A stretch of 64,000 nt of DNA, taken from NCBI GenBank assembly GCA_028534125.1, contig CM052816.1, positions 48,300,001 to 48,364,000 of the forward strand. Direction: 5' to 3'. Numbering within the stretch: the stretch's first letter is position 1; the number at the start of each line of letters is the position of its first letter. A program made the position numbers and the translations under genes. The notes under the pieces are model-generated. The model saw nothing but the letters and a program-made list of their open reading frames with translations, was not told where the DNA came from and did no database searches. Shown piece by piece: positions 1-64,000 of this stretch. Source of the stretch: Lama glama. Its lineage: Eukaryota.

Positions 1-420
1 CTTTCATCCATGTTCCATTGAGTTCTTTATCTTTGCTCATGGAACTTTGAGAGTTTGGTTTGTTTAATTTTTAATAGTAGTTTAAATAAATTCTACGCTG
101 GAATTAATTGCAAAACATTCTCCCTGATTTATTATTATAAAAAAATTTATTTTAACATTTTGAGATAAATCAACATTTTTTCCCCTTATGTATGCATGTA
201 ATCCTTTGTTAAGAAGTCCTTATATAGGATCAGAAATACATTGTTTTGTTTTTATAGGTTGTTAAAATTTTGCTGTTTATATTTTCATCTTTAATCTATA
301 CAGACATTACCGTTAGAATGATACCGGGAATCTATTTTCTTTTTTCCAGACGGCATCTACTTTTACCAGTACTGTTATTAAAGGGTATATCCTTTCTCTA
401 CTGATTTTTAATAATATTCC
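1..420 (-). mobile_element. Old L1 (L1M-type) ORF2 3'-region fragment
   Basis: T-rich degenerate L1 antisense motifs such as 'gaatctattttcttttttccag...ttttaccagtactgttattaaagggtatatcctttctctactgattt'; boundaries approximate. Confidence 0.5.
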
Positions 421-2229
421 TTTCATTTCACACTAACTACTTACTCCTCAAAAAAGTGGCATATCCTTTTGCTGGCCAGGCTCATTCCAGATCTATTGCA
501 GTATGTGGTCTGCATGGTATTGATATTTTGCTTTCATTGAAATGTGCTTAGTAACCTAGTACAGTTTTTAATACGTTAAAACCACTCATTTTTTGATTGA
601 AGTGACATGTACTCTCTAAATACTGGGTGCATTATTTATGTTCATTAGATCAATCATCCAGGCTGATTTTTATTTAGTTTGCTTCTTCTCTATATTAGAT
701 GAGAATTTAGAAGCACTTTTACACTATTTTTCATGTTTTATTTGCTTTGTCCGTAATTGTTATACTCTAAATAATGTAAAAGTCTATTTTAAGCCACATG
801 TAATAAACCTTATACTAAATCCAATATTCAAAGAATAATAGTTATTTTAAAAATGACGTACCAGTATTAACATCCACCTGATATTTATCTACTTATCAAC
901 ATATATTTAGAATTAAAATATATATTTTAAAAAACTACATCATTCAAAATAATGGAAAACTATAATCCTTCACCCCCAGCAAAGACTATTTTCAGCCATT
1001 GATTGGTTACCAAAACTGTATAGTATTCATCCTCTTATCCCACAGGTAAGCCCTTTTCCTCTAACAGTTCAGCTCTAATTCCTGTCATGCCCTAAAAAGC
1101 AGTGAACATGTGTACTTCAAACTGACACTTGTCAATGGGACACAGAACATTCTGTGTACAGAGGAATACACAAGCATTTGGGCTGGCAGTTGAGGTTATA
1201 TATTAGGAGAAAGTCTGCTGTGTCCTTGTGTGGAAGATCTCCAGCCATATTCTCTTCTCTCTTCTACAGTATTGGAGTCCACTGTCCTTGTGGGAGCCAG
1301 GGAACAGTGACATAAAAAACTACTCAGTTCGTTTTCAGGTGTTCAAAAAATGCCATCAGGAATTTGTCTCCTTTACTCAATTTCTCTGGTAATCTTTTCT
1401 CTATGTTGGCTGTATGCCTATGTGGGTTCTTCCCTTCTTCTGCATGCCAAGGAGAGAGGCAGAGACAGCTGTTTGGGTAGGGTATTTATTCCTTATATTT
1501 CATCTGTTCACATATCTTTTCCAATCACCAAAGGAGTGATATATGGGAGGCATACTACCTTAATATCTCCACATTGTATTAACATTTTCCCCAGGGGATG
1601 AGGTACTGACTTACTCAATGTCCCAGGAAGAAAGAATTTAATATGCCTAACTCAGTAAACTCTTTCATATCTGTCTACCACAGAAAAGGTTCATTCTAGT
1701 TTGTTCTCTTATTTTGTCATTATCTCACAGTGGCAGCCCCACTATTGGAGAACTGCAGACTAGTTGTACATAGGTTCCAATGCCTAGAAAGGTCAATCTG
1801 TCCAACTGTGAGACAGTACTAGCAAACCCATTCGGCTGCAGTGCAAAAGTCACACTGTTCAGACAGGTTTATCAGTAGTAAACTTGGAATACTGATCTTC
1901 ATTTCAATGTGTATAATGTCTTATTTTTCATTTAATTCTGAAACCTAAGGGAAGAAATTATATTTTATTTATTGGACCTTACTATTTTGAGAGTTACACT
2001 TATCCTATCTGGGGATGATCCTAGTGAAAAAGAATTGCCTGTTTTAAATAATTCCAATAAAACATGGAAAAAGGTAGTAAATATATTTACTTTTAATTTC
2101 CCTCCCTAGAATCAAATTATCTGCCCAATTTAATAAAGCATTATAATAGGCTGTGAGTACAATCAGTCAGTAGTAGGTGAGGATCAGTTCCATAGGAAGC
2201 AACCTGAGTGTGCACCTCAAGAGACAGGA

Positions 2230-2460
2230 GTGTTATCAGAAGAAAAGGAGTAAAGACAGAAGGTTTGACACATCTGGAAAGTAATCAGATGACATAGATG
2301 GAAGAGTTTGGTAATTGGACATAGAATGAAAGACAGAATAGAGTTAGGGATGAATGAATTCCAAGACTTTATCTTGGATGACTGAGAAGATTGTGGAGTC
2401 ATCACTAGGTTAATATAGGAAAATGAAAGATTTTGGTGTAAGGGAAGCGTAGATGGGGTG
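2230..2460 (-). mobile_element. LINE2 fragment (left part, interrupted by L1)
   Basis: Purine-rich L2-like text 'gagtttggtaattggac...gaattccaagactttatcttggatgactgagaagattgtggagtcatcact'; resumes near 3085. Confidence 0.55.
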
Positions 2461-2477
2461 CCAATCACTTCACTTTT

Positions 2478-3082
2478 TAAACAAGCTTTATTGAGACAAT
2501 AACATACAATAAAATTTAACTATTTCTAAAAGTTCCCTCATACCATTCTACTGTCATCTTCCTCCATTCTCTAGCAGCAGGTAACCACTGATCTGCATTC
2601 TATCACTATAGGTTAGATTTATATTTTCTAGAATTACTTATAGAGAGAATCACACAGTATATACTATTTGTATCTATCTTTTTCCCCTTGACATAACATC
2701 TCCAATATTCAGTCATATATTTGATTGTATCAATTGTGTGTTCCTTCTTTATGACTCAGCAGTATTCTATCCTGTGGATAAATCACAATTTGCTTATCAG
2801 TTTAATCTATTGATGGATATTTGAGTTCTTTCAGCTTTTAGATTACAAGTAACACTGTTTTGTGTATTCATGCATAAGTCTTCATGTGGGCATTTGCTCT
2901 TGGGTGAATATTTTAGGTAGCAATTGCAAAGTCATTTGATTAATGTATGTTTAAATTTAAAATAAATTGCCAAAAGTTTTCCAAAGTGGTTGTAGCATAG
3001 TAAATTCCCACCAACATGATATCAGAGTTGCAGTTGCTCCTCATCTACCACAATCGGCACTATCAATATTTGTATTTTTAGT
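2478..3082 (-). mobile_element. L1MB/MC-type 3' end
   Basis: 'ctttattgagacaataacatacaataaa...caggtaaccactgatctgc...ttttccaaagtggttgtagc...cccaccaacatgatatcagagttgcagttgctcc' are typical L1M 3' antisense motifs. Confidence 0.75.
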
Positions 3083-3084
3083 CA

Positions 3085-3610
3085 ACAAGTTCAATATTAA
3101 AGCAGATGCTTTTGAAAAATGCATAGGAGAGAATTAAATATTCAATTCTGAAATTCAAAGGAGAAGTGTGATCTGGGAACATAAATTTAGAAATGATAAT
3201 TACATGAAAAATAATTATATTATAGTCATGAGACTAGAAGAAATGATTCATATCATGCTTATAGAATAGAGATTCCTGGAAAACACAAATATTTCATTTC
3301 ACAAATTTAGGAGTCTAACACACAGGTCAAGAATGTATAAAAATGGGAAGGATATCCAAGAATGCATAGAAAAATCAACAACATAGAACATTTAAAAAAG
3401 TGTTACGCGCATCAGGGAGATGCAAGGAAGGACCAAAATTTTCCCCATTTAACTTGATAACTAAGATATTACTGTTACTTCAACAAAAATTGTTTATGTT
3501 TTGTGCTTGGGTTGGCAATCAGAACAAGGGTGTTAGGTGTAGGGCAGAGATAAAGAGGTTGCAAGTAAAGGTGATTGATCCTTTTCAGAATTTGGCTGAA
3601 AAGGGTGAGA
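3085..3610 (-). mobile_element. LINE2 fragment (right part)
   Basis: 'aattcaaaggagaagtgtgatctgggaacataaatttaga...ccttttcagaatttggctgaaaagggtgag' L2-like. Confidence 0.5.
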
Positions 3611-5389
3611 AAGAGACTGAATGAGTCATAGACATCGAATCAAAACTTAGTCTGTATAACCCTTGGTGCAGTGTCTGCTGTACAGAGTGATTATCAACAA
3701 CTATAACATATTTGGTTTAATGAAGGGAGTAGGAGAAGGGTTCAATATCTGTCTTTCAAGATCGCTCCAAATGTCAAAAACCACGCTGCCTCTAGGCACT
3801 GCAGAGTCTGTGACACTCAAAACAGGTCCTCCTAACATGTTTCACAAACCACAAATTTTATGAAGATAAATTTAGTTTAATATTTACATTAAGAACAACC
3901 ATAAAAGATAAAATGAGGGTGGCAGCACATAAAATTTTATATATGTGTGTAACAATCTGGAAACATCTATCTAGTGACTATACAGATGGCTTGTGAATTA
4001 CCAGTAGGTCACAAGGATTTTTTTTTTTCTGGCTTATAAACTTTTGTTTTTAGAAACTGCTTGCAGAATCCTCTCCTCACATAAATTTTGACTCTTTGAA
4101 TTTATTTTTTCCAGTTTAGATTCAAAGGGCCAGTTTCCAGATGTGAAACTACGCATCACATCTTGCAAATGATTATGAACACAAATGTTATTAGCCTGCT
4201 TAAAAAAACTGCCTTATGTTGAAAAAAATTAACTCAAGGCTTTTGCAAACCCTTTTGGTTATTTTACAAACATTACTATTTTTAACAGGATAGAAAACTA
4301 GAGGGAGTAACAAACAAGAAGTTCACAGGCCCCAAAATAATAGAATTCAAAGACGTTTTCAAAAGTATTTTTCTAACATCATGTTATTTGAATGTTAATC
4401 TTAGACATTTAAAATATACCTATATTTTTTAAAAATGTAGAGCTTGCAAGGGTCCAATCTGCTAATGTTGGTTGTCTAGACTTAAAACTTAAGATATGTG
4501 GGTAATTACTATCATTATAAATTAAATGACTCTTCAGATTTGAAGAATAAGACAGTTATTTGTGAAACCAGATCAAAAACTTCAGAAAATATTTTACAGA
4601 TTTAAACAAAGAGTTATGACAACAGCATAGATATTATAAAAATGAAAAATTATGGATTGATAAAATTTAATCTACTCTATACAGTAATAGAAATATTTAT
4701 ATAGCAACAAATTTAACCATAATATTAATATGCAATGTTTATAAAATTATCTTAGTTTAACTGGGATTATGAATATTTTATAGGAAGAAAGGAGAGCTGG
4801 CAGTATATTTTAACATCTTGCCTAATATTTTAAAAAGAAATAAAACAAATATATATACATACATTAACATCTACACAAATATATCAGTAATCAAAGAAAA
4901 ATAAAGTGAATTTGAATGCATGAACTATTTAAGAAAGACACTTCTTTTTTGTAGCTTTCTTTGATAGCAATATATTACAGGCAATAAGTCTCACATTAAT
5001 CTGATTATCCCATTCCAGATATAATTCAGTCCACTATCTCCAACATTTACATAAAAACCAGTACTACACACTTTCCAGAATGGGAGATAGATTGGAAAGA
5101 ATCTTGAGGGAGGATCAGAACAGAAGAAAATAGATATATTGATAATTCTGATGGCTTATTTAGAATTGCACAAACAAAAACCTTTTAATAATTAACAATG
5201 ATGAAGATGAAGATAATGATGACTTTTAAAAATAAGGTACATTGAAATGCTTACTTGTGACAGGCCCTTTGTTAAGGTGTTCATAAGCTTTTTCCCCATT
5301 TGCTCCTGGCATCAATACTATCCAGTTCATTGTGGCAATCCTATACCTAGTCCTTCTTTTCTCCACTTTAATGGAACTCTTTGAATGTT

Positions 5390-5790
5390 CACTGGAAACA
5401 TTGTTCCCTAGAGTAAGAACTGCATCTCCCAGCCTCATTTACAGCTAAGGTATGACCAAGTGACAACATTTTGAATAATGTGATGAAAACAGTATTATGT
5501 GAATCTTTCTTATAGAATAGCCAGTCTGAGCCTACTTCTTTGTTTCTTCCCCTCTCTGTTGCAGAGTATATTTATGATAGCTTAATTTGGAGGACTCATC
5601 TTAGCGAATAAAGTGATCTTGTGAATTGAAGCCCAGCATAATGTAAGAACAAGAGAAAGAAACACCACAGTACTTTATGGATCACAATTGCCATAGTTGC
5701 CCTGAACTGACATTTACATTAAAGGGAAATAACATTCTATCTTTTTTAAGCTACTGTTTTCTGGATTTTTACCAGAAAACTGATTAATAT
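5390..5790 (+). mobile_element. MaLR LTR (old MLT1-type)
   Basis: 'tgcatctcccagcctcatttacagctaaggtatgaccaagtgac...gggaaataacattctatcttttttaagctactgttttctggattttt'. Confidence 0.65.
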
Positions 5791-6389
5791 ATATATACAC
5801 AAATTATTCTATATCTCATATTAGCATTATAATAGTTTAGAATATATGTAATACAATATATAAGTATGTATATTAATTATGTACATTTTATTAATGAGGG
5901 AAAAAAGTTCAAAATAGGTAACTCTTCAAGATTACAAAATTACTAAATGATAGAGTTTATCAGATGCAGAAGACTGAAATTTACTGCTTTGCAGACAAAG
6001 TATCATTATCTTGGAAGTTTTAGAAGTTGAGTCTTAACTACTTCACACCTTTGGGTTTACGACCTATACAGGAAACACAAAGATCAGTGAGTGAATGAGA
6101 TCCAAAGTGCCATCTTTGTTAATGACTAGTCAATTTCCTTGTAACTTCCCAAACTTAGGCACCTTGTAAAAGTGTGTTAAGAGAGCCTGGCTTAGACATA
6201 GGCTTTCTTTTTACCCCTACTACCCACTCTGAATTAGAGATCAACTGGAACACAGCAAGAAAAAAAAAAATGAAATAGAGAGAGGAAGGACAATTGGTTC
6301 TGTTTTTCAATAAAGTGGTTACTCAGATCCCTTGTTAAAATGATGCCCTGCAAAAACTAACAATGCACTGGGACATTCTCTTGGCCTGA

Positions 6390-6780
6390 CTTCAGTGCAG
6401 ATATGGTTGATAGCTCCATGCTCATTGCCAGCATCCAACATCAAAGGGTTTCTGCTTTGCTGCCTCAGGACTACATGAAGGCCACTATAGAATTTTGGGG
6501 AGTAACCCTTTGGGAGCAAGCCCTAGCGGATAAGCATCACCCATTCAGTCCTCTTGTAAGACAATTTAATGAGGTATATTATGTAAGATTCTTCAGAGAC
6601 TCCCCGCCTCAGTCCCCCATAGCTGCCACCAGCTCATTAATATAAACTTTATCAACTTTTATTCTCCCAGTGTTACTTTCCCTATTACCTAACTTCTGTG
6701 TCCTAGGGTCACCACACAAGTAAACTTGCACACACAACTCCTTGCCAGGCTTTGTCTGAGGGAAGGACTAAATCAAAACA
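6390..6780 (+). mobile_element. ERVL LTR (LTR16-like)
   Basis: 3' end 'agtaaacttgcacacacaactccttgccaggctttgtctgagggaaggactaaatcaaaaca' resembles the LTR16 terminus. Confidence 0.6.
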
Positions 6781-7019
6781 GGTCAACAGTTTTTACCTTT
6801 TAGATGAGCAACATTCCCATTCTCTCTTATACAAGAATAAATAAGAAAAGGAGAAAGGGGCAAGTTTTTTTTTTTTTTCTTGCCCTTCTTCCTAAGTGAA
6901 CCTAACTACATATCCTGAGTAGATGGAGAGTACAGCAGCTTTCTTAACTTCAGTAATGTAAGCTGGAGTGGATAAAAGATATTTCCCAAAATAAAGTCAG
7001 CCATTATGTCTATTTCAAC

Positions 7020-7375
7020 TGTAATGAAACTTTTAAGATCTAATCTCACAGCAACTTTCAAATACACAGTTCAGTATTGGTAACTATAATCATAATGACA
7101 GACATTGCTTCCCAGAACTTGTTTATTTGATAACTGGGAGTTTGTATCTTTTGACCACTTTCATCCAATCCCCACCCCAGCTCCATCTCCACATCTGATA
7201 ACCAACAATCTGCTCTTAATTTCTAGGTTTTTTTGGATTCCACATATAACTGAGATCATAATATTTGTCTTTCTGTCTGACTTACTTCACTTAGCATAAT
7301 GACCTGAAGATCTACCTATGTTTTCACAAATGGCACAATTTCCTCTTTTAAAAAATGGCTGAATAGAATCTCATG
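7020..7375 (-). mobile_element. L1MA-type 3' end fragment
   Basis: 'ttaagatctaatctcacagcaactttcaaatacac...gattccacatataactgagatcata...ctgacttacttcacttagcataatg'. Confidence 0.8.
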
Positions 7376-7664
7376 TTTTCAATGATTATAATGATTATAG
7401 AGTAAACAGATATAGTCATTTTAGTTTTCTTATGGGAAAAGTATATACCGATGAGAATATTACCAGAGTATTCTCTCAAGTGTATCTTCACCTATAATTT
7501 CTTTGAATTGCAAACACTTCTCTCAGTTATTCTTCCTTCCCAGTCTATTATCAAATTCAGTATAATTATTTCAATGCAATACAGGCAGATTGGATGTTGA
7601 ATAACAATAACAAAAAAATAAACAAGCAAGAAACCAATGCATTATTATTGTATGTGAGCATATA

Positions 7665-7795
7665 TAACTTCATTTTATTAATTATCCTATACAATATGTG
7701 TTGTAATTGCTAGAGAATGCTTTGTTATGTCTGATTCATAGATGAACAGCTAACATAATGAAGTTATATTTGGCAAAGCCACAAACCTAGTTATA
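7665..7795 (-). mobile_element. MIR fragment
   Basis: 'atagatgaacagctaac...tttggcaaagccacaaacctag' degenerate MIR core. Confidence 0.4.
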
Positions 7796-9383
7796 GAATT
7801 GATGTGTAAATACATATTTTGACAACTTACCTAGTTTTCTTTCATTTAGACAGAATGGCTAAGAACCTTACTGTTAGATGAACCTCCTTTCCCCCAATCA
7901 CATGTTCCTATAAGAGAAGGTCCAGAGTAATAACCCCTTCCACTGCTCATTTACTCCTCCTCTACGGTGAATTTGGAATAAGGAACTGATGCTGTTTGGC
8001 TCAGCTCCTTCAGCACTTCTAATTTTCAGGTCTCTTGGCCCACAAAAAGAACACAGCCTGGTCAGCTCTTCACTATAAGAGGAATAGGGCTGATTTTCTG
8101 CCACTGGGAAAATCCTGCAGTTGTTCAACTGTTCTGAAGCAACTTTGTATAGTTAAAAGCCTCATTGGCCACGCATTTAAACCTATAATCTCTAATAAAC
8201 CCTATCCTTAAATCTAAGATTTCAATCTTCATCTATTCATTATCTCAATTCTTATTTGTTATTGAACTGCACAGAGGAAGAAAAAGTTTTATTGCTTGAC
8301 TCCCCCGTGAAAACACAATAATTACTTAAAACTTAAAAGTCGTCTCAAAAACTTTCATTTTTAATGTGTGTAACAGTTAGTTAGAAATAAGTAAATTGAA
8401 ATGTGCTATTTATTTCTAAAAGATTTTACTTACTCCAGAAAAAATAATTGGGGTAAAGAGAAAGTCACATCAAATGAATAATCAAATGAATGAAAGGTAA
8501 ACTATGTTTTGGGATATAGTAACATGATTAACATGCATTAAATAATGAACAGGATCTTAAAACATTGAGTTAGTATAGCACAAGGTAGTAGACTATATAA
8601 ACCTATACAAAATTATTAGTTTATTTTGTGTAAAAAAAGTACTAAATTTAGGAACAGTATTCTTTTATCTTCCTACTAAGATCTCTATTTTACTTCCAAA
8701 AATGATAGCCATCACATATGTATTTCATTACCATTGAAAAACTTTTAATTCCAACTGTGAAACTGGTCCTTAGTAATGTGACTATGCTGAAGTGTCTTAC
8801 ATGCCACTTATATTTGAATTCACAGCATAAGGCCTTCCCTTTTGAGTATAGAAAACAGAAATATAGTATGCTAATTTATTTTATAAAGATACTATTCTTT
8901 AAATTATATGGGGAATCCTGGGACTTAAGAAATGTTTGACTTTGGAAAAGAATATAGCATTACTCTCCTCTTAATTCCCACCTCCAGAACAAACAGAAGG
9001 ATTAGAAACTCTAATTCTTGCTTTACCTTATCTACTTATACTTTGAATGATATAAAGCGAAGTTAAACTCGTGAAAATGTATCGTTTTATTTCATTTGTT
9101 TAGACAGTTTAACAAATAGTTTCTTTAGAACATAATTTTCTTTCAATAAATATATGCAGGGAAACAATAAAAGGGAAAAAAGTAACTTTGGTGATTAATT
9201 TAGAAGCAGTAAATATTCACTGCACATCATGAAGTCAGCAACCAGATAAAACATGCCCCTAACGAGGGGTGGGGCCACACAGTATCAAGCAGACCCCAAA
9301 CATGAAAAGATCACTTTTGTATGTGTATGTTCTTACCTCATGTTTTTGTTTTATTTTATATTTCCATGTTTTCATCTCCTATA

Positions 9384-9823
9384 TGTTAGAGGACAATTCC
9401 CCATGGGTTTCTTGTGTTTCTGTGTGTTTTGAAACCAGAGGCACTGAGTGTCTTTGTTCCAGACTGTTTCTCCAACATGGCAAGCAAATAAATTTGGAAG
9501 ATAGAATCAGTACTTCTCTCCAGAGCAAAGGGTAGAGGCATTTATAGTCCATTGTAAAAAGATGTGGGTTCCTTGCCTGCAATGCAACCTACTATACATG
9601 CAGGCATCCTCCTTGGTGTATGTACCTCATCCCAATGGGATATGGGGGTGAGATGAACAGAATCAAATATGCTGAAGTTCAGTGTCCTGGCTGTACTGTG
9701 AATAATACAATCCTTTGTCTCTGAACTTGGCATTTCCTGTCTTCTGGTGGCATCTATGAAACTGACAGGTTAGTGTGCTGGCTTGAAAGGATAAAAATCT
9801 CAGAAACTTCTCAATTCTTGACA
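9384..9823 (+). mobile_element. ERVL 5' LTR (LTR47/LTR53-like)
   Basis: TG...CA termini ('tgttagaggacaattccccatggg' to 'aattcttgaca'); followed by PBS-like 'ttggtgataagaatggga'. Confidence 0.75.
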
Positions 9824-10535
9824 GCTTTGGTGATAAGAATGGGAAAGTTGCAGAGACATGGCTTTCAAGAAGTATAATGATCTCATGGGATGATTAATGT
9901 GATTTGAAGTCAGTCCATGGCAATTAGTAGAGGATATTTTTACTAAATTTTATGGTCAACTGGGCAATAAAAATCTTCCATTTTATTATATGATAATAAG
10001 GGAAAAAATAAGGAGAAGGTTGCAGGCTAAGTACCCAGAAGTAGGCTGAAAGACAGCTGCCTAAATGGTATTCTAATAGTTGCTATCTCTCTTCTGGATG
10101 GGAAAACTTCCTTGCCAGCTTGGGCTGGCAGAAGTTTCTGTCATCTTTCAAACAACAGTCAAAGAGCTGTGAACTTGCACTGAGCATGAAAGGAAGGGAA
10201 AACTGATAGAGCCAATAACAAGATGAATCATTCGAACTTCGACAGCTTTTCTTGGATGGTAAGAAGGTGGAGCATATATTGCTTGTTAAAAAGAACAGCA
10301 ACATCTGGGCCATCTTACAACCCAACTCTTTTCATTGCTTATTATGTTAACCTCAGATTATGAGCTTTTCGCCCTGGGTCCTGGCTGGTATGAGGGTAGC
10401 CTTAGGTCTCTTAAAGACATTTTCCTAGGCAGACAAACCTCCCACGGCAAATCACGGTGATGAGACACTGACTAATTTTCAAGTTACTACTGTCTAGGTT
10501 AGGTTTGCAATGCTAGTGAAGGTGACCCACTAGAA

Positions 10536-10734
10536 CAGGGGTCAGCAAATGCTTTCTGAAAGGGCCTTATAGCAATTATTTTAGGCTTTTAGGCCATATA
10601 GTTTCTGTTAAACAACTACTCAACTCTGCCTTCATAGCGCAGACAGTACATGAACAAATGAAATGGCTATTTCAAAACAACTTTATTTACAAAATCAGCC
10701 AGCCAGCTTGTAGGCCATAATTTGCTGACTTTTT
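10536..10734. mobile_element. hAT-Charlie MITE (MER58A-like)
   Basis: TIRs 'caggggtcagcaaa' / 'tttgctgacttttt'; 8-bp TSD-like cactagaa (10528-10535) / tactagag (10735-10742). Confidence 0.85.
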
Positions 10735-11209
10735 TACTAGAGAATGAGAAGGATATAGAACATCAGATAAATTCTTGTGGTGATCCCTATTGCCTCAGAA
10801 AACTGCTAGCTCCTACAGTAAAACTTGGTGAATACTTAAGAGATGTTATAATCACACTGTGGCAAAAATTACCTTGGATTAAAATGAAATTCTTGAAAAA
10901 ACTGCTACTCTATTAGTCAGACCAAAATCAATCAGACTTTGCGTCACCAAATATCCCCACATCACCAGCCAGAAAGCAATACTGCTCTGGCTACTGAGTT
11001 AAGAGACCCTCAGGTATGCAGAAGATCTTCTTACCACCCAATATAAAGAATTAGGAAGACCCAAAACACTGGAATTTGTTTGGCTGAGCCACAAGCCACT
11101 GTGAATACTGGGGTAGAGTCACACATTCCTTCCCCATCCCTTATCTCTCCCTCACCCCCATGCCACATAATCTTCAAGATATGCCTGTTGTAAATTAGAC
11201 CATGCAGAA

Positions 11210-11410
11210 TACCAGTGAACTTGAAACCACAGCAACAAAGTACAAAAATGAAACAGAAAATATTTTTTAAAAAAATTTAGATAACAGCAGTGACTTGTAA
11301 AATAACTTAAAATGCGCTAATATATGTGTGAATGGAGTTTCCCAACAAGGAGGAGGATTGCAGAAAAACTTTTTTAAAGAAACAACCCAAGAGACTGAAG
11401 AAGCTCAAAG
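11210..11410 (+). mobile_element. Old L1 ORF1 fragment
   Basis: 'cagtgaacttgaaac...ctaatatatgtgtgaatggagtttccc...gaagaagctcaaag' L1M ORF1-like. Confidence 0.6.
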
Positions 11411-11839
11411 TTGGGGGAGCCTATGAATGAGGCATACTGTCCCTCCCTGTTCTTCTCTGCAGGAGAATAGACCATATTCAATGTGTCTTTCCAAGGATAA
11501 AGGAGTTTTAGCAAAATGGCAGGGTACACTGATACAGGGTACCACACATCAGTGTGTCAAAAAAGAATGTGTCTAAGAATACTGCCTGAATCTCCCCTGG
11601 GAGTGGTTAAGATGGGTAATTTGTTCTGTATTTTCCTTTCATGAGCTCAGAGGAAGCCTGAGAAGCTTCTTTTGTCCCTCCAGAACATGGATATCCTATT
11701 GGCATGTGGAATATTGGAATACATGTGATTTCGTGGTTTTTCCCATAATTTGGGTTCCCAGCTGGGAGTGGGGAGTCAGAGTGGAACTACATCTCTACTC
11801 AGATCCAACCAATGATGTGCTGAAACTGGTCCACACAGC

Positions 11840-12325
11840 TTGGGGAGCTGGTGGCTTCCAATGATCCCCACCTCCTGGTAGTCACACTCTTATGTAATCT
11901 CTCTTCATAGAGTGGATTGAACTTAGTGATTTGTTTCTTATTAGTAGAATCAGGCAGAAATGGTGGTGTGTGTGATTTAATAATTAAGTCATAATAAGAA
12001 GTGTGGCACTGCTTTTGCACGCATGCTATCTCTCAAAATATTTACTCTGGGAAGAGGCCTACGTAGGTGGAAACTAAAATCTCTTGCCAACAGACAGGTG
12101 ACTGAGATCAGAAGCTGACTCTTCTAGCATGTCAAGCTTTCAGGCAACTAAAATCTTAGCTGTTGTCTTGACCACAACCTTATGAGAGACTCTGGGCCAG
12201 AACCACTGAACTAAAATGCTCCTTGATTCCCAACATTCAGACCTGATAGAGATAATAAGTGTTTGTTGTACTAAGTTGCTACATTTTGAAGCATTTTCAT
12301 ATGCAATGATTGAAAAGCCAAACAG
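11840..12325 (+). mobile_element. MaLR LTR (MLT1F-like)
   Basis: 'tggcttccaatgatccccacctcctggta...ccttatgagagactctgggccagaaccac...gagataataagtgtttgttgtactaagttgctacattttg'. Confidence 0.8.
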
Positions 12326-12695
12326 GGCCCTTGTCCACGATGGACAGCAGCATTTCATCATCACTGCATCGGTGTTAAAGGATCTCTTTGCACTCAGCCT
12401 ACTAGGCCAGAACAGGGATTGTCAGAGGCACTACATGATGCTCACCAGCCATCCAGACTAAAACTCATGTTCAAAGCAGCTTTGCACAACTGATCTCCAA
12501 AAAGCTTCAGACATGGCTACTTGTGGTCAAGGCCAAATACCTCGGGGCTTCAAGTAACTCAGGCACCATCCAACTCAAGGGTTGATATTATGTAATTTGG
12601 GAAGCAATGACCAAGGATAAAGTATATATCAAAGAATATAACTCTGAGTATTCAAATTCTGAAATGTGTTATAGAACAACCAGATTTTCCCTAAG

Positions 12696-12865
12696 GCAGT
12701 GGTCCCTCACTTTACAAATTTAAAACCATCTTGAAGAATCTAATGAAATTTTAGGAAAATTCACATATGGACACAGATTAAAAAAACACTGTATTATTGG
12801 AGGTGATTTGAATAACTACTAGAGTCCACCCACAGATTCTATACAGCTTAAAACTATAGACCCTA
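12696..12865. mobile_element. Old hAT-Charlie-type MITE remnant
   Basis: Starts 'cagtggtccctca'; internal 'gaagaatctaatgaaa' and 'agagtccacccacagattc' resemble ancient Charlie MITEs. Confidence 0.4.
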
Positions 12866-15419
12866 CATTAGTTTGGAAGAAAATATCGCACTGTTATAAG
12901 CAATTAGTTTTTCTGCAGACAATGACTCCTGTTAGTATACTTATTCAAAGTTGAGGACTATTTTCATTTTACTCTGGAGTGAGAAGCAAAAGAAATTATC
13001 CGAACTGACTATTCAGTGGAAACAAATGCATAGAATCTACAAGGTGAACCACCTAATAATGAATCCACATAAAAATAAAATTCATATGCATACACTGGAA
13101 GATAATTACAACCATAAAATATTTCAAGTTATTAAGAATTCATACTGACATTCAATTTAATAATATTCTTTTATAAACTTTTTGGGCAATTTATGCTTTA
13201 ACTCAATTAGTATGTACATGTATATGCATTGCAAAATGCTTTTGACTGAGTGTAAAAAAGTTTCATATGCTATGCTATTTTTCAACTGGTGAAATCACCC
13301 TCTAATTTACTTAAAATAATAATGGCTTTGTTGAGAAAATATACATACACTTATTAATTAAAATTAGTTGCATCTGCATGCCAATGTTTAACTTTCTGTT
13401 TGTCTTCTAGAAAGTATGAGTTTTATTTGTTTTTCTTATTTCACATCAATAAATTATACTTGCCCTATTAGAGTTATAAAATTTAATTACATAAATATTA
13501 TATATCAAAGATTATAATTATAAAACGCATATGCTTTGGTAATAATATTTAAAGCCATTAAATTCACTTGGTGTTTTGGCATTATGTTATGACTCAGTGG
13601 TAAGGCACAGTCTCTTTTCTACATTACAGAGGATGCAGGAAAAAGTCCACATGCAACAACTAACCCTCAGCAGAGGTGACTGATACCAGAAGCACATATT
13701 CTAGTTAAGCTGTTGAGTTCTCTTGGCCAGGCAAACTCAGTGACAGTATAACCTTCATTCTCCATCACTGTTCAGAATTAAAACACACTAGAACTAAGAC
13801 AAGGGCATCCTGGATACCCGTTTACAGTGACTCCAGCTAACAGTTTGTGTTTGGATTAAATCTTCAGTTCATAAATGAAGACAAATAAAAGCAAGGATCA
13901 TCTAGTCCTTTAGGTGGTTCAGTGAAGAGCTACTTAGACAAGCAGCTGAAATGTAGCAGACAGAAGCATGAAAAAAAAAAATCTACTCCCTACAAGAGGC
14001 TTTGACCTAGAGACGAAAGTACATATACTAATCCTTACTCTGAAGCACTCTGATTCAGTCCTGACTGTCAGTGAAAAACAACTGGGAAGCAATGCAGGAG
14101 ACAAGAAATCATGACTCAACTGAAGGATCCCAAGTCACAGAGAACCATTTCATCAAAGTTCTGCTGAGAGCAAGGTTCCTACGGCTGTTGACTGGAGTTT
14201 CTGCATCTATTCAGATTGCCTCAGACACTGGTAGGAGGTAGGAACTGACCTAGCTATGCACAGTGGGGGACTGAAGAGCTGAGAACCGGAAGGGAAAACT
14301 GAGAAAAATATTTCACAGTTGGATCGGCACTTTTTCAGTTGACAGTTGAAACCTTAACATCTTCCAAAACAGAAAACATCCTTTGCATATATTCCATTAT
14401 ATAAATGAGCACACAGGTAATATGATCGTTTCTAGGTAAGCCAATATATTTAAGCAGAAGAATGATTTTTCATTGCAGTTTACAAGAGACTAAATAACAG
14501 TTATGGACACTTAAATGACGATCTATCCTTATAAAACAATGATCAGTAACACTAATGGAACTCTGTGAGTACTGCCTTGTGCATCTACAGAACACCTACT
14601 GATTTGTTAATAATTGTCATATAGCAACATGGAATACCTTGAACCAATGACTTGAGGACGCTAACAGATTAAAATAAGCCCCTGCTTATAGCATACATTT
14701 CCAAGGGCTAAGGGGAGACTGAATTTTCATGAACACATCTCAAAGGGATAGTTTTTCCAGAATATCAGTTTCGTATATATTGTGTAAATTAAGATACCCA
14801 TGTAAAACAATATGTGTTTGTAGTGTGTTATAGCTAAACAGTATAGTTTCAAATATTTTGGTTGAATTGGTCAGTAACACTAATCAGAAAACTAGAATCA
14901 TGATAGAGAGGAAGACTGGTGGAATTATCTATCTAATTGGTTTGGTAAAAGGAGCTGAATCTTTTTTTTCCATATTAGATGTTTCTATAATGATCACATA
15001 CAGATATTTTATCCTATTCAAAAATAATCTAAATTGTATTAATAAGATGGAAACAAAATTTGGTTCCTATTATAACTGCAGTTTAAGGATTTTATTTTCT
15101 GAATTAATGTTTCTCATATATGCTGACATTTTAAAAAGTCTACCAAATATCAGTATCCATTTTATATATCCATTTACCTATCTGTTTCTGTGTCTAATTC
15201 TCTATCTTTTCAACAAACAGAAACACCTAGCTTTAAATTTTCTTGACAGTAGGAACTTTTTATTATTAACATCATGAATTACTATACTATCTTGCCTAAT
15301 ATCTTAAGAAATTAATTGCTATATAAAATTTTGTTGGTATTTAAATTGATCTAGAATAGCAAAAAATGGAGAGTTGTGATTTACTTAACTCTAAGCACAA
15401 CCTATATGGTTATTTGCAA

Positions 15420-15680
15420 CGTTTCTAAGCAATTGGTATTTTCCAGGTACTTTACTAACCACTTACATAACTCATCTTATTTTCTTTCACAGCAACTCTG
15501 TACTTAATAATAGTACCAAGTTTCTAAAGTACCAAGAATATTTATACTAAATATGATAATCAACATTTTGCAAATGAGAAAATGTAGGCACAGAAATATT
15601 TTGAATGGTTGTTTTTGTACAGCTACTGTTACATTTCGGACTTTAACTCAGGCAATTTGACTCTGGAGCCCATTCATATA
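15420..15680 (-). mobile_element. MIR SINE
   Basis: 'cattttgcaaatgagaaaatgtaggcacagaa...tttaactcaggcaatttgactctggagccc'. Confidence 0.7.
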
Positions 15681-18279
15681 ATGATCATAATATACCTCTG
15701 GGTTTGATATTAAAACCTAGATTTTATACTAAAACAGAGAATAAGTAAAATTAAATTCAATTTATTTATAACTACATATGAAAATATTCTAAGTGAAGTA
15801 CCATAAATATCAAATATCATACTATCTTTTAACCATAATACTCTTTACTTCAATATTATAACCACTATTAATAGTTATAAATTTAGAAATACAATTTAAA
15901 CAATAAGTATACATACAGTGTCAATATTATAAAAATGAAAATTGATAATATTGACAGTAAAAATTGAAGCATAGCTGCAAAACTTCAACTTCTATTTAAT
16001 TATCCAATTCTCTCCAATTAAACATATGATTCCTTTTCGGTCATTTCAAAAGACTGATCAAACCTTCTAATATGGTTCCTTCATAGAATTCTTTATCACA
16101 AGCAATTTGAAGGGGCACCTTGATCTGCCATTGCTACCAGTACTTGCCACAATAAATTGTAAAGAACCCCATTTATTCTCAACGACTCATAAGATCCTAC
16201 ATGAAAAATGACCTATGCCACTTGCATCTTCAGCCTTTCTCTTCATAAAAGTTGAAATCTATTCCTCTGTCCAGTTGGAGGAGAAAAGTATTCTGAGTTC
16301 TCTCTTTCCCTTCTAATATTTTAAAATATCAAACCTTCTTTTCATTCTTCAAACAAGTACCTCATCCCTTAGAAAGAGTCATAACCAGTCACTATCTTTT
16401 AGAAGATCACAAATAAGTATCCTTCATATTACAGACACTGATGTGTGAAAACCATCTGGGATATTAGAAGTCTTGGCTTGTAAACATGACATATCTTCTA
16501 AACTGGTAACTTAACTAATCAATGTGAAACTAATGTATCTCATTGACTGTTGGAATCACTGTTACATAGGTGCTAACTGGCTTTGAGTAGGAGAAAACCA
16601 GTTCTCTGAGTATGTCACATTAAGGCAAGGAATATAAAAAGACAAAAAGTGGAGAACTATATCATATAATCTATAAATATATCTATAACCTCATATACAT
16701 GTTATACTATTATATAAAATATATTATATAATGAACATATATATATATGTATATTTTAGAGGTTATCTAATAGTCAATTTTAGAGTTGTAAAGGTAAATG
16801 TATTTTCAAACATACAGTAGGAAGTAATCTGAAGTAGAGATTTTAATTTAGACAGCCAGTTTATTCACATTTCTATTTCATCACAACGCTTTAAAAATTT
16901 ATCTTAATTTCTTGCTTATTTTGTAGATCCATTGAGAATTTGGAATCAATCAATTAAGCAGTTACTTCCATTTTAAAAGTTCAGTGGTGGTGTAAGTAAG
17001 ATACCACATGTCATTTGCAATTTTTAAAAGATAATCCATTTAACAAGATGTCCAAGAACTCCTACAGTTGATTCTCTTGGATGTTTTCACAGGGTGACGA
17101 TTTCTCTTGTCCCTGTAGTTAGAAAAACCCTGAAATGCAACTTTCCTAATATAATATAAAAATAATAGCTATGAACCCTACCACATAGTCAGTGGCATAT
17201 CTTATAAATAATACCATATTAGATTTGTATATTAATGGTCAACATGTTCTGTATGCTAGGAAAGCAGCAGAAATTGAACAGATATACTCAATTCAAAACT
17301 TGGTAAGATCTGCATATATTTGTTACTTTCCATATTTTTAAACATTTATTTCAGTTTGGTAATAATGGCAAAAAGGAAAATCCAGCTTAAAATGCACGTA
17401 TCCTGTTTGCTACCTTGCTACCTTTATCTATCATCCATCTATATCTCTATTTGTCTGTCTACTTATCAGTAATTGATAATCCCAATTCTAGGACGTCAGA
17501 GTTGAGAGGTAAGATGCAGGATAAGGGTAACTTCTCAAGCAAAGTCCCAGAAGAGGTAGTGAGAAAATCAAGACGTTAGGTACTGAAGGTTTTTTTGGAG
17601 CAAGTATGTGAGTTCTTTAGAGGCAAATGGGACAAAGGATATACAAAACAGATATTTCCCCCAGTGGAGGATAACTGATGATCTTGTTATATTTGTGAAG
17701 TGATCTTGCTGACAGTAGGGTTGAGGGAATGGGCAGAGAGGCAGTGGTTTGAAACTTTATTATAAAACATGAGATGCTGACATAGTAGTGCCATAATATG
17801 TGAGTGATTAATATTAGTGTGATCATTAAAATGCACATTTTTCATTTTTTGAAAATGTTTGACATAGAGTGCCTTTGGGAACTTAAAATGTCATGCCCCC
17901 AGTTCCTCTAACTCATTTTTAAAGACAATGACACTGAATGGAGTAAGGTCTCATTTCAATCTTAAGTTGCTAAAGTATTAAGAATATTTTGGAAGTGTTT
18001 AGGAAAAACAACAATAAAAAAACTCTTGAAAACAAGAAGTAAATATAAAAGTTAACAGTTATGAGGATGACTCATATTATTTGTCATGTATAATTCCTCT
18101 TAAGTAACAATAAATTTGGACATGAACTTATATGATTAAGAAAATGCTGATATAATATAAATCATAAATCTATAAAGCCATGCTGAAAGACTTGAAAGAC
18201 ATGAATTCACTGTACTTATAATAGAAAAGTAGTATTTGAGCTGATTAAAGAATGGTTAAGAGGGCAGTAGGGCCCTCAC

Positions 18280-18380
18280 TATTCTATAAGCTCCATGAGT
18301 GAAAGATGATCTGACCTTGTCAACAAGTATATCCCACCCCATAAAGTCCAGGACATGGTAAGTTTCAGTGAATACTGACC
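18280..18380 (+). mobile_element. LINE2 3' end
   Basis: 'tataagctccatgagtgaaag...ccaggacatggtaagtttcagtgaatactga'. Confidence 0.5.
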
Positions 18381-20742
18381 TTAGAAATACCATTTTTTCC
18401 TAGGCATTTTCACAGCGACTATTTTGTAAGTTTTAATACTATTCATTCATTAAGTTTCATTCTATTACAGAGGATGCTCATTGATAGATACTGTAAGCTT
18501 CCAGAAAGGGACCTACGAAAAACATCAAAAGCATTTTGGCTCAATGATTTCTCAATAATTCAATGTTTTTGTTAGTAAGCACAGCCATCTGGGACTACAG
18601 TACTTTTGACCATGATACTCTTGAACAGCTACATGTATGAAATATAGTCCTGAGAAACAGGACAAACTAGATACTGAATTGGCATTTCACTGCAGGGAAA
18701 CTGTAGAAATGTCAGGACTTCAAGGAGTCACAAAGTAAACATGGCAGTGCCCATGAATCTGCCATATCTACTGTCAGACCATATGGCTGGAGAATGGATA
18801 CCTACTTTCAGAACATGTCTTAGCTTCAAAACAATTGATGGCTTTTACTAGTTTAATTAAAAGGTTCAGGAAAGTTTGGGATAAGTAGAATGAAGGGAGT
18901 CTTCACATCATTACCTTAAAGCAGGGCTTAAAGAAGATGTTTCATCCATAATCAATCCTTTGTTAATGTTAAACATTATATATTTTTGAAACATTGCTGT
19001 TAGGATTTAGGGGGTATGCACAAAATTGTTGTAAAACAACAAAAAAGTGTTTGGACACTATACAGCATTATTTGTGTCCCTTATTACATTTTAATGTGAA
19101 CTTTTTTTTTAGCATCATGTCATTGTTAACTCATTTGTATTCATTGTAATAACACTAGTCATAATGAATTCATTTGGAATTAATGTGGATGTCACACATA
19201 ATTCCCTAAGAATTCCACAGAAATTCAATGTTAATTTAATGCACTATTCAAATAAAGTGTAACTGTTTTAAATCATATAATAATGCCATTCTATGGAGTT
19301 ATAAAGATTGTAACAGTATAGATTTTCTCCAGAGAGATGTGATAATCTCAGAAGTGGCGTTTCTCTGCTTCCATAAGCAGCGTAACATCCATGATCTCAA
19401 TTTACTAGTAGCTCTCTCAATGACTCGTAGTGTCCTCCGTTGGGTTTTGGCTCAGCTATTCAGCATGAAAATTACATCAGATTAAGGATACAGTCTCAGA
19501 GTGAACTATTGGTTATTTTTGTGGTCTTCTCAGTGGTTTACTGTTATTTATGTGGCTTACTTTACAAGGATAAGTGGTATAAATTCACTTGTCATTAGCA
19601 ATACAGTAGTCCAAACTATCAACATCTTTAACATTTTTTGAAGTAAAAGAAAATAGAAGCCACTACTGTTTAAGCAAAGCTAATACTGACTATTCATCTA
19701 TTTACTCATCTCTTAATTTTGAGTGGACAGTAATGTTTAGAAGGGCAAGCTGCTTAGAAGAGAAGAAGACAGTAAGATTTGCTAGCAAAAATAAAATAGC
19801 TTAAGTTAGTAAACTTAGGAACAAGTATAGAGATTTATAAGGAGAGACAGACTAGAGTGAGGGAGAAAGAGAGAGGATAGGGAAAAGATAAGAATCCAGT
19901 TTACTTACAGAATGTTTTGTATTCTATCATCTGTGTGAGTTGGGTATCTACAAATATGCTAGAGTTTGGAAAAAGAGAATTAACTTTTCAGTAAAGGCTA
20001 AATAACATATGATCCATTATCACTTGCTCAGGTGTCAGAGTCCTTGCTTTATGATGTTTTTATGGTGATAAAAATCACAAGCAAATGAAGTTTCCTCCCT
20101 AGTCTATCAGGTGTCCACACCCTTGATGGGAATAAGCAGAGGTTTGTGCAACAAAAGATGAAATACAAGACTATATGCTCAAGAGATTTTGGAGGTACAA
20201 AGCATCTCTAATGCTTCTCTCAATGTTTAATTCACACCCAGCTTCAATAAATCAGTAATTTGCATATCCATATGGTCTCACATATTTTTCCCAGTAACAA
20301 TGGAATATGAGATTTCAATTTAAATATTTCAAGTTGGTGATGAAGCATGCTGATGAGAATGTGTGATAGCAGTGTAAATAATAAAAAATGGTATGGAATA
20401 GGTCTACAAAATTCACACAGTGTAGGATCAATTTCATAAATAAAGTTAATGCTACTAATAATCTAACAAGCTCCTTTCTCCAACTTTTCCATGAAGACTC
20501 TCTAATTGTAGAAAGTGGGATATCTCAAAGCACAGAACACAAAGCTTTTGTCAAAATGCACACAACACAACTAAAAGATCTAAAATTCATATAAATCTTG
20601 TCTCTATACAAATCCATATTAATTTTAAAATAGCATCTGGGGAAAAATCTTGCTGGTTGCTCTTGGGAAAAATTCTGATAACTGTAATTTTTTACCAAAA
20701 AGTCAACTCAGAGCTGGAATAACACAACAATTATTTATTTTT

Positions 20743-20746
20743 ATAT

Positions 20747-20778
<32 letters not shown>

Positions 20779-20837
20779 CCATACATACACACATATATAC
20801 ATATATATACATATACATACATATATACATATACACA
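20743..20837. repeat. Compound (CA)n/(TA)n microsatellite
   Basis: Directly visible. Confidence 0.95.
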
Positions 20838-20950
20838 TTTTTTTAATTTAAGTATAGTTAGTTTACAATGTTGTGTCAGTTTCTGGTGTATAGCATAATG
20901 CTTCAATCATACATGAACATACATATATTCATTTTCATATTTTTTTCACA
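20838..20950 (-). mobile_element. Short young L1 3' tail (camelid/cetartiodactyl style)
   Basis: poly(T) then 'aagtatagttagtttacaatgttgtgtcagtttctggtgtatagcataatg'. Confidence 0.8.
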
Positions 20951-22034
20951 GCAAATTTTTAGGGTCTCATTTACTACTGATTGGTCCCTTTTACTGTCTT
21001 AAAATAGTTAATGAATATCTTTTTTCACAAAGAGGTGTGATCTCACATTCTTACTATTACTAAATTATACTACTGCAAATTTTACCCAAGTAATTGTAAT
21101 AGTGTTTCTAAGAAAAATTCGTCTAATTTTCAAACACTTTTTCACCTAATAATATTGACAAGTGTCATTAAACAGTAAAAATTCTGTCTTGAGGTTGTGA
21201 CAGACAGGTGAGTGATTAAAATTATTTGCTAAACAAACTAAATTACAAATCATTTTTAAATTGTTAAGGAAAATGGTGAATCCACCCCCTTTTTCCATGT
21301 TTGAAATTTTTATTATAATATTTTAATTTCTTCACAAGAAAGAAAAAAAAACACAACTTTAAGTTTGAAAATCTTAACCATAATTACCATCCCCATGCTC
21401 AGCAAAAAGAATCTACTACTGAAAAGAGATGGAGATTTTCAAAGTTACACTCTGTTGAATACCAAATCTGTATTTTAAAAATAAGTATTTAAATGGAAAA
21501 ACCCACATTTTTTCTAGTTTATTACATTTTTATAATGATTAATACATGATAAGCAATACAAGCATACCCTTTGGAACAACAGCAGTTGACAGTGCTTTCT
21601 GTGCTCATTGCTTGGATTTTGCGTATAAGATTGATTTTTAATTGTGATTAATCAAAACTTTTTTCCTTAACTTTTACTCCCAGAAGATAGAATAAATATA
21701 TTACTCACTTTCCATATTCCTTTCATTAACTATAACTAAAGTCGGTAGGAATCATGTATGAAACAAAGCACAGGACTTTGAAATATGGAGCACAGAAGGC
21801 AGACTGTCAAGGAATGACACAGTGGTGAGTTGTCTGGGTTTTCTTTACACCTCGTATATCTCAGAGATAGAGAAGAAGAAGCTGACAACAGAAACACCAA
21901 CACTGTCAACAAAATTACCCCAGCAAAAGCTTGCTAACTCTAGAAACAACCCAGATTTCTTCAAAATCTGCGCTGAGTGGTTAAATGAACTGGAAAAAAC
22001 AAACAAACAAACAAACAAAAAAACCCCAACACCA

Positions 22035-22233
22035 CATGAATTGTAACTCAGCAGGAAAAAGAAAGAAACTATTGATAAAACGCAACAACCTGGATGGACC
22101 TCTTATGCTGAGTGAAAAATCTAACCCTAAAAAGTCATTTATAGTTTGATTCTGTTTGTGTAACATACTTTGAATGACTAAACTATAGAAATGGTTGCCA
22201 GAGATTAAGGAGGGCCTGAGGACTAGAGGGACC

Positions 22234-22278
<45 letters not shown>

Positions 22279-22500
22279 TGCATGCATGTGGCTGTGGCTA
22301 TAAAGAGAGGGATCCTTGTGGTAATGGAAATGTTCCACTTAACTATATCAATGTCAATATCCTGGTTGTGACAATGTACTATAGTTGGCAAGATGATTTC
22401 ATTGAAGGAAAGTGGGTAAAGGGTCCATGGAATCTCTATCACTCCTTTTAAAACTGCATGTGAATCTTTAATTACCTCAAAATAAAAAGCTTAATTAAAA
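22035..22500 (+). mobile_element. L1MD-type 3' end containing (TG)n at ~22236-22275
   Basis: 'caacaacctggatggacctc...atcaatgtcaatatcctggttgtgac...aactgcatgtgaatctttaattacctcaaaataaaaag'. Confidence 0.8.
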
Positions 22501-23759
22501 GATTCTTCATTGTGTGCTTGTCAGATTGATTGATCCTACTACTGATTCATTCGTAATATTTAGAATTTGCACATTGCTTCCTATCTAAAGGCTCAGGAAA
22601 AACATGTTATCTACAACAAAAATTGATGATTACGGGTTATTCTGATAACTTCTTATTATACTTTGTAATTTGCATTTTTCATGCTCATATTTCAAACTTT
22701 CTATTTTAAAAGTTACCAAATTCCTGGGAAAATATATAACTAATTATTAATATTTTTTAAAAGTTAAAAAAGTTATCAGTTAACGTTGCTGTATTATGGA
22801 ATGTAATCTGGAATTCTATAGCTGCAATTTTACATTTAAATCTAAAATAATTGTAATAAATTGTTGATTTGTGTGAAAGTGGTGTGTGTGTGTGTGTGTG
22901 TATGGGAGAGAGAGAATTAGTTAGTAGGGGAAACAATACATGCATATATATGGTGTCAAGCCCTCCTTAAAGAAAAAAAAAAGTTTTGTTCTTTAAAGTG
23001 TTTTTGATTTGTGGCATGCTGACTACCAGCAAAGAAACTAGACATTCTAGCTTGTTGCTCTGGTTAGATTAGGACTTTTTATGAGGCCTCTGGGATTAGC
23101 ACCCTTATGTCAACAGTTACAGACCTTGTTCACTAGAATCGAGTTGTAATATTAATGTCCAAATTACAAAAACATAAAACAAAAAAACACTAACTTTTCA
23201 AGAACTTCATCTCATAAAAAACTACTCATAAAAAATTCAGTTTTCCCTAGCAACCTGATGCATATTGACTGATAATTTTGCATTGACTGTGATTGATGAA
23301 ATCTTATGAAACCATAAAATTTGCACACTTTCTTCCTTGAAACTCTAAGTAATTTTGATTCTCTTCGAGAAGATAATCCATGTTTTATCTTGTGGTTTTG
23401 ATTATTCCCTGACTCAAAAACTTTAGCTCCCTCAAGCACAAGTAATTCCATTTAAGAACATGGGAAATGTTTTGATTTCTATTTCTGTTAGTGGTAGTGA
23501 ATTTAGCTAGATTCCTTCTGTACTGGTTTAACTTGGTCATTTTTATAATGAATGTGGTTACAATAAATAGGCAACCAGAATAAATCCGGCTAAATTGTAG
23601 ATAGAGGGTTACAGTTTATACTACTTAATCTATTATGTAATTAAACCATATTGATGAGTAGGCCGTAAGAGACAAGTTGGCTTCTTTTCCCTGGCTTGAT
23701 GCTGCCTGCATAGCTACATAACTAGATGGTTCTTGAGGAAATGGCAAAGGAGAATAATG

Positions 23760-23970
23760 ACCACATATGTTTGAGGATGTTGTACATGACAACAATCTGC
23801 ACAAAGATGACCTACTGAAAAGTATGAAACCCAGGTTTCTCTCTACTCTCCAATGAACTCTGGCAGTACTATATTAGGCCTGAAGGAAGCAGCACTTCAT
23901 CTGTCTTCCAGAGAGCTCACCTTTTTCTAATTGGCACAAAGGTTCATTCTGTGTTATCCTTGTGTCCTAG
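23760..23970. mobile_element. hAT-Tip100 remnant (MER91-like)
   Basis: 'accttttctaattggcacaaagg'-type terminal region and 'ctgcacaaagatg'. Confidence 0.4.
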
Positions 23971-24440
23971 TGGTGACCAATAAAATTTACTTAACAAATA
24001 ATCACTGAGTTCCAACATTATATCATTAGCCTGCATACACTGAGTATAAAAATAAATGATACAGGATCTGAGAATGTGATCAAATAATTCATAATTTACT
24101 TTAAATGTTGATTTATACTACAAAGACATAACTATAAGTGTACAGAGGAAGAAAAGGAGAAAAATCTGATATACTTCTGGGCACTTAAGTTTTCGTAGAA
24201 TGTAAATACTTTGATAACATATATCAACTGGCATATAAAATTATTCTTCATTTTTCTTTTTAATATACTTTTCTTATTTTTTACTATGATATTTTTTCTC
24301 TTTAGTTTTATACAGCTAAAAATGACATTATTATGGCTATTAGGGCTGATAATTATAAAAATGATAACAATATTATAGTATTCTTAATATTAGAGTATAG
24401 GAAATATTTCATACTCACAAGAACTCTGCAATAATGAGAG

Positions 24441-24917
24441 TGTATGATGGTTAATTTCATGTGTCATGTTGACTGGGTTATGAGATGGCCAAATATTTCA
24501 TTAAACACTATTTCTAGGTATGTCTGTGAGGATGTTTCTGTATGAGATTAGCACTGAATTGGTGGGATGAGTAATGCAGATTTCCCTCCCTAATGTGGGT
24601 AGGTATCATCCCATCCACTGAGGGCCTGAACAGAACAAAAAGAAAAAAGAAAGAAGAAGTCACTTTCTCTGCCTGACTGGTGAGCTAGGATGTTGGTCTT
24701 CTCCTCCCCTTGTACTGGAACTTACATACCATCATCCCTTTGATTCTCAGGCCTTTGGAAATGATGAGAACTTATACCATTGGTTCTCCTGATTCTCGGG
24801 CTTTCAGACTTAGACTGGAACTATATTACCAATTTTTCTAGCCTATAGATGGAAGATTGTGGGACTTCTCAGCCTCCATAATTGTGTTCTGTTTGTCTGG
24901 AGAACCGGACTAATACA
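24441..24917 (+). mobile_element. ERVL solo LTR (MLT2-type)
   Basis: 'tgtatgatggttaatttcatgtgtca...ctggagaaccggactaataca'; TG...CA ends; 5-bp TSD-like gagag / gagtg. Confidence 0.9.
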
Positions 24918-27079
24918 GAGTGTAAATATTATTGGAAAATTCATTCATATAAATAATTATTCCTCTCAAAACTGGCTGACATAAATAAGTAGTATAAGAA
25001 TATAAGTTTCCTTTTAATATGTGAAACTTAGATTTAACAAACTTAAACAGTAAGTTAAATAGAATCTACATGGTATTTTCCCACATAAATGTAAGTCATG
25101 AAATAGCCATGGATAACTGAAAATAAAATGTGCAAGGATTTCTTTTTCCTTTAGAAAAAACTTTAGAGAAAATCATTAATTGGCCATATTTGATTGGCAA
25201 CTTTCTTTATTCTTCTCTAGGTAGTTCAATATTTTTCTGCAGAGTTTAAATGTCATAACTCATAATTTTGAAGAGAAATTTGGAATAAGCTCTAAAATAA
25301 ATGTGATATGTATTGAACATTACAAACATTGTATCTTAAACCAATGTATAGTCACAGGATGCTTTATATTTATGTGTAATAAAACAGTCTGTTTATAGTC
25401 TCTGACAAAACCTATTTTTAATAGTTTTCCCATTTCCAGGCTCTCATGGAATGCACCACTGGTACTTGAAAAATAGAAACCATGTTTAGGTAGCCTATAT
25501 CAGATACAATGGAAATTTCATTCAAAAGGGCTGCCAGGAGAATAGGTGACAAGTTTACTTTTTAACATCTCCAGTTTCAAAATATTTTTTATGCCCTTGT
25601 TCACACTTTAAATAAAATGTCTGCTCAGATTCATCTCTGAAAGAGACAAACACTCACTGAGCCATTAGTGTATACTGCACTTGTGATAGAGAGCCAAAGG
25701 CCAACAGCACTGTTACCAGCATTTTAGTCTCCACACAAATCATTATTAAATACAAGCTTCACTGATAAGAGTCTTGCCACAAATTTAAAATGCATAATTC
25801 CATTTTAAGTGGTCCAATTAAGCCAGATTCAATTATAAAATTACCACAACACAAGTCTTTAAAGTTTAAAAAAATTCAAGAAAGCAATGAACCAGAAAGT
25901 GTTTGTTCTTTTACTTTTAAGAAATTGGTTAAAGTTAATTTTCCTTGCAATGAAAGGGTGTCAGAATTAGGGACAGAAGAGGAAATACAAACTCTCACAG
26001 AAGAAAAATAAATATATATTATATGTGTGTGTGTGTGTGTGTGTGTATAAATTAAAGACCAAGAGTTAAATTCTCAGATGCCACTATCTAAAATAATTAC
26101 TTAACACAAAGGCTATTGGTATGCTTTCTTTCAGAAAGAAATAAACTGAAGTTTAATTTTAAGCAATGAGAATTAAGATTATGGTCATAGATAATTTTTA
26201 TCCTCAAAAAGTCCAAATAAAAAGTTAAATTAAACTAAGGCTTCTTTGGTGTGTACCCTGATATCTAAAAGACATTTGAGCATCTGACTATCCAAGTAGA
26301 AACTCAAAAAAAGTAGCCATGTTAGCTGACTGCCTTTTTATTAATTTTTGCCTTCCAACAATCATGACTCACAGTAAGCAATCATAAAATTAATAAAGAA
26401 AATAAAATGTTAATACTGCCATGTCACTATACTATCATGTCAAAGGCAACAGCATAATCATTTCAAATACGTCCCCTAAGACATTAATGCACATTTCTAT
26501 CACTGTGTTGACTGATACCAGTGTTGCTTCAAAAGACATTTGTCATATTACCAAGTCTCTTATGAGACACTTATTTCCTAAATAACTGCAAACCCTTTGC
26601 CCTGCATCATTAATTTTCCTGGCTAGGTTAGCAATAAACCCTAAAAACAGACTGAGGAAGATGCCCTCTTCCAAATATAAAATTTTACCAGATGAAAGCA
26701 CATAAGATAAAGAAGCTTTTTTTTTCCTGTCTCAAAATTTTGATCACTTATTTTTGTGAGTCAAAAGTTTAATTAAATGTCTAAAATCAGAAGCATACAC
26801 ACATTGAATAATTGCTGTATATACAACTTACTAGGCTCTGAATGTAGTTATATATGGCTAAACCTCAAACGGATGGAAAGGACCGTTTTCTCAAACTCTA
26901 TGAAAGCTGCTACCTAGAATTGTGAAGTGTCTAGATTGAAGAGCCTTAACAAGTGGTCCTGCAATTTATAATTCTATTTAAAAGGTATTCTAAAGCTGAA
27001 GATAATTAGTGCACAAATATGGAAATGCTGTTGAACAGCATACATATGTGCACAGTTAGATGATGGAGAAAGCAACTAA

Positions 27080-27250
27080 CGTTCATTTAAAACTTGTATT
27101 TGACCAGATGCTTCACTTGTATTATCTTATTTAATTTGTACAAGTTAAAGACAAGGACACTGAGAATCCCAGAGGTAAAACAGAAGTAGTAAAGGGTGGA
27201 TATGGATTCAAAGCAGGGTTTGTTTGACTCTAAAGCCAGATTTTCACTGT
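27080..27250 (-). mobile_element. MIR SINE fragment
   Basis: 'acaaggacactgagaatcccagagg...ggattcaaagcagggtttgtttgactctaaagcc'. Confidence 0.65.
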
Positions 27251-28129
27251 GCCTTGTTCTGTTTCACAAATTCTTCAGTCAGTACTGAAAAAAAAAAAAA
27301 AGTTGGACAAGTAGCTAAAGCAATATGAGGATTTTAAGACACAATGGTGTGATTCCTCCTCCTTTATTAGAATAAATAGTTTGTGGTGCAAAACAGTGGG
27401 ATATTCTGCTGGAAAGCTAGTTTGACGATAGAAAAGGATTTCAAATGTTTCAGTAATATGTCTGCATTCTGGCCTTTAAATATGTTTCCCCCATCAAAAA
27501 TGTGTATGAAAATCACTTATTTTAACTTCAATATACATCTAGGGACCCTGGCTAAGACCTCCTAAATCAGAATCTCCTGTACCAATGCTTTAGTTTACAA
27601 ATTATGGAGGAAAAAACAGCAGTGATTTTTCTGGATAGGTACAATTATACTACAAGTCATTAAAAATATATGACTAAGGAATTGACATGATAAAGGAGTA
27701 AAGGACTTGGAGGAGTAACCTGGTGGTAACTGTCTAAAATGCCTTAAAGTGGAGAAGAGAATGGAATCAGAGACTGGTTTGTAATCCAGCCATAAAGTAA
27801 TCTGGGCCTAGAGCATAATTTGCCTATGAAATTGTGAAAGATATTTTTAGTGTTTTCATTCAATAACATGGCACTTGCTTTCAGATACTCAAAGGTGACA
27901 GTGATAGGGAAGTTGTAACCAAACACACAGAATTTATTCCAGAACTGAATGTCCTTTCTGAGTCAATTATTGTGAAATGTTCACAGCTAAAAATTGCTTT
28001 TGCTTTTCTTCCTTGAGCAAATATAATGTGCTAATCAGCCCTTCCCTGTTTCCCACGTTTGTAACACTTCCCACTTCCTTTATTTCTCTTACTGTATTTA
28101 GCACAGTCTCATTGGTTCATTGCCCTTAT

Positions 28130-28740
28130 TAAGCATCTTATCTATATCATATATCATGGGTAGAAATGCAAATAAAATGGAATCCAAGCTTCTAGAAATG
28201 CACAAACTAGTAGAACAAAATGATGTTTTTAAACCAACAGTGTCATTAATACTAAGATGGAAACTTGGACAAGGTATAGTGAAATGTCTAAGGAGAGAAT
28301 GCTAAATTCGCTGAAGTGTGGCCACAAAAAGCATCATAGAAACATAGAGAATTGCATACTGGGGTTAAACACTGAAATTTGAGAGGTGCTTTATATGGAA
28401 ACAGGTATATAGGTATATTATTGCCTAAGAGAACAGTGTGAAAAAAAACACAAGACTACACAACCGATGATTCAGAAGTTATTAATACAAGTCTAAGATT
28501 GGAGTATGACTTGTCGTGGGCATGGAGAGGGGCGGCAATATATAATAAGGTATATAATTAGAGGGCTATATACACATACTGGTCACTGAATTACATACTG
28601 GACTAAGGAACTGATGCTAATCCTGTAAGCAATGGGGAGCAACAGTGATTTTTGATTAGATTTTTGGTTTGGGGACAGTTAGGACACTTGAAATATTCCA
28701 AATGAAGGTTATCAAACATGGACTGCCAGTAGCATTGATG
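28130..28740 (-). mobile_element. LINE2 fragment
   Basis: 'gcctaagagaacagtgtgaaaaaa...aatcctgtaagcaatggggagcaacagtgattttt'. Confidence 0.55.
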
Positions 28741-30873
28741 ATGCTGGGAGGAAGTATCTCCAAAAACCTCCATTTTCTGAGGAAACCATAGAGTTTAAAG
28801 TGATACCTGTCTTAGATTATAAGAGGCTACTATCTAACTTATATTTTATTTATCCTTCATCAATCTTACTACAATTTAATTTCAAGGGAATAAAACTTGC
28901 CCAATTTATTTACTGGACAACTTTGTCTATTTTCTCATCATATGTCATTACCTTTTCAATCAGTATATAAAGAATTGTCAATATTATTTTTGACTAGTCC
29001 AGTCTTTTCTGGTTTGTACTCATGCTTCAGAAACACACATACTTTGTCATATCTTGAAAGAAGACATGTAAATCAAATACAATGTCCTCAAAGTCAAAGT
29101 GTCCTTGTTTAACTTCACCCTGAGTCAGCATGCAAATAAGATCGGCAGTGAAGAACAAGGAGCTGCTAAGGGGGCAGGTTGGCTCCCCTCTATGATTGGC
29201 ACTATCAAAATTATAGCCCTTCCAACCCACTGGAACTTAGACACAGGGCCAAGGGCAATGAAATATACCTTAATTAGGCTGCTCTAAAGTTTGGCAAATA
29301 AAGGTCATCAAGGAAATCTTTCAATGAAATTCCTTAAAGGAGTGAGTTAGACTTATATTTTGCTATACATACTGATAAGTTACATCTGATCATGACTCTC
29401 ACCTGCAAAGTAAACATCAAATATTTGTGGAATGCATTTTAATAAGTTACTTACTTTTGAAAATTCCTCCTACAGAGAAAATGCAAAAGAATGTGGATAT
29501 CTAGAGTCGTAATCACATCCCCTTTGGTGTTACATTTTGTCTTCTGTGGAGGTTAATAGTGATCACTAACTTGCTATCCATTGAAGAGAGTCTCTTCTTT
29601 TTAATTTATTTTTGAGCAGTCGGTTCATTTTATAACTAATTTTGCATAATTGCGTTAACTGCTACTGTTTTGAATCAATTTATAACTAATTGCTAAAACT
29701 CTCAATTCTCCTTTGGAGTAATAAAAGAAAGTTTACTGTGACATTAAGTTATTTAATAGACTAATAAACATGGGAAAGGGAAAATGCACAAAAACCTTAT
29801 TTCTTGAAAACTCTTTGTTCCACACATTTATATGGTATAATTATCACTTGATACAATTAATATGATCCTGTATACATTAATCTTTCAGCAGAGATAGCCT
29901 ATTATTCTCTCAGTAGGATGTGTTTTCTCCCTATGGCAGTGAATTAAAGGAAGATTTAAGGAAAAACATGAACAGAAATAGACTTTTTTGCAGTATAATT
30001 TTTGCATTTATGGTACAGTTTAAAATTATTTACAAATATTCTTGTATTAGACTCACATACTGACAGAGAAAATTATTTTCTTTTACCATCCTGTACCTTT
30101 TGTCTTGTACTTTCTTATACAATAGGCTCCAGACTGAGATTTCTTATTTTAGAAAAACACATGACAAAACAGAGTATCAAGATATCTTTAAAAAATAACT
30201 CTTCTGGAAGAAATTTATTTTCATTTCGTATTTCAGATAACATGATCTAAAGTCTGAAGTCATATGGCTTTCTTATCATGTATTACACTCTTAAGAAAAA
30301 GTAAGGAGATGTCTGTGTGTCAGTTTTTGCTTTCAGACAAATTGAATTTTTTGTTACTATTGCGTTCAGCTTGTTAGCTGGTGATTTCCTCAGTAATTCT
30401 GCAAGCCATGCTTTATCTCAGATTTGGATAGATGGCAATATAATCAAATACATCTTATTAAATTACTATGTCGAATTATTTATGATTTTATTGGACAGAA
30501 CTTAGTAATTTCACTTGATAGGAAAGGTACTTCATAAAACTTTCAATAAATCATATTCACAATTTTGCCAGCTTTGCTGGATTGTGCTTCTTTTTAGCCC
30601 ATATTGACTGAGTTGGATAATGAATAATTGCAAATAATCCCCTCAATGATTTTCAGTCTCACACAAAGAAATCTTTGGTTCCATGTAAAGAGACTCCACC
30701 TCCCCTACTACTCAAAATTTCATCTTAAATGCAGATCATCAGTGAACTTGTTGAAATGCAACAGGCATCTAAAGAAAACACATATTTCATAACATCTCAT
30801 ATCATCATCACTATGTATTCAGTTGAATACTATAAACTCAGTTCCCTCTTCAGTTCCATTAAAAATGCCTCAA

Positions 30874-30932
30874 ATGACACAACATTATAAAATGACTATA
30901 ACTCAATAAAAAAAGTTTTTAAAAAATTTTTT
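30874..30932 (+). mobile_element. Extremely 5'-truncated young L1 tail with perfect TSD
   Basis: 'tgacacaacattataaaatgactataactcaataaaaaaa' flanked by aaaaatgcctcaa at 30861-30873 and 30933-30945. Confidence 0.85.
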
Positions 30933-32199
30933 AAAAATGCCTCAAGTCACTATCTATTTTCTACTAAATTTAGTGTTTTGAGACTGGCTATAATGGAATT
31001 TGGAGGTCACTTGAGTTTCAGAAAGATAGTGAATATGTAAGCAAAAAAACTCATTATTTCCTTTATTCCAGACATGTTTCTAAATAATGTAATATGTCTA
31101 CAGAAAGATTAAATAATAGATATTTTAATTTTCATCCATGACTTCCTATATGCTCCAGTATTCCCAGGATGATATGGATATAAAATAAATAATCAGAGTC
31201 TCCCTTCCATTCCTTTCCTCGAACTTTGAATATGGCTTTGGCCAATTACGTAATTTTTTTTAACATAGCATCTATGCTCAGTACATGTTTCTTCTAACTA
31301 GAAAGACAAATATCAAGTCAAGCTAAATTATAATCTTGGTTCATGAATATACAAATTCCCATTTAATTAGATCAGAAAGCAATATGGTTAAGGTAGGATA
31401 CATTTTCAATTTGACCAGTGCCAAAGAAAATAAAAATGAGCATTTTAAATAGTATATATTTCGAACAACATTTTATTTTCTGAAGCAATTACACTGAAAA
31501 ACTGAGTTTTTTGCGTTAGCAGAGTTGTGCTGAGACTGTGTCTTGGCCTCTCTTCCCTACTGCAACAGACTTGAACAAAGTCTCCTTGCCTATTAACTGC
31601 TGCATTTTTTTTACTTTTACAGCACCTTTTATTAAGCAAAACTGCTTTATTCTAATTGTTGATTTTATTCCCCTCATATCTAGCTATGACAGAAGAAAGA
31701 CTCCTCTGTTATTCATCATTCTGAAAAAAATATTCTCCAAATTCAAAGCATTTGGAAGAGTGATAGGAAGATTAGTTTACCAGCTGCCGTTCAAATCAGG
31801 TGATCACTCTGTGGAGACATGCTTATATTTTAAATATTATGAATACAAAAAACATCCAGTTTACTAATATTCAAATGTCAGTATAAAAGTAAACTCAATC
31901 CTCTGTCTACAACACACCAAATAGGAATCTGGGTTCACTCTGACAAGGGGCCCAAAACCTGGGGCCTTCCTATGAACAAATACCCTACACAAGCCCCCCT
32001 GCACCTCCACATGATGCTGGGCAGGACCAGTGGAACAGGGCTCAATAATGGAAGAAAAACCACAGTATTTAGTGGGGGAATTTGTCCCCTAGAGCCTGTC
32101 CAGTCCATGCATGGGTGGGCCATCAGAGGTCTTATAAATGCTTTGAATCTCTTTTCAAGGGAAAAAAGAGATTCCATATGCCATTCTGAAGTGGAGAAG

Positions 32200-32445
32200 T
32201 CTTTTAGAGCAGTGAAAATACTTGGTATGACATTGTAACTATGGATATCTGTGTTATACTTTTGTCTAATTTAAGGTGAGCTGTGGACTTTGATGTAGGT
32301 TCAGCCTTAGTTTAAAAAAAAAATACCACTCTGGTAAATAAAAATAAAGATTATACATGTGTGTGGAGGGAGGTATATGGAAAATTTCTGTACCTTCCTG
32401 CCAATTTTACTATAAATCTAAAAGTGCTCAAAAAAAAAGTCTTAA
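32200..32445 (+). mobile_element. L1MC-type 3' end
   Basis: 'ttttagagcagtgaaaatacttggtatgac...ggtatatggaaaatttctgtaccttcctgccaattttactataaatctaaaagtgctc'. Confidence 0.75.
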
Positions 32446-33474
32446 AATTAAAAATAAGAACACTCAGTGTTAGGGTAGACATTTTTGGCAAAACTTTGGT
32501 TTCAGTTTTATATATACATATATATATATACACACACACACATATATTATATATATGTACATATTATATATGTGTGTGTTTGTTGGCTTGTGATGTAAAA
32601 TGTATTTTTTAGGTCAAAAGTTTGCAGGCCACTTTAGTTAAGTTACACTGGCAAATAAAAGCACAAATTAACACTTCCCCATTTTTTTTTTTAAATAAAA
32701 GTAACCTCAAGACAAGTACAATTTATTTTGGTAGCTTCTCATGATACTACTACTACTACTGCTATCACTAATACCACCACTAATAAAAAGAAGGATATCA
32801 TCTATTAATAACCATTCCATGTCATGAACACACATATATATATGTGTGTGTGTGTATAAAACACAAAAGTTTAAATAATATTTCAAAATCTAATAAAAAT
32901 ATCAATGATTATACAAACCCATACTGAAAGGTTTAAAGATAATTTCCTCCCTATGCTTACTCTACTTTAAATTTTCACTCTTTTTTTTTCATTAGTATGT
33001 CCAAAGGAGAGTTATATTATTTTTTTCATTTCTTCCAAATGAATTTGTTGCATTTAGTCTGTATAGGAAAAGTAAAATTAGCATCCACTGAGGGAAACGC
33101 TTTAACTATTATAAAGCATGATATTTAAATACTTACTAATGGTTACATTTTTATTACTTATTTTTAACATAAAGTAATGTTTAATTTCTGTATTAATACT
33201 GAAATCTAATACGATATGGCAGGACTGTCTAGATAGGAAACATTCATTATGTAGTTGAAACTTCATCCAAATACTCTGAATACTAGACATTAATAAAAGG
33301 ATTTTAGAAGAGGAAAATAAATTTTACAAGAAGTGTAAAACCAAGGAATGAAGTAGGGAATGGAGGGAATTTTGTTTTTGCTGAAAATCATGTTTTTGAG
33401 GGTACTGTCAGGAATTTAAAAATTTCCAGAGGGAATTTTTAATTACATATAAGTAAGTATATCTAATCATATAT

Positions 33475-33862
33475 AATGGATATTGAATTTAATCAAAAGC
33501 TTTTTCTGCATCTATTGAGATAATCATATGTTTTTTATTCTTCAGTTTGTTAATGTGGTGTACCACATTGATTGATTTGTGGATACTGAAAAATCCTTGC
33601 ATCCGTGGGGTAAATCCCACTTGATCATGGTGTATGATCCTTTTAAGGCATCGTTGGAGTGTATTTTTTAGCATTTTGTTGAGGGCTTTTGCATCTGTAA
33701 TCACAAGTGATAATGGCCTATAATTTTCTTTTTTGTTTGTGTGCGGTATCTTTGTCTGGTCTTGTTATCAGGGTGATGGTGGCCCCATAGAATGAGTTCA
33801 GAAGTGTTCCTTCCTTTGCAATTTTTTGGAATAGTTTCAGAAGGATAGGTGTTAATTCCTCT
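33475..33862 (-). mobile_element. Young L1 ORF2 RT-region fragment (inverted piece)
   Basis: ORF 33489-33704 translates '[49 protein letters not shown]'. Confidence 0.95.
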
Positions 33863-34440
33863 GTCAGAGAAAACTACAATTCAAAAATACACATGCTTCC
33901 CAACGTTCACAGCAGTACTATTTACAATAGCTAAGACATGGAAACAACCTAAATGTCCATAGACAGATGAATGGATAAGATGTGATATATGTATATACAA
34001 TAGCATGTTACTCAGCCATAAAAAAAGAATGAAATAATGCCATTTGCAGTAACATGGATGGACTTAGAGATTAACATATTAAGTGAAGTAAGTCAGATAG
34101 AGAAAGACAAATATCATATGATGTTGCTTATATGTGGAATATAGAAATAAAATGCAAGTTTAATTTACAAACCAGAAATAGACTCACAGACTTAGAAAGT
34201 GACCTGTGGTTACCTGTAGGGGAAGGGGAGGGAGGGATATATTAGGAGTTTGGGATTAATAGATACACATTACTATACATAAAACAGGTGAACAACAAAG
34301 ACCTATTATATAGCACAGGGGACTATATTCAATTTCTTGTAATGAGCTATAATGGAAAAGAATCTAAATATATATATATGTGTACACATGAAACTAACAT
34401 TGTAAGTCGACTACACTTGAGTAAAATATAAGAATTCAAA
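33863..34440 (+). mobile_element. Young L1 ORF2 C-terminus and 3' UTR
   Basis: 'acacatgcttcccaacgttcacagcagtactatttacaatagctaagacatggaaacaacctaaatgtcc...aacattgtaagtcgactacactt'; followed by TSD copy 34441-34457. Confidence 0.9.
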
Positions 34441-34457
34441 AAAGAAATAGAGATATA

Positions 34458-34718
34458 TTCATATAAGGGAATGCTACTAATTTTTTTGAAAAAGAACTAT
34501 TATTGATAAATGCAGTAATGTGGATAAATCTCAGAAACATCTCATTGAACAAAACCATTACACTGAGCAAATGAAGTCATAAATAGATGAATGTATGATT
34601 GCATTTGTAGGAAACCATAGAAATGACAGATCTAATCTATATTAATAGAAGTAGATAAGCGGTTTTTTAGGATAAATGGAGTTGACTGGAAAGCGTCACT
34701 AGGGATAGATATTTTATA
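34458..34718 (+). mobile_element. Old L1M 3' region (host element, now in inverted orientation)
   Basis: 'tattgataaatgcagtaatgtggataaatctcagaaac...gttgactggaaag'. Confidence 0.65.
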
Positions 34719-34719
34719 A

Positions 34720-34903
34720 CATTTATGATAAAAACTCTACAGAAGGTGGGCATAAAGGGAACATAACTCAACATAATAAAAGCCATATATGACAAACCCA
34801 CAGCTAACATCATACACAATGGTGAAAGCATTTCCTCTGACATCAGAAACAAGACAAGTATGCCTAGTCTTGCAACTTTTATTCAACATAGTTTTTGAAG
34901 GCC
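34720..34903 (+). mobile_element. Young L1 ORF2 fragment continuing the 33475-33862 piece
   Basis: 'catttatgataaaaactct...ataaaagccatatatgacaaacccacagctaacatcatacacaatggtgaa' (FMIKTL...IKAIYDKPTANII). Confidence 0.9.
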
Positions 34904-35282
34904 TATATCACAATTTCTTTATCCATTCACCTCTTGATGGACACTTGAGTTGTTTCTAGTTTGGGGTTGTGATTGATAAAGCTATTACAACCACTCATGT
35001 GCAAGTCTTTGTGTAAGTATAAGTACTCATTTCTTTCAAGTAATACATAGGAATTGCTGAATCATGTGGCAAGTATTTACTTAATAGTACAAAATTAAAA
35101 AAAAAAATAAAGGTCAAACTGTTTCCTGAAGTAGTTGCATCATTTTGATATTTTAATTCCACGAGCAATGCATTAGAGCTCCACTTGCTCCAAATCCTTA
35201 GAAGGAGTATCAATTTTTAACATATAGCTATTTTAGGGAATACAGAGTATTACTTGCTTCTGCAATAATAACCAGTGATAAA

Positions 35283-35431
35283 GGGGGGAGGGTATAGCTC
35301 AAGTGGTAGAGTACATGCTTAGCATACACAAGGTCCTGGGTTCAATCTCCAGTACCCTCTCCAAAACTAATTATGCAAACATAATTACCCCTCCACCAAA
35401 AAGTAAATAAATAAAATAAAGTAGAAAACAA
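35283..35431 (+). mobile_element. tRNA-derived SINE, Vic-1-like (camelid)
   Basis: 'ggggggagggtatagctcaagtggtagagtacatgcttagcatacacaaggtcctgggttcaatctccagtacc' with A and B boxes and an A-rich tail; TSD aataaccagtgataaa (35267-35282) / aataaccaatgataaa (35432-35447). Confidence 0.9.
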
Positions 35432-35553
35432 AATAACCAATGATAAAATTGAAAATCTTTTCATTTGGCACTATAATAAATTTTTTGGTTAAATGCCTGT
35501 TCACTTTTTCTTCCCAACTTTTGATTGGATTGTTTGCTGATTGAACAGTTTTT

Positions 35554-35737
35554 GTTTTTTTTTAACTCATGACTAGGAATTATTTTTTTTTTCAGTTATA
35601 CATGTACATACATATATACTTTTTCTTTTCAGATTATTTTCTGTTACATGCTATTATAAGAAATTGAATATAGTTCCCTGTGCCATACAGGAGGTCCTTG
35701 TTGTTTATCTATTTTATACATAGTAATGTGTGTCTAT
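35554..35737 (-). mobile_element. Short young L1 3' tail with TSD
   Basis: 'attgaatatagttccctgtgccatacaggaggtccttgttgtttatctattttata'; TSD aacagttttt at 35544-35553 and 35738-35747. Confidence 0.8.
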
Positions 35738-35763
35738 AACAGTTTTTTGATATACCAGCACTT

Positions 35764-35766
<3 letters not shown>

Positions 35767-35809
<43 letters not shown>

Positions 35810-35812
35810 TAC
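35767..35812. repeat. (TA)n(CA)n microsatellite
   Basis: Directly visible. Confidence 0.95.
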
Positions 35813-35989
35813 ATTAGAAATATTTTCTTACAGTCTGTGTCATATATTTTTACTTTCAAGTATGTTTTGAAAATTTAAATGATGAATTTTTCATTTTATC
35901 AAGTATATCCTAATTATCATTTTTCTATCAATGTTCATACTCTTGTGTCCTATCAACACCCTGAAACAAATAAAGAAAAAGAAAAATTT

Positions 35990-36358
35990 GATTACAAGAT
36001 TTTGACTATTTTCTCCACAGAAATATTACATTTTATGAAAATACTGTTCCCTGTGCTATATGGTAGGACCTTGTTTGTTATCTATTTTATATACAATAGC
36101 TTGTATCTCCTAATTCCAAGCTCCTAATTTTTCCCTTCTGCCCCTGTCCCCTTTGGGTACCACAGTTTGTTTTCTATTTCTGTGACTCTGTTTCTGTTTT
36201 GTAAATAAGTTCATTTGCATCATTTTTTTAGATTCCACATATAAGTGATATTATGTGATATCTGTCTTTCTTCTATTTCACTTTGTATGGTAATCTCTAG
36301 GTCCATCCATATTGCTGAAAATGGTATTATTTCATTCTTTTTATGGCTGAGTAGTATT

Positions 36359-36395
<37 letters not shown>

Positions 36396-36895
36396 CTTAT
36401 TTATCCAATCATCTGTCAATGGGCATTTAGGTTGCTTTATAAGCAAAGGAAACTGCAAACAAAATGAAAAGACAACCTATGGACTGGGTGAAGATATCCG
36501 CAATTGATGCAACTGACAAGGGCTTAACTTCCAGAATACACAACTCATACAGCTGATACGACTAAATGACAAAAAAGCAAGTAACTCAATCAAAAAATGG
36601 GCTGAAGACCTAACCAGTCATGTCTTCAATGAACACATACAGATGGCTAATAGACACACGAAAAGATGCTCAATAATGCTAATTATCAGAGGAATGCAAA
36701 TCAAAACTACGAGGTATCACCTCACACCAGTAAGAATGGCCATCATTAAATAGTCCACAAACAATAAATGCTGGAGAGGGTGTGGAGAAAAGGGAACCCT
36801 ACTACACTGTTGGTAGGAATGTAATTTGGTACAGACACAATGCATAACAGAATGGAGATTCCTTAAAAAACTGAAAATAGACTTATCATATGATG
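35990..36895 (-). mobile_element. Young L1 with 5' inversion (3' end on minus ~35990-36436; ORF2 piece on plus ~36437-36895)
   Basis: Antisense 3' end ('gattccacatataagtgata...ctgtcaatgggcatttaggttgctt') abuts sense ORF2 ('gcaaaggaaactgcaaacaaaatgaaaagacaacctatggactggg...aaaatagacttatcatatgat'); contains (TG)n at ~36363-36393. Confidence 0.85.
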
Positions 36896-38864
36896 CCAGG
36901 TTGATGCAAACATGCCATAATTGAAGGCTAAATAAATCTGTTACATTTATGGAAGGTCATATGCAACTGGGTTAGGGAGGTATAAATAAGACAGACCCCA
37001 TTGCACAACATACAGGAAGGAATTTGGGAATGGGCATGTGGAGAAACAGATATGGAAATACACACAGATATGGAATCTCACAGATCTAGGATGACAGAGA
37101 CACGTTCTTCTAAATCAAGCAAAGGGTATTTTCTTCCAAAAAGACATTTAAGCTCAATCACAAATAATGTCAGCTGAATTGATTTGAGCATACTACACAA
37201 ACACACATTATCCTACTGTTTCCTTAATTGTTCTGTGATTCTGAGTAAAGTAACATTTCCTGATTTGGAGGTTGAAACTGGGGAAGGAAAAAGGGAGAAT
37301 TTTGATGAGAGATGGGCTGGCCACTTGCAACTTGCAGCTGATTCTTTCAGACCTTTTTATTTCTACAGTGTATCAGGTGATGTGTCGAATCACAACAAAA
37401 CTTGCCCTAGCTCTTACAAATTTTTGTTTGAAAAATGCACTTTCATACCCTCTATTCATTTGAACATTAAATAAAACTGCAGAAAAAATAAAATAAAAGA
37501 TTGCCGATAACTGCATCCAAATACAAACTAGACTTTGCCAATCAATGTGCATATTCAATAGAGAATGCAACTATAAATTCTGGCAAATTTCATCCAAATA
37601 TAGAGTTCTTGAAACATAAAATTCAAAGGTCACACCTAATAAATATCCTCCAAACTTTATAGCCCATACTGCTAAAAAGGATTGTGATTTGTGTACTGTG
37701 ATATCTAGGGTGTCATAATAAACATTTTTGATTTCCTCAGAACTTGCAGAATCATATATATTTGTGTACACAGACACACACACACACACACACATTATAA
37801 ACATGTCAAAGATAAATTTCTAGATATGCACTTACAAGACTGCTATCATGTGGCTGACCATAAAGAAGATGTTACAATATTGGCCTGGCATGAAATCATA
37901 TTATCAAAGTGTGGGGCAAGAAGAATGACCTTCTCTAATTTGGAAACAAACTGAGTATAAGAATGAAGAAAAAGGATCTCAGTAAAACAGACATTCATAT
38001 GCTATTTCTTCAAAACTATTTGATGATCTTTAAAGTGGCCATAAAGAGCCTAGAAAAGAACAAACCGATTGCACCTGACTATCTGATATTCATGTAGGTC
38101 ATGACAAAACTTATACAAACTAAACAATGACTCATTTTGTGGAAACGGGACTGTTTCAGAACACATATGCACAAATATCAGTAGAAAAGGACAGCCAAGT
38201 TAAATGAGACTTTCTCAACTTCTTTATTGAAAGTGTAACTTACTTGGAATCCAGCTTCGTTTTTAAGAGTTAAAATTCCCTCTCTGCTTCAAAACACATT
38301 TCACTGAGAAATAAAGGTTTAGCTAATGAAAACATTGAATAAGTCCCATAGTACGTGAAAATGATGAGCATTTTAGACATGAATAGCCTATAATGAATAG
38401 AAACAAAGAACATGATTATCAAACAGCTGGTCTACCAAAATAAGTCTGTAAAAATGTAGACAGACATTTCAGAGAGAAGGAAAGTGCTTCCTGCAAGCCT
38501 AACTTGCCGGTGTGAGTAAGTAAAATCCTAAGTATTGTGATCTCAAATGATTTTGTTGAAATCATCACAATGTACTGACACCAGGAATCGGTATACTGTG
38601 AGCTTGATAAGAAAACAGCTAAAAGTCAAAATGAATTTTGTTTGACTGAATTCAGGTTTACCTCTATATAAGAGAAAATAAGAGTGTCCTAAATGCTTCA
38701 GGCAATTTAAAGATGTATTATTAGAAAAGGAAACAAAGAATGAAAATAACCTACTGTATCACAGGCCAGAAAAAAAGGTCACTTTCATTTATTATTAAAT
38801 ATATGTAGTATTTGTTTAATTAGTCATATAGTATCACATTCCCTATTTTTCTTTTTAAGAGCAT

Positions 38865-39213
38865 GTATTTTTTTTAGAGCAGCATTAGCTTCACAGCAAA
38901 ATTCAGAAGTACAGGGATTTCTGACATGCCTCCTGCCTCCACACATATATAGCCTCCCTCACTGTCAACATTCCCATCAGAGTAGGGCATTTGTTACCAT
39001 TGGTCAACCTACACTGACACGTCATTACCATCCAAAGTCTGTAGTTTAAATTAATGTTTACTCGATATTATACATTCTATGGGTTTGTAAAAATGCCTCA
39101 TGACATGTGTTCACCATTAGAGTGTATGGAATCATTTCACTACCTTAATAATATTCTGCAATCCACCTGTTCATTCCTCTTACCAAAACCCCAGGCAACC
39201 ACTGGTCTTTTTT
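38865..39213 (-). mobile_element. L1MC-type 3' end (host copy; resumes at ~40297)
   Basis: 'tttttagagcagcattagcttcacagcaaaattcagaagtacagggatttc...ccccaggcaaccactg'. Confidence 0.8.
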
Positions 39214-40296
39214 TACCCCAGATTATTAGTTTTTTAAGGCAATTTTTAGAGCAGTTTTAGGTTTATAACAAAATTCAGAGATTTCCCATATACCTCTCAC
39301 CCCCACACATGCACAGCCACTCCCACTATCAACACCTTCCACCAGAGTGGTACATATTTTATCAAGGATGAACCCATACTGACATATCATAATCACCTGA
39401 AGTCCATAGTTTACATTAAGGTTCACTCCTGGAGTAGTACATTCTATGAGTTTGGAAAACATATAATGACATTTTTCTATCACTATAATATCATACAGTA
39501 TTTTCACTGCCCTAAAAATTCTCTGTGCTGTGCCTATTTATCTCCCTTCACCAATCCCTAGCAAACACTTATCTTTTCACTGACTCCATAGTTTTGCCTT
39601 TTCCAAAATGTCATGTATTTGGAATCATACAGTAGACAGCCTTTTGGCCTGGCTTCTTTCACTTAGTAATATGCATTTAAGTTTCATCTATGTCTTTGCC
39701 TAAATTGATACCTCATTTCTTCTTACAACTGAAAAATATTCCATTATTTGGATGTATAATAGTCTATTTATCATTCACCTCCTGAAAGACTTCTTGGCTG
39801 CTTCCAAGTTTTAGTAATTATGAATAAAGTAGCTGTAAACATCCTTGTACAGGTTTCTGTGTGAATATGTTTTCAGCTCTTTTGGCTGTACACCAAGGAG
39901 TGCAATTGCTAGATTGTATGGAAAATAATTTAAGTTTTGTAACAAACTGTCAAACTGTCTTCCAGAGTAGCTGTACCATTTGTATTTCCAAAGCAATGCA
40001 ATACAGTTCCTGTTGCTCCTCTATGCCAGCATTTGGTGCTGTCAGTCCAGATTTTGGGTATACTACTAAGCATGTAGTGGTATCTCACCGTTGTTTTAAT
40101 GTGTTTTAATTTCCTTGATTACATACAATGTGAAGCATCTTTTCATTTGCCTATTTGCCATCTGTATATCTGTCAAAGTCCTTGTTCCATTTTTTTAATC
40201 AGATTCTTTATTTTCTTATTGTTGAATTTCAAGAGTTATTTGTGTATTTTGGAAAACAGTCCTTTTCAGATGTCTATTATATAAGTACTTCGTCCC
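39214..40296 (-). mobile_element. Second L1MC-type 3' fragment nested in the first
   Basis: Same 3' terminal motif 'tttttagagcagttttaggtttataacaaaattcagagatttcccatatacc'; TSD-like accactggtcttttt (39198-39212) / accactgatcttttt (40297-40311). Confidence 0.85.
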
Positions 40297-40429
40297 ACCA
40301 CTGATCTTTTTACTGTCTCCATTTTTTTTTCAATCTTATGCTTATGTATCTTAAAATATACAAGTACATAGCCTATACAATTTAAATATCTAAGAAAAAG
40401 TTTTTAAAAGATTTTAAAAACATTCAAGC

Positions 40430-40740
40430 ATGGGAGGAATTGCTGGCAACTATCTTTGCTAACAAAGAGCCTCTTGTATCCTATGACCCAGGATTTCACC
40501 CTTCCCAAGCATGTAGGGAAGGAAATACACACATTTCTCTGTGTGTACATATGCATGTAATAGTAATTTTTATAAAAGGTCAAAGCTGGAAGCAATCTTA
40601 ATGTCCGGAACAGTAAATGAATGAGTTAGTTTTGATATTTATGCAATATTAAGTCCATAAATTGAACTTCATATGCAACAAGAATGAATCTCACCTACAT
40701 AATGAGGAGTGAAATAAGACACACAAAAAATATAGAATAA
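40430..40740 (+). mobile_element. Old L1ME-type fragment
   Basis: 'tatcctatgacccaggatttcac...aaagctggaagcaatcttaatgtcc...atatgcaacaagaatgaatctc'. Confidence 0.6.
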
Positions 40741-41784
40741 AAAATGAGATAAAATGAATTGCTGTATTAGGTGACAGAAAAAAAAACACTTCAAAGTATT
40801 GTTATAGTTTTCTCACAGACATTATTAGTATAATTACTCCTAATATTAATCACTACTAATTGCCTCTGTTCACGGGCTCTATTTTTGGTTCGTTTTAACA
40901 ATAGCATTTATTTAACAGAAAAGTAAATAATATAGGCCAATACATCATATAATTTTTAAGACTATAAAACAGAGACGTTTCATAACCAAAATTCTTCCTG
41001 CTTTGTTAGAAAACCCTGTAACCTCACATATCTCCTATACTATTATAGCCCACAACATGTTATGTGCAGGAAAAAAGGACCTGTGGAATCTTCTCTTCTT
41101 GCTTCCAACTTCTTTGTGTCACCTGATTGCCTATATCCTTGAAATCATTAAAAATGCAAAAGTTCTCTAAAAATGTAAAAGTGATCTTGTATGTTAACCT
41201 CACTTATTATATAATAATTATATAGAGAGTATATAATTAGGTATATTTATAATATACAATAAGCAGGTATATATTATAAGATAGAATAAAATATATTATT
41301 TTACATAAATTATACATAGATGTTTGTACAGATATATATATTTATCGATATAATAAAAGTATATCATATTTTACATAACAAAATTCTATTATTTATGATT
41401 ACTTTCTTACACAGTTTATTACTCTCTGTTCACTAAATAATGGGTGATGCAAGGATTATTTACAATCTGATCAACAGTAACTTGAAGGTTTGTAACAATC
41501 AGTTATGGCTAGTCTTATGACAGGAGTAGTAATATTAAGTTTGTGATGAACAGGATATGAAGTTATAGATAGAATGAAGCATATTTGACAATAGAAAAAC
41601 GTTCAGGTATAGTTTGCAGCATGAAACAGGTATCAATGTGAGATAATGTAAGACAATATGATATTGATGAAAGGTCTCTCAAATTTATACTGTTTCTTTA
41701 TTTGAACAAAGATGCAATGGGAAATATACACTCAGTTTTGAGATCAGAAGCATAGTAAAAATAACATTTGATGAAACTAATTAT

Positions 41785-41990
41785 TCTTAGTATAGGGTAA
41801 ACTCAATACAATGGCTTTTGCATCTGACACAGGGGAGTTTCAATTTTGAATCTGTTACTGTGAAATTTGTCCAATTAGTGATTTCATCTGTGATCCTCAG
41901 TGGCCCTTAAACACAAGACTAAAAATAATAGTTAATAGTAAATGTATAAATTTGGTGTAATCATTAAATTACACAATTAAAAGAACTTGG
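41785..41990 (+). mobile_element. MIR fragment
   Basis: 'ggcttttgcatctgacacaggggagtttcaattttgaatctgttact...catctgtgatcctcagt'. Confidence 0.45.
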
Positions 41991-42099
41991 AAGAGAGACT
42001 AAAACAGACATAAGTTTGATATTTATTTACATCTTTATTAACTAAATTTGAGCAATACAAATGTCCTTAAATTTGTGAAACTGGAAAAGCTCATGTGTG

Positions 42100-42310
42100 A
42101 TTTATCAGACTCCCACTCCTTCCCACCTGAATGGCTACTGAGATCGTGGTAGCATGTAGGGATGTGAACTCTTCCTCAGTGAGACCCTGACTGACCAAGC
42201 TAAGCAAAGCTCCCTGATAGCCAGCACTGGACATGTAGTATAAGACAAACCACTGAGATTCAGGGGTTGTTTGTTCCTACAGAACTGCCTAGGCTAAACT
42301 AGTCCAGAGA
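42100..42310 (+). mobile_element. Old MaLR LTR 3' fragment
   Basis: 'ccactgagattcaggggttgtttgttcctacagaactgcctaggctaaactag'. Confidence 0.5.
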
Positions 42311-45300
42311 AAGATAAATGCTATTTGAAGAGAGATAGTACTAAACTCTTCAGCAGTAGCTATGGTATAGTTTGCAGAATTCCTAACAGAATAGTGTCGC
42401 AAGAGGCTGACTAAAAAAAAATGTTTCATATTAAAATAGAAAAATAAAATTGTGTGTGTGGGGTATTAAGAAGAGTTAAAGGAAACACTAAAATCTTATT
42501 TTAAAGCAATGAAGAATGAAAAAGTGGTTAATGTAAAAGGCAGCAATCAGGTAGAATTTTTAGGTTAGAAGACAATTTATATCTAGAACATAGCATCATT
42601 ATTAGGCTCATTAAATGGTCAAAAGATTAAAAGAAGCACACAAAGAATAATTTCCCCTGGATAGGCCATTGAAAGATGTCCAGATTTAGAGTGCCTAACT
42701 CTTAAAAACAAAAAGTTGTTTTAGAGGAAAATGAAAATATAAATATGTGCTTTATAGTCCCGTATAATTATGATTCTCTTGGTTTTTAATTAAATATTCA
42801 AATACACTAGTTAATTAAATATAGCAATCAAGTTCAGCGTTCTGTGCCATTTTGGCCACATATTAAAATAACTATGAAATTAGGGGAAAAAAGACATATA
42901 AGGCTTAAAAAATTTTTATTATCATTTTTTTCTTAAATTCCTGCCATCCCATGATTGCATTTCCTTAATCTGAAATCATAATCATGAACATGTGTTAAAG
43001 ACGTATTTACATTACTAATTTTGAGCTCAAGTGATAAAAATCTATAAAGATAGAAAATTTATATTGCTCATATTTAATTGTTCAATATACATTAATAATC
43101 ACTTTTTTCAATAAATAAAGCTGGAAAAATATTATAACCCAGTTCTTTAGTATAACTGACCACTAATTATTGAACAGTATGGAAATGGCATATGCCAAAT
43201 CCCTTTTCTTCACACACTGTACAACAAACTAGGAAAGATAAAGAGAAATTTCAGCAAATATTAATACACATACAAAGCCACTAAGAAAATAGGAAGTGAC
43301 AAAGATTCATTCATGGTAATTAATAGCAACAGGAACAGCATATAAATAAACAAGCAGAGTGAACTGAATAAAGCTGAGAAATTTTCTGAGAAAACGATTT
43401 TGGTTAGATATTAACCAAAGGCTTTTTTTTTTCTTTTTTTGTTTTATACACACACAGAGAGAAATACCAGGAGACTTTGGAGGGCATGTACATAAATCTC
43501 ACTCCACCTGTAACAGAAGAATCTATTTTGTTTTCTCTCTCCAGCATCTCTTAACAATCACACAGAACATTTGTCACAATACTTTTTCCATGTTACCTTT
43601 ATGTTTTTTTTTTTGCTTGGTTACCTCTTATTAGGCCCCAAAAATAAAGATTATGGATTCTTCATAAACAGCTCCATATTAGCTGAACTAAAGCAATTAA
43701 TGAAGCAGATTGAAGAGACTATTTTGACTACCACAAACAAAATAGGTCTACTGTGGATCTACTCCAAAATAAGAAACCAACTGAAACCAAATACTTGAAT
43801 GACATATGTGTAGATAATTTGACAGTCATTAAGGTACTGCTGCCCATCTTGAGTTCACTAAGTATTACTAAAACACTTCTTTTTCCATTATGTACAGACG
43901 ATTTCCCAAATGCAAAGAATCTATTGAAAAGGTAACTGATCTTCCAAAATAGCCAGACATGATAACATATTTTTATCTGCTTAAATAGTTTGCATTTGGA
44001 ACGGATAATGACAGTAAATTCCCTTAAAACTTTTAATACAGAGGGAAGAAGCTTAGTAAAAATTAAAATATCAAGTATAACAACAATGCAGTAATTTTAG
44101 ACAAGTCTATAATCTCTCTCAATACATTATTTTATAGCTGCTTTGGCATCTGTAGTATGGTGCATTTGCAGAGCAGTAATTTAAGTCTCAAAAGGAACAA
44201 AAGTACTTTGCAAATTTAAATGCATTTCTTCAGGGACCGCTTTAACCACCACAAAAAATAGCTGTTGCATTTCACCCCTAGGTAGTTATAAATGAAAGCG
44301 TAAAATAATTTTAAAAGGTAGTCAAAAGATGGAGAAAAACAGTAAAAGTAATAGTTGCTACATAGAAAAGTTAAGTAGGCAAAACATAGCCGCCAGAGAA
44401 TTAGGTAATTTGACCAGGGCTAGAGGATGGAAATTCCTGTATCTCTTCATTAAGTGTAAACGATGTTACAATTTGTGTGCTCAGTGGATTAGGCTTTTTG
44501 ACTGTAGATGAAGCTTTCTGCTTGATTTAGCTCCTTAGGCACAGATAAAACAGAATGGCAAATAAAAAGCTAATTGCGCACTATATTGTAAAGACTGAAA
44601 AATAGTACATATTTCACACACAAAAAAGTTACAATCTGTGTTATGTAATGGAAGCCAGTTAGATGACAACTGTTTTTATTTACTTGTTCATCTATCCATC
44701 CAATCATTGATTGGCAAGTAATATTAGAGGTCTCTTGGATGTCCAGGTTAGGTGGGATGGGAGGGGAATGCAGTGGTTAAAGTTGATATGGTCCCACTGT
44801 GGTTTAAGGATCTTAGTTTAGAAATAAACTACAGGAAGCATCCTAGAGTGTAGGATAATTTGACACAAGCATCCAAGTTTCTGGTGAGAGATGGTCAGAG
44901 ATAGATGTGATGACATGAGATTGTAAGATTTTATTTTGATCTGCATTATGTTCCCAACAGTTTCCCATGAAAACCTTATCTGTTTCATCAGAAAGATACA
45001 TATCTGCCTATTTATTACAACTGTGAGGAAACAAACTCCCAACTTAAATAGTATTTTGTTTCATTATTTAATATAAACACAAGAATATGAGAGACCTGGG
45101 AATAGCACCTCATAGCAACATAGACTGAAGGCAGAAGTAACAGACCAGCAGTTCAGATGTGGCACTAAAAAGCCTAGATTTCTCTCCCTGATAAATTCAT
45201 TCTTAAGGAAAGTAACTATAGAAAATTAAACACTGGGTAGTTACATTGTGCACTTCTCTTAGACTGCAGCTGAAAGAGATACACGGAGATGAAAGCCCTG

Positions 45301-45982
45301 TAAACAACTGGCTCTGGTGCTCTTCCATGGAAAATTATGCTTATAAATTTAGCGTACAAGTAGATCACTTTTTAAGTTTAAGACTCCAAAGGTGAGGATT
45401 TTGAGAGGATTCAGAATCTTAAAGAGTTTCATTTGAAGCTCCATTTTACTCAGACTATACACAGAGGATGCTATTTATCCCTTCTTTGCCTAAGTATCCT
45501 TACAGAGAAGATGAAAAGATCCATTGCTTATAAAACTCCATGGTGAGGTAAAAAGTTCTATAGAAGTGTATTTCAAAGGAATTCCTATGAGATGTTTAAA
45601 ATAGAGGCTTTTTTTTTTTAATTCTCTGCATGGTATCTATATAATATCTTATGACTATCCTATATTTTTAAGTAAGTTTATGTTATTCTTAAAAAGACCA
45701 ATGTAGTAAGAATTGCTTTGTAAATTTAATTTACAAATTGGAATCCAAACTTACAGTATTACAATGTGTCATAATTTTTTCTGTTAAAATAATTTTATTT
45801 TCTCTTTTAAAGGAGAAATAGAAGCTTTAAAAGTTCAATAAAAATTTTTGAATTCAAGATGATGGTCTGAAAAATTACATTTAGAGTTGTTTCCTCTCAA
45901 ATATCCCAGTGAAAAAACAGTAAATAGTTACAAAACGGAAACAGGGAACAAATTCAGAAAAACACAGAGAAAATTGTAAACT

Positions 45983-46347
45983 TGTCTTAGCTTACTTAGG
46001 CTGCTATAACAAAATAACATAGGCTGGGTACTTATAAACAGCAAATATTTATTTCTCACATTTATGGAGGCTGGGAAATCCAAGATCATGGCATTAGAAG
46101 GTTTGGTGTCTAGGAAGGGCCCATTTCTTAGGATGGGTGGCTTTTCACTGAAATCTCACACAGTGAAGGGGTAAGGGATCTCTCTAGATTTTTTTTTTTT
46201 TTATAAGAAGCACACTAATCCCATTCACGAGGGCCCAGCCCTCATGACCTAATAACCTCCCAAAGACCTCATTTCCTAATACTATCTCTTGGGGATTAAG
46301 TTTCAACATATGAATTCTTGGGAGACATAAAAACTGAGACCATAGCA
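45983..46347 (-). mobile_element. MaLR solo LTR (MLT1A-like)
   Basis: 'tgtcttagcttacttaggctgctataacaaaata...tttcaacatatgaattcttgggagacataaaaactgagaccatagca'. Confidence 0.9.
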
Positions 46348-46595
46348 CACCTGTGCCAGGTGCTTTGTTTTGTTTTGTTTTTAATAAATCTCCAGATACC
46401 ACAGAGCAGATGGGATTGAGAAAATAAATAAACCAAATTGAAGAAAATCACAGACCAAAATAGGCACAGAGAAATCCCCAATAGGTATAGAATTCATTCT
46501 GCTCAATAGACGCAACTACATTTATAGTCAGCAGGTACAAAGGATTGTGTCCTAGCAGCTAGGTGAGTGTGATTTTCTCAACAAAACTAAAGCGG

Positions 46596-49287
46596 GAGGG
46601 AAGGGAGCGGGGTCTAGGAAGGGGGGTTAAGTCCCCTCGTCCCCCCTGGTTGCCCTCGACTGGGACGGAACAAGGGAGGGGAATGATCGAGATGGCGGTG
46701 GAGGAGCCGTTTCTGGTGCCAGCCCCGCCGCCGCTGCTGCTCAAAGATGAGTCGGGCGGAGGGGGGCAGCCGCACGGTGCAACCGCACCAAGAGGCTGCC
46801 TTCGGGGAGCTCCGCGGCGGTACGCAGTGTGGGCCGGGCCGCACGCGCACTCAGCGGGGTCCCCGGCTCCTGGGACCCACAAGTAGAGCCCCGGTGCTGC
46901 ATCCACCCCTTGCGGCGGCCAGTCACAGCAGCAACTAGGGGCGGCCCCCAGGCGCAGGCGCACGGGGAGGCCCGCTTGTCGGATCCCCATGGGCGAGCCG
47001 CTTCCCCAGACGTGGGGGAGGAGCGACGAGGAGCGGGTGAAGCAGAACTGGACCCCGTAATGGCTATCAGCCCCACCTGGGGGACGTGGTGGGGAAGAGG
47101 AGAAATAGCTGTAATGTAGGGGGAGGTGGTGGAGGCTTCAAACATCCGGCCTTCAAGAGGCGCAGGCGGGTTAATTCGGACTGTGACTGTCTTACCTTCC
47201 AACTTCCTTGGGGTGGGGTAGGGGCAATATCTTTGATCCGCTGAACCTGAATAGTCTCCTGGATGAGGAAGTGAGCCGTGCACTCAATGCAGAGACCCCT
47301 AAGTCATCCCCACTTTCGGCCAGGGGGTTCAGATCTAGTGGAGACCCTCATCCCCAAAGATATTACTGACCTTCTCAGTCTGAATACTTGCACTGATGAG
47401 GCCCAAGTAGTTCTTGCTTCACCACTCAAGACTGGCCAGAAGCGGCATAGACACCGGGGACAGCACTACCACCAGCACCAGTAGCAGCAGGCAACCGGAG
47501 GGAACGATAGCCACTCCCTGCTGCCCACAGCCCCCCTCACTCCCTCACTCCATACAGAGGGCACCACACAGCAGCAGCAGCATAGGGGCCAGAACCGGGA
47601 CGTCCCCCAACCCTATGAACTCAACACAGACATCAACTGCAAGCATGAGGTCTTGTCACCCCTTCCATCTGCCCTGCAGTGTCCCTCAGGCTCCCTTTCA
47701 GCCCCTCCAGCTGCCTCACTTACCTCTGCACCCCAGTCTTCCTGCTCACAACATCGCAAATGTCGCAGGACTTCCAGCAAGTCAGAGGCAGGGGTTCGGG
47801 GTGGAGGCCAAGGTCCCAAGGAAAAGGGCCGAGGCAGTTGGGGAGGCCACCACCAGGTCCACCCACTACCTGCAGCAGGTTTCAAAAAGCAGCAGCGCAA
47901 GTTCCAGTATGGGAATTACTGCAAGCACTATGGGTACCGCAATCCTTCTTGTGAGGAGGGGCACCTTCGGGTGTTGAAGCCTGAGTGGTTTTGGGGTTGG
48001 GACGTCCTAGATCTGGGCTGCAGTGTGGGCCACCTGACCCTGAGCATTGCCTGTAAATGGGGCCTATCCTGCATGGTGGGCCTGTATATTGATGCCCTGC
48101 TCATCCACTCCGCCCGCCAAAACATCTGACACTACCTGTCTGAAGAGCTGCGCCTGCCACCCCAGACTTCTGAAGGGGACCCAGGAGCAGAGAGTGAGGA
48201 AGTGACCACAACCGTCCGAAAGAGGAGCTGCTTCCCAGCCTCAGTGTCAGCCAGCCAGGGCCCCATTGCTGCACCCCAAGTGCCCTTGGATGGAGCTGAC
48301 ACATCTGTCTTCCCCAACAATGTTGTCTTCGTCAGGGGTAATATGTGCTGGATCGAGATGAGCTGGTGGAGGCCCAAATACCTGAGTATGATGTGGTGCT
48401 CTGCCTCAGCCTCACCAAGTGGGTGCATCTGAACTGGGGAGACAAGGGGCTGAAGCGTATGTTTCACTAGATCTACCAGCACCTACATCCTGCGGGCATC
48501 CTAGTACTGGAGCCCCAACCTTGGTCATCTTACGGCAAGAGAAAGACCCTTACGGAAACAATCTACAAGAACTACTATCGAATCCAGCTGAAGCCAGAGC
48601 AGTTCAGTTCCTACCTGACATCCCAGAGGTGGGCTTCTCCAGCTATGAGCTTGTGGCCACACCCCACAACACCTCCAAAGGCTTCCAGCATCCTGTGTAC
48701 CTGTTCCACAAGGCCTGTTTCCCCAGCCACTAAGTGGCCCCCTGAACAGAAAGTGTGCAGAAGCTGCCTGCTGCTCCTCAGGACCTGGGAGAAGAGGAAA
48801 GTATCCCAAGGTCTTTCCTTTCTGGCTCCAAAAATAGTTTCCTTTCTTGGATCTGCAAGAAAGCTTTTCCTGTGTGCTGCCTTAGTCTCTTCCCTACATC
48901 TCTAGCACCTAAGCAGCAAGCCCAGCTGTGCTGGAGTTACCATCATCTTCCTCTCCCCTAGCCCACTGGGCTGGATGGCATGGACTGTTTACTGACCTCT
49001 GTTCTCCTAGGGCACAGAAGGTGGGGGGTATCAAGTACTCTAGCCTTTTTCTCCTGTTCTCCCAAGGAGAGATTCCCATTTCTCCTCGGCCCTTGTCCCT
49101 AACTGCATTTCAGTGGACCACAGATAGATGGACTGAGGGTTAAAAAGGGGAAGCTGGTGGGCAGGCATGCAGGTACTGTGAAAATCCTTCCCTCTACTAT
49201 CCCCCATTGGGAAAGGGGGTTGGGTTTGGAATGTGAGAATAGCACAATAAACTTGATGTTTAGAGCAGTGGCCCCCACCCCTCCAAA
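46596..49287 (+). pseudogene. MEPCE: Processed pseudogene of the 7SK snRNA methylphosphate capping enzyme
   Basis: ATG at 46683 (MIEMAVEEPFLVPAPPP..KDESGGG), '[25 protein letters not shown]', '[20 protein letters not shown]', C-terminus '[31 protein letters not shown]' with TAA at 48731-48733; intronless; stops at 47482-47484 and 48127-48129 plus several frameshifts; 3' UTR with AATAAA at 49246-49251; TSD aaaactaaagcgg at 46583-46595 and 49288-49300. Confidence 0.97.
46650..47180. promoter_or_regulatory. CpG island-like 5' end of the MEPCE retrocopy
   Basis: About 37 CpG in 46681-47040 by hand count, in an otherwise CpG-poor window; activity not shown. Confidence 0.6.
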
Positions 49288-49825
49288 AAAACTAAAGCGG
49301 TATTCTTTCAAAAAAGTGAAGATCTACTATAGAATAAACGATGGTGCTGAGTATAAAAGTCGGTAATTCAGAATAAATCTCACCTTAATTTGGCTATGAA
49401 GGTGACAGTTTATTGCAACCTCTCTCTTTATGCATCTAAATAAGACCTTTTCTAAAATATGTACAAAGGGGCTTGATGCAGGTCTTAAATTCCAAGGAGA
49501 AGACTATTGGGGAAACAGACTAGAAGATAAGTACAATCACTTTCATTAATTATCCTAACCTCAATTCAAAATATAGATGGAAATTCAAAACTTAGCAGTT
49601 AAAAAAATAATAAAACAATAAGATAGAAAGTATAAGATGAACAACACAACAGATGACAGTGAAGACAGAAAAAATAAATTTGGAAATATAATATTTCACA
49701 TTTTTATCAATATTCTTAGATTAGAGAAGACAGCACATCCTTAAATCAAGGACAGATTGCTATTCAAAGGCAAAAAATAATCAGAGAAAAGAAGGCTTTC
49801 TGGACATTAAAGCTATTTTAATAAG

Positions 49826-50820
49826 ACATCTGGCTTCTGCTCTGGAGTATAGAAGGCTAAAGAATGTCACTCTCATTCTTATAAAAGAGTCGGATTGACT
49901 TTCAAATTCATGACTTCTTTTCAAAAGTATTGGAGAACTGAGGTTGCAGAGAAAAGAACTGGCATCAAATCTAAGGAAAGAAAGGCATCTGGTGGAAAAG
50001 AGAAGGTGAGATCACATACATGCCTAGGGAAGCTATAGATATGTAAGAAGAATTCAACCAGAATATCTGAGAAGTTGATTTAGGCCAAGTATAGTCTGTT
50101 GGGCAGTGTGAAGCCCCTGGAGGAGCACAGAATTAGGGAAATCCTCATTATTTTGTAGGTTCTCTGTGAACAAAACCTACCAGATCTTCATAGAAACTAT
50201 CAGAAAGACCGCTAAGAAAACATCCAGTATGGCATAGACCCAGGAGAAGGAAACAGTATCTATGCAGGTAGAGCAAGAAATTCCTCCCAGAATCTTTACC
50301 CTTAATTCTCCTATATAATTTGCGAAGAGAAGGGCAACAAATACTGTCACTCTTAGATTTAAAACTCATTGTAGATAAGGAAGGGAAAGGGGACTGGGAA
50401 AAAAAAAAATACTGGATGAGTGGCAGGAATAGGCACTGGGCCACAACTATAGCCAGGGGAGAGGCAAGAAAATAGTGAAGGCCACACCACTGAGACATAG
50501 GGATTCAGAGCTTGCCTAAAATGAAGGTTTAATCAGAACAACAAAGAATGCTGAATCCCCACAGCTCCTCCCACCACCAAGCTACCAAGTGTTCAATGAG
50601 AAATAACAGGAGAAAACTGTTGGTGAAGGATAAGAGAAGAACACACAGAGACTCTCTGAGGCACAAGAGCAAGGAAAAACTTGAAAGTCAAAGCCAAGCA
50701 GGTAATGCTCTGGAAAACTAACCCAACCCTGAACACAAGTCATCACTACAGAACTTTGAAGAGTGTGGCACCCTGAGAATAACCATGACAGCAATAAATC
50801 TCAAATCCATCTCCTCAACC
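49826..50820 (+). mobile_element. Old L1M 5' UTR-like segment
   Basis: Starts 'tctggcttctgctctggagtatagaaggctaaagaatgtcactctcattc'; resembles L1MC/MD 5' ends. Confidence 0.55.
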
Positions 50821-50829
50821 AGACAATGA

Positions 50830-53460
50830 TCATCAGACTGAATGAAAATAGAAGAGCCAAACATATGCTGTAGAATATGTTAAGCATCCTACTTTAAATA
50901 TAAATACATAGATTAAAAGGAAAGGGAAGGGGAAAGATGTACTAAGCAAACACTAACCAAAATAAAGATAATGCTTTATTATAAAGCAACAGCTTTAAAG
51001 ATGATTACCACACAGGTATCAGTCAAAGTAGTCTTCAGTGCAAATAAAATTGTCACAGGCAAAGAAGGGCATAATAAAATGATCAGTTCTTCAAGAAAAT
51101 ATAACAATCTTAAGTTCAAATCTACCTAAATACAAAGCTTCACAAAAAAAGGTAAAGGTTAAAAAAGAAATATTAAAAGTACAATTATAAATTGTTCAAC
51201 ACTCCTTTGTAATTAATCAACAGGACAATAGCAGAGAAAATTAGCAGAATAAAATAGACCAGAACAACACTTCTAATCAGATAGACCTGATTCATGTTTA
51301 TAGGATGCTTCATTCAACAAAAGTAAAATATACTTTCTTTTCAAGTATATATGGAACATTAATCAATATTGACCTTATTCAGGATCATAAAACAACTCAA
51401 CAAATTGATAAGATTAGAAATCATATAAAGTATAATCCTGGAATATAAGAAAATGAAATAAAGAGTCAATTAAAGAAGATATATGGAAAATCTACAAGAT
51501 TTTGAAGTTAACTCCTAAACAGCCTAGGGTCAAAATGCTCAATGAAAAATTAATTTGAATTGAATGAAAAACAAAAGTAACATATCAAAAATTTTGAGAT
51601 GCATTAATAACTGTACATAGAGTGAAAATTATAGCATTAAATGCTTATATTGGAAAAGAAGAAATTCCTCAAATTAGTAATCTGAATTTCAACCCTAAGA
51701 AACTAGAAAAAAAAAAACAAATGAACTAAAGCAAACTGAGACATAAGGAAGAAAATAACAGAGAAGACATTAATGATACTGAACACAGTAAAAGAATAAG
51801 AAAAAAAATCCAATGATTTCAAAACTAGTTTTTTGAGTGCTTAAAAAAATTCATATGTCTACACAGACGGATCAAAAAAAATGAATAAATTAAAAACAAA
51901 ACCAAAAAACAGAAGAGATACATATTACCAACACAATGAAGGAAAAAAAAAAATACCACTAGAAATCCTACATTTGTTAAAAAGACCACAATTAAACACT
52001 AGGAACAACTTTATGCCCATAAAGTCAACATTTTACATGAAATTGTCATAATTATTTCAAAAATACAGACTATTAAATCTCATTCAAGAATAGATAACCT
52101 AGATGTCTCTTATAAGCTAAATCTCTTTAAGAAACTAAATCATATTTAAAACTCTTTGAATAAGAAAAACCCAAACCCAAATTATTTCACCAGTGACTTC
52201 TACCAAATATTTCACATTTCATATTGTCATCTAGAAAAGAGGAGAAGAGGGGCTATTTCTCTATTATTTTTATGAGGTCAGAATTGTCCTAATACCAATA
52301 GCAGACAACAGTATTACAAGGAAAAAATTATACAGATCAGTATTCCTCATGAACATAAACTCAAATATCTTCTATAAAAAATCAGCAAATGAAATCAACC
52401 AATAAATAACAAGGATAATACACCACAACAGAAATGGAGTTTATTCCAAAAATTCAAGGCGATTTCAAGAGCTATACATCAATGGACATGACTCATTCTA
52501 TAAATAGACTTAACAAGCTCAAGATATTCTCAATAGATTCACAGAAAGAATCTGAAAAAAATAAACATCGATTTATGATAAACTCTCAGTAAATTCGGAA
52601 TAAAAGGAATTCCTCCACCTGGTAAGGGTATCTAAAACAATCTATTGTTAACATCATACTTAATAGTGAAGGTCTGTATGCCTTATCCCTAAGATCAGCA
52701 ACATCAGAATAATCTTTTTCCTGACTTATATTGTGCTGGATATGCTAGCCAATATAATGGTAAAGTGAAATAAATTAAAAGCACACAGAATATAAAAGTA
52801 GAAGTAGACATTTTCTATTCACAGATGAAATGACTTTCTAAGTGGAAAATCTGAAAAACTCAAAAACTTTTCTAGAATTAACAGAGTTTACCAAGTCTTA
52901 AGACACAAAGTCAACTTAAAAAAAATACCAATTTCATTCCTACCTAGTAGTGATGAGCAATTAGATTTTTTTAATTAATTTACTTTAGCACTAAATAAAA
53001 CTGAAATATTAGGTAAAAACCCAACAAAAATATGTTCAAGATATGTATGTTGAAAACTGTAAAATGGAAGTAATTAAACAACAAATAAATGAAGAGATAT
53101 ACCATGGTTTTAGACTGAAAAACTCAATATTATAAATTATTCCCAAAAAATAAACTATCCCCAATTTGATCTGTAGATTCAGTGCAAATCTAATTAAAAT
53201 TCCAACAGAATGTCTGTAGATATGTGAAGGCTGACTATAAAATTTATATGAAGAAAATAAACTTGAAATGAGAAAAATGAAACTACAGAATAAATCTGGA
53301 AGATTTCCATGCCTCAATTTAAGTATGTACTTAAATGATACACTAGTGAAGACAGTGTGGTACTGATGATAGATCCATTCCATAAAATTAGACTAGAAAA
53401 TAGATTCCCCCAAATTTAGTCAACTTTATTTTTTAAACAAACTTATAAAGCAATCCACTG
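50830..53460 (+). mobile_element. Old L1 ORF2 (endonuclease through RT), decayed
   Basis: A-rich sense L1: 'gattaaaaggaaagggaaggggaaagatgtactaagcaaacactaacc' (EN), 'ttttatgaggtcagaattgtcctaatacc', 'ggataatacaccacaac', 'tctattcacagatgaaatgact' (FADD-like), 'gtgaagacagtgtggtactg'. Confidence 0.9.
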
Positions 53461-53552
53461 GTTGCCTCTCCTTCTTCCCTTTTTCCTTTTCCATTTTGTC
53501 TCCGCACCCTCCACCCCCATCTACCTCACAAATTATATTATCCCTACCTGAA

Positions 53553-54830
53553 TCCTGGTTCGGTGTTAAGGCGGCACAGGGGACTGTCGCACACCATCAT
53601 CTTGCAGCCCACCAGCTCCCAGGTATTGTTGATGCCGTATTTAATCATGCTCGGGTGCTCCGGGAAGAGGCTCAGGTAATGACCGACAGGTTCTTGGGGA
53701 GTCCCACCTGCAGAAGCAACTCAGGACTTAAGAGCCTGGATCTTCAGTCCTCCACCTACTTCTTGAGGACTTAGTGGCAGCTGAACGCCTCCCAGCTGGG
53801 CTCTGACATAGGGGCTGTAAGCCGCTTTGAAGAGAGTTGAGTGATACCAGCTTGGTGGAGAACCCCCGCCTGCTGCCAATGAGATGGCTCAAGGTGAGGT
53901 GGTGGTCAGCCACGCCTTCAGTCCGGTAGAACTCCGCCAGGTGTGAGCCGTCCAGCATCTTATTCCAGAACACTCGGTCGACGGTGAGGTACCTGGCGGG
54001 CGCGGCTGGCTCTCTCTGGGCGGGGCGACAGAGCGCGGCAGCTTACCTGGTGCGCATGCGTGCGCAGCCCACTTTCCCGCCCCCTCCCGCTCCCTGTAGT
54101 CGCCGTTGCTCACCTGCGAGCGGCCGCAGCCCTGAGGGCTTTTGGACACAGTCCATTGGGAGCTGCAGGGCCTCCTCTGGATATCCTGGGAAGAAGGTGC
54201 CATACTGGGTGTTGCTGGGGCTGGAACAAAGCACCAGAAGTTCCAGAAGGAGCACTTGAGGAGGTTGTCTGTGGGCATGTCGGTGAACCCCAACTCTGGA
54301 AAGTTCTGCGGGAGTTGCGTGCCGACCTTGAGCAGGTTGTGCAGATGTGCTCTGTTGTGAAGGACGCTGGGGGCCGAGAAGTTGTAGCGCTTGAAGGACC
54401 TGTCCCTCTGGGAGCCGCTGGAAATCATCTCTGGCTCCAGCTCTGCCTCCTGCTTAGAAACGTTGGTGCTGAAGACACTGCCTTTTCACACCCCGTAGGT
54501 CTTCAGGGTCACTTCAGTCAGCAGTTTCCTGTTCCCGAGCTCGCTTCACTCCCTCTTGCCCGCCCTCCCCGGACCTGGGGGAGCTTCAGCTGCACCTTGT
54601 TCTCCATGCCGTCCGCCGCTCCAAACACCCGGGGCTTACTGGCTGCACCTTTGTCCACGCCGAGCCACTGGTTGGACAAGGCCTTGCTGAAGCCCATTTT
54701 GTAACTGAGCAGCCACGGGAGGTGGCCCTGGCCAGGCCTTCGGGTGCGAGGGGGAGACACGCTGAGAAACACCCAGGCCTCCTGGCTGCCCTGGCCAGGC
54801 AATGTCCTCGCCCTTGGCGGTAAGCTCCCA
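53553..54830 (-). pseudogene. FARSA: Processed pseudogene fragment of phenylalanyl-tRNA synthetase alpha subunit (about residues 61-499)
   Basis: Minus-strand peptides 'WELTAKGEDIA', 'KMGFSKALSNQWLGVDK..PRVF', 'MISSGSQRDRSFKRYNF...LLKV...GFTDMPTDN..SFWNF', 'EALQLPMD', 'HLAEFYRTEGVADHHLTL', 'MVCDSPLCRLNTEP'; colinear with no introns; many frameshifts. Confidence 0.93.
53881..54130. promoter_or_regulatory. CpG-dense patch with NRF1-like, GC-box and MYB-like motifs inside the FARSA remnant
   Basis: About 24 CpG in 250 bp by hand count; tgcgcatgcgtgcgca at 54051-54066; gggcgggg at 54018-54025; cccgccccc at 54076-54084; function inferred only. Confidence 0.45.
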
Positions 54831-54863
54831 CCAACTGATAGGAATGTTGTAAGAGATTTTATT

Positions 54864-55312
54864 TGTACTATTGGTGATGAAGGTGGTGGAGGTTTTTATA
54901 CCCCCGGGGCGGGATGTCACTGACTGCCGTTTCTGCAGTGCTGGGTATGCAGTCAGCAAAATAGCTGCTGTTCTTGTTTTGGACGTTAAGCATTTGCTTG
55001 TGCACTTCCTTCATGAACATGCAGCTTCTGAACACAGTGACCACAGTCAGACAGCAGCCGTGGCAGAGGTCAGAGGCTGCCATCGTGCTCTACCGGGTGA
55101 GCTCCAGCATTGACTGGGCCGAGTACTGCTGGCTGCCTTGGCTGCTTAGCCAGGCAAAGCCAGAATGAAGTGCAAGTAGGGGAAGTGGACCATGTTCCTA
55201 ACAGCTTGCATAGGTCAGCACTGAGCTGGTCTGGGAAAGACTGGAAGGTGGTTACCCGACTCATGCCTGCCGGCACCAGGTGGTCCAGGTCACTGTAGGT
55301 GGGCGTGGTCAT
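54864..55312 (-). pseudogene. Beta-tubulin pseudogene fragment (about residues 217-372; isotype not assignable)
   Basis: 'TTPTYSDLDHLV..MSRVTT..FPDQLSADLCKL', '[36 protein letters not shown]...[10 protein letters not shown]', 'TFITNST'; frameshifted. Confidence 0.95.
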
Positions 55313-55844
55313 CCTTTTCCAATTGCAAAAATTAAATAACTAAAACTCAGCACAAAGAAAACCTAGAAAAAATAAATCAGTTTAAAATGTCAGATTTCTT
55401 TATCCTATCTGTAAAGCTCATTAGGACCAAGCTTGCTGATCTAATTTTTATGAAATTGAGTATACATATACACATATGACTTTTATTCTTTAAAATATAT
55501 ACACAAACTTTTTATGCCACTGTGAAATGTATTTCATTTTCATCTTTTCTCAGTTCTCTGCGAGAGACCTGAAGACAATGAACTAAGGGTGAGCAAATGA
55601 CACTGAACAGAACAAGGACCAGACACAGATGTTTGATGGGGATAGCTTGCTTCCAAATAATCCTTGGTGAGTAGTCCTGCAAAAGTAGATGGCAAAATGT
55701 ACTCTCAAAGAACTAGAGCTTTTATGAGTAAAGTATGTTGCAGTGTATCAAATTGTTATTTTTCCTATAAATGAGAATAGATGAGTTCACATCTCTGATA
55801 AATAATATAGTATACCATATAAAATTAAATTCACTTTTTTGCTT

Positions 55845-56270
55845 ATTCAGTTACTGGTATTTAGAGCCAACTAGATGAGAAGTTTCTGTCCTGAATGCTG
55901 ACTATATTGTTAGTGAACAAAACTCTGACAACAGTCTATAAACTATTATGAATAACACAAAAATAAACAGTTAAGACAGGTGATTAGTTAGAGATGATGA
56001 GACAAAGGCATGATGCTGTATTTCATAAATATTATGAAGAAAACAAGTAGTGTGCTGAAATAGTGAATAATAAGACCAAGTGTCTAGACTGGTGGCCAAG
56101 TAAGACTTTTCTGAAGAGATGATATTTAATTTGAACCATGAAAAATGGAGGCAGGCTAGGTATATGAGGAATGAAGGGATTCAGGTAAGGAAATTAATTT
56201 TAGGCAGAAGGACAACATACACAAAATCTCTGCAGTGGGAAATACATTAGCATTTTTGATGTAGTAAGGC
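55845..56270 (-). mobile_element. LINE2 3' region
   Basis: 'gacttttctgaagagatgatatttaatttgaaccatgaaaaatgga...aggcagaaggacaacatacacaaaatctctgcagtggga'. Confidence 0.65.
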
Positions 56271-56517
56271 AGTAAAAGAAAATGAGAATGAGAAAATAAC
56301 ATTTCTGTACATTTAAACAAAATATATTAGCAGTTGATTAGAATGTGTGTGTGTATTGTAATAGCTGACAGCAGTTATAATTAGTCTTTTTATTAAGATT
56401 TTTCCCAAATTTGCAATTCCTGGCTATTTATTCTGGCTTTGGATGTTACCCAGCTCCACAACCATTTCTCTTACTTACCCTTTCTCGATCATGGAATACA
56501 TCTGATTCTTGAAACTA

Positions 56518-56597
56518 TCATTTATTTTATAGCAATAGAAAACAATAGGACAGAAAATGCAATTGTCATTTATTTTATAACAATAGGAATACAATAG
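56518..56597. repeat. Two-copy direct repeat, 48-bp period
   Basis: tcatttattttatagcaatagaaaacaatag (56518-56548) and tcatttattttataacaataggaatacaatag (56566-56597). Confidence 0.8.
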
Positions 56598-58061
56598 AAA
56601 GGATGCTTTTGATTTAATTAGATATTTTAAGCTTTGCTCTGCATGTCATTGTCAGGACATAGGTGCATTTACAGAGCAATTAATTGGTGACTAATATTTT
56701 GCAAAATGCCATTGATATAAGTGTAGTGCAGAAAAATCTTTAAGACTTTAGAGTAAATGGGAGAGCCGAAGAACAAAAATGATGAATTAACTGCTGCTTT
56801 AGAAAATACTTTTGTGAAATTTGATAGAGGCCAGTCATTCATCATGGTGTCAGGGGATCTTTCTTGTGCTTTGACCAAAGGAGTTAGAGATTAAGAATGG
56901 AATATGAGAGTAAAAATCAGTGAACACTTCTATGTCAAGCTGTATGGCAGATTAGATGTTTTGAAAATGTTAACATTGAAAATGGGAATAAAGGATAAAT
57001 AAATAAAATTTTGTGTGACTTCTCAAGAAATTAAGCAAGAAACAGAGACAAAAATCTAACTTGAGTCTGGAGACCTATGTGATAATTGGCCCTCTAAAGC
57101 TTCATATACACTGGGAGAGATTTGATGATGTCCATAACTATAGGCGACTTAAAGAGCTAGTAGACAAAGTGTAAACTTATAAGAGGTCTCCAGCTAGAAC
57201 GGAGAACTTTAAAAGAAGCCATAAGGATCAAAGGCTACACCCTTAGTAGATGGAAAAATTATTTGGGAGAAGTTTGAGCAGCGGAAAGAAGATGGAAAAA
57301 TCACAAAAAGGATGTCTGATTTTATAAATAACTATAATTTTAGATCTGGGAACTTTTTGAGTAATGAGGAACACAATTTCTCCTAAGTAAAGGGAGGTTG
57401 TTTTTTGAATTCATATTGTTCCACCTGTTATAATTAGGGGTCTACCATATAGAAAAATAAATTAAACTCCAAATTGGAAAATTGTAGTATTTATCTCTGG
57501 CTGTGGTGATTTTAGTGATTTGGCTTATATCACAAGAAGTAGTCTCCTTTGCTGCCTTAATTCTTTTCTGATGTGGAGGAGGTCCATGCTCACAAAAAAT
57601 ATTTCAAAAAGTGAAAATTTAATTTCACATAATCTTGCAAAGCAGAATTTGGTGCTGGTACTGGAAAAAAGGATAGCCTGAAAGCATGGAAATGAAACCA
57701 CAAATTTGCATAATGTCCATAAAATAGGATCATTTATTTCACAGACATGGATTTTTGAAATAGGTATTTAGACATTATTGACAACATTCCTTGGGGACGT
57801 GTAACATCACAAAAGTCTAGTCATATACACTGGGTCTAGAAGTGTATGCAAGCAAAAAAATAATTAAAACTATTTTTAAATCATACATTTCAGAAAGAAA
57901 TATTTTTCTTAAATAAAATATACTATTTAACCTTGTTAGCTTTTTCTATTTTGGTTTATCCTGATAACTTTTGAATAAGATTCTAATAAAACAAATAGGC
58001 TTATAGAGAAATTATCAAGAATACTTCTGATGAATAACTTTTTCATTTTTTCATGTTTCAG

Positions 58062-58444
58062 TGTATTAAAAATCAAAATTCAACTGAGTACATTTTAAAG
58101 ATCTTACTGGCTTTATTCAATGATGCATGAATCAGGCAGCATCCAGTCTATCAGGTAGAAAGTAGCTCTGAGGAGCTGTACAAAATAAAATACTTTTGTA
58201 GATAGAATGGAGCAGAAACAAGGACATTACACTAGACAAAAAAAAGTGGCCCTGTTGTTGCAAAATAACTTTTTTTTAGGGGATGACGGGGTTCTGTCTA
58301 ACTAGTGCTAACAGGTGATTCCTGATTGACTGATTTAAGATTGCATTTTGGGAGAGCTGAATCTATAATTAAGTCGAGTCTCAGTTTGATGACTGGAGCT
58401 TAGCATAAGTGACTCCATTTTGAGCCTGTTGTCTTGTTTTAACA
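58062..58444 (-). mobile_element. ERV1-type solo LTR (MER41/MER57-like)
   Basis: Minus strand begins 'tgttaaaacaagacaacaggctcaaaatggagtcacttatgctaag' and has AATAAA near its 3' end; TG...CA termini. Confidence 0.75.
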
Positions 58445-60299
58445 ATTGTTTGACAATGAAAGATACTTCATTCAGTTATTCTATCATATTGATACCCCAA
58501 AATAGCAATATTTTCTACAAATGAAATCAGTTTGAAAGATCAAAGGTGAAAAATAAGATGAGACTGCTATGAATTGTCACACAATCTATATTTTGTTATC
58601 ATTGTTTTGAAAGCTATTTGGTAATACCTGTGTTGAATAATCTATATTTGATGTTAGTTATACTTTTGTATATGGTTAACTTCCTCTCGCTAGTTATAAC
58701 ATTTGTTTTTAAGAAGGTCCAATATTATTCAAACTAGATTACACAATTTTGAATACAGTCTAAGCAAAGAATGTGGAGGGTCAAATTTTCCTTTTGAGCC
58801 TCTAGGACAGAAATGGTAACTATTTTTTTGGATGTGAAAATCAAGAAGTAATTTCTAATTGAAATCTGTCATTGTTCTCTATCATCTGAACACATTTCTA
58901 GCTTAATCGCTGGGAAAGTGTTGACATGAGAGAAGCTGAGACCAGGAATTTTCTCAAAATCTACATTTTATACTTCATTCATTCTTCAATTAGAAAAACA
59001 GGACCGGAGGACTGATGTCAATGCTATAAATTGATCAGTTAAGGCAGCTGCTACAAGATTCAATCCAGGGACTTAGCCACCCTGTTATGTTTCTTTCCAG
59101 ACTCCAGCCCTTGCCCAGCATAAAGTTTCATCATTTCTCACAGGTCATCAAGGCTTGTCATGTTAGAATACGTGTGTATCAGCAAAGTAATTATTCTATA
59201 AAATGTTTTCAAGAAACTTTAATAACCTAGCATAAAATAGTTTAATGCCAACTATAGCTAATATCTTTTTCTGTTACTTAAATGATGTTTAGGCCTATAG
59301 AAAAATGTGTTTAGGCTAGATAAATATTTACCACGGGGTGACTGAGAAATCTATACCTGCCCTAGTCATCAATTCTGACTTTTAAGCATTTATGTGTGTC
59401 ACAAGGAGCCTTGATTTATACTGGCCTCACAAAGGAACCTGGTTAATGAGGAGCTAGCTAGTCCTGTAGAAAGCATATTTACTCAAGTGCACTTCAATTC
59501 CTTGTGTATATGTGGAAAATAGATTATAACACTTTACTTTAGTATCTGTAGGCTGCTACAGAGTCAGCAGAGCAAGGACAGATTAGAAACTTGCTATGAA
59601 GCACATTGAGACACTGTGGTGCATAGTATAAAATATACTAGGAAATCATAATTGCAGATGAAACCATTTGGCCTATTGCAGTTGAATTTGGAGTGAAGTA
59701 TTTTTAGGGAAAATGTTACATGTTAGCATATAATGCAGAGGCAGAGCTTCAGAATGTAAAAGGCTTTTGTGATGAGGTTATCAACATATGATGGAAGAAG
59801 ATCCTTAGAGACCAGTAAAATGTGAGTACAGTATCCAGGTAGAAGTGTTACCATCAAAGGAAAGGTGGCTCCAATCTTCCATTGAGTTTAGAAAAAAAAA
59901 GTTATGATAATAATATTTCATATAAAGATCTGTTTTGATAAGATCAATGGCAGTCCAGGAATTCATTATACATGCTGACCTTGAATTTGTCACTGAAAGA
60001 AAAGGAAGTGGACTCAGCATTGTATTGAGTAGAAAGTGTCTGGGGTCAGTGATGCCCCTTGAAAATCATGTTAATTTTGCAAAAAAAAATGAATAAAAAA
60101 TTTAGAGTACAAGCAGTAAAGAAGTGATAAGTGCTAGAAATATTTTGAAGAAAAATTGATAGCACTTGCTGACTAATGCAATATTAGGAAATGACGAAAC
60201 TCTTTGTTTACAAATACCAGATGTTTTTACCCATCAAGAAGTTCTTCTTTACTACTCTAAGGCTATGAACACTTTTCTTTTTGTCCCCGGTGAATCAAT

Positions 60300-60660
60300 A
60301 CATTCCTGATTTAAAATCCTTCCCAATAAATCTATGATCACTCTCATTATTAATCTAACCTATCTCCATACTCTACACTTGCAATGTTCCCAACTTCAAA
60401 CCACCCACCTGGATAAGTTCAACTTTCTGCTTCATCTGCCTCAGCTCTAAACCCCTGACCACTGCTGGAAGAAAACACAGTGTTGTTCAAATAAGCACCA
60501 ATAATTATTTCCAGTTTCAGTTGTCATTCACCACTACCTCCCAATCCTTCCTGGAAGTGCTGATTAGCAGCCATTCTCATCCAACCAATTTTTCATATTC
60601 ATACTAAGCTCACTTTTAGCAGGTCTCTTGTTTCTTCACACACACACACACATACAAACA

Positions 60661-60702
<42 letters not shown>

Positions 60703-62170
60703 TTCTCTAAAAAACTGAGACCATCATCCAGTAATTCCCTCTATTTTTTGGCCCAAACACAATTTTCTGTACATATACTTCTGCTTTTCTCTTTTTGCTA
60801 GTGTTATTGTTTATAACAGATACCCTTAACTGTGTGGAAGTCTTACGACTTTCTTCTTTCGGTGGCTTGGGGCTATCAGTAATCACTGTGATTTCTACTA
60901 ACCTTCATAATATGTTTTACTCTCTGTCTTCTTAAGTATGGATGTTAAGCATACTATTGCATATAGGTAATTAAAAAAATTATTCCTTACCTTTGCTAGC
61001 TCAAGTTTTAACTTTATATATTGCCTTTGCATGCCACCTTTTTAATATTTACTTTGGTTTTCTCTTCTCTCTTTCCTTCTCCTCTCTTCATTAAAATTAT
61101 CCTCCCTGTGTTAACTCAACATTTTTCATGGTTTCCACTCAACAATTAAGTCCTGATGAAACTCAAATTGTGTAAGCATGTAAGCTTCTCTCTAAGGTTT
61201 TAGAAAAGTATAACCAGTTGTTCATTGGGCATAAAGCACGTTTAATTCAACAATATCCTATTGAACTCAAAATATCTAGCTTCCTATACCCATAGTTTAA
61301 CAGCCAGCATGATGCTTCTTTTATAATCTGTATTACTGAATGACATCATTCTCTAATAACTTGCTTGGATGTAGAGTAATATATTTGAATTTCCTTCTAC
61401 TATTTCTACTCTCACATCCAATTCATATTCATATTTTTTAGTAGCACAACCTAGATATTTTGAGTCTCTTCTTTCTGCTCTATCTTTCTGAACTTGGTCA
61501 TCCCCATCCCTGTTCTCTCCTCTCTATCTCTAGGTTACGCTCACAGTTTCTTACCTAATCTATGGGACTTTGATCTTCCTTCCACTTATGTATTTTTGCA
61601 ATGTATTTTAAGTATTTAGTTAGAATTTTCTTCCTCTAAAATCTGGACACATTATTCTGTTGTTTAAACCCCTATAGTGTCTCCCCATATCCTTAAGAAT
61701 TAAGGTCAAAGTCCAGAGTAGAAACACCTGTTTTTCCACCACCCACCTTCAGTCTCATTTCTGCTCGTCATACCTACAAGTAGTTCTGGGGGAAAAAAAA
61801 TTCAAAGCTTTCCTGAGCTCATTAGTTCTTAAATACCTTGTTCCATTTTCCAGAGTTTCTGTTTTCTACTCTTTTGCTGCCTTATTATTTTCTCAAAACA
61901 GCCCTTTAAAAAAAAATTAGAGATTTTCTAATTTGATGTGTTTCTTCTGGTCACAATTCTGTATTTCTGTAATAACCAGTGTTGCATAGCAAGCTCCCTG
62001 TCAAACCCTGATTTTATTTTCTGAATTCTATACTTGTCTGAACTCAGGAACCATACCTTAGTTATTTTTTATTCTCAAAGTCTGGTATATTTATGGTAAG
62101 TTATTTGTACCCAGTAAGATTTAATAAAATGAATTAATGATAGAAAACACTCAAGTAAGTAAGGGAAAGG
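60300..62170 (+). mobile_element. Long degraded LINE2 region
   Basis: Pyrimidine-rich L2-like text, e.g. 'tttaaacccctatagtgtctccccatatccttaagaattaaggtcaaagtcc'; boundaries approximate. Confidence 0.5.
60637..60698. repeat. Interrupted (CA)n microsatellite
   Basis: Directly visible. Confidence 0.95.
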
Positions 62171-62969
62171 TAGCAATGTTGAAAAGGTAGAGAAAGAGAA
62201 ATAAAGGTTGTTTGATAGCAAGAAAAATCTAACTGGATCAGAACAACCTCCATATACCCTCAGCTGCAAAAGCTACAAAGAGAAACTAAAAGAATAAAAG
62301 AAAATTACAGTTACCAATCTTACTGGGTATTTTTAATATAAATTTCCACATGAGTAAAAAAGCAGTGACAATTAGTGGTTTTTATAGAGCATAACATAAT
62401 GGGTCTTTTTTATGTAGTAAATTCCTATAGATATTTAAGAAATTGTCATCTAGTGAAACAAAAGTCTAAAATTATTATTTTCCTTCACCCCTTTTCTATT
62501 AATTTACACAATTCTTATCAATCCATTTTGTTGTTGGAATTGCCTATTTCACATGAGTAACATCTGCTTTCTTGTTGCATTGAAAAAGTATTATATCTGA
62601 AATTGTTCACATTCAACCTGCCTCATAAGAGAAAATTGAAAATAAAAGTAATTACTGTTAAAGAGTTGAATTGGTTCACCAAAGGCTAAGTTGACTTTTG
62701 TCTGGAGTTTAACACTTCTCAGAATGTACTTCTCCAAAACTGCAAATAACAGAAATTAATCTTAATTCATATAGTATCTCATATATAATATTTATTCATA
62801 TAATATATTTTTGATTATTTAATGCAATAAAATATAACAAATTAGAAAAATCATAGGAGGTTTTATTTGGAAGACATTTTTAAGATCATCCATTTATTTT
62901 GCAAGCAAAATAAATGTATAATAGAACTGTGTAAGGTCCAAAAGTAATTTAATCCAGACTACTTTTTAC

Positions 62970-63120
62970 CTTACTCATTCATTTATACATTTGTTTAATC
63001 AGCATTGATCAAGTTCCTACTCTGTTTCAGATATTACTTTAGGCAAGAGAGATTTAATAAGAAAAAGAGAAGTAACAAACCCCAAAGTGGTTTCCTTTTA
63101 CATGAAGCTGTACAATTTAG
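62970..63120 (-). mobile_element. LINE2 3' end
   Basis: 'tcattcatttatacatttgtttaatcagcattgatcaagttcctactctgtttcagatattactttaggc'. Confidence 0.6.
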
Positions 63121-63807
63121 TATCTATATAAATTAATTTCCATAAGTAGTGTTAACAACATAAATTCTAGAAAAAAAGTATCTGAGTATACGCAGATGAC
63201 AATGGAAACCTCACTATTTAATTTTATTATTGTATGATTGTTAAAAAATTATAGAGAACCATAACCTGATTCTCTATCATTTTATCATGTCTTTATTTTC
63301 AATGTTTAGAAGACCTAAAGTGTAAACACATTCTTATTATGCATGATAGTCCTTTAAATATTTCAGGAAAAAAAATAATATTCCTTCCTTTATATCTATA
63401 ACCAATGGTGGAGAATCAGATTTTGGCTCGCTTTAACTTTTTATCAAAGTAGTACAATAATACAATTAATTCCACCAGCATTACTCTTATTTAAATGTAT
63501 TTCTCTAACATCCTGTCATCTATCTTATGTACACTCGTAGTATGCCAACTGACCTAAAGTATTTTGAATCATGGTTGTATAACTTATCAAATTATTTTTT
63601 TCTACTGTATTCCTATAAACCATAAGCTTGAATAACTGTCTTTTTTGTTTAGATATTATTCTAGACAATAAAAGGCTTAGTCTTCCAGATTATTTTCCAT
63701 TTTTTTGGCTGATGGAATTCTATACCTCCTTCAAAACTTTATTCAAATGCCATAATTTCAATATCTTTCTTATTTTGTACCTCTCTTCTATTTGGGGAGC
63801 ATCTGAA

Positions 63808-63810
<3 letters not shown>

Positions 63811-63844
<34 letters not shown>

Positions 63845-63890
63845 CACACACACATATTTATACTCACATATATTATATATTACATATATG
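63811..63890. repeat. (TA)n/(CA)n microsatellite
   Basis: Directly visible. Confidence 0.9.
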
Positions 63891-64000
63891 TATAAGTAGT
63901 ATCTTTTGTTTTTTCTTCAGAGCCTTATTTCATATGTAATAACCAAAATAATATTTGACCTATTTTATGTCTAACTACCACAAATTAAAAATTACTGAAT

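What the first reader, a model, noticed from the sequence alone, without database searches (positions are those of the whole stretch)
53881..54130. Old FARSA pseudogene turned CpG island with promoter-type motifs (possible exapted promoter)
Seen: the FARSA remnant is much more diverged at protein level than the MEPCE copy, yet has about 24 CpG in 250 bp. It holds a near-palindromic NRF1-like site (tgcgcatgcgtgcgca, 54051-54066), two GC boxes (54018-54025, 54076-54084) and a MYB core CAACGG on the minus strand (54103-54108) where the parent encodes G-Y-G, so that motif is derived. Known: methylated pseudogenes lose CpG quickly; NRF1, SP1 and A-MYB sites mark CpG-island and germline promoters. 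Inferred: long-term germline hypomethylation, possibly as an orphan promoter built from coding sequence. Short motifs can also arise by chance in GC-rich DNA.
Basis: partly seen in the sequence, partly recalled or inferred. Interest (0 to 1): 0.7.

Follow-up and report, generated by a model that had tools for sequence, protein, structure and literature searches.

The report
GC-gaining island in dead FARSA copy
A short stretch inside an ancient, broken copy of the FARSA messenger RNA kept and gained CpG sites while the rest decayed, the footprint of an unmethylated, recombination-prone spot that may act as a promoter; this is a new example of a known process.

Summary
In detail: 24 CpG in 53881-54130 (O/E 0.85, GC 0.67), inside a dead, intronless FARSA copy that is 61% identical to its parent, against 87% for the neighbouring MEPCE copy. 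The island is partly inherited, partly new: 11 of 24 CpGs cannot come from the parent. A 115-bp core (54016-54130) shows strong local AT-to-GC change (16/35 versus 30/236 in the rest of the copy), and CpG transitions across the island run no faster than other transitions. That fits GC-biased gene conversion at a germline-hypomethylated spot. The MYB core is chance-level and aligns to G-Y-K, not G-Y-G. The NRF1-like site lies about two changes from parent sequence. Not in the finding: two new strong splice donors on the minus strand, which mutation bias rarely reproduces (about 1 in 7500 simulations), and the insert is a beta-tubulin/FARSA chimera. Methylation, transcription and conservation are untested, and no host gene was found in the window. 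Retrocopy coding sequence turned CpG-island promoter is known (PPP1R26P1 in RB1). This scan noted the same pattern in three other dead retrocopies (DMWD, PHETA1, SRSF2; unchecked notes). New member of a known kind.

The parts
53553..54830 (-). Processed FARSA pseudogene, parent residues about 61-500, 5'-truncated, intronless, 11 frameshifts, 5 stops
   Evidence: parent intron between RLAQK and KPFTP is visible in P0015 and absent from the copy
54895..55321 (-). Beta-tubulin mRNA fragment (residues about 214-362) lying just 5' of the FARSA part on the same strand; same-age control showing CpG decay
   Evidence: 41/64 identical and 4 of 7 Arg read as Cys, counted by eye on the printed alignments
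53803..54225 (.). CpG island by the 200-bp criteria (26 CpG, O/E 0.62, GC 0.63)
54016..54130 (.). Fast-evolving core with local AT-to-GC bias (W>S 16/35, S>W 5/47; 25/82 sites differ versus 85/442 in the rest of the copy)
54051..54066 (.). NRF1-like near-palindrome (11/12 match to the recalled consensus YGCGCAYGCGCR on each strand); about two changes from parent L-R-T-H-T codons
   Evidence: one parent proxy already gives an 11/12 match
54018..54025 (+). GC box, derived
54076..54084 (-). GC box, derived (small deletion plus substitutions)
54103..54108 (-). MYB core CAACGG, derived but chance-level
54108..54116 (-). Derived strong splice donor CAG|GTGAGC (first intron base 54113), at the place of a parent exon-exon junction
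54041..54049 (-). Derived strong splice donor CAG|GTAAGC (first intron base 54046), abutting the NRF1-like site
53484..53496 (+). Weak candidate left target-site duplication, inside a pyrimidine tract that may be the decayed poly(A) tail
   Evidence: 12/13 match to 55312-55324; could be chance
55312..55324 (+). Weak candidate right target-site duplication, at the edge of tubulin homology
46683..48730 (+). Separate, younger MEPCE processed pseudogene, used as the local control for ordinary decay

Best explanation
An old L1-made retrocopy (a beta-tubulin fragment joined to 5'-truncated FARSA) landed in AT-rich, gene-poor DNA of a camelid ancestor and died as a gene. One parent exon was already CpG-rich and carried most of an NRF1-like site. 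That patch escaped germline methylation, became a default (promoter-type) recombination site, and GC-biased gene conversion then pushed it further towards G/C, adding CpGs and GC boxes in a self-reinforcing loop. It is now a small orphan CpG island that probably starts some transcription, most likely leftwards (minus strand), where two new splice donors would stabilise a transcript. Shown by sequence: retrocopy, chimera, CpG gain, no excess CpG decay, local AT-to-GC bias, derived donors. Inferred: hypomethylation, recombination, factor binding, transcription (about 0.4 for a stable spliced RNA).
For: Parent exon for residues 310-341 holds 4-9 CpG per 96 nt in five proxies rebuilt from out-of-frame ORFs. 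None of these reads TpG/CpA in the copy, 2-5 are kept and 5-7 of the copy's 10-11 are new. Of 24 CpGs, 11 are new, 3 fixed in the proxies, 10 possible in the parent. Polarised W>S versus S>W: core 15/26 and 5/28; rest of copy 30/236 and 36/206; MEPCE body 3/339 and 24/370; nucleotide-level repeat 16/35 and 5/47. Simulation with the rest-of-copy spectrum plus CpG decay gives a mean of 4.6 CpG, 14 or more in about 1 of 7500, against 13 observed. The tubulin part shows 4 of 7 Arg read as Cys. Two of the 11 minus-strand donors scoring 10 or more in 64 kb lie in the 250 bp (P about 6e-4); two donors arise in about 1 of 7500 simulations under the core spectrum. Joseph et al. 2024 (PMC11161765; passages and section 8) link hypomethylated regions to PRDM9-independent hotspots in most mammals tested. 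Carelli et al. 2018 (PMC6172195; passages) link new promoters to CpG and U1-site gain.
Against: No methylation, chromatin, CAGE or read-level RNA data and no orthologue were obtained. Gene conversion alone can shield CpGs. The kept/decayed contrast is borderline against the rest of the copy (P=0.058) and not significant against the much younger MEPCE body (P=0.51). The core is gapped, so counts depend on the alignment. The parent DNA is a proxy from other, unnamed mammals, two of the five in one 90% cluster. The island is small; the merged 500-bp run has O/E 0.55. A strong plus-strand donor lies at 53894 and a plus-strand exon candidate at 55554-55666, so direction is unsettled. No host exon was found. 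Camel and alpaca are not mentioned in the main text of PMC11161765.
Confidence: 0.6

Rival explanations
1. A transient PRDM9-directed recombination hotspot hit methylated, inert DNA. Gene conversion made the CpGs and GC boxes; nothing is bound or transcribed, and the island will decay.
For: The core spectrum alone reproduces the CpG count and gives an 11/12 NRF1 match in 4.6%, two GC boxes in 5.6% and CAACGG in 5.7% of runs. The excess is W>S only; S>W does not differ from the rest of the copy (P=0.38).
Against: NRF1 match plus two GC boxes arises in 0.15% and two strong donors in 0.01% of those runs; both donors need changes that are not AT-to-GC. No parent CpG in the core reads TpG/CpA. The rest of the copy also has GC* 0.42 against 0.12 in the MEPCE body, which suggests a long-lived effect.
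Confidence: 0.2
2. The island is a selected promoter and first exon of a conserved lncRNA, or a distant alternative first exon of a gene outside the window; selection built the motifs and donors out of coding sequence.
For: The two derived donors and the motif cluster are hard to get from bias alone. All 4 GGGCGGG of the window lie in this insert. Precedents: PPP1R26P1 in RB1 (PMC3839921; passages) and CSMD3 with an RPL18 retrocopy (PMC2584115; passages).
Against: The core is the most diverged part of the copy (12/33 codons identical), which is what bias predicts and says nothing about constraint. No coding exon among the 148 longest of 521 frames of 40 aa or more outside the pseudogenes, apart from one L1 reverse transcriptase and one sub-threshold bacterial match. 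Motif tests are post hoc.
Confidence: 0.14
3. A gametic differentially methylated region like RB1 CpG 85: unmethylated on the paternal allele, methylated on the maternal one.
For: Same anatomy as PPP1R26P1, an island from a CpG-rich internal coding exon; that paper notes lower CpG loss where the male germ line is unmethylated (PMC3839921; passages).
Against: No host gene in the window; no allele-level data; PMC4122923 (abstract) found only 4 of 104 such human islands in both methylated and unmethylated states.
Confidence: 0.04
4. The CpGs are simply inherited from a CpG-rich parent exon and have not had time to decay.
For: Parent proxies carry up to 9 CpG per 96 nt here; 13 of 24 CpGs are fixed or possible in the parent.
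Against: The copy is about 3-4.5 times more diverged than the MEPCE copy, whose body has already decayed; 11 of 24 CpGs are new; the same insert decayed elsewhere.
Confidence: 0.02

Closest known systems
PPP1R26P1 CpG 85 in RB1 intron 2 (Kanber et al. 2013, PMC3839921; passages read)
   Same: Dead 5'-truncated retrocopy; island from an internal coding exon that was already CpG-rich; there it became a promoter and a spliced first exon.
   Different: Here no host gene, transcript or imprint is shown; the island is smaller and appears much older; about half its CpGs and both donors are new and came with strong AT-to-GC bias.
PRDM9-independent (default) recombination hotspots at germline-hypomethylated regions (Joseph et al. 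2024, PMC11161765; passages and section 8)
   Same: Local rise of W>S substitution and equilibrium GC at a CpG-rich, promoter-like site.
   Different: That work uses genome-wide, branch-specific substitutions at known hotspots; this is one locus, polarised against the parent protein, with no recombination or methylation data.
Novel CpG-island promoters of retrocopies (Carelli et al. 2016, PMC4772013; passages; supplements not readable) and promoter birth with CpG and U1 gain (Carelli et al. 2018, PMC6172195; passages)
   Same: Orphan islands with Sp1 and NRF1 motifs next to retrocopies; CpG and U1-site gain accompany promoter activity.
   Different: Those promoters drive the retrocopy from upstream or arise from enhancers; this one lies in the middle of dead coding sequence and could only drive a truncated non-coding or spliced-out product.
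Template-switch chimeric retrocopies (Doucet et al. 2015, PMC4476161; passages; author name recalled)
   Same: Two different RNAs joined in the same orientation within one apparent insertion.
   Different: Described chimeras mostly carry U6/U6atac at the 5' end; here both parts are protein-coding mRNA fragments, and the shared target-site duplication is only a weak candidate.

Membership tests
Processed pseudogene (L1-mediated) | Introns absent | tested here: met
   Parent introns seen in P0009 and P0015; copy is contiguous across them
Processed pseudogene (L1-mediated) | Disabled reading frame | tested here: met
   11 frameshifts, 5 stops
Processed pseudogene (L1-mediated) | Poly(A) tail and target-site duplication | tested here: inconclusive
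   Purine-rich tract at about 53460-53500 on the minus strand; 12/13 repeat
CpG island | 200 bp or more, GC 0.5 or more, O/E 0.6 or more (criteria recalled) | tested here: met
   53803-54225; 500-bp criteria met only marginally
CpG island | Unmethylated in the germ line | not testable with these tools
   Only the substitution footprint
Default recombination hotspot with GC-biased gene conversion | Local W>S excess over flanking sequence | tested here: met
   16/35 versus 30/236, P=1.6e-5; protein-polarised 20/62 versus 30/236, P=9e-4
Default recombination hotspot with GC-biased gene conversion | Double-strand breaks or crossovers independent of PRDM9 | not testable with these tools
   No recombination data
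Retrocopy-derived promoter (PPP1R26P1 type) | Island lies in sequence from the parent's coding exon | tested here: met
Retrocopy-derived promoter (PPP1R26P1 type) | Transcription start and spliced first exon | not tested
   No read-level data obtained; only donor motifs
Retrocopy-derived promoter (PPP1R26P1 type) | Host gene that receives the exon | tested here: inconclusive
   None among 148 of 521 frames scanned with Pfam; short exons and genes outside the window are not covered
Retrocopy-derived promoter (PPP1R26P1 type) | Parent-of-origin methylation | not testable with these tools
   No methylation data
A-MYB-driven germline promoter | MYB site beyond chance | tested here: not met
   P=0.11-0.28 in shuffles; 5.7% in simulation
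Template-switch chimeric retrocopy | Two RNAs adjacent, same strand, similar age | tested here: met
   Tubulin 41/64, FARSA 254/418; about 65 bp between the two tool-supported matches
Template-switch chimeric retrocopy | One target-site duplication around both parts | tested here: inconclusive

The most novel reading that the evidence does not exclude
Dead coding sequence of an mRNA-mRNA chimeric retrocopy was converted in place into a working, directional promoter and first exon: an inherited near-NRF1 site seeded hypomethylation, default recombination added CpGs and GC boxes, and two new splice donors were then fixed. If the insertion is shared across cetartiodactyls or wider, the known ancestral sequence lets each step of promoter birth be ordered on the tree.
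Probability: 0.25. Interest if true: 0.6.

Novelty: new member of a known kind. Interest (0 to 1): 0.33.

Why it matters
Because the parent protein is almost invariant, the starting sequence of this island can be inferred, which is rare for CpG islands. With two built-in controls (the tubulin half of the same insert and the MEPCE copy 5 kb away) the locus is a clean test of whether hypomethylation plus GC-biased gene conversion can build a promoter from scratch. The process itself is already described, and function here is unproven.

Tried and rejected
No whole genome is held for this window. Sequencing runs: 14 of 24 listed runs hold half or more of the words of 53400-55400, all DNA or unlabelled. 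A degenerate pattern over the donor and NRF1 site found 0 matches in metagenome contigs. The parent-DNA search there returned 80 loci, best segment 81% identical, none mammalian-like, and none was used. The first homologue search with the long pseudogene frame found nothing. The 150 listed representatives (of 317 hits) were not all read; the 18 read and the 25 best by tblastn showed no protein made from an orthologous copy. Rfam at gathering threshold found nothing in 54190-64000; the rest of the window was not scanned. Earlier-findings look-ups by place, sequence and relatives were empty. Literature: searches listed no paper on a FARSA pseudogene promoter (listings only; 20 of 2432, 20 of 43, 25 of 128 and 15 of 21 papers shown); 'fars' and 'tubulin' have 0 hits in the main text of PMC2584115; supplements of PMC4772013, which may list this retrocopy, could not be read. 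Rejected: A-MYB site as evidence (chance-level); G-Y-G alignment; simple inheritance; a functional FARSA retrogene (11 frameshifts). One out-of-frame run (P0292) was dropped as a likely chance fit to intron sequence; near-duplicate cluster members were not counted as separate proxies.

Full report
Observation. The 250 bp hold 24 CpG, O/E 0.85, GC 0.67, in a window of O/E 0.18 and GC 0.35. The 200-bp island criteria give 53803-54225; the 500-bp criteria are met only marginally. In 2000 dinucleotide shuffles the exact NRF1 core has P=0.0065, two GGGCGGG P=0.007, and CAACGG P=0.11. The consensus motifs are recalled and were picked after looking.

What the insert is. The minus strand carries FARSA residues about 61-500: 254 of 418 codons identical, 11 frameshifts, 5 stops, no introns. 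Just upstream on the same strand lies a beta-tubulin fragment, residues about 214-362, 41 of 64 identical in the best block by eye. The similar divergence, the shared strand and a weak 12/13 flanking repeat suggest one template-switch insertion; two nested insertions are not excluded. The MEPCE copy 5 kb away is 579/669 identical. It shares derived residues with a Camelus ferus predicted protein (P0294, 89%), so the window is camelid (inference). At non-degenerate conserved sites the FARSA copy outside the island differs at 85/442 and the MEPCE body at 33/709, so it is about 3 to 4.5 times older. With recalled mammalian rates that is very roughly 50-100 million years, which predicts orthologues outside camelids.

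Inherited or new? No parent DNA was reachable. I inferred degenerate parent DNA by combining the conserved protein (44-46 mammalian FARSA sequences) with out-of-frame ORFs from unnamed records that match the mammalian exons. The exon for residues 310-341 has 4-9 CpG per 96 nt in five proxies, more than most other segments rebuilt (1-16 CpG in 75-267 nt). So the island had a CpG-rich seed. In the copy none of those CpGs reads TpG or CpA, 2-5 are kept, and 5-7 of 10-11 are new. Over the whole finding, 11 of 24 CpGs are new, 3 are fixed in the proxies and 10 are possible. The NRF1-like 16-mer differs from the pooled proxies by about one substitution and one insertion, and one proxy already has an 11/12 match. 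CAACGG aligns to G-Y-K codons, not G-Y-G.

Substitution spectrum. At sites fixed by invariant residues, W>S is 20/62 in the finding (15/26 in 54000-54130, 5/36 in 53881-53999), 30/236 in the rest of the copy and 3/339 in the MEPCE body. S>W is 10/56, 36/206 and 24/370. A nucleotide-level alignment gives 16/35 and 5/47 for 54016-54130 (P=1.6e-5 for W>S, P=0.38 for S>W). The bias is strong and local. CpG-context transitions equal the non-CpG rate in the finding (3/22 against 5/34) but are about four times higher in the rest of the copy (12/36 against 13/170) and eight times higher in the MEPCE body (9/38 against 10/332). The kept/decayed contrast is borderline against the rest (P=0.058) and not significant against MEPCE (P=0.51). 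The tubulin half shows 4 of 7 Arg read as Cys. The core is gapped and these counts depend on alignment; two alignment methods agreed.

Simulation. Evolving the proxies 7500 times under the core spectrum without CpG decay gives a mean of 13.3 CpG (13 observed), an 11/12 NRF1 match in 4.6%, two GC boxes in 5.6%, both in 0.15%, and two strong donors in 0.01%. Under the rest-of-copy spectrum with CpG decay the mean is 4.6. The rates are rough and fitted to the same data. The CpG count is therefore explained by bias plus lack of decay; the motif cluster is only partly explained.

Donors. Two strong minus-strand donors flank the NRF1 site (first intron bases 54113 and 54046). They are 2 of the 11 minus-strand donors scoring 10 or more in 64 kb, P about 6e-4 (matrix recalled), and both are derived. 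The first falls at a parent exon junction, where the exonic CAG-G context was inherited. On the minus strand both precede the first poly(A) signal (53645); on the plus strand weaker donors (54820, 55097) precede the signal at 55331. A leftward transcript is my best guess, but a plus-strand exon candidate at 55554-55666 also scores well. Pfam found no host exon in 148 of 521 frames. Expression is untested.

Mechanism. Most likely (0.6): seed exon, escape from germline methylation, default recombination with GC-biased conversion, a small orphan island, probably some transcription. Joseph et al. 2024 report PRDM9-independent hotspots at hypomethylated regions in most of 52 mammals (PMC11161765; passages and section 8). 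Qiu et al. 2026 report hypermutation and gene conversion just downstream of testis-active start sites (PMC13712754; abstract only), which fits the faster divergence of the core. Rivals: a transient hotspot on inert DNA (0.2), a selected first exon (0.14), an imprinted region (0.04), plain inheritance (0.02).

Comparison and novelty. It works like PPP1R26P1 CpG 85 in RB1 (PMC3839921; passages), but transcript, host gene and imprint are not shown, so it is not filed as a proven member. Retrotransposition as a source of islands is established (PMC4509998, passages; PMC4122923, abstract; PMC4772013, passages). I found no paper on this locus in the listings; supplements that might list it were unreadable. 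Earlier notes of this scan describe the same footprint in DMWD, PHETA1 and SRSF2 retrocopies; they are unchecked and not counted as support. Verdict: real feature, new member of a known kind, interest 0.33; 0.6 if the donors prove used and conserved (probability 0.25).

Noticed in passing
window 54895-55321 (-), next to 53553-54830 (-): Beta-tubulin fragment joined to the FARSA copy: an apparent mRNA-mRNA chimeric retrocopy, a rarer form than U6 chimeras. The tubulin isotype could not be told.
   Followed up: partly
window 46503-47210 (+): The MEPCE copy keeps a larger CpG island from its parent's 5' end (49 CpG, O/E 0.70) with no AT-to-GC gain (W>S 0/22). Two retrocopy islands 7 kb apart in otherwise CpG-poor DNA.
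   Followed up: partly
window 47900-48120 (+): Against the probable Camelus ferus orthologue P0294 the MEPCE copy has several Arg-to-Trp/His/Cys changes, i.e. continuing CpG decay.
   Followed up: partly
window 55554-55588 or 55554-55666 (+): Well-scoring exon candidate (pyrimidine acceptor, two alternative donors) 1.4 kb right of the island; no open frame in the longer form.
   Followed up: no
window 54108-54116 (-): The derived donor sits at the parent's exon-exon junction, and the apparent 3-nt insertion there recreates a donor-like G|GTGAG; cause unexplained.
   Followed up: no
window about 50850-53460 (+) and from about 55320: A-rich sequence that looks like an old, decayed L1 on both sides of the insert (recognised from recall; the few frames scanned there gave no Pfam match).
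   Followed up: no
window 33492-33764 (-): L1-type reverse transcriptase fragment (PF00078, E 5e-13), next to inverted L1-like pieces at about 33860-34400 and 36200-36900.
   Followed up: no
window about 35284-35420 (+): tRNA-derived SINE that resembles the camelid family (recalled, not tested).
   Followed up: no
window 53460-53510: Possible poly(A) tail of the insert, now heavily A-to-G substituted on the minus strand, in line with the G/C drift of the copy.
   Followed up: no

Follow-up and report, generated by a model that had tools for sequence, protein, structure and literature searches.

The window analysed here, a 64-kb stretch of contig CM052816.1 of Lama glama, contains a chimeric insert of ~1.75 kb that lies on the minus strand and is therefore antisense within ORF2 of an old L1 element. 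Read along the minus strand, a beta-tubulin piece (55311-54833) is followed by a FARSA piece (54830 to ~53558). The features of the locus, in window coordinates, are as follows.

51278..53461, plus strand: old L1 ORF2, sense on the plus strand, forming the left flank and the target
53462..53557, plus strand: pyrimidine-rich stretch of 96 nt, from the last clear L1 base to the FARSA end
53484-53496 and 55312-55324, plus strand: left and right copies of a 12/13 direct repeat, 10 nt of it exact
53558..54830, minus strand: FARSA-derived intronless piece, residues ~60-498, starting at base 34 of exon 2 and ending in exon 13, ~27 nt short of the stop codon
54831..54832, minus strand: two bases, gg, between the last tubulin-like and the first FARSA-like base
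54833..55311, minus strand: beta-tubulin-derived piece, residues ~217-385, all from the last coding exon, by PDB and DNA alignment
55312..55480, plus strand: A-rich right flank, weakly L1-like

All own-genome searches were run in a genome of 2.35 Gb. The 901-nt stretch around the junction of the two pieces (54500-55400) was recovered in 20 public sequencing runs, with 0.91-1.00 of the sampled 31-mers present, which makes an assembly artefact unlikely. These runs span four organism labels and nine studies, and five of them may represent the source sample. At least one other retrocopy-like stretch is present elsewhere in the window (46.5-48.9 kb).

The FARSA piece was compared with the FARSA gene of the same genome, which is located on another contig and whose exon borders were taken from splice sites and checked by translation. 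Positions 54830-53558 are colinear with exons 2-13 of this parent gene (11 HSPs, 69-85% identity). A global alignment shows every parent exon junction (11/11) as contiguous sequence in the window copy, and the FARSA piece is thus a processed, RNA-derived copy. An ORF at 53889-54485 matches residues 177-267 of the human PheRS alpha chain (3L4G_A, E 3.6e-29). An intronless FARSA piece of approximately residues 61-499 had been proposed from the letters alone, and this proposal holds with limits of ~60-498. FARSA similarity starts 33 nt inside exon 2 and is lost ~27 nt (~8-10 codons) upstream of the stop codon, in agreement with the earlier observation that it stops just short of the stop.

The minus-strand ORFs of the neighbouring piece match solved beta-tubulin chains in the PDB over residues 214-256 (E 1.7e-8) and 299-362 (E 4e-20). 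At the DNA level, positions 55311-54865 show 67-77% identity to beta-tubulin sequence at 18 places in the same genome (loci L014-L022 were used for the DNA alignment). The tubulin identity of the piece, previously placed at residues ~217-372, is supported by both kinds of match, but its extent may be somewhat greater: the 33 bases at 54864-54832 align weakly with tubulin codons 373-385, and local alignment reaches 54833 for three of six tubulin loci and ends at 54865 for the other three. As the piece lies within one exon, intron loss cannot reveal its origin, and an RNA origin is suggested by its FARSA partner. The tubulin piece has eight indel runs and is not readable as a gene, and the FARSA piece has 20 indel runs and many stops. 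With both pieces broken in this way no working gene is possible at the locus, which is an ancient, dead retro-insert with no sign of function.

The two halves have the same transcriptional orientation and are directly joined, or are 33 nt apart if the weak tubulin tail is rejected. The sequence-only reading had placed them within approximately 15-33 bp of each other. Their adjacency stands, whereas the size of the gap depends on the weak alignment, being 0-2 bases if it is accepted and 33 bases if it is not. The two bases gg at 54831-54832 could be filler or mutated bases of either parent, and any microhomology at the junction is illegible after ~20% decay. The join is inside an exon of both genes and so did not arise by cis- or trans-splicing or by read-through transcription. 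A 181-nt probe across the junction matches only itself in the 2.35-Gb genome; the genome-wide search for further copies of the junction that had been suggested thus shows it to be unique. When the junction-spanning open frame (54636-55010) was searched against the PDB, the single match was unrelated (E 0.92).

We searched the 64-kb window with the FARSA gene region and 12 tubulin loci using blastn and found no other tubulin or FARSA coding piece. The matches to the FARSA gene outside the two halves are confined to five short ranges at 20.8-39.6 kb, which we take to be repeats of FARSA introns. Three other ranges match tubulin loci, of which those at 33.5 and 34.8 kb coincide with L1 ORF2 matches and that at 52.0 kb is inside the old L1 of the left flank. 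Tubulin sequence resuming left of 53553 had been named as a sign of independent or nested insertions; none was found there, nor was a FARSA 5' part found right of 55312. The lack of resumed pieces argues against one retrocopy nested in another.

To date the halves relative to each other, each was compared with its own-genome parent, using the best paralogue (L014) as the tubulin reference. Overall identity to the parent is 77.1% for the FARSA half (1262 aligned bases) and 73.6% for the tubulin half (481 aligned bases), with 126/1262 and 57/481 transversions, respectively. The lower identity of the tubulin half is due to its CpG-rich third positions: 92/481 of its bases are in parental CpGs versus 111/1262 in the FARSA half. 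At codon positions 1+2 the halves differ from their parents at 173/840 (20.6%, FARSA) and 66/322 (20.5%, tubulin) sites, giving a tubulin/FARSA divergence ratio of 1.00 (bootstrap 95% CI 0.77-1.27). At non-CpG sites the values are 251/1151 (21.8%) and 83/389 (21.3%), with a ratio of 0.98 (0.77-1.22). Three other tubulin paralogues gave 21.1-22.7% at codon positions 1+2. Clearly different ages, which the sequence-only reading had regarded as a pointer to separate insertions, were therefore not observed, and the equal divergence from the parents suggests that the halves arrived at the same time. The mammalian neutral rate is ~2e-9 per site per year, and decay of ~17-21% would place the insertion on the order of 100 million years ago.

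On the left, the insert is bordered by the old L1. Its ORF2 was matched by tblastn with ORF2 pieces of younger L1s from the same genome (E down to 3e-15), and an nhmmer profile built from 25 old L1 copies matches 52979-53425 (E 7e-46). The parent FARSA gene has a 3' UTR of ~250 nt, with AATAAA at 8211 of locus L032. A MAFFT alignment of parent exon 13 and the 3' UTR with the window, and with the tails of a related copy on contigs C12 and C27 (see below), yielded no convincing 3' UTR match past the stop region. The earlier observation that a FARSA 3' UTR and a clear poly(A) are lacking is thereby upheld. The 96-nt stretch at 53462-53557, which separates the FARSA end from the last clear L1 base, has a best local score of 32 against 16 old L1 copies (null 20.9 ± 2.2), which was reached by none of 300 dinucleotide shuffles. 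MAFFT lays this stretch, together with its C12 and C27 counterparts, along the next L1 segment, although identity is only ~50%; identity to the majority L1 base is 47-51% for this stretch and the right flank. A targeted 16-copy L1 profile matched neither flank. A genome search with the 73-nt tail at the FARSA end found only the tail itself, and its best local match is 19 nt in one old L1 locus (E 0.011). From these alignments it is likely that 53462-53557 is L1 continuing, i.e., target DNA, rather than FARSA 3' UTR or poly(A). Positions 53468-53505, the only purine-rich tract (92% purine), were considered as a decayed poly(A) and rejected, as the distal part is common to C12 and C27, is already G-rich there and aligns with L1.

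Contigs C12 and C27 each carry a partial copy in which the left-flank L1 and the 3' part of the FARSA piece are again joined. Over 7 kb the contigs show 86% identity to one another, which indicates a later segmental duplication. The copy they carry consists of L1 in sense orientation, the same L1/FARSA junction as in the window, and antisense FARSA from exon 13 back into exon 8. Its L1 is 5'-truncated and starts abruptly inside ORF2 (equivalent to window position 52350), a short A run closes the copy, and a TSD-like repeat of 13 nt flanks it. We read it as a putative retrocopy of an L1-sense read-through transcript of the window locus. Among the 387 columns with the same base in C12 and C27, the window copy shares a difference from the parent with the C12/C27 copy at 20 sites, the window copy alone differs at 66 sites, the C12/C27 copy alone differs at 35 sites, and all three differ at nine sites. 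A frame-breaking 1-nt deletion is common to both copies. The shared junction and deletion, together with 20 shared versus 66 window-only sites, indicate a common retro-insert and an early split, which in turn suggests that the missing 3' UTR and poly(A) are original features of the insert or nearly so. The C12/C27 copy stops short of the tubulin junction and says nothing about that junction.

The right flank is harder to assign. It is 62% A over 60 nt, a value reached by 0.15% of windows. Its summed local scores against L1 are 504 (null 434 ± 29; reached by 6/300 shuffles), while its maximum local score was reached by 19/300 shuffles. MAFFT puts its distal 110 nt near the L1 position that would be expected if L1 resumes after the insert. 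Several direct searches with the right flank were negative: a genome search found the query only, and blastn and tblastn against 27 old L1 loci gave no matches. A comparison with young L1 DNA carries no weight, as the left-flank control failed as well. With tblastn and 228 ORF pieces from eight younger L1 loci, the best hit (E 0.011) is to the wrong part of ORF2 and is not significant over 228 queries. The 25-copy old-L1 profile picks up the left flank as well as four further L1 fragments in the window, whereas the right flank gave no match. With weak support from the summed scores and the alignment position, the right flank is probably a continuation of the same L1. Further right the well-conserved final kilobase of L1 is missing, which implies that the L1 was broken again within a few hundred bases.

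The sequence-only reading had left three origins standing: template switching between two mRNAs, capture of cDNA at a break in the flanking L1, and one retrocopy landing inside another followed by deletion. The equal divergence of the halves, the direct mid-exon junction and the lack of resumed pieces favour a single event and disfavour nested or independent insertions. Our preferred, still tentative, reading (probability roughly 45%) is that a single cDNA arose by a template jump from FARSA mRNA to beta-tubulin mRNA and was inserted by a non-classical route. The template jump, the enzyme, the mode of integration and the insert's true ends are all elements that we infer. A reverse transcriptase, presumably L1 ORF2p, would have begun copying FARSA mRNA ~9 codons before the stop codon and run back to codon ~60, in the middle of exon 2. 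It would then have jumped onto beta-tubulin mRNA at codon ~385 and copied back to codon ~217, and the order of the parts fits a reverse transcriptase moving 3' to 5' from FARSA onto tubulin. The resulting cDNA may have been fixed into a nick or break in the L1. Because there is no FARSA 3' UTR, poly(A) or convincing TSD, the most likely mode of priming is microhomology at an internal site, as known from endonuclease-independent or break-repair insertions, rather than the poly(A) priming of classical TPRT.

A more elaborate version of this history is possible though doubtful. The locus would be a fossil of the poly(A)-independent, TSD-less break-repair capture of a template-switched two-mRNA cDNA in an L1 that was still transcribed, and very soon afterwards a read-through transcript in the L1 sense would have delivered antisense FARSA sequence to another site, from which the C12 and C27 copies later arose by duplication.

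Alternatively, classical TPRT with the L1 endonuclease may have inserted this one chimeric cDNA, in which case the 10-13-nt repeat would be the TSD and the ~60 nt between the repeat and the FARSA end would belong to the insert, ending in a 4-base A run. We consider this unlikely. The repeat itself, noted earlier as a weak TSD candidate, does exist (10 nt exact, 12/13 when extended); its right copy abuts the tubulin end, its left copy directly follows aaaa, and a repeat at the tubulin end has a P of ~0.016, both by shuffling and against 196 real flank 30-mers. The site is also a boundary between a pyrimidine tract and an A-rich tract on the plus strand. However, 36 repeat families of similar size are present within 1.9 kb, this repeat (family D18) among them, and as a TSD it is probably due to chance; we give it about one chance in four of being a true TSD. 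The 60-nt tail required by TPRT matches neither parent 3' UTR nor anything else in the genome and resembles the next L1 segment, with the score that no shuffle attained. If 53462-53557 is L1, the left repeat copy is ~60 nt away from the insert. In addition, C12 and C27 lack an A run at the corresponding place, and the presumed nick site agrees poorly with TTTT/AA (the consensus as quoted in PMC1920257).

Compared with the preferred template jump, an improbable origin is the joint capture of separate cDNA or DNA fragments of tubulin and FARSA mRNAs at one double-strand break in the L1, where they would have been end-joined with no template switch. It would account for two internal pieces of equal age that lack poly(A) and a convincing TSD and are separated by 0-2 unassignable bases, and the capture of nucleic acids at breaks is a model discussed in PMC1920257. 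The shared orientation and the 5'-tubulin/3'-FARSA order are what one run of reverse transcription is expected to produce, and weigh against fragment capture, though weakly, by about 2:1; the sequence itself is compatible with either origin.

Two independent retrocopies, adjacent or nested, would require subsequent deletions that took away the 3' end of the tubulin copy and, from the FARSA copy, both the 5' end and the 3' UTR with its poly(A). Old loci do gather deletions, as the number of indel runs in the FARSA piece illustrates, and another retrocopy-like stretch is close by. Nevertheless, the confidence interval of the age ratio calls for two simultaneous hits on the same strand within a few hundred bases, and at least two deletions must have erased every trace of UTR, poly(A) and inner TSD. 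The FARSA/L1 junction already had its present form when the C12/C27 copy arose, very early, and neither tubulin left of 53553 nor a FARSA 5' part right of 55312 is present. We regard this origin as very unlikely.

It is likewise highly improbable that the window copy is itself secondary, i.e., that an L1-sense transcript of a lost master locus carrying the antisense chimera was retrotransposed here, with the apparent tubulin 5' end marking only where that transcript stopped on its 3' side: copying of such an L1-sense transcript certainly happened once (C12/C27, with truncated L1, A run and 13-nt repeat), the right flank is A-rich and a 13-nt exact repeat is found at 49667 and 55365, but an L1 5' boundary near 49680 was not confirmed, a 13-mer match in A-rich DNA has a chance of ~0.1 by a rough estimate, the A-richness also fits the expected L1 segment, and no master locus was found in the genome. 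Premature polyadenylation with the 13-mer as a TSD for the L1 was rejected for the same boundary, since neither a genome search nor Pfam (14 ORFs, no relevant families) confirmed the L1 5' end. In a separate protein search, a 40-aa L1 ORF had no match other than its own sequence. A secondary copy would leave the origin of the tubulin-FARSA joint unchanged.

Template-switch chimeras are a rare but already known type of reverse-transcription by-product. In PMC2104539, those made by LINEs are described as directly fused, same-orientation copies of different RNAs (features i-v). The insert resembles these chimeras in that two different cellular RNAs are fused directly in the same orientation, in that its 3' part (FARSA) is 5'-truncated at an apparently random non-splice site, 33 nt into exon 2, and in that its halves are of equal age. 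The chimeras described there usually have a full-length small RNA as their 5' part and, as their 3' part, a LINE that retains its 3' end, whereas here both parts are protein-coding mRNAs. Unlike feature i, the 5' part is not full-length, as the tubulin piece starts at residue ~217, and unlike those chimeras the 3' part lacks its 3' end and poly(A). Feature v, flanking short direct repeats, has a possible counterpart in the 12/13 repeat, with its left copy set off by ~60 nt if L1 intervenes.

Non-classical, endonuclease-independent L1 insertions (NCLI) are recognised in PMC1920257 by a truncated 3' end, the lack of both a poly(A) tail and a TSD, and a site that departs from the L1 endonuclease consensus. 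The insert is similar to NCLI in its 3' truncation and the lack of a poly(A) tail, and probably also in lacking a TSD and in its poor fit to an L1 endonuclease site. NCLI are defined there on L1 sequences and verified by empty orthologous sites, whereas the present insert consists of copies of cellular mRNAs with ends that we infer. The locus fits neither the template-switch chimera family nor NCLI fully.

Like an ordinary processed pseudogene made by L1 in trans, the insert is an intronless, 5'-truncated and decayed copy of a housekeeping mRNA in repeat-rich, AT-rich DNA. Unlike such pseudogenes, it has no 3' UTR, poly(A) or clear TSD of 7-20 bp abutting both ends, and a second, unrelated mRNA is fused at its 5' end. 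For the mRNA/LINE-1 chimeras catalogued in human, 10.1101/2025.02.02.635956 considers as mechanisms template switching, RNA ligation and twin priming. As in those chimeras, mRNA fragments would have arrived with copies of other RNAs in one retrotransposition event. The human chimeras reported there join mRNA to L1 and mostly keep the hallmarks of TPRT (TSD, endonuclease motif), whereas at this locus the L1 was apparently the target rather than a component of the insert, and convincing TPRT hallmarks are missing. A full-text literature search, limited to FARSA-pseudogene names, found no papers and thus no report of this chimera.

The locus is of value because it documents, in a natural setting, the capabilities of a LINE reverse transcriptase. 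Chimeras of one mRNA with another that lack poly(A) and a TSD are seldom documented because standard retrocopy finders require these hallmarks, and such products can become fixed and persist for roughly the age of placental orders. If break-repair capture followed by recopying is the true history, the locus would be a three-step record of the shuffling of housekeeping sequences driven by retrotransposons, datable across mammals. Pseudogenes made of internal fragments of two genes placed end to end call for caution in annotation, as they are not necessarily the result of two events. Furthermore, inserts inside an L1 can be recopied in antisense by read-through L1 transcripts.

Two further contigs of the assembly, C12 and C27, each carry a partial copy of the L1 element together with the 3' part of FARSA. 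The copy lies at the following positions (C12 coordinates in brackets refer to the whole genome assembly, G000):

L064 (G000:C12:57522000-57531900), 4052 to ~5985: L1 with antisense FARSA copy
L065 (contig C27), 4333 to ~6150: L1 with antisense FARSA copy, second contig

In this copy, a 5'-truncated L1 ORF2 is followed by antisense FARSA that begins in exon 13 and extends backwards as far as exon 8; a short run of A and a repeat of 13 nt resembling a target site duplication (TSD) are also present. We interpret the C12/C27 copy as having been retrotransposed from a read-through transcript in L1 sense. It was later duplicated, as C12 and C27 share 86% identity across 7 kb. A short tandem array with a unit of ~13 nt is located in the FARSA exon 9/10 region of the C12 copy (L064 ~5770-5850), and is missing from both the window copy and the parent FARSA gene.

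Within the window, an exact 13-nt A-rich repeat occurs at 49667-49679 and 55365-55377. This could be the TSD of the old L1, provided that the element starts at ~49680; a 5' boundary of the old L1 near window position 49680 was sought and not confirmed. On the plus strand at ~46500-48900, the window also contains GC-rich long open frames that, judging by a sequence motif, resemble a retrocopy of a methyltransferase gene, named MEPCE in the sequence-only reading.

The last exon of the genome's own FARSA gene (L032 7941-7985) passes, as assembled, through a G/C homopolymer run, and its frame alters the last ~12 residues. With one base less, the exon would have the ending found in the other frame. 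Either an error in the assembly or true variation could explain the altered ending.

Four young L1 loci used for comparison (L067, L072, L077, and L078) each contain a run of exactly 500 N within or adjoining ORF2, and a fifth (L076) contains 105 N; these runs are either gaps or withheld sequence. One C11 locus has two tubulin-like segments ~700 bp apart (G000:C11:20822627-20822759 and 20823313-20823775; L017 and L031); the match of the first segment is confined to the initial 130 nt of the query. The pair may be a partial tandem duplicate.
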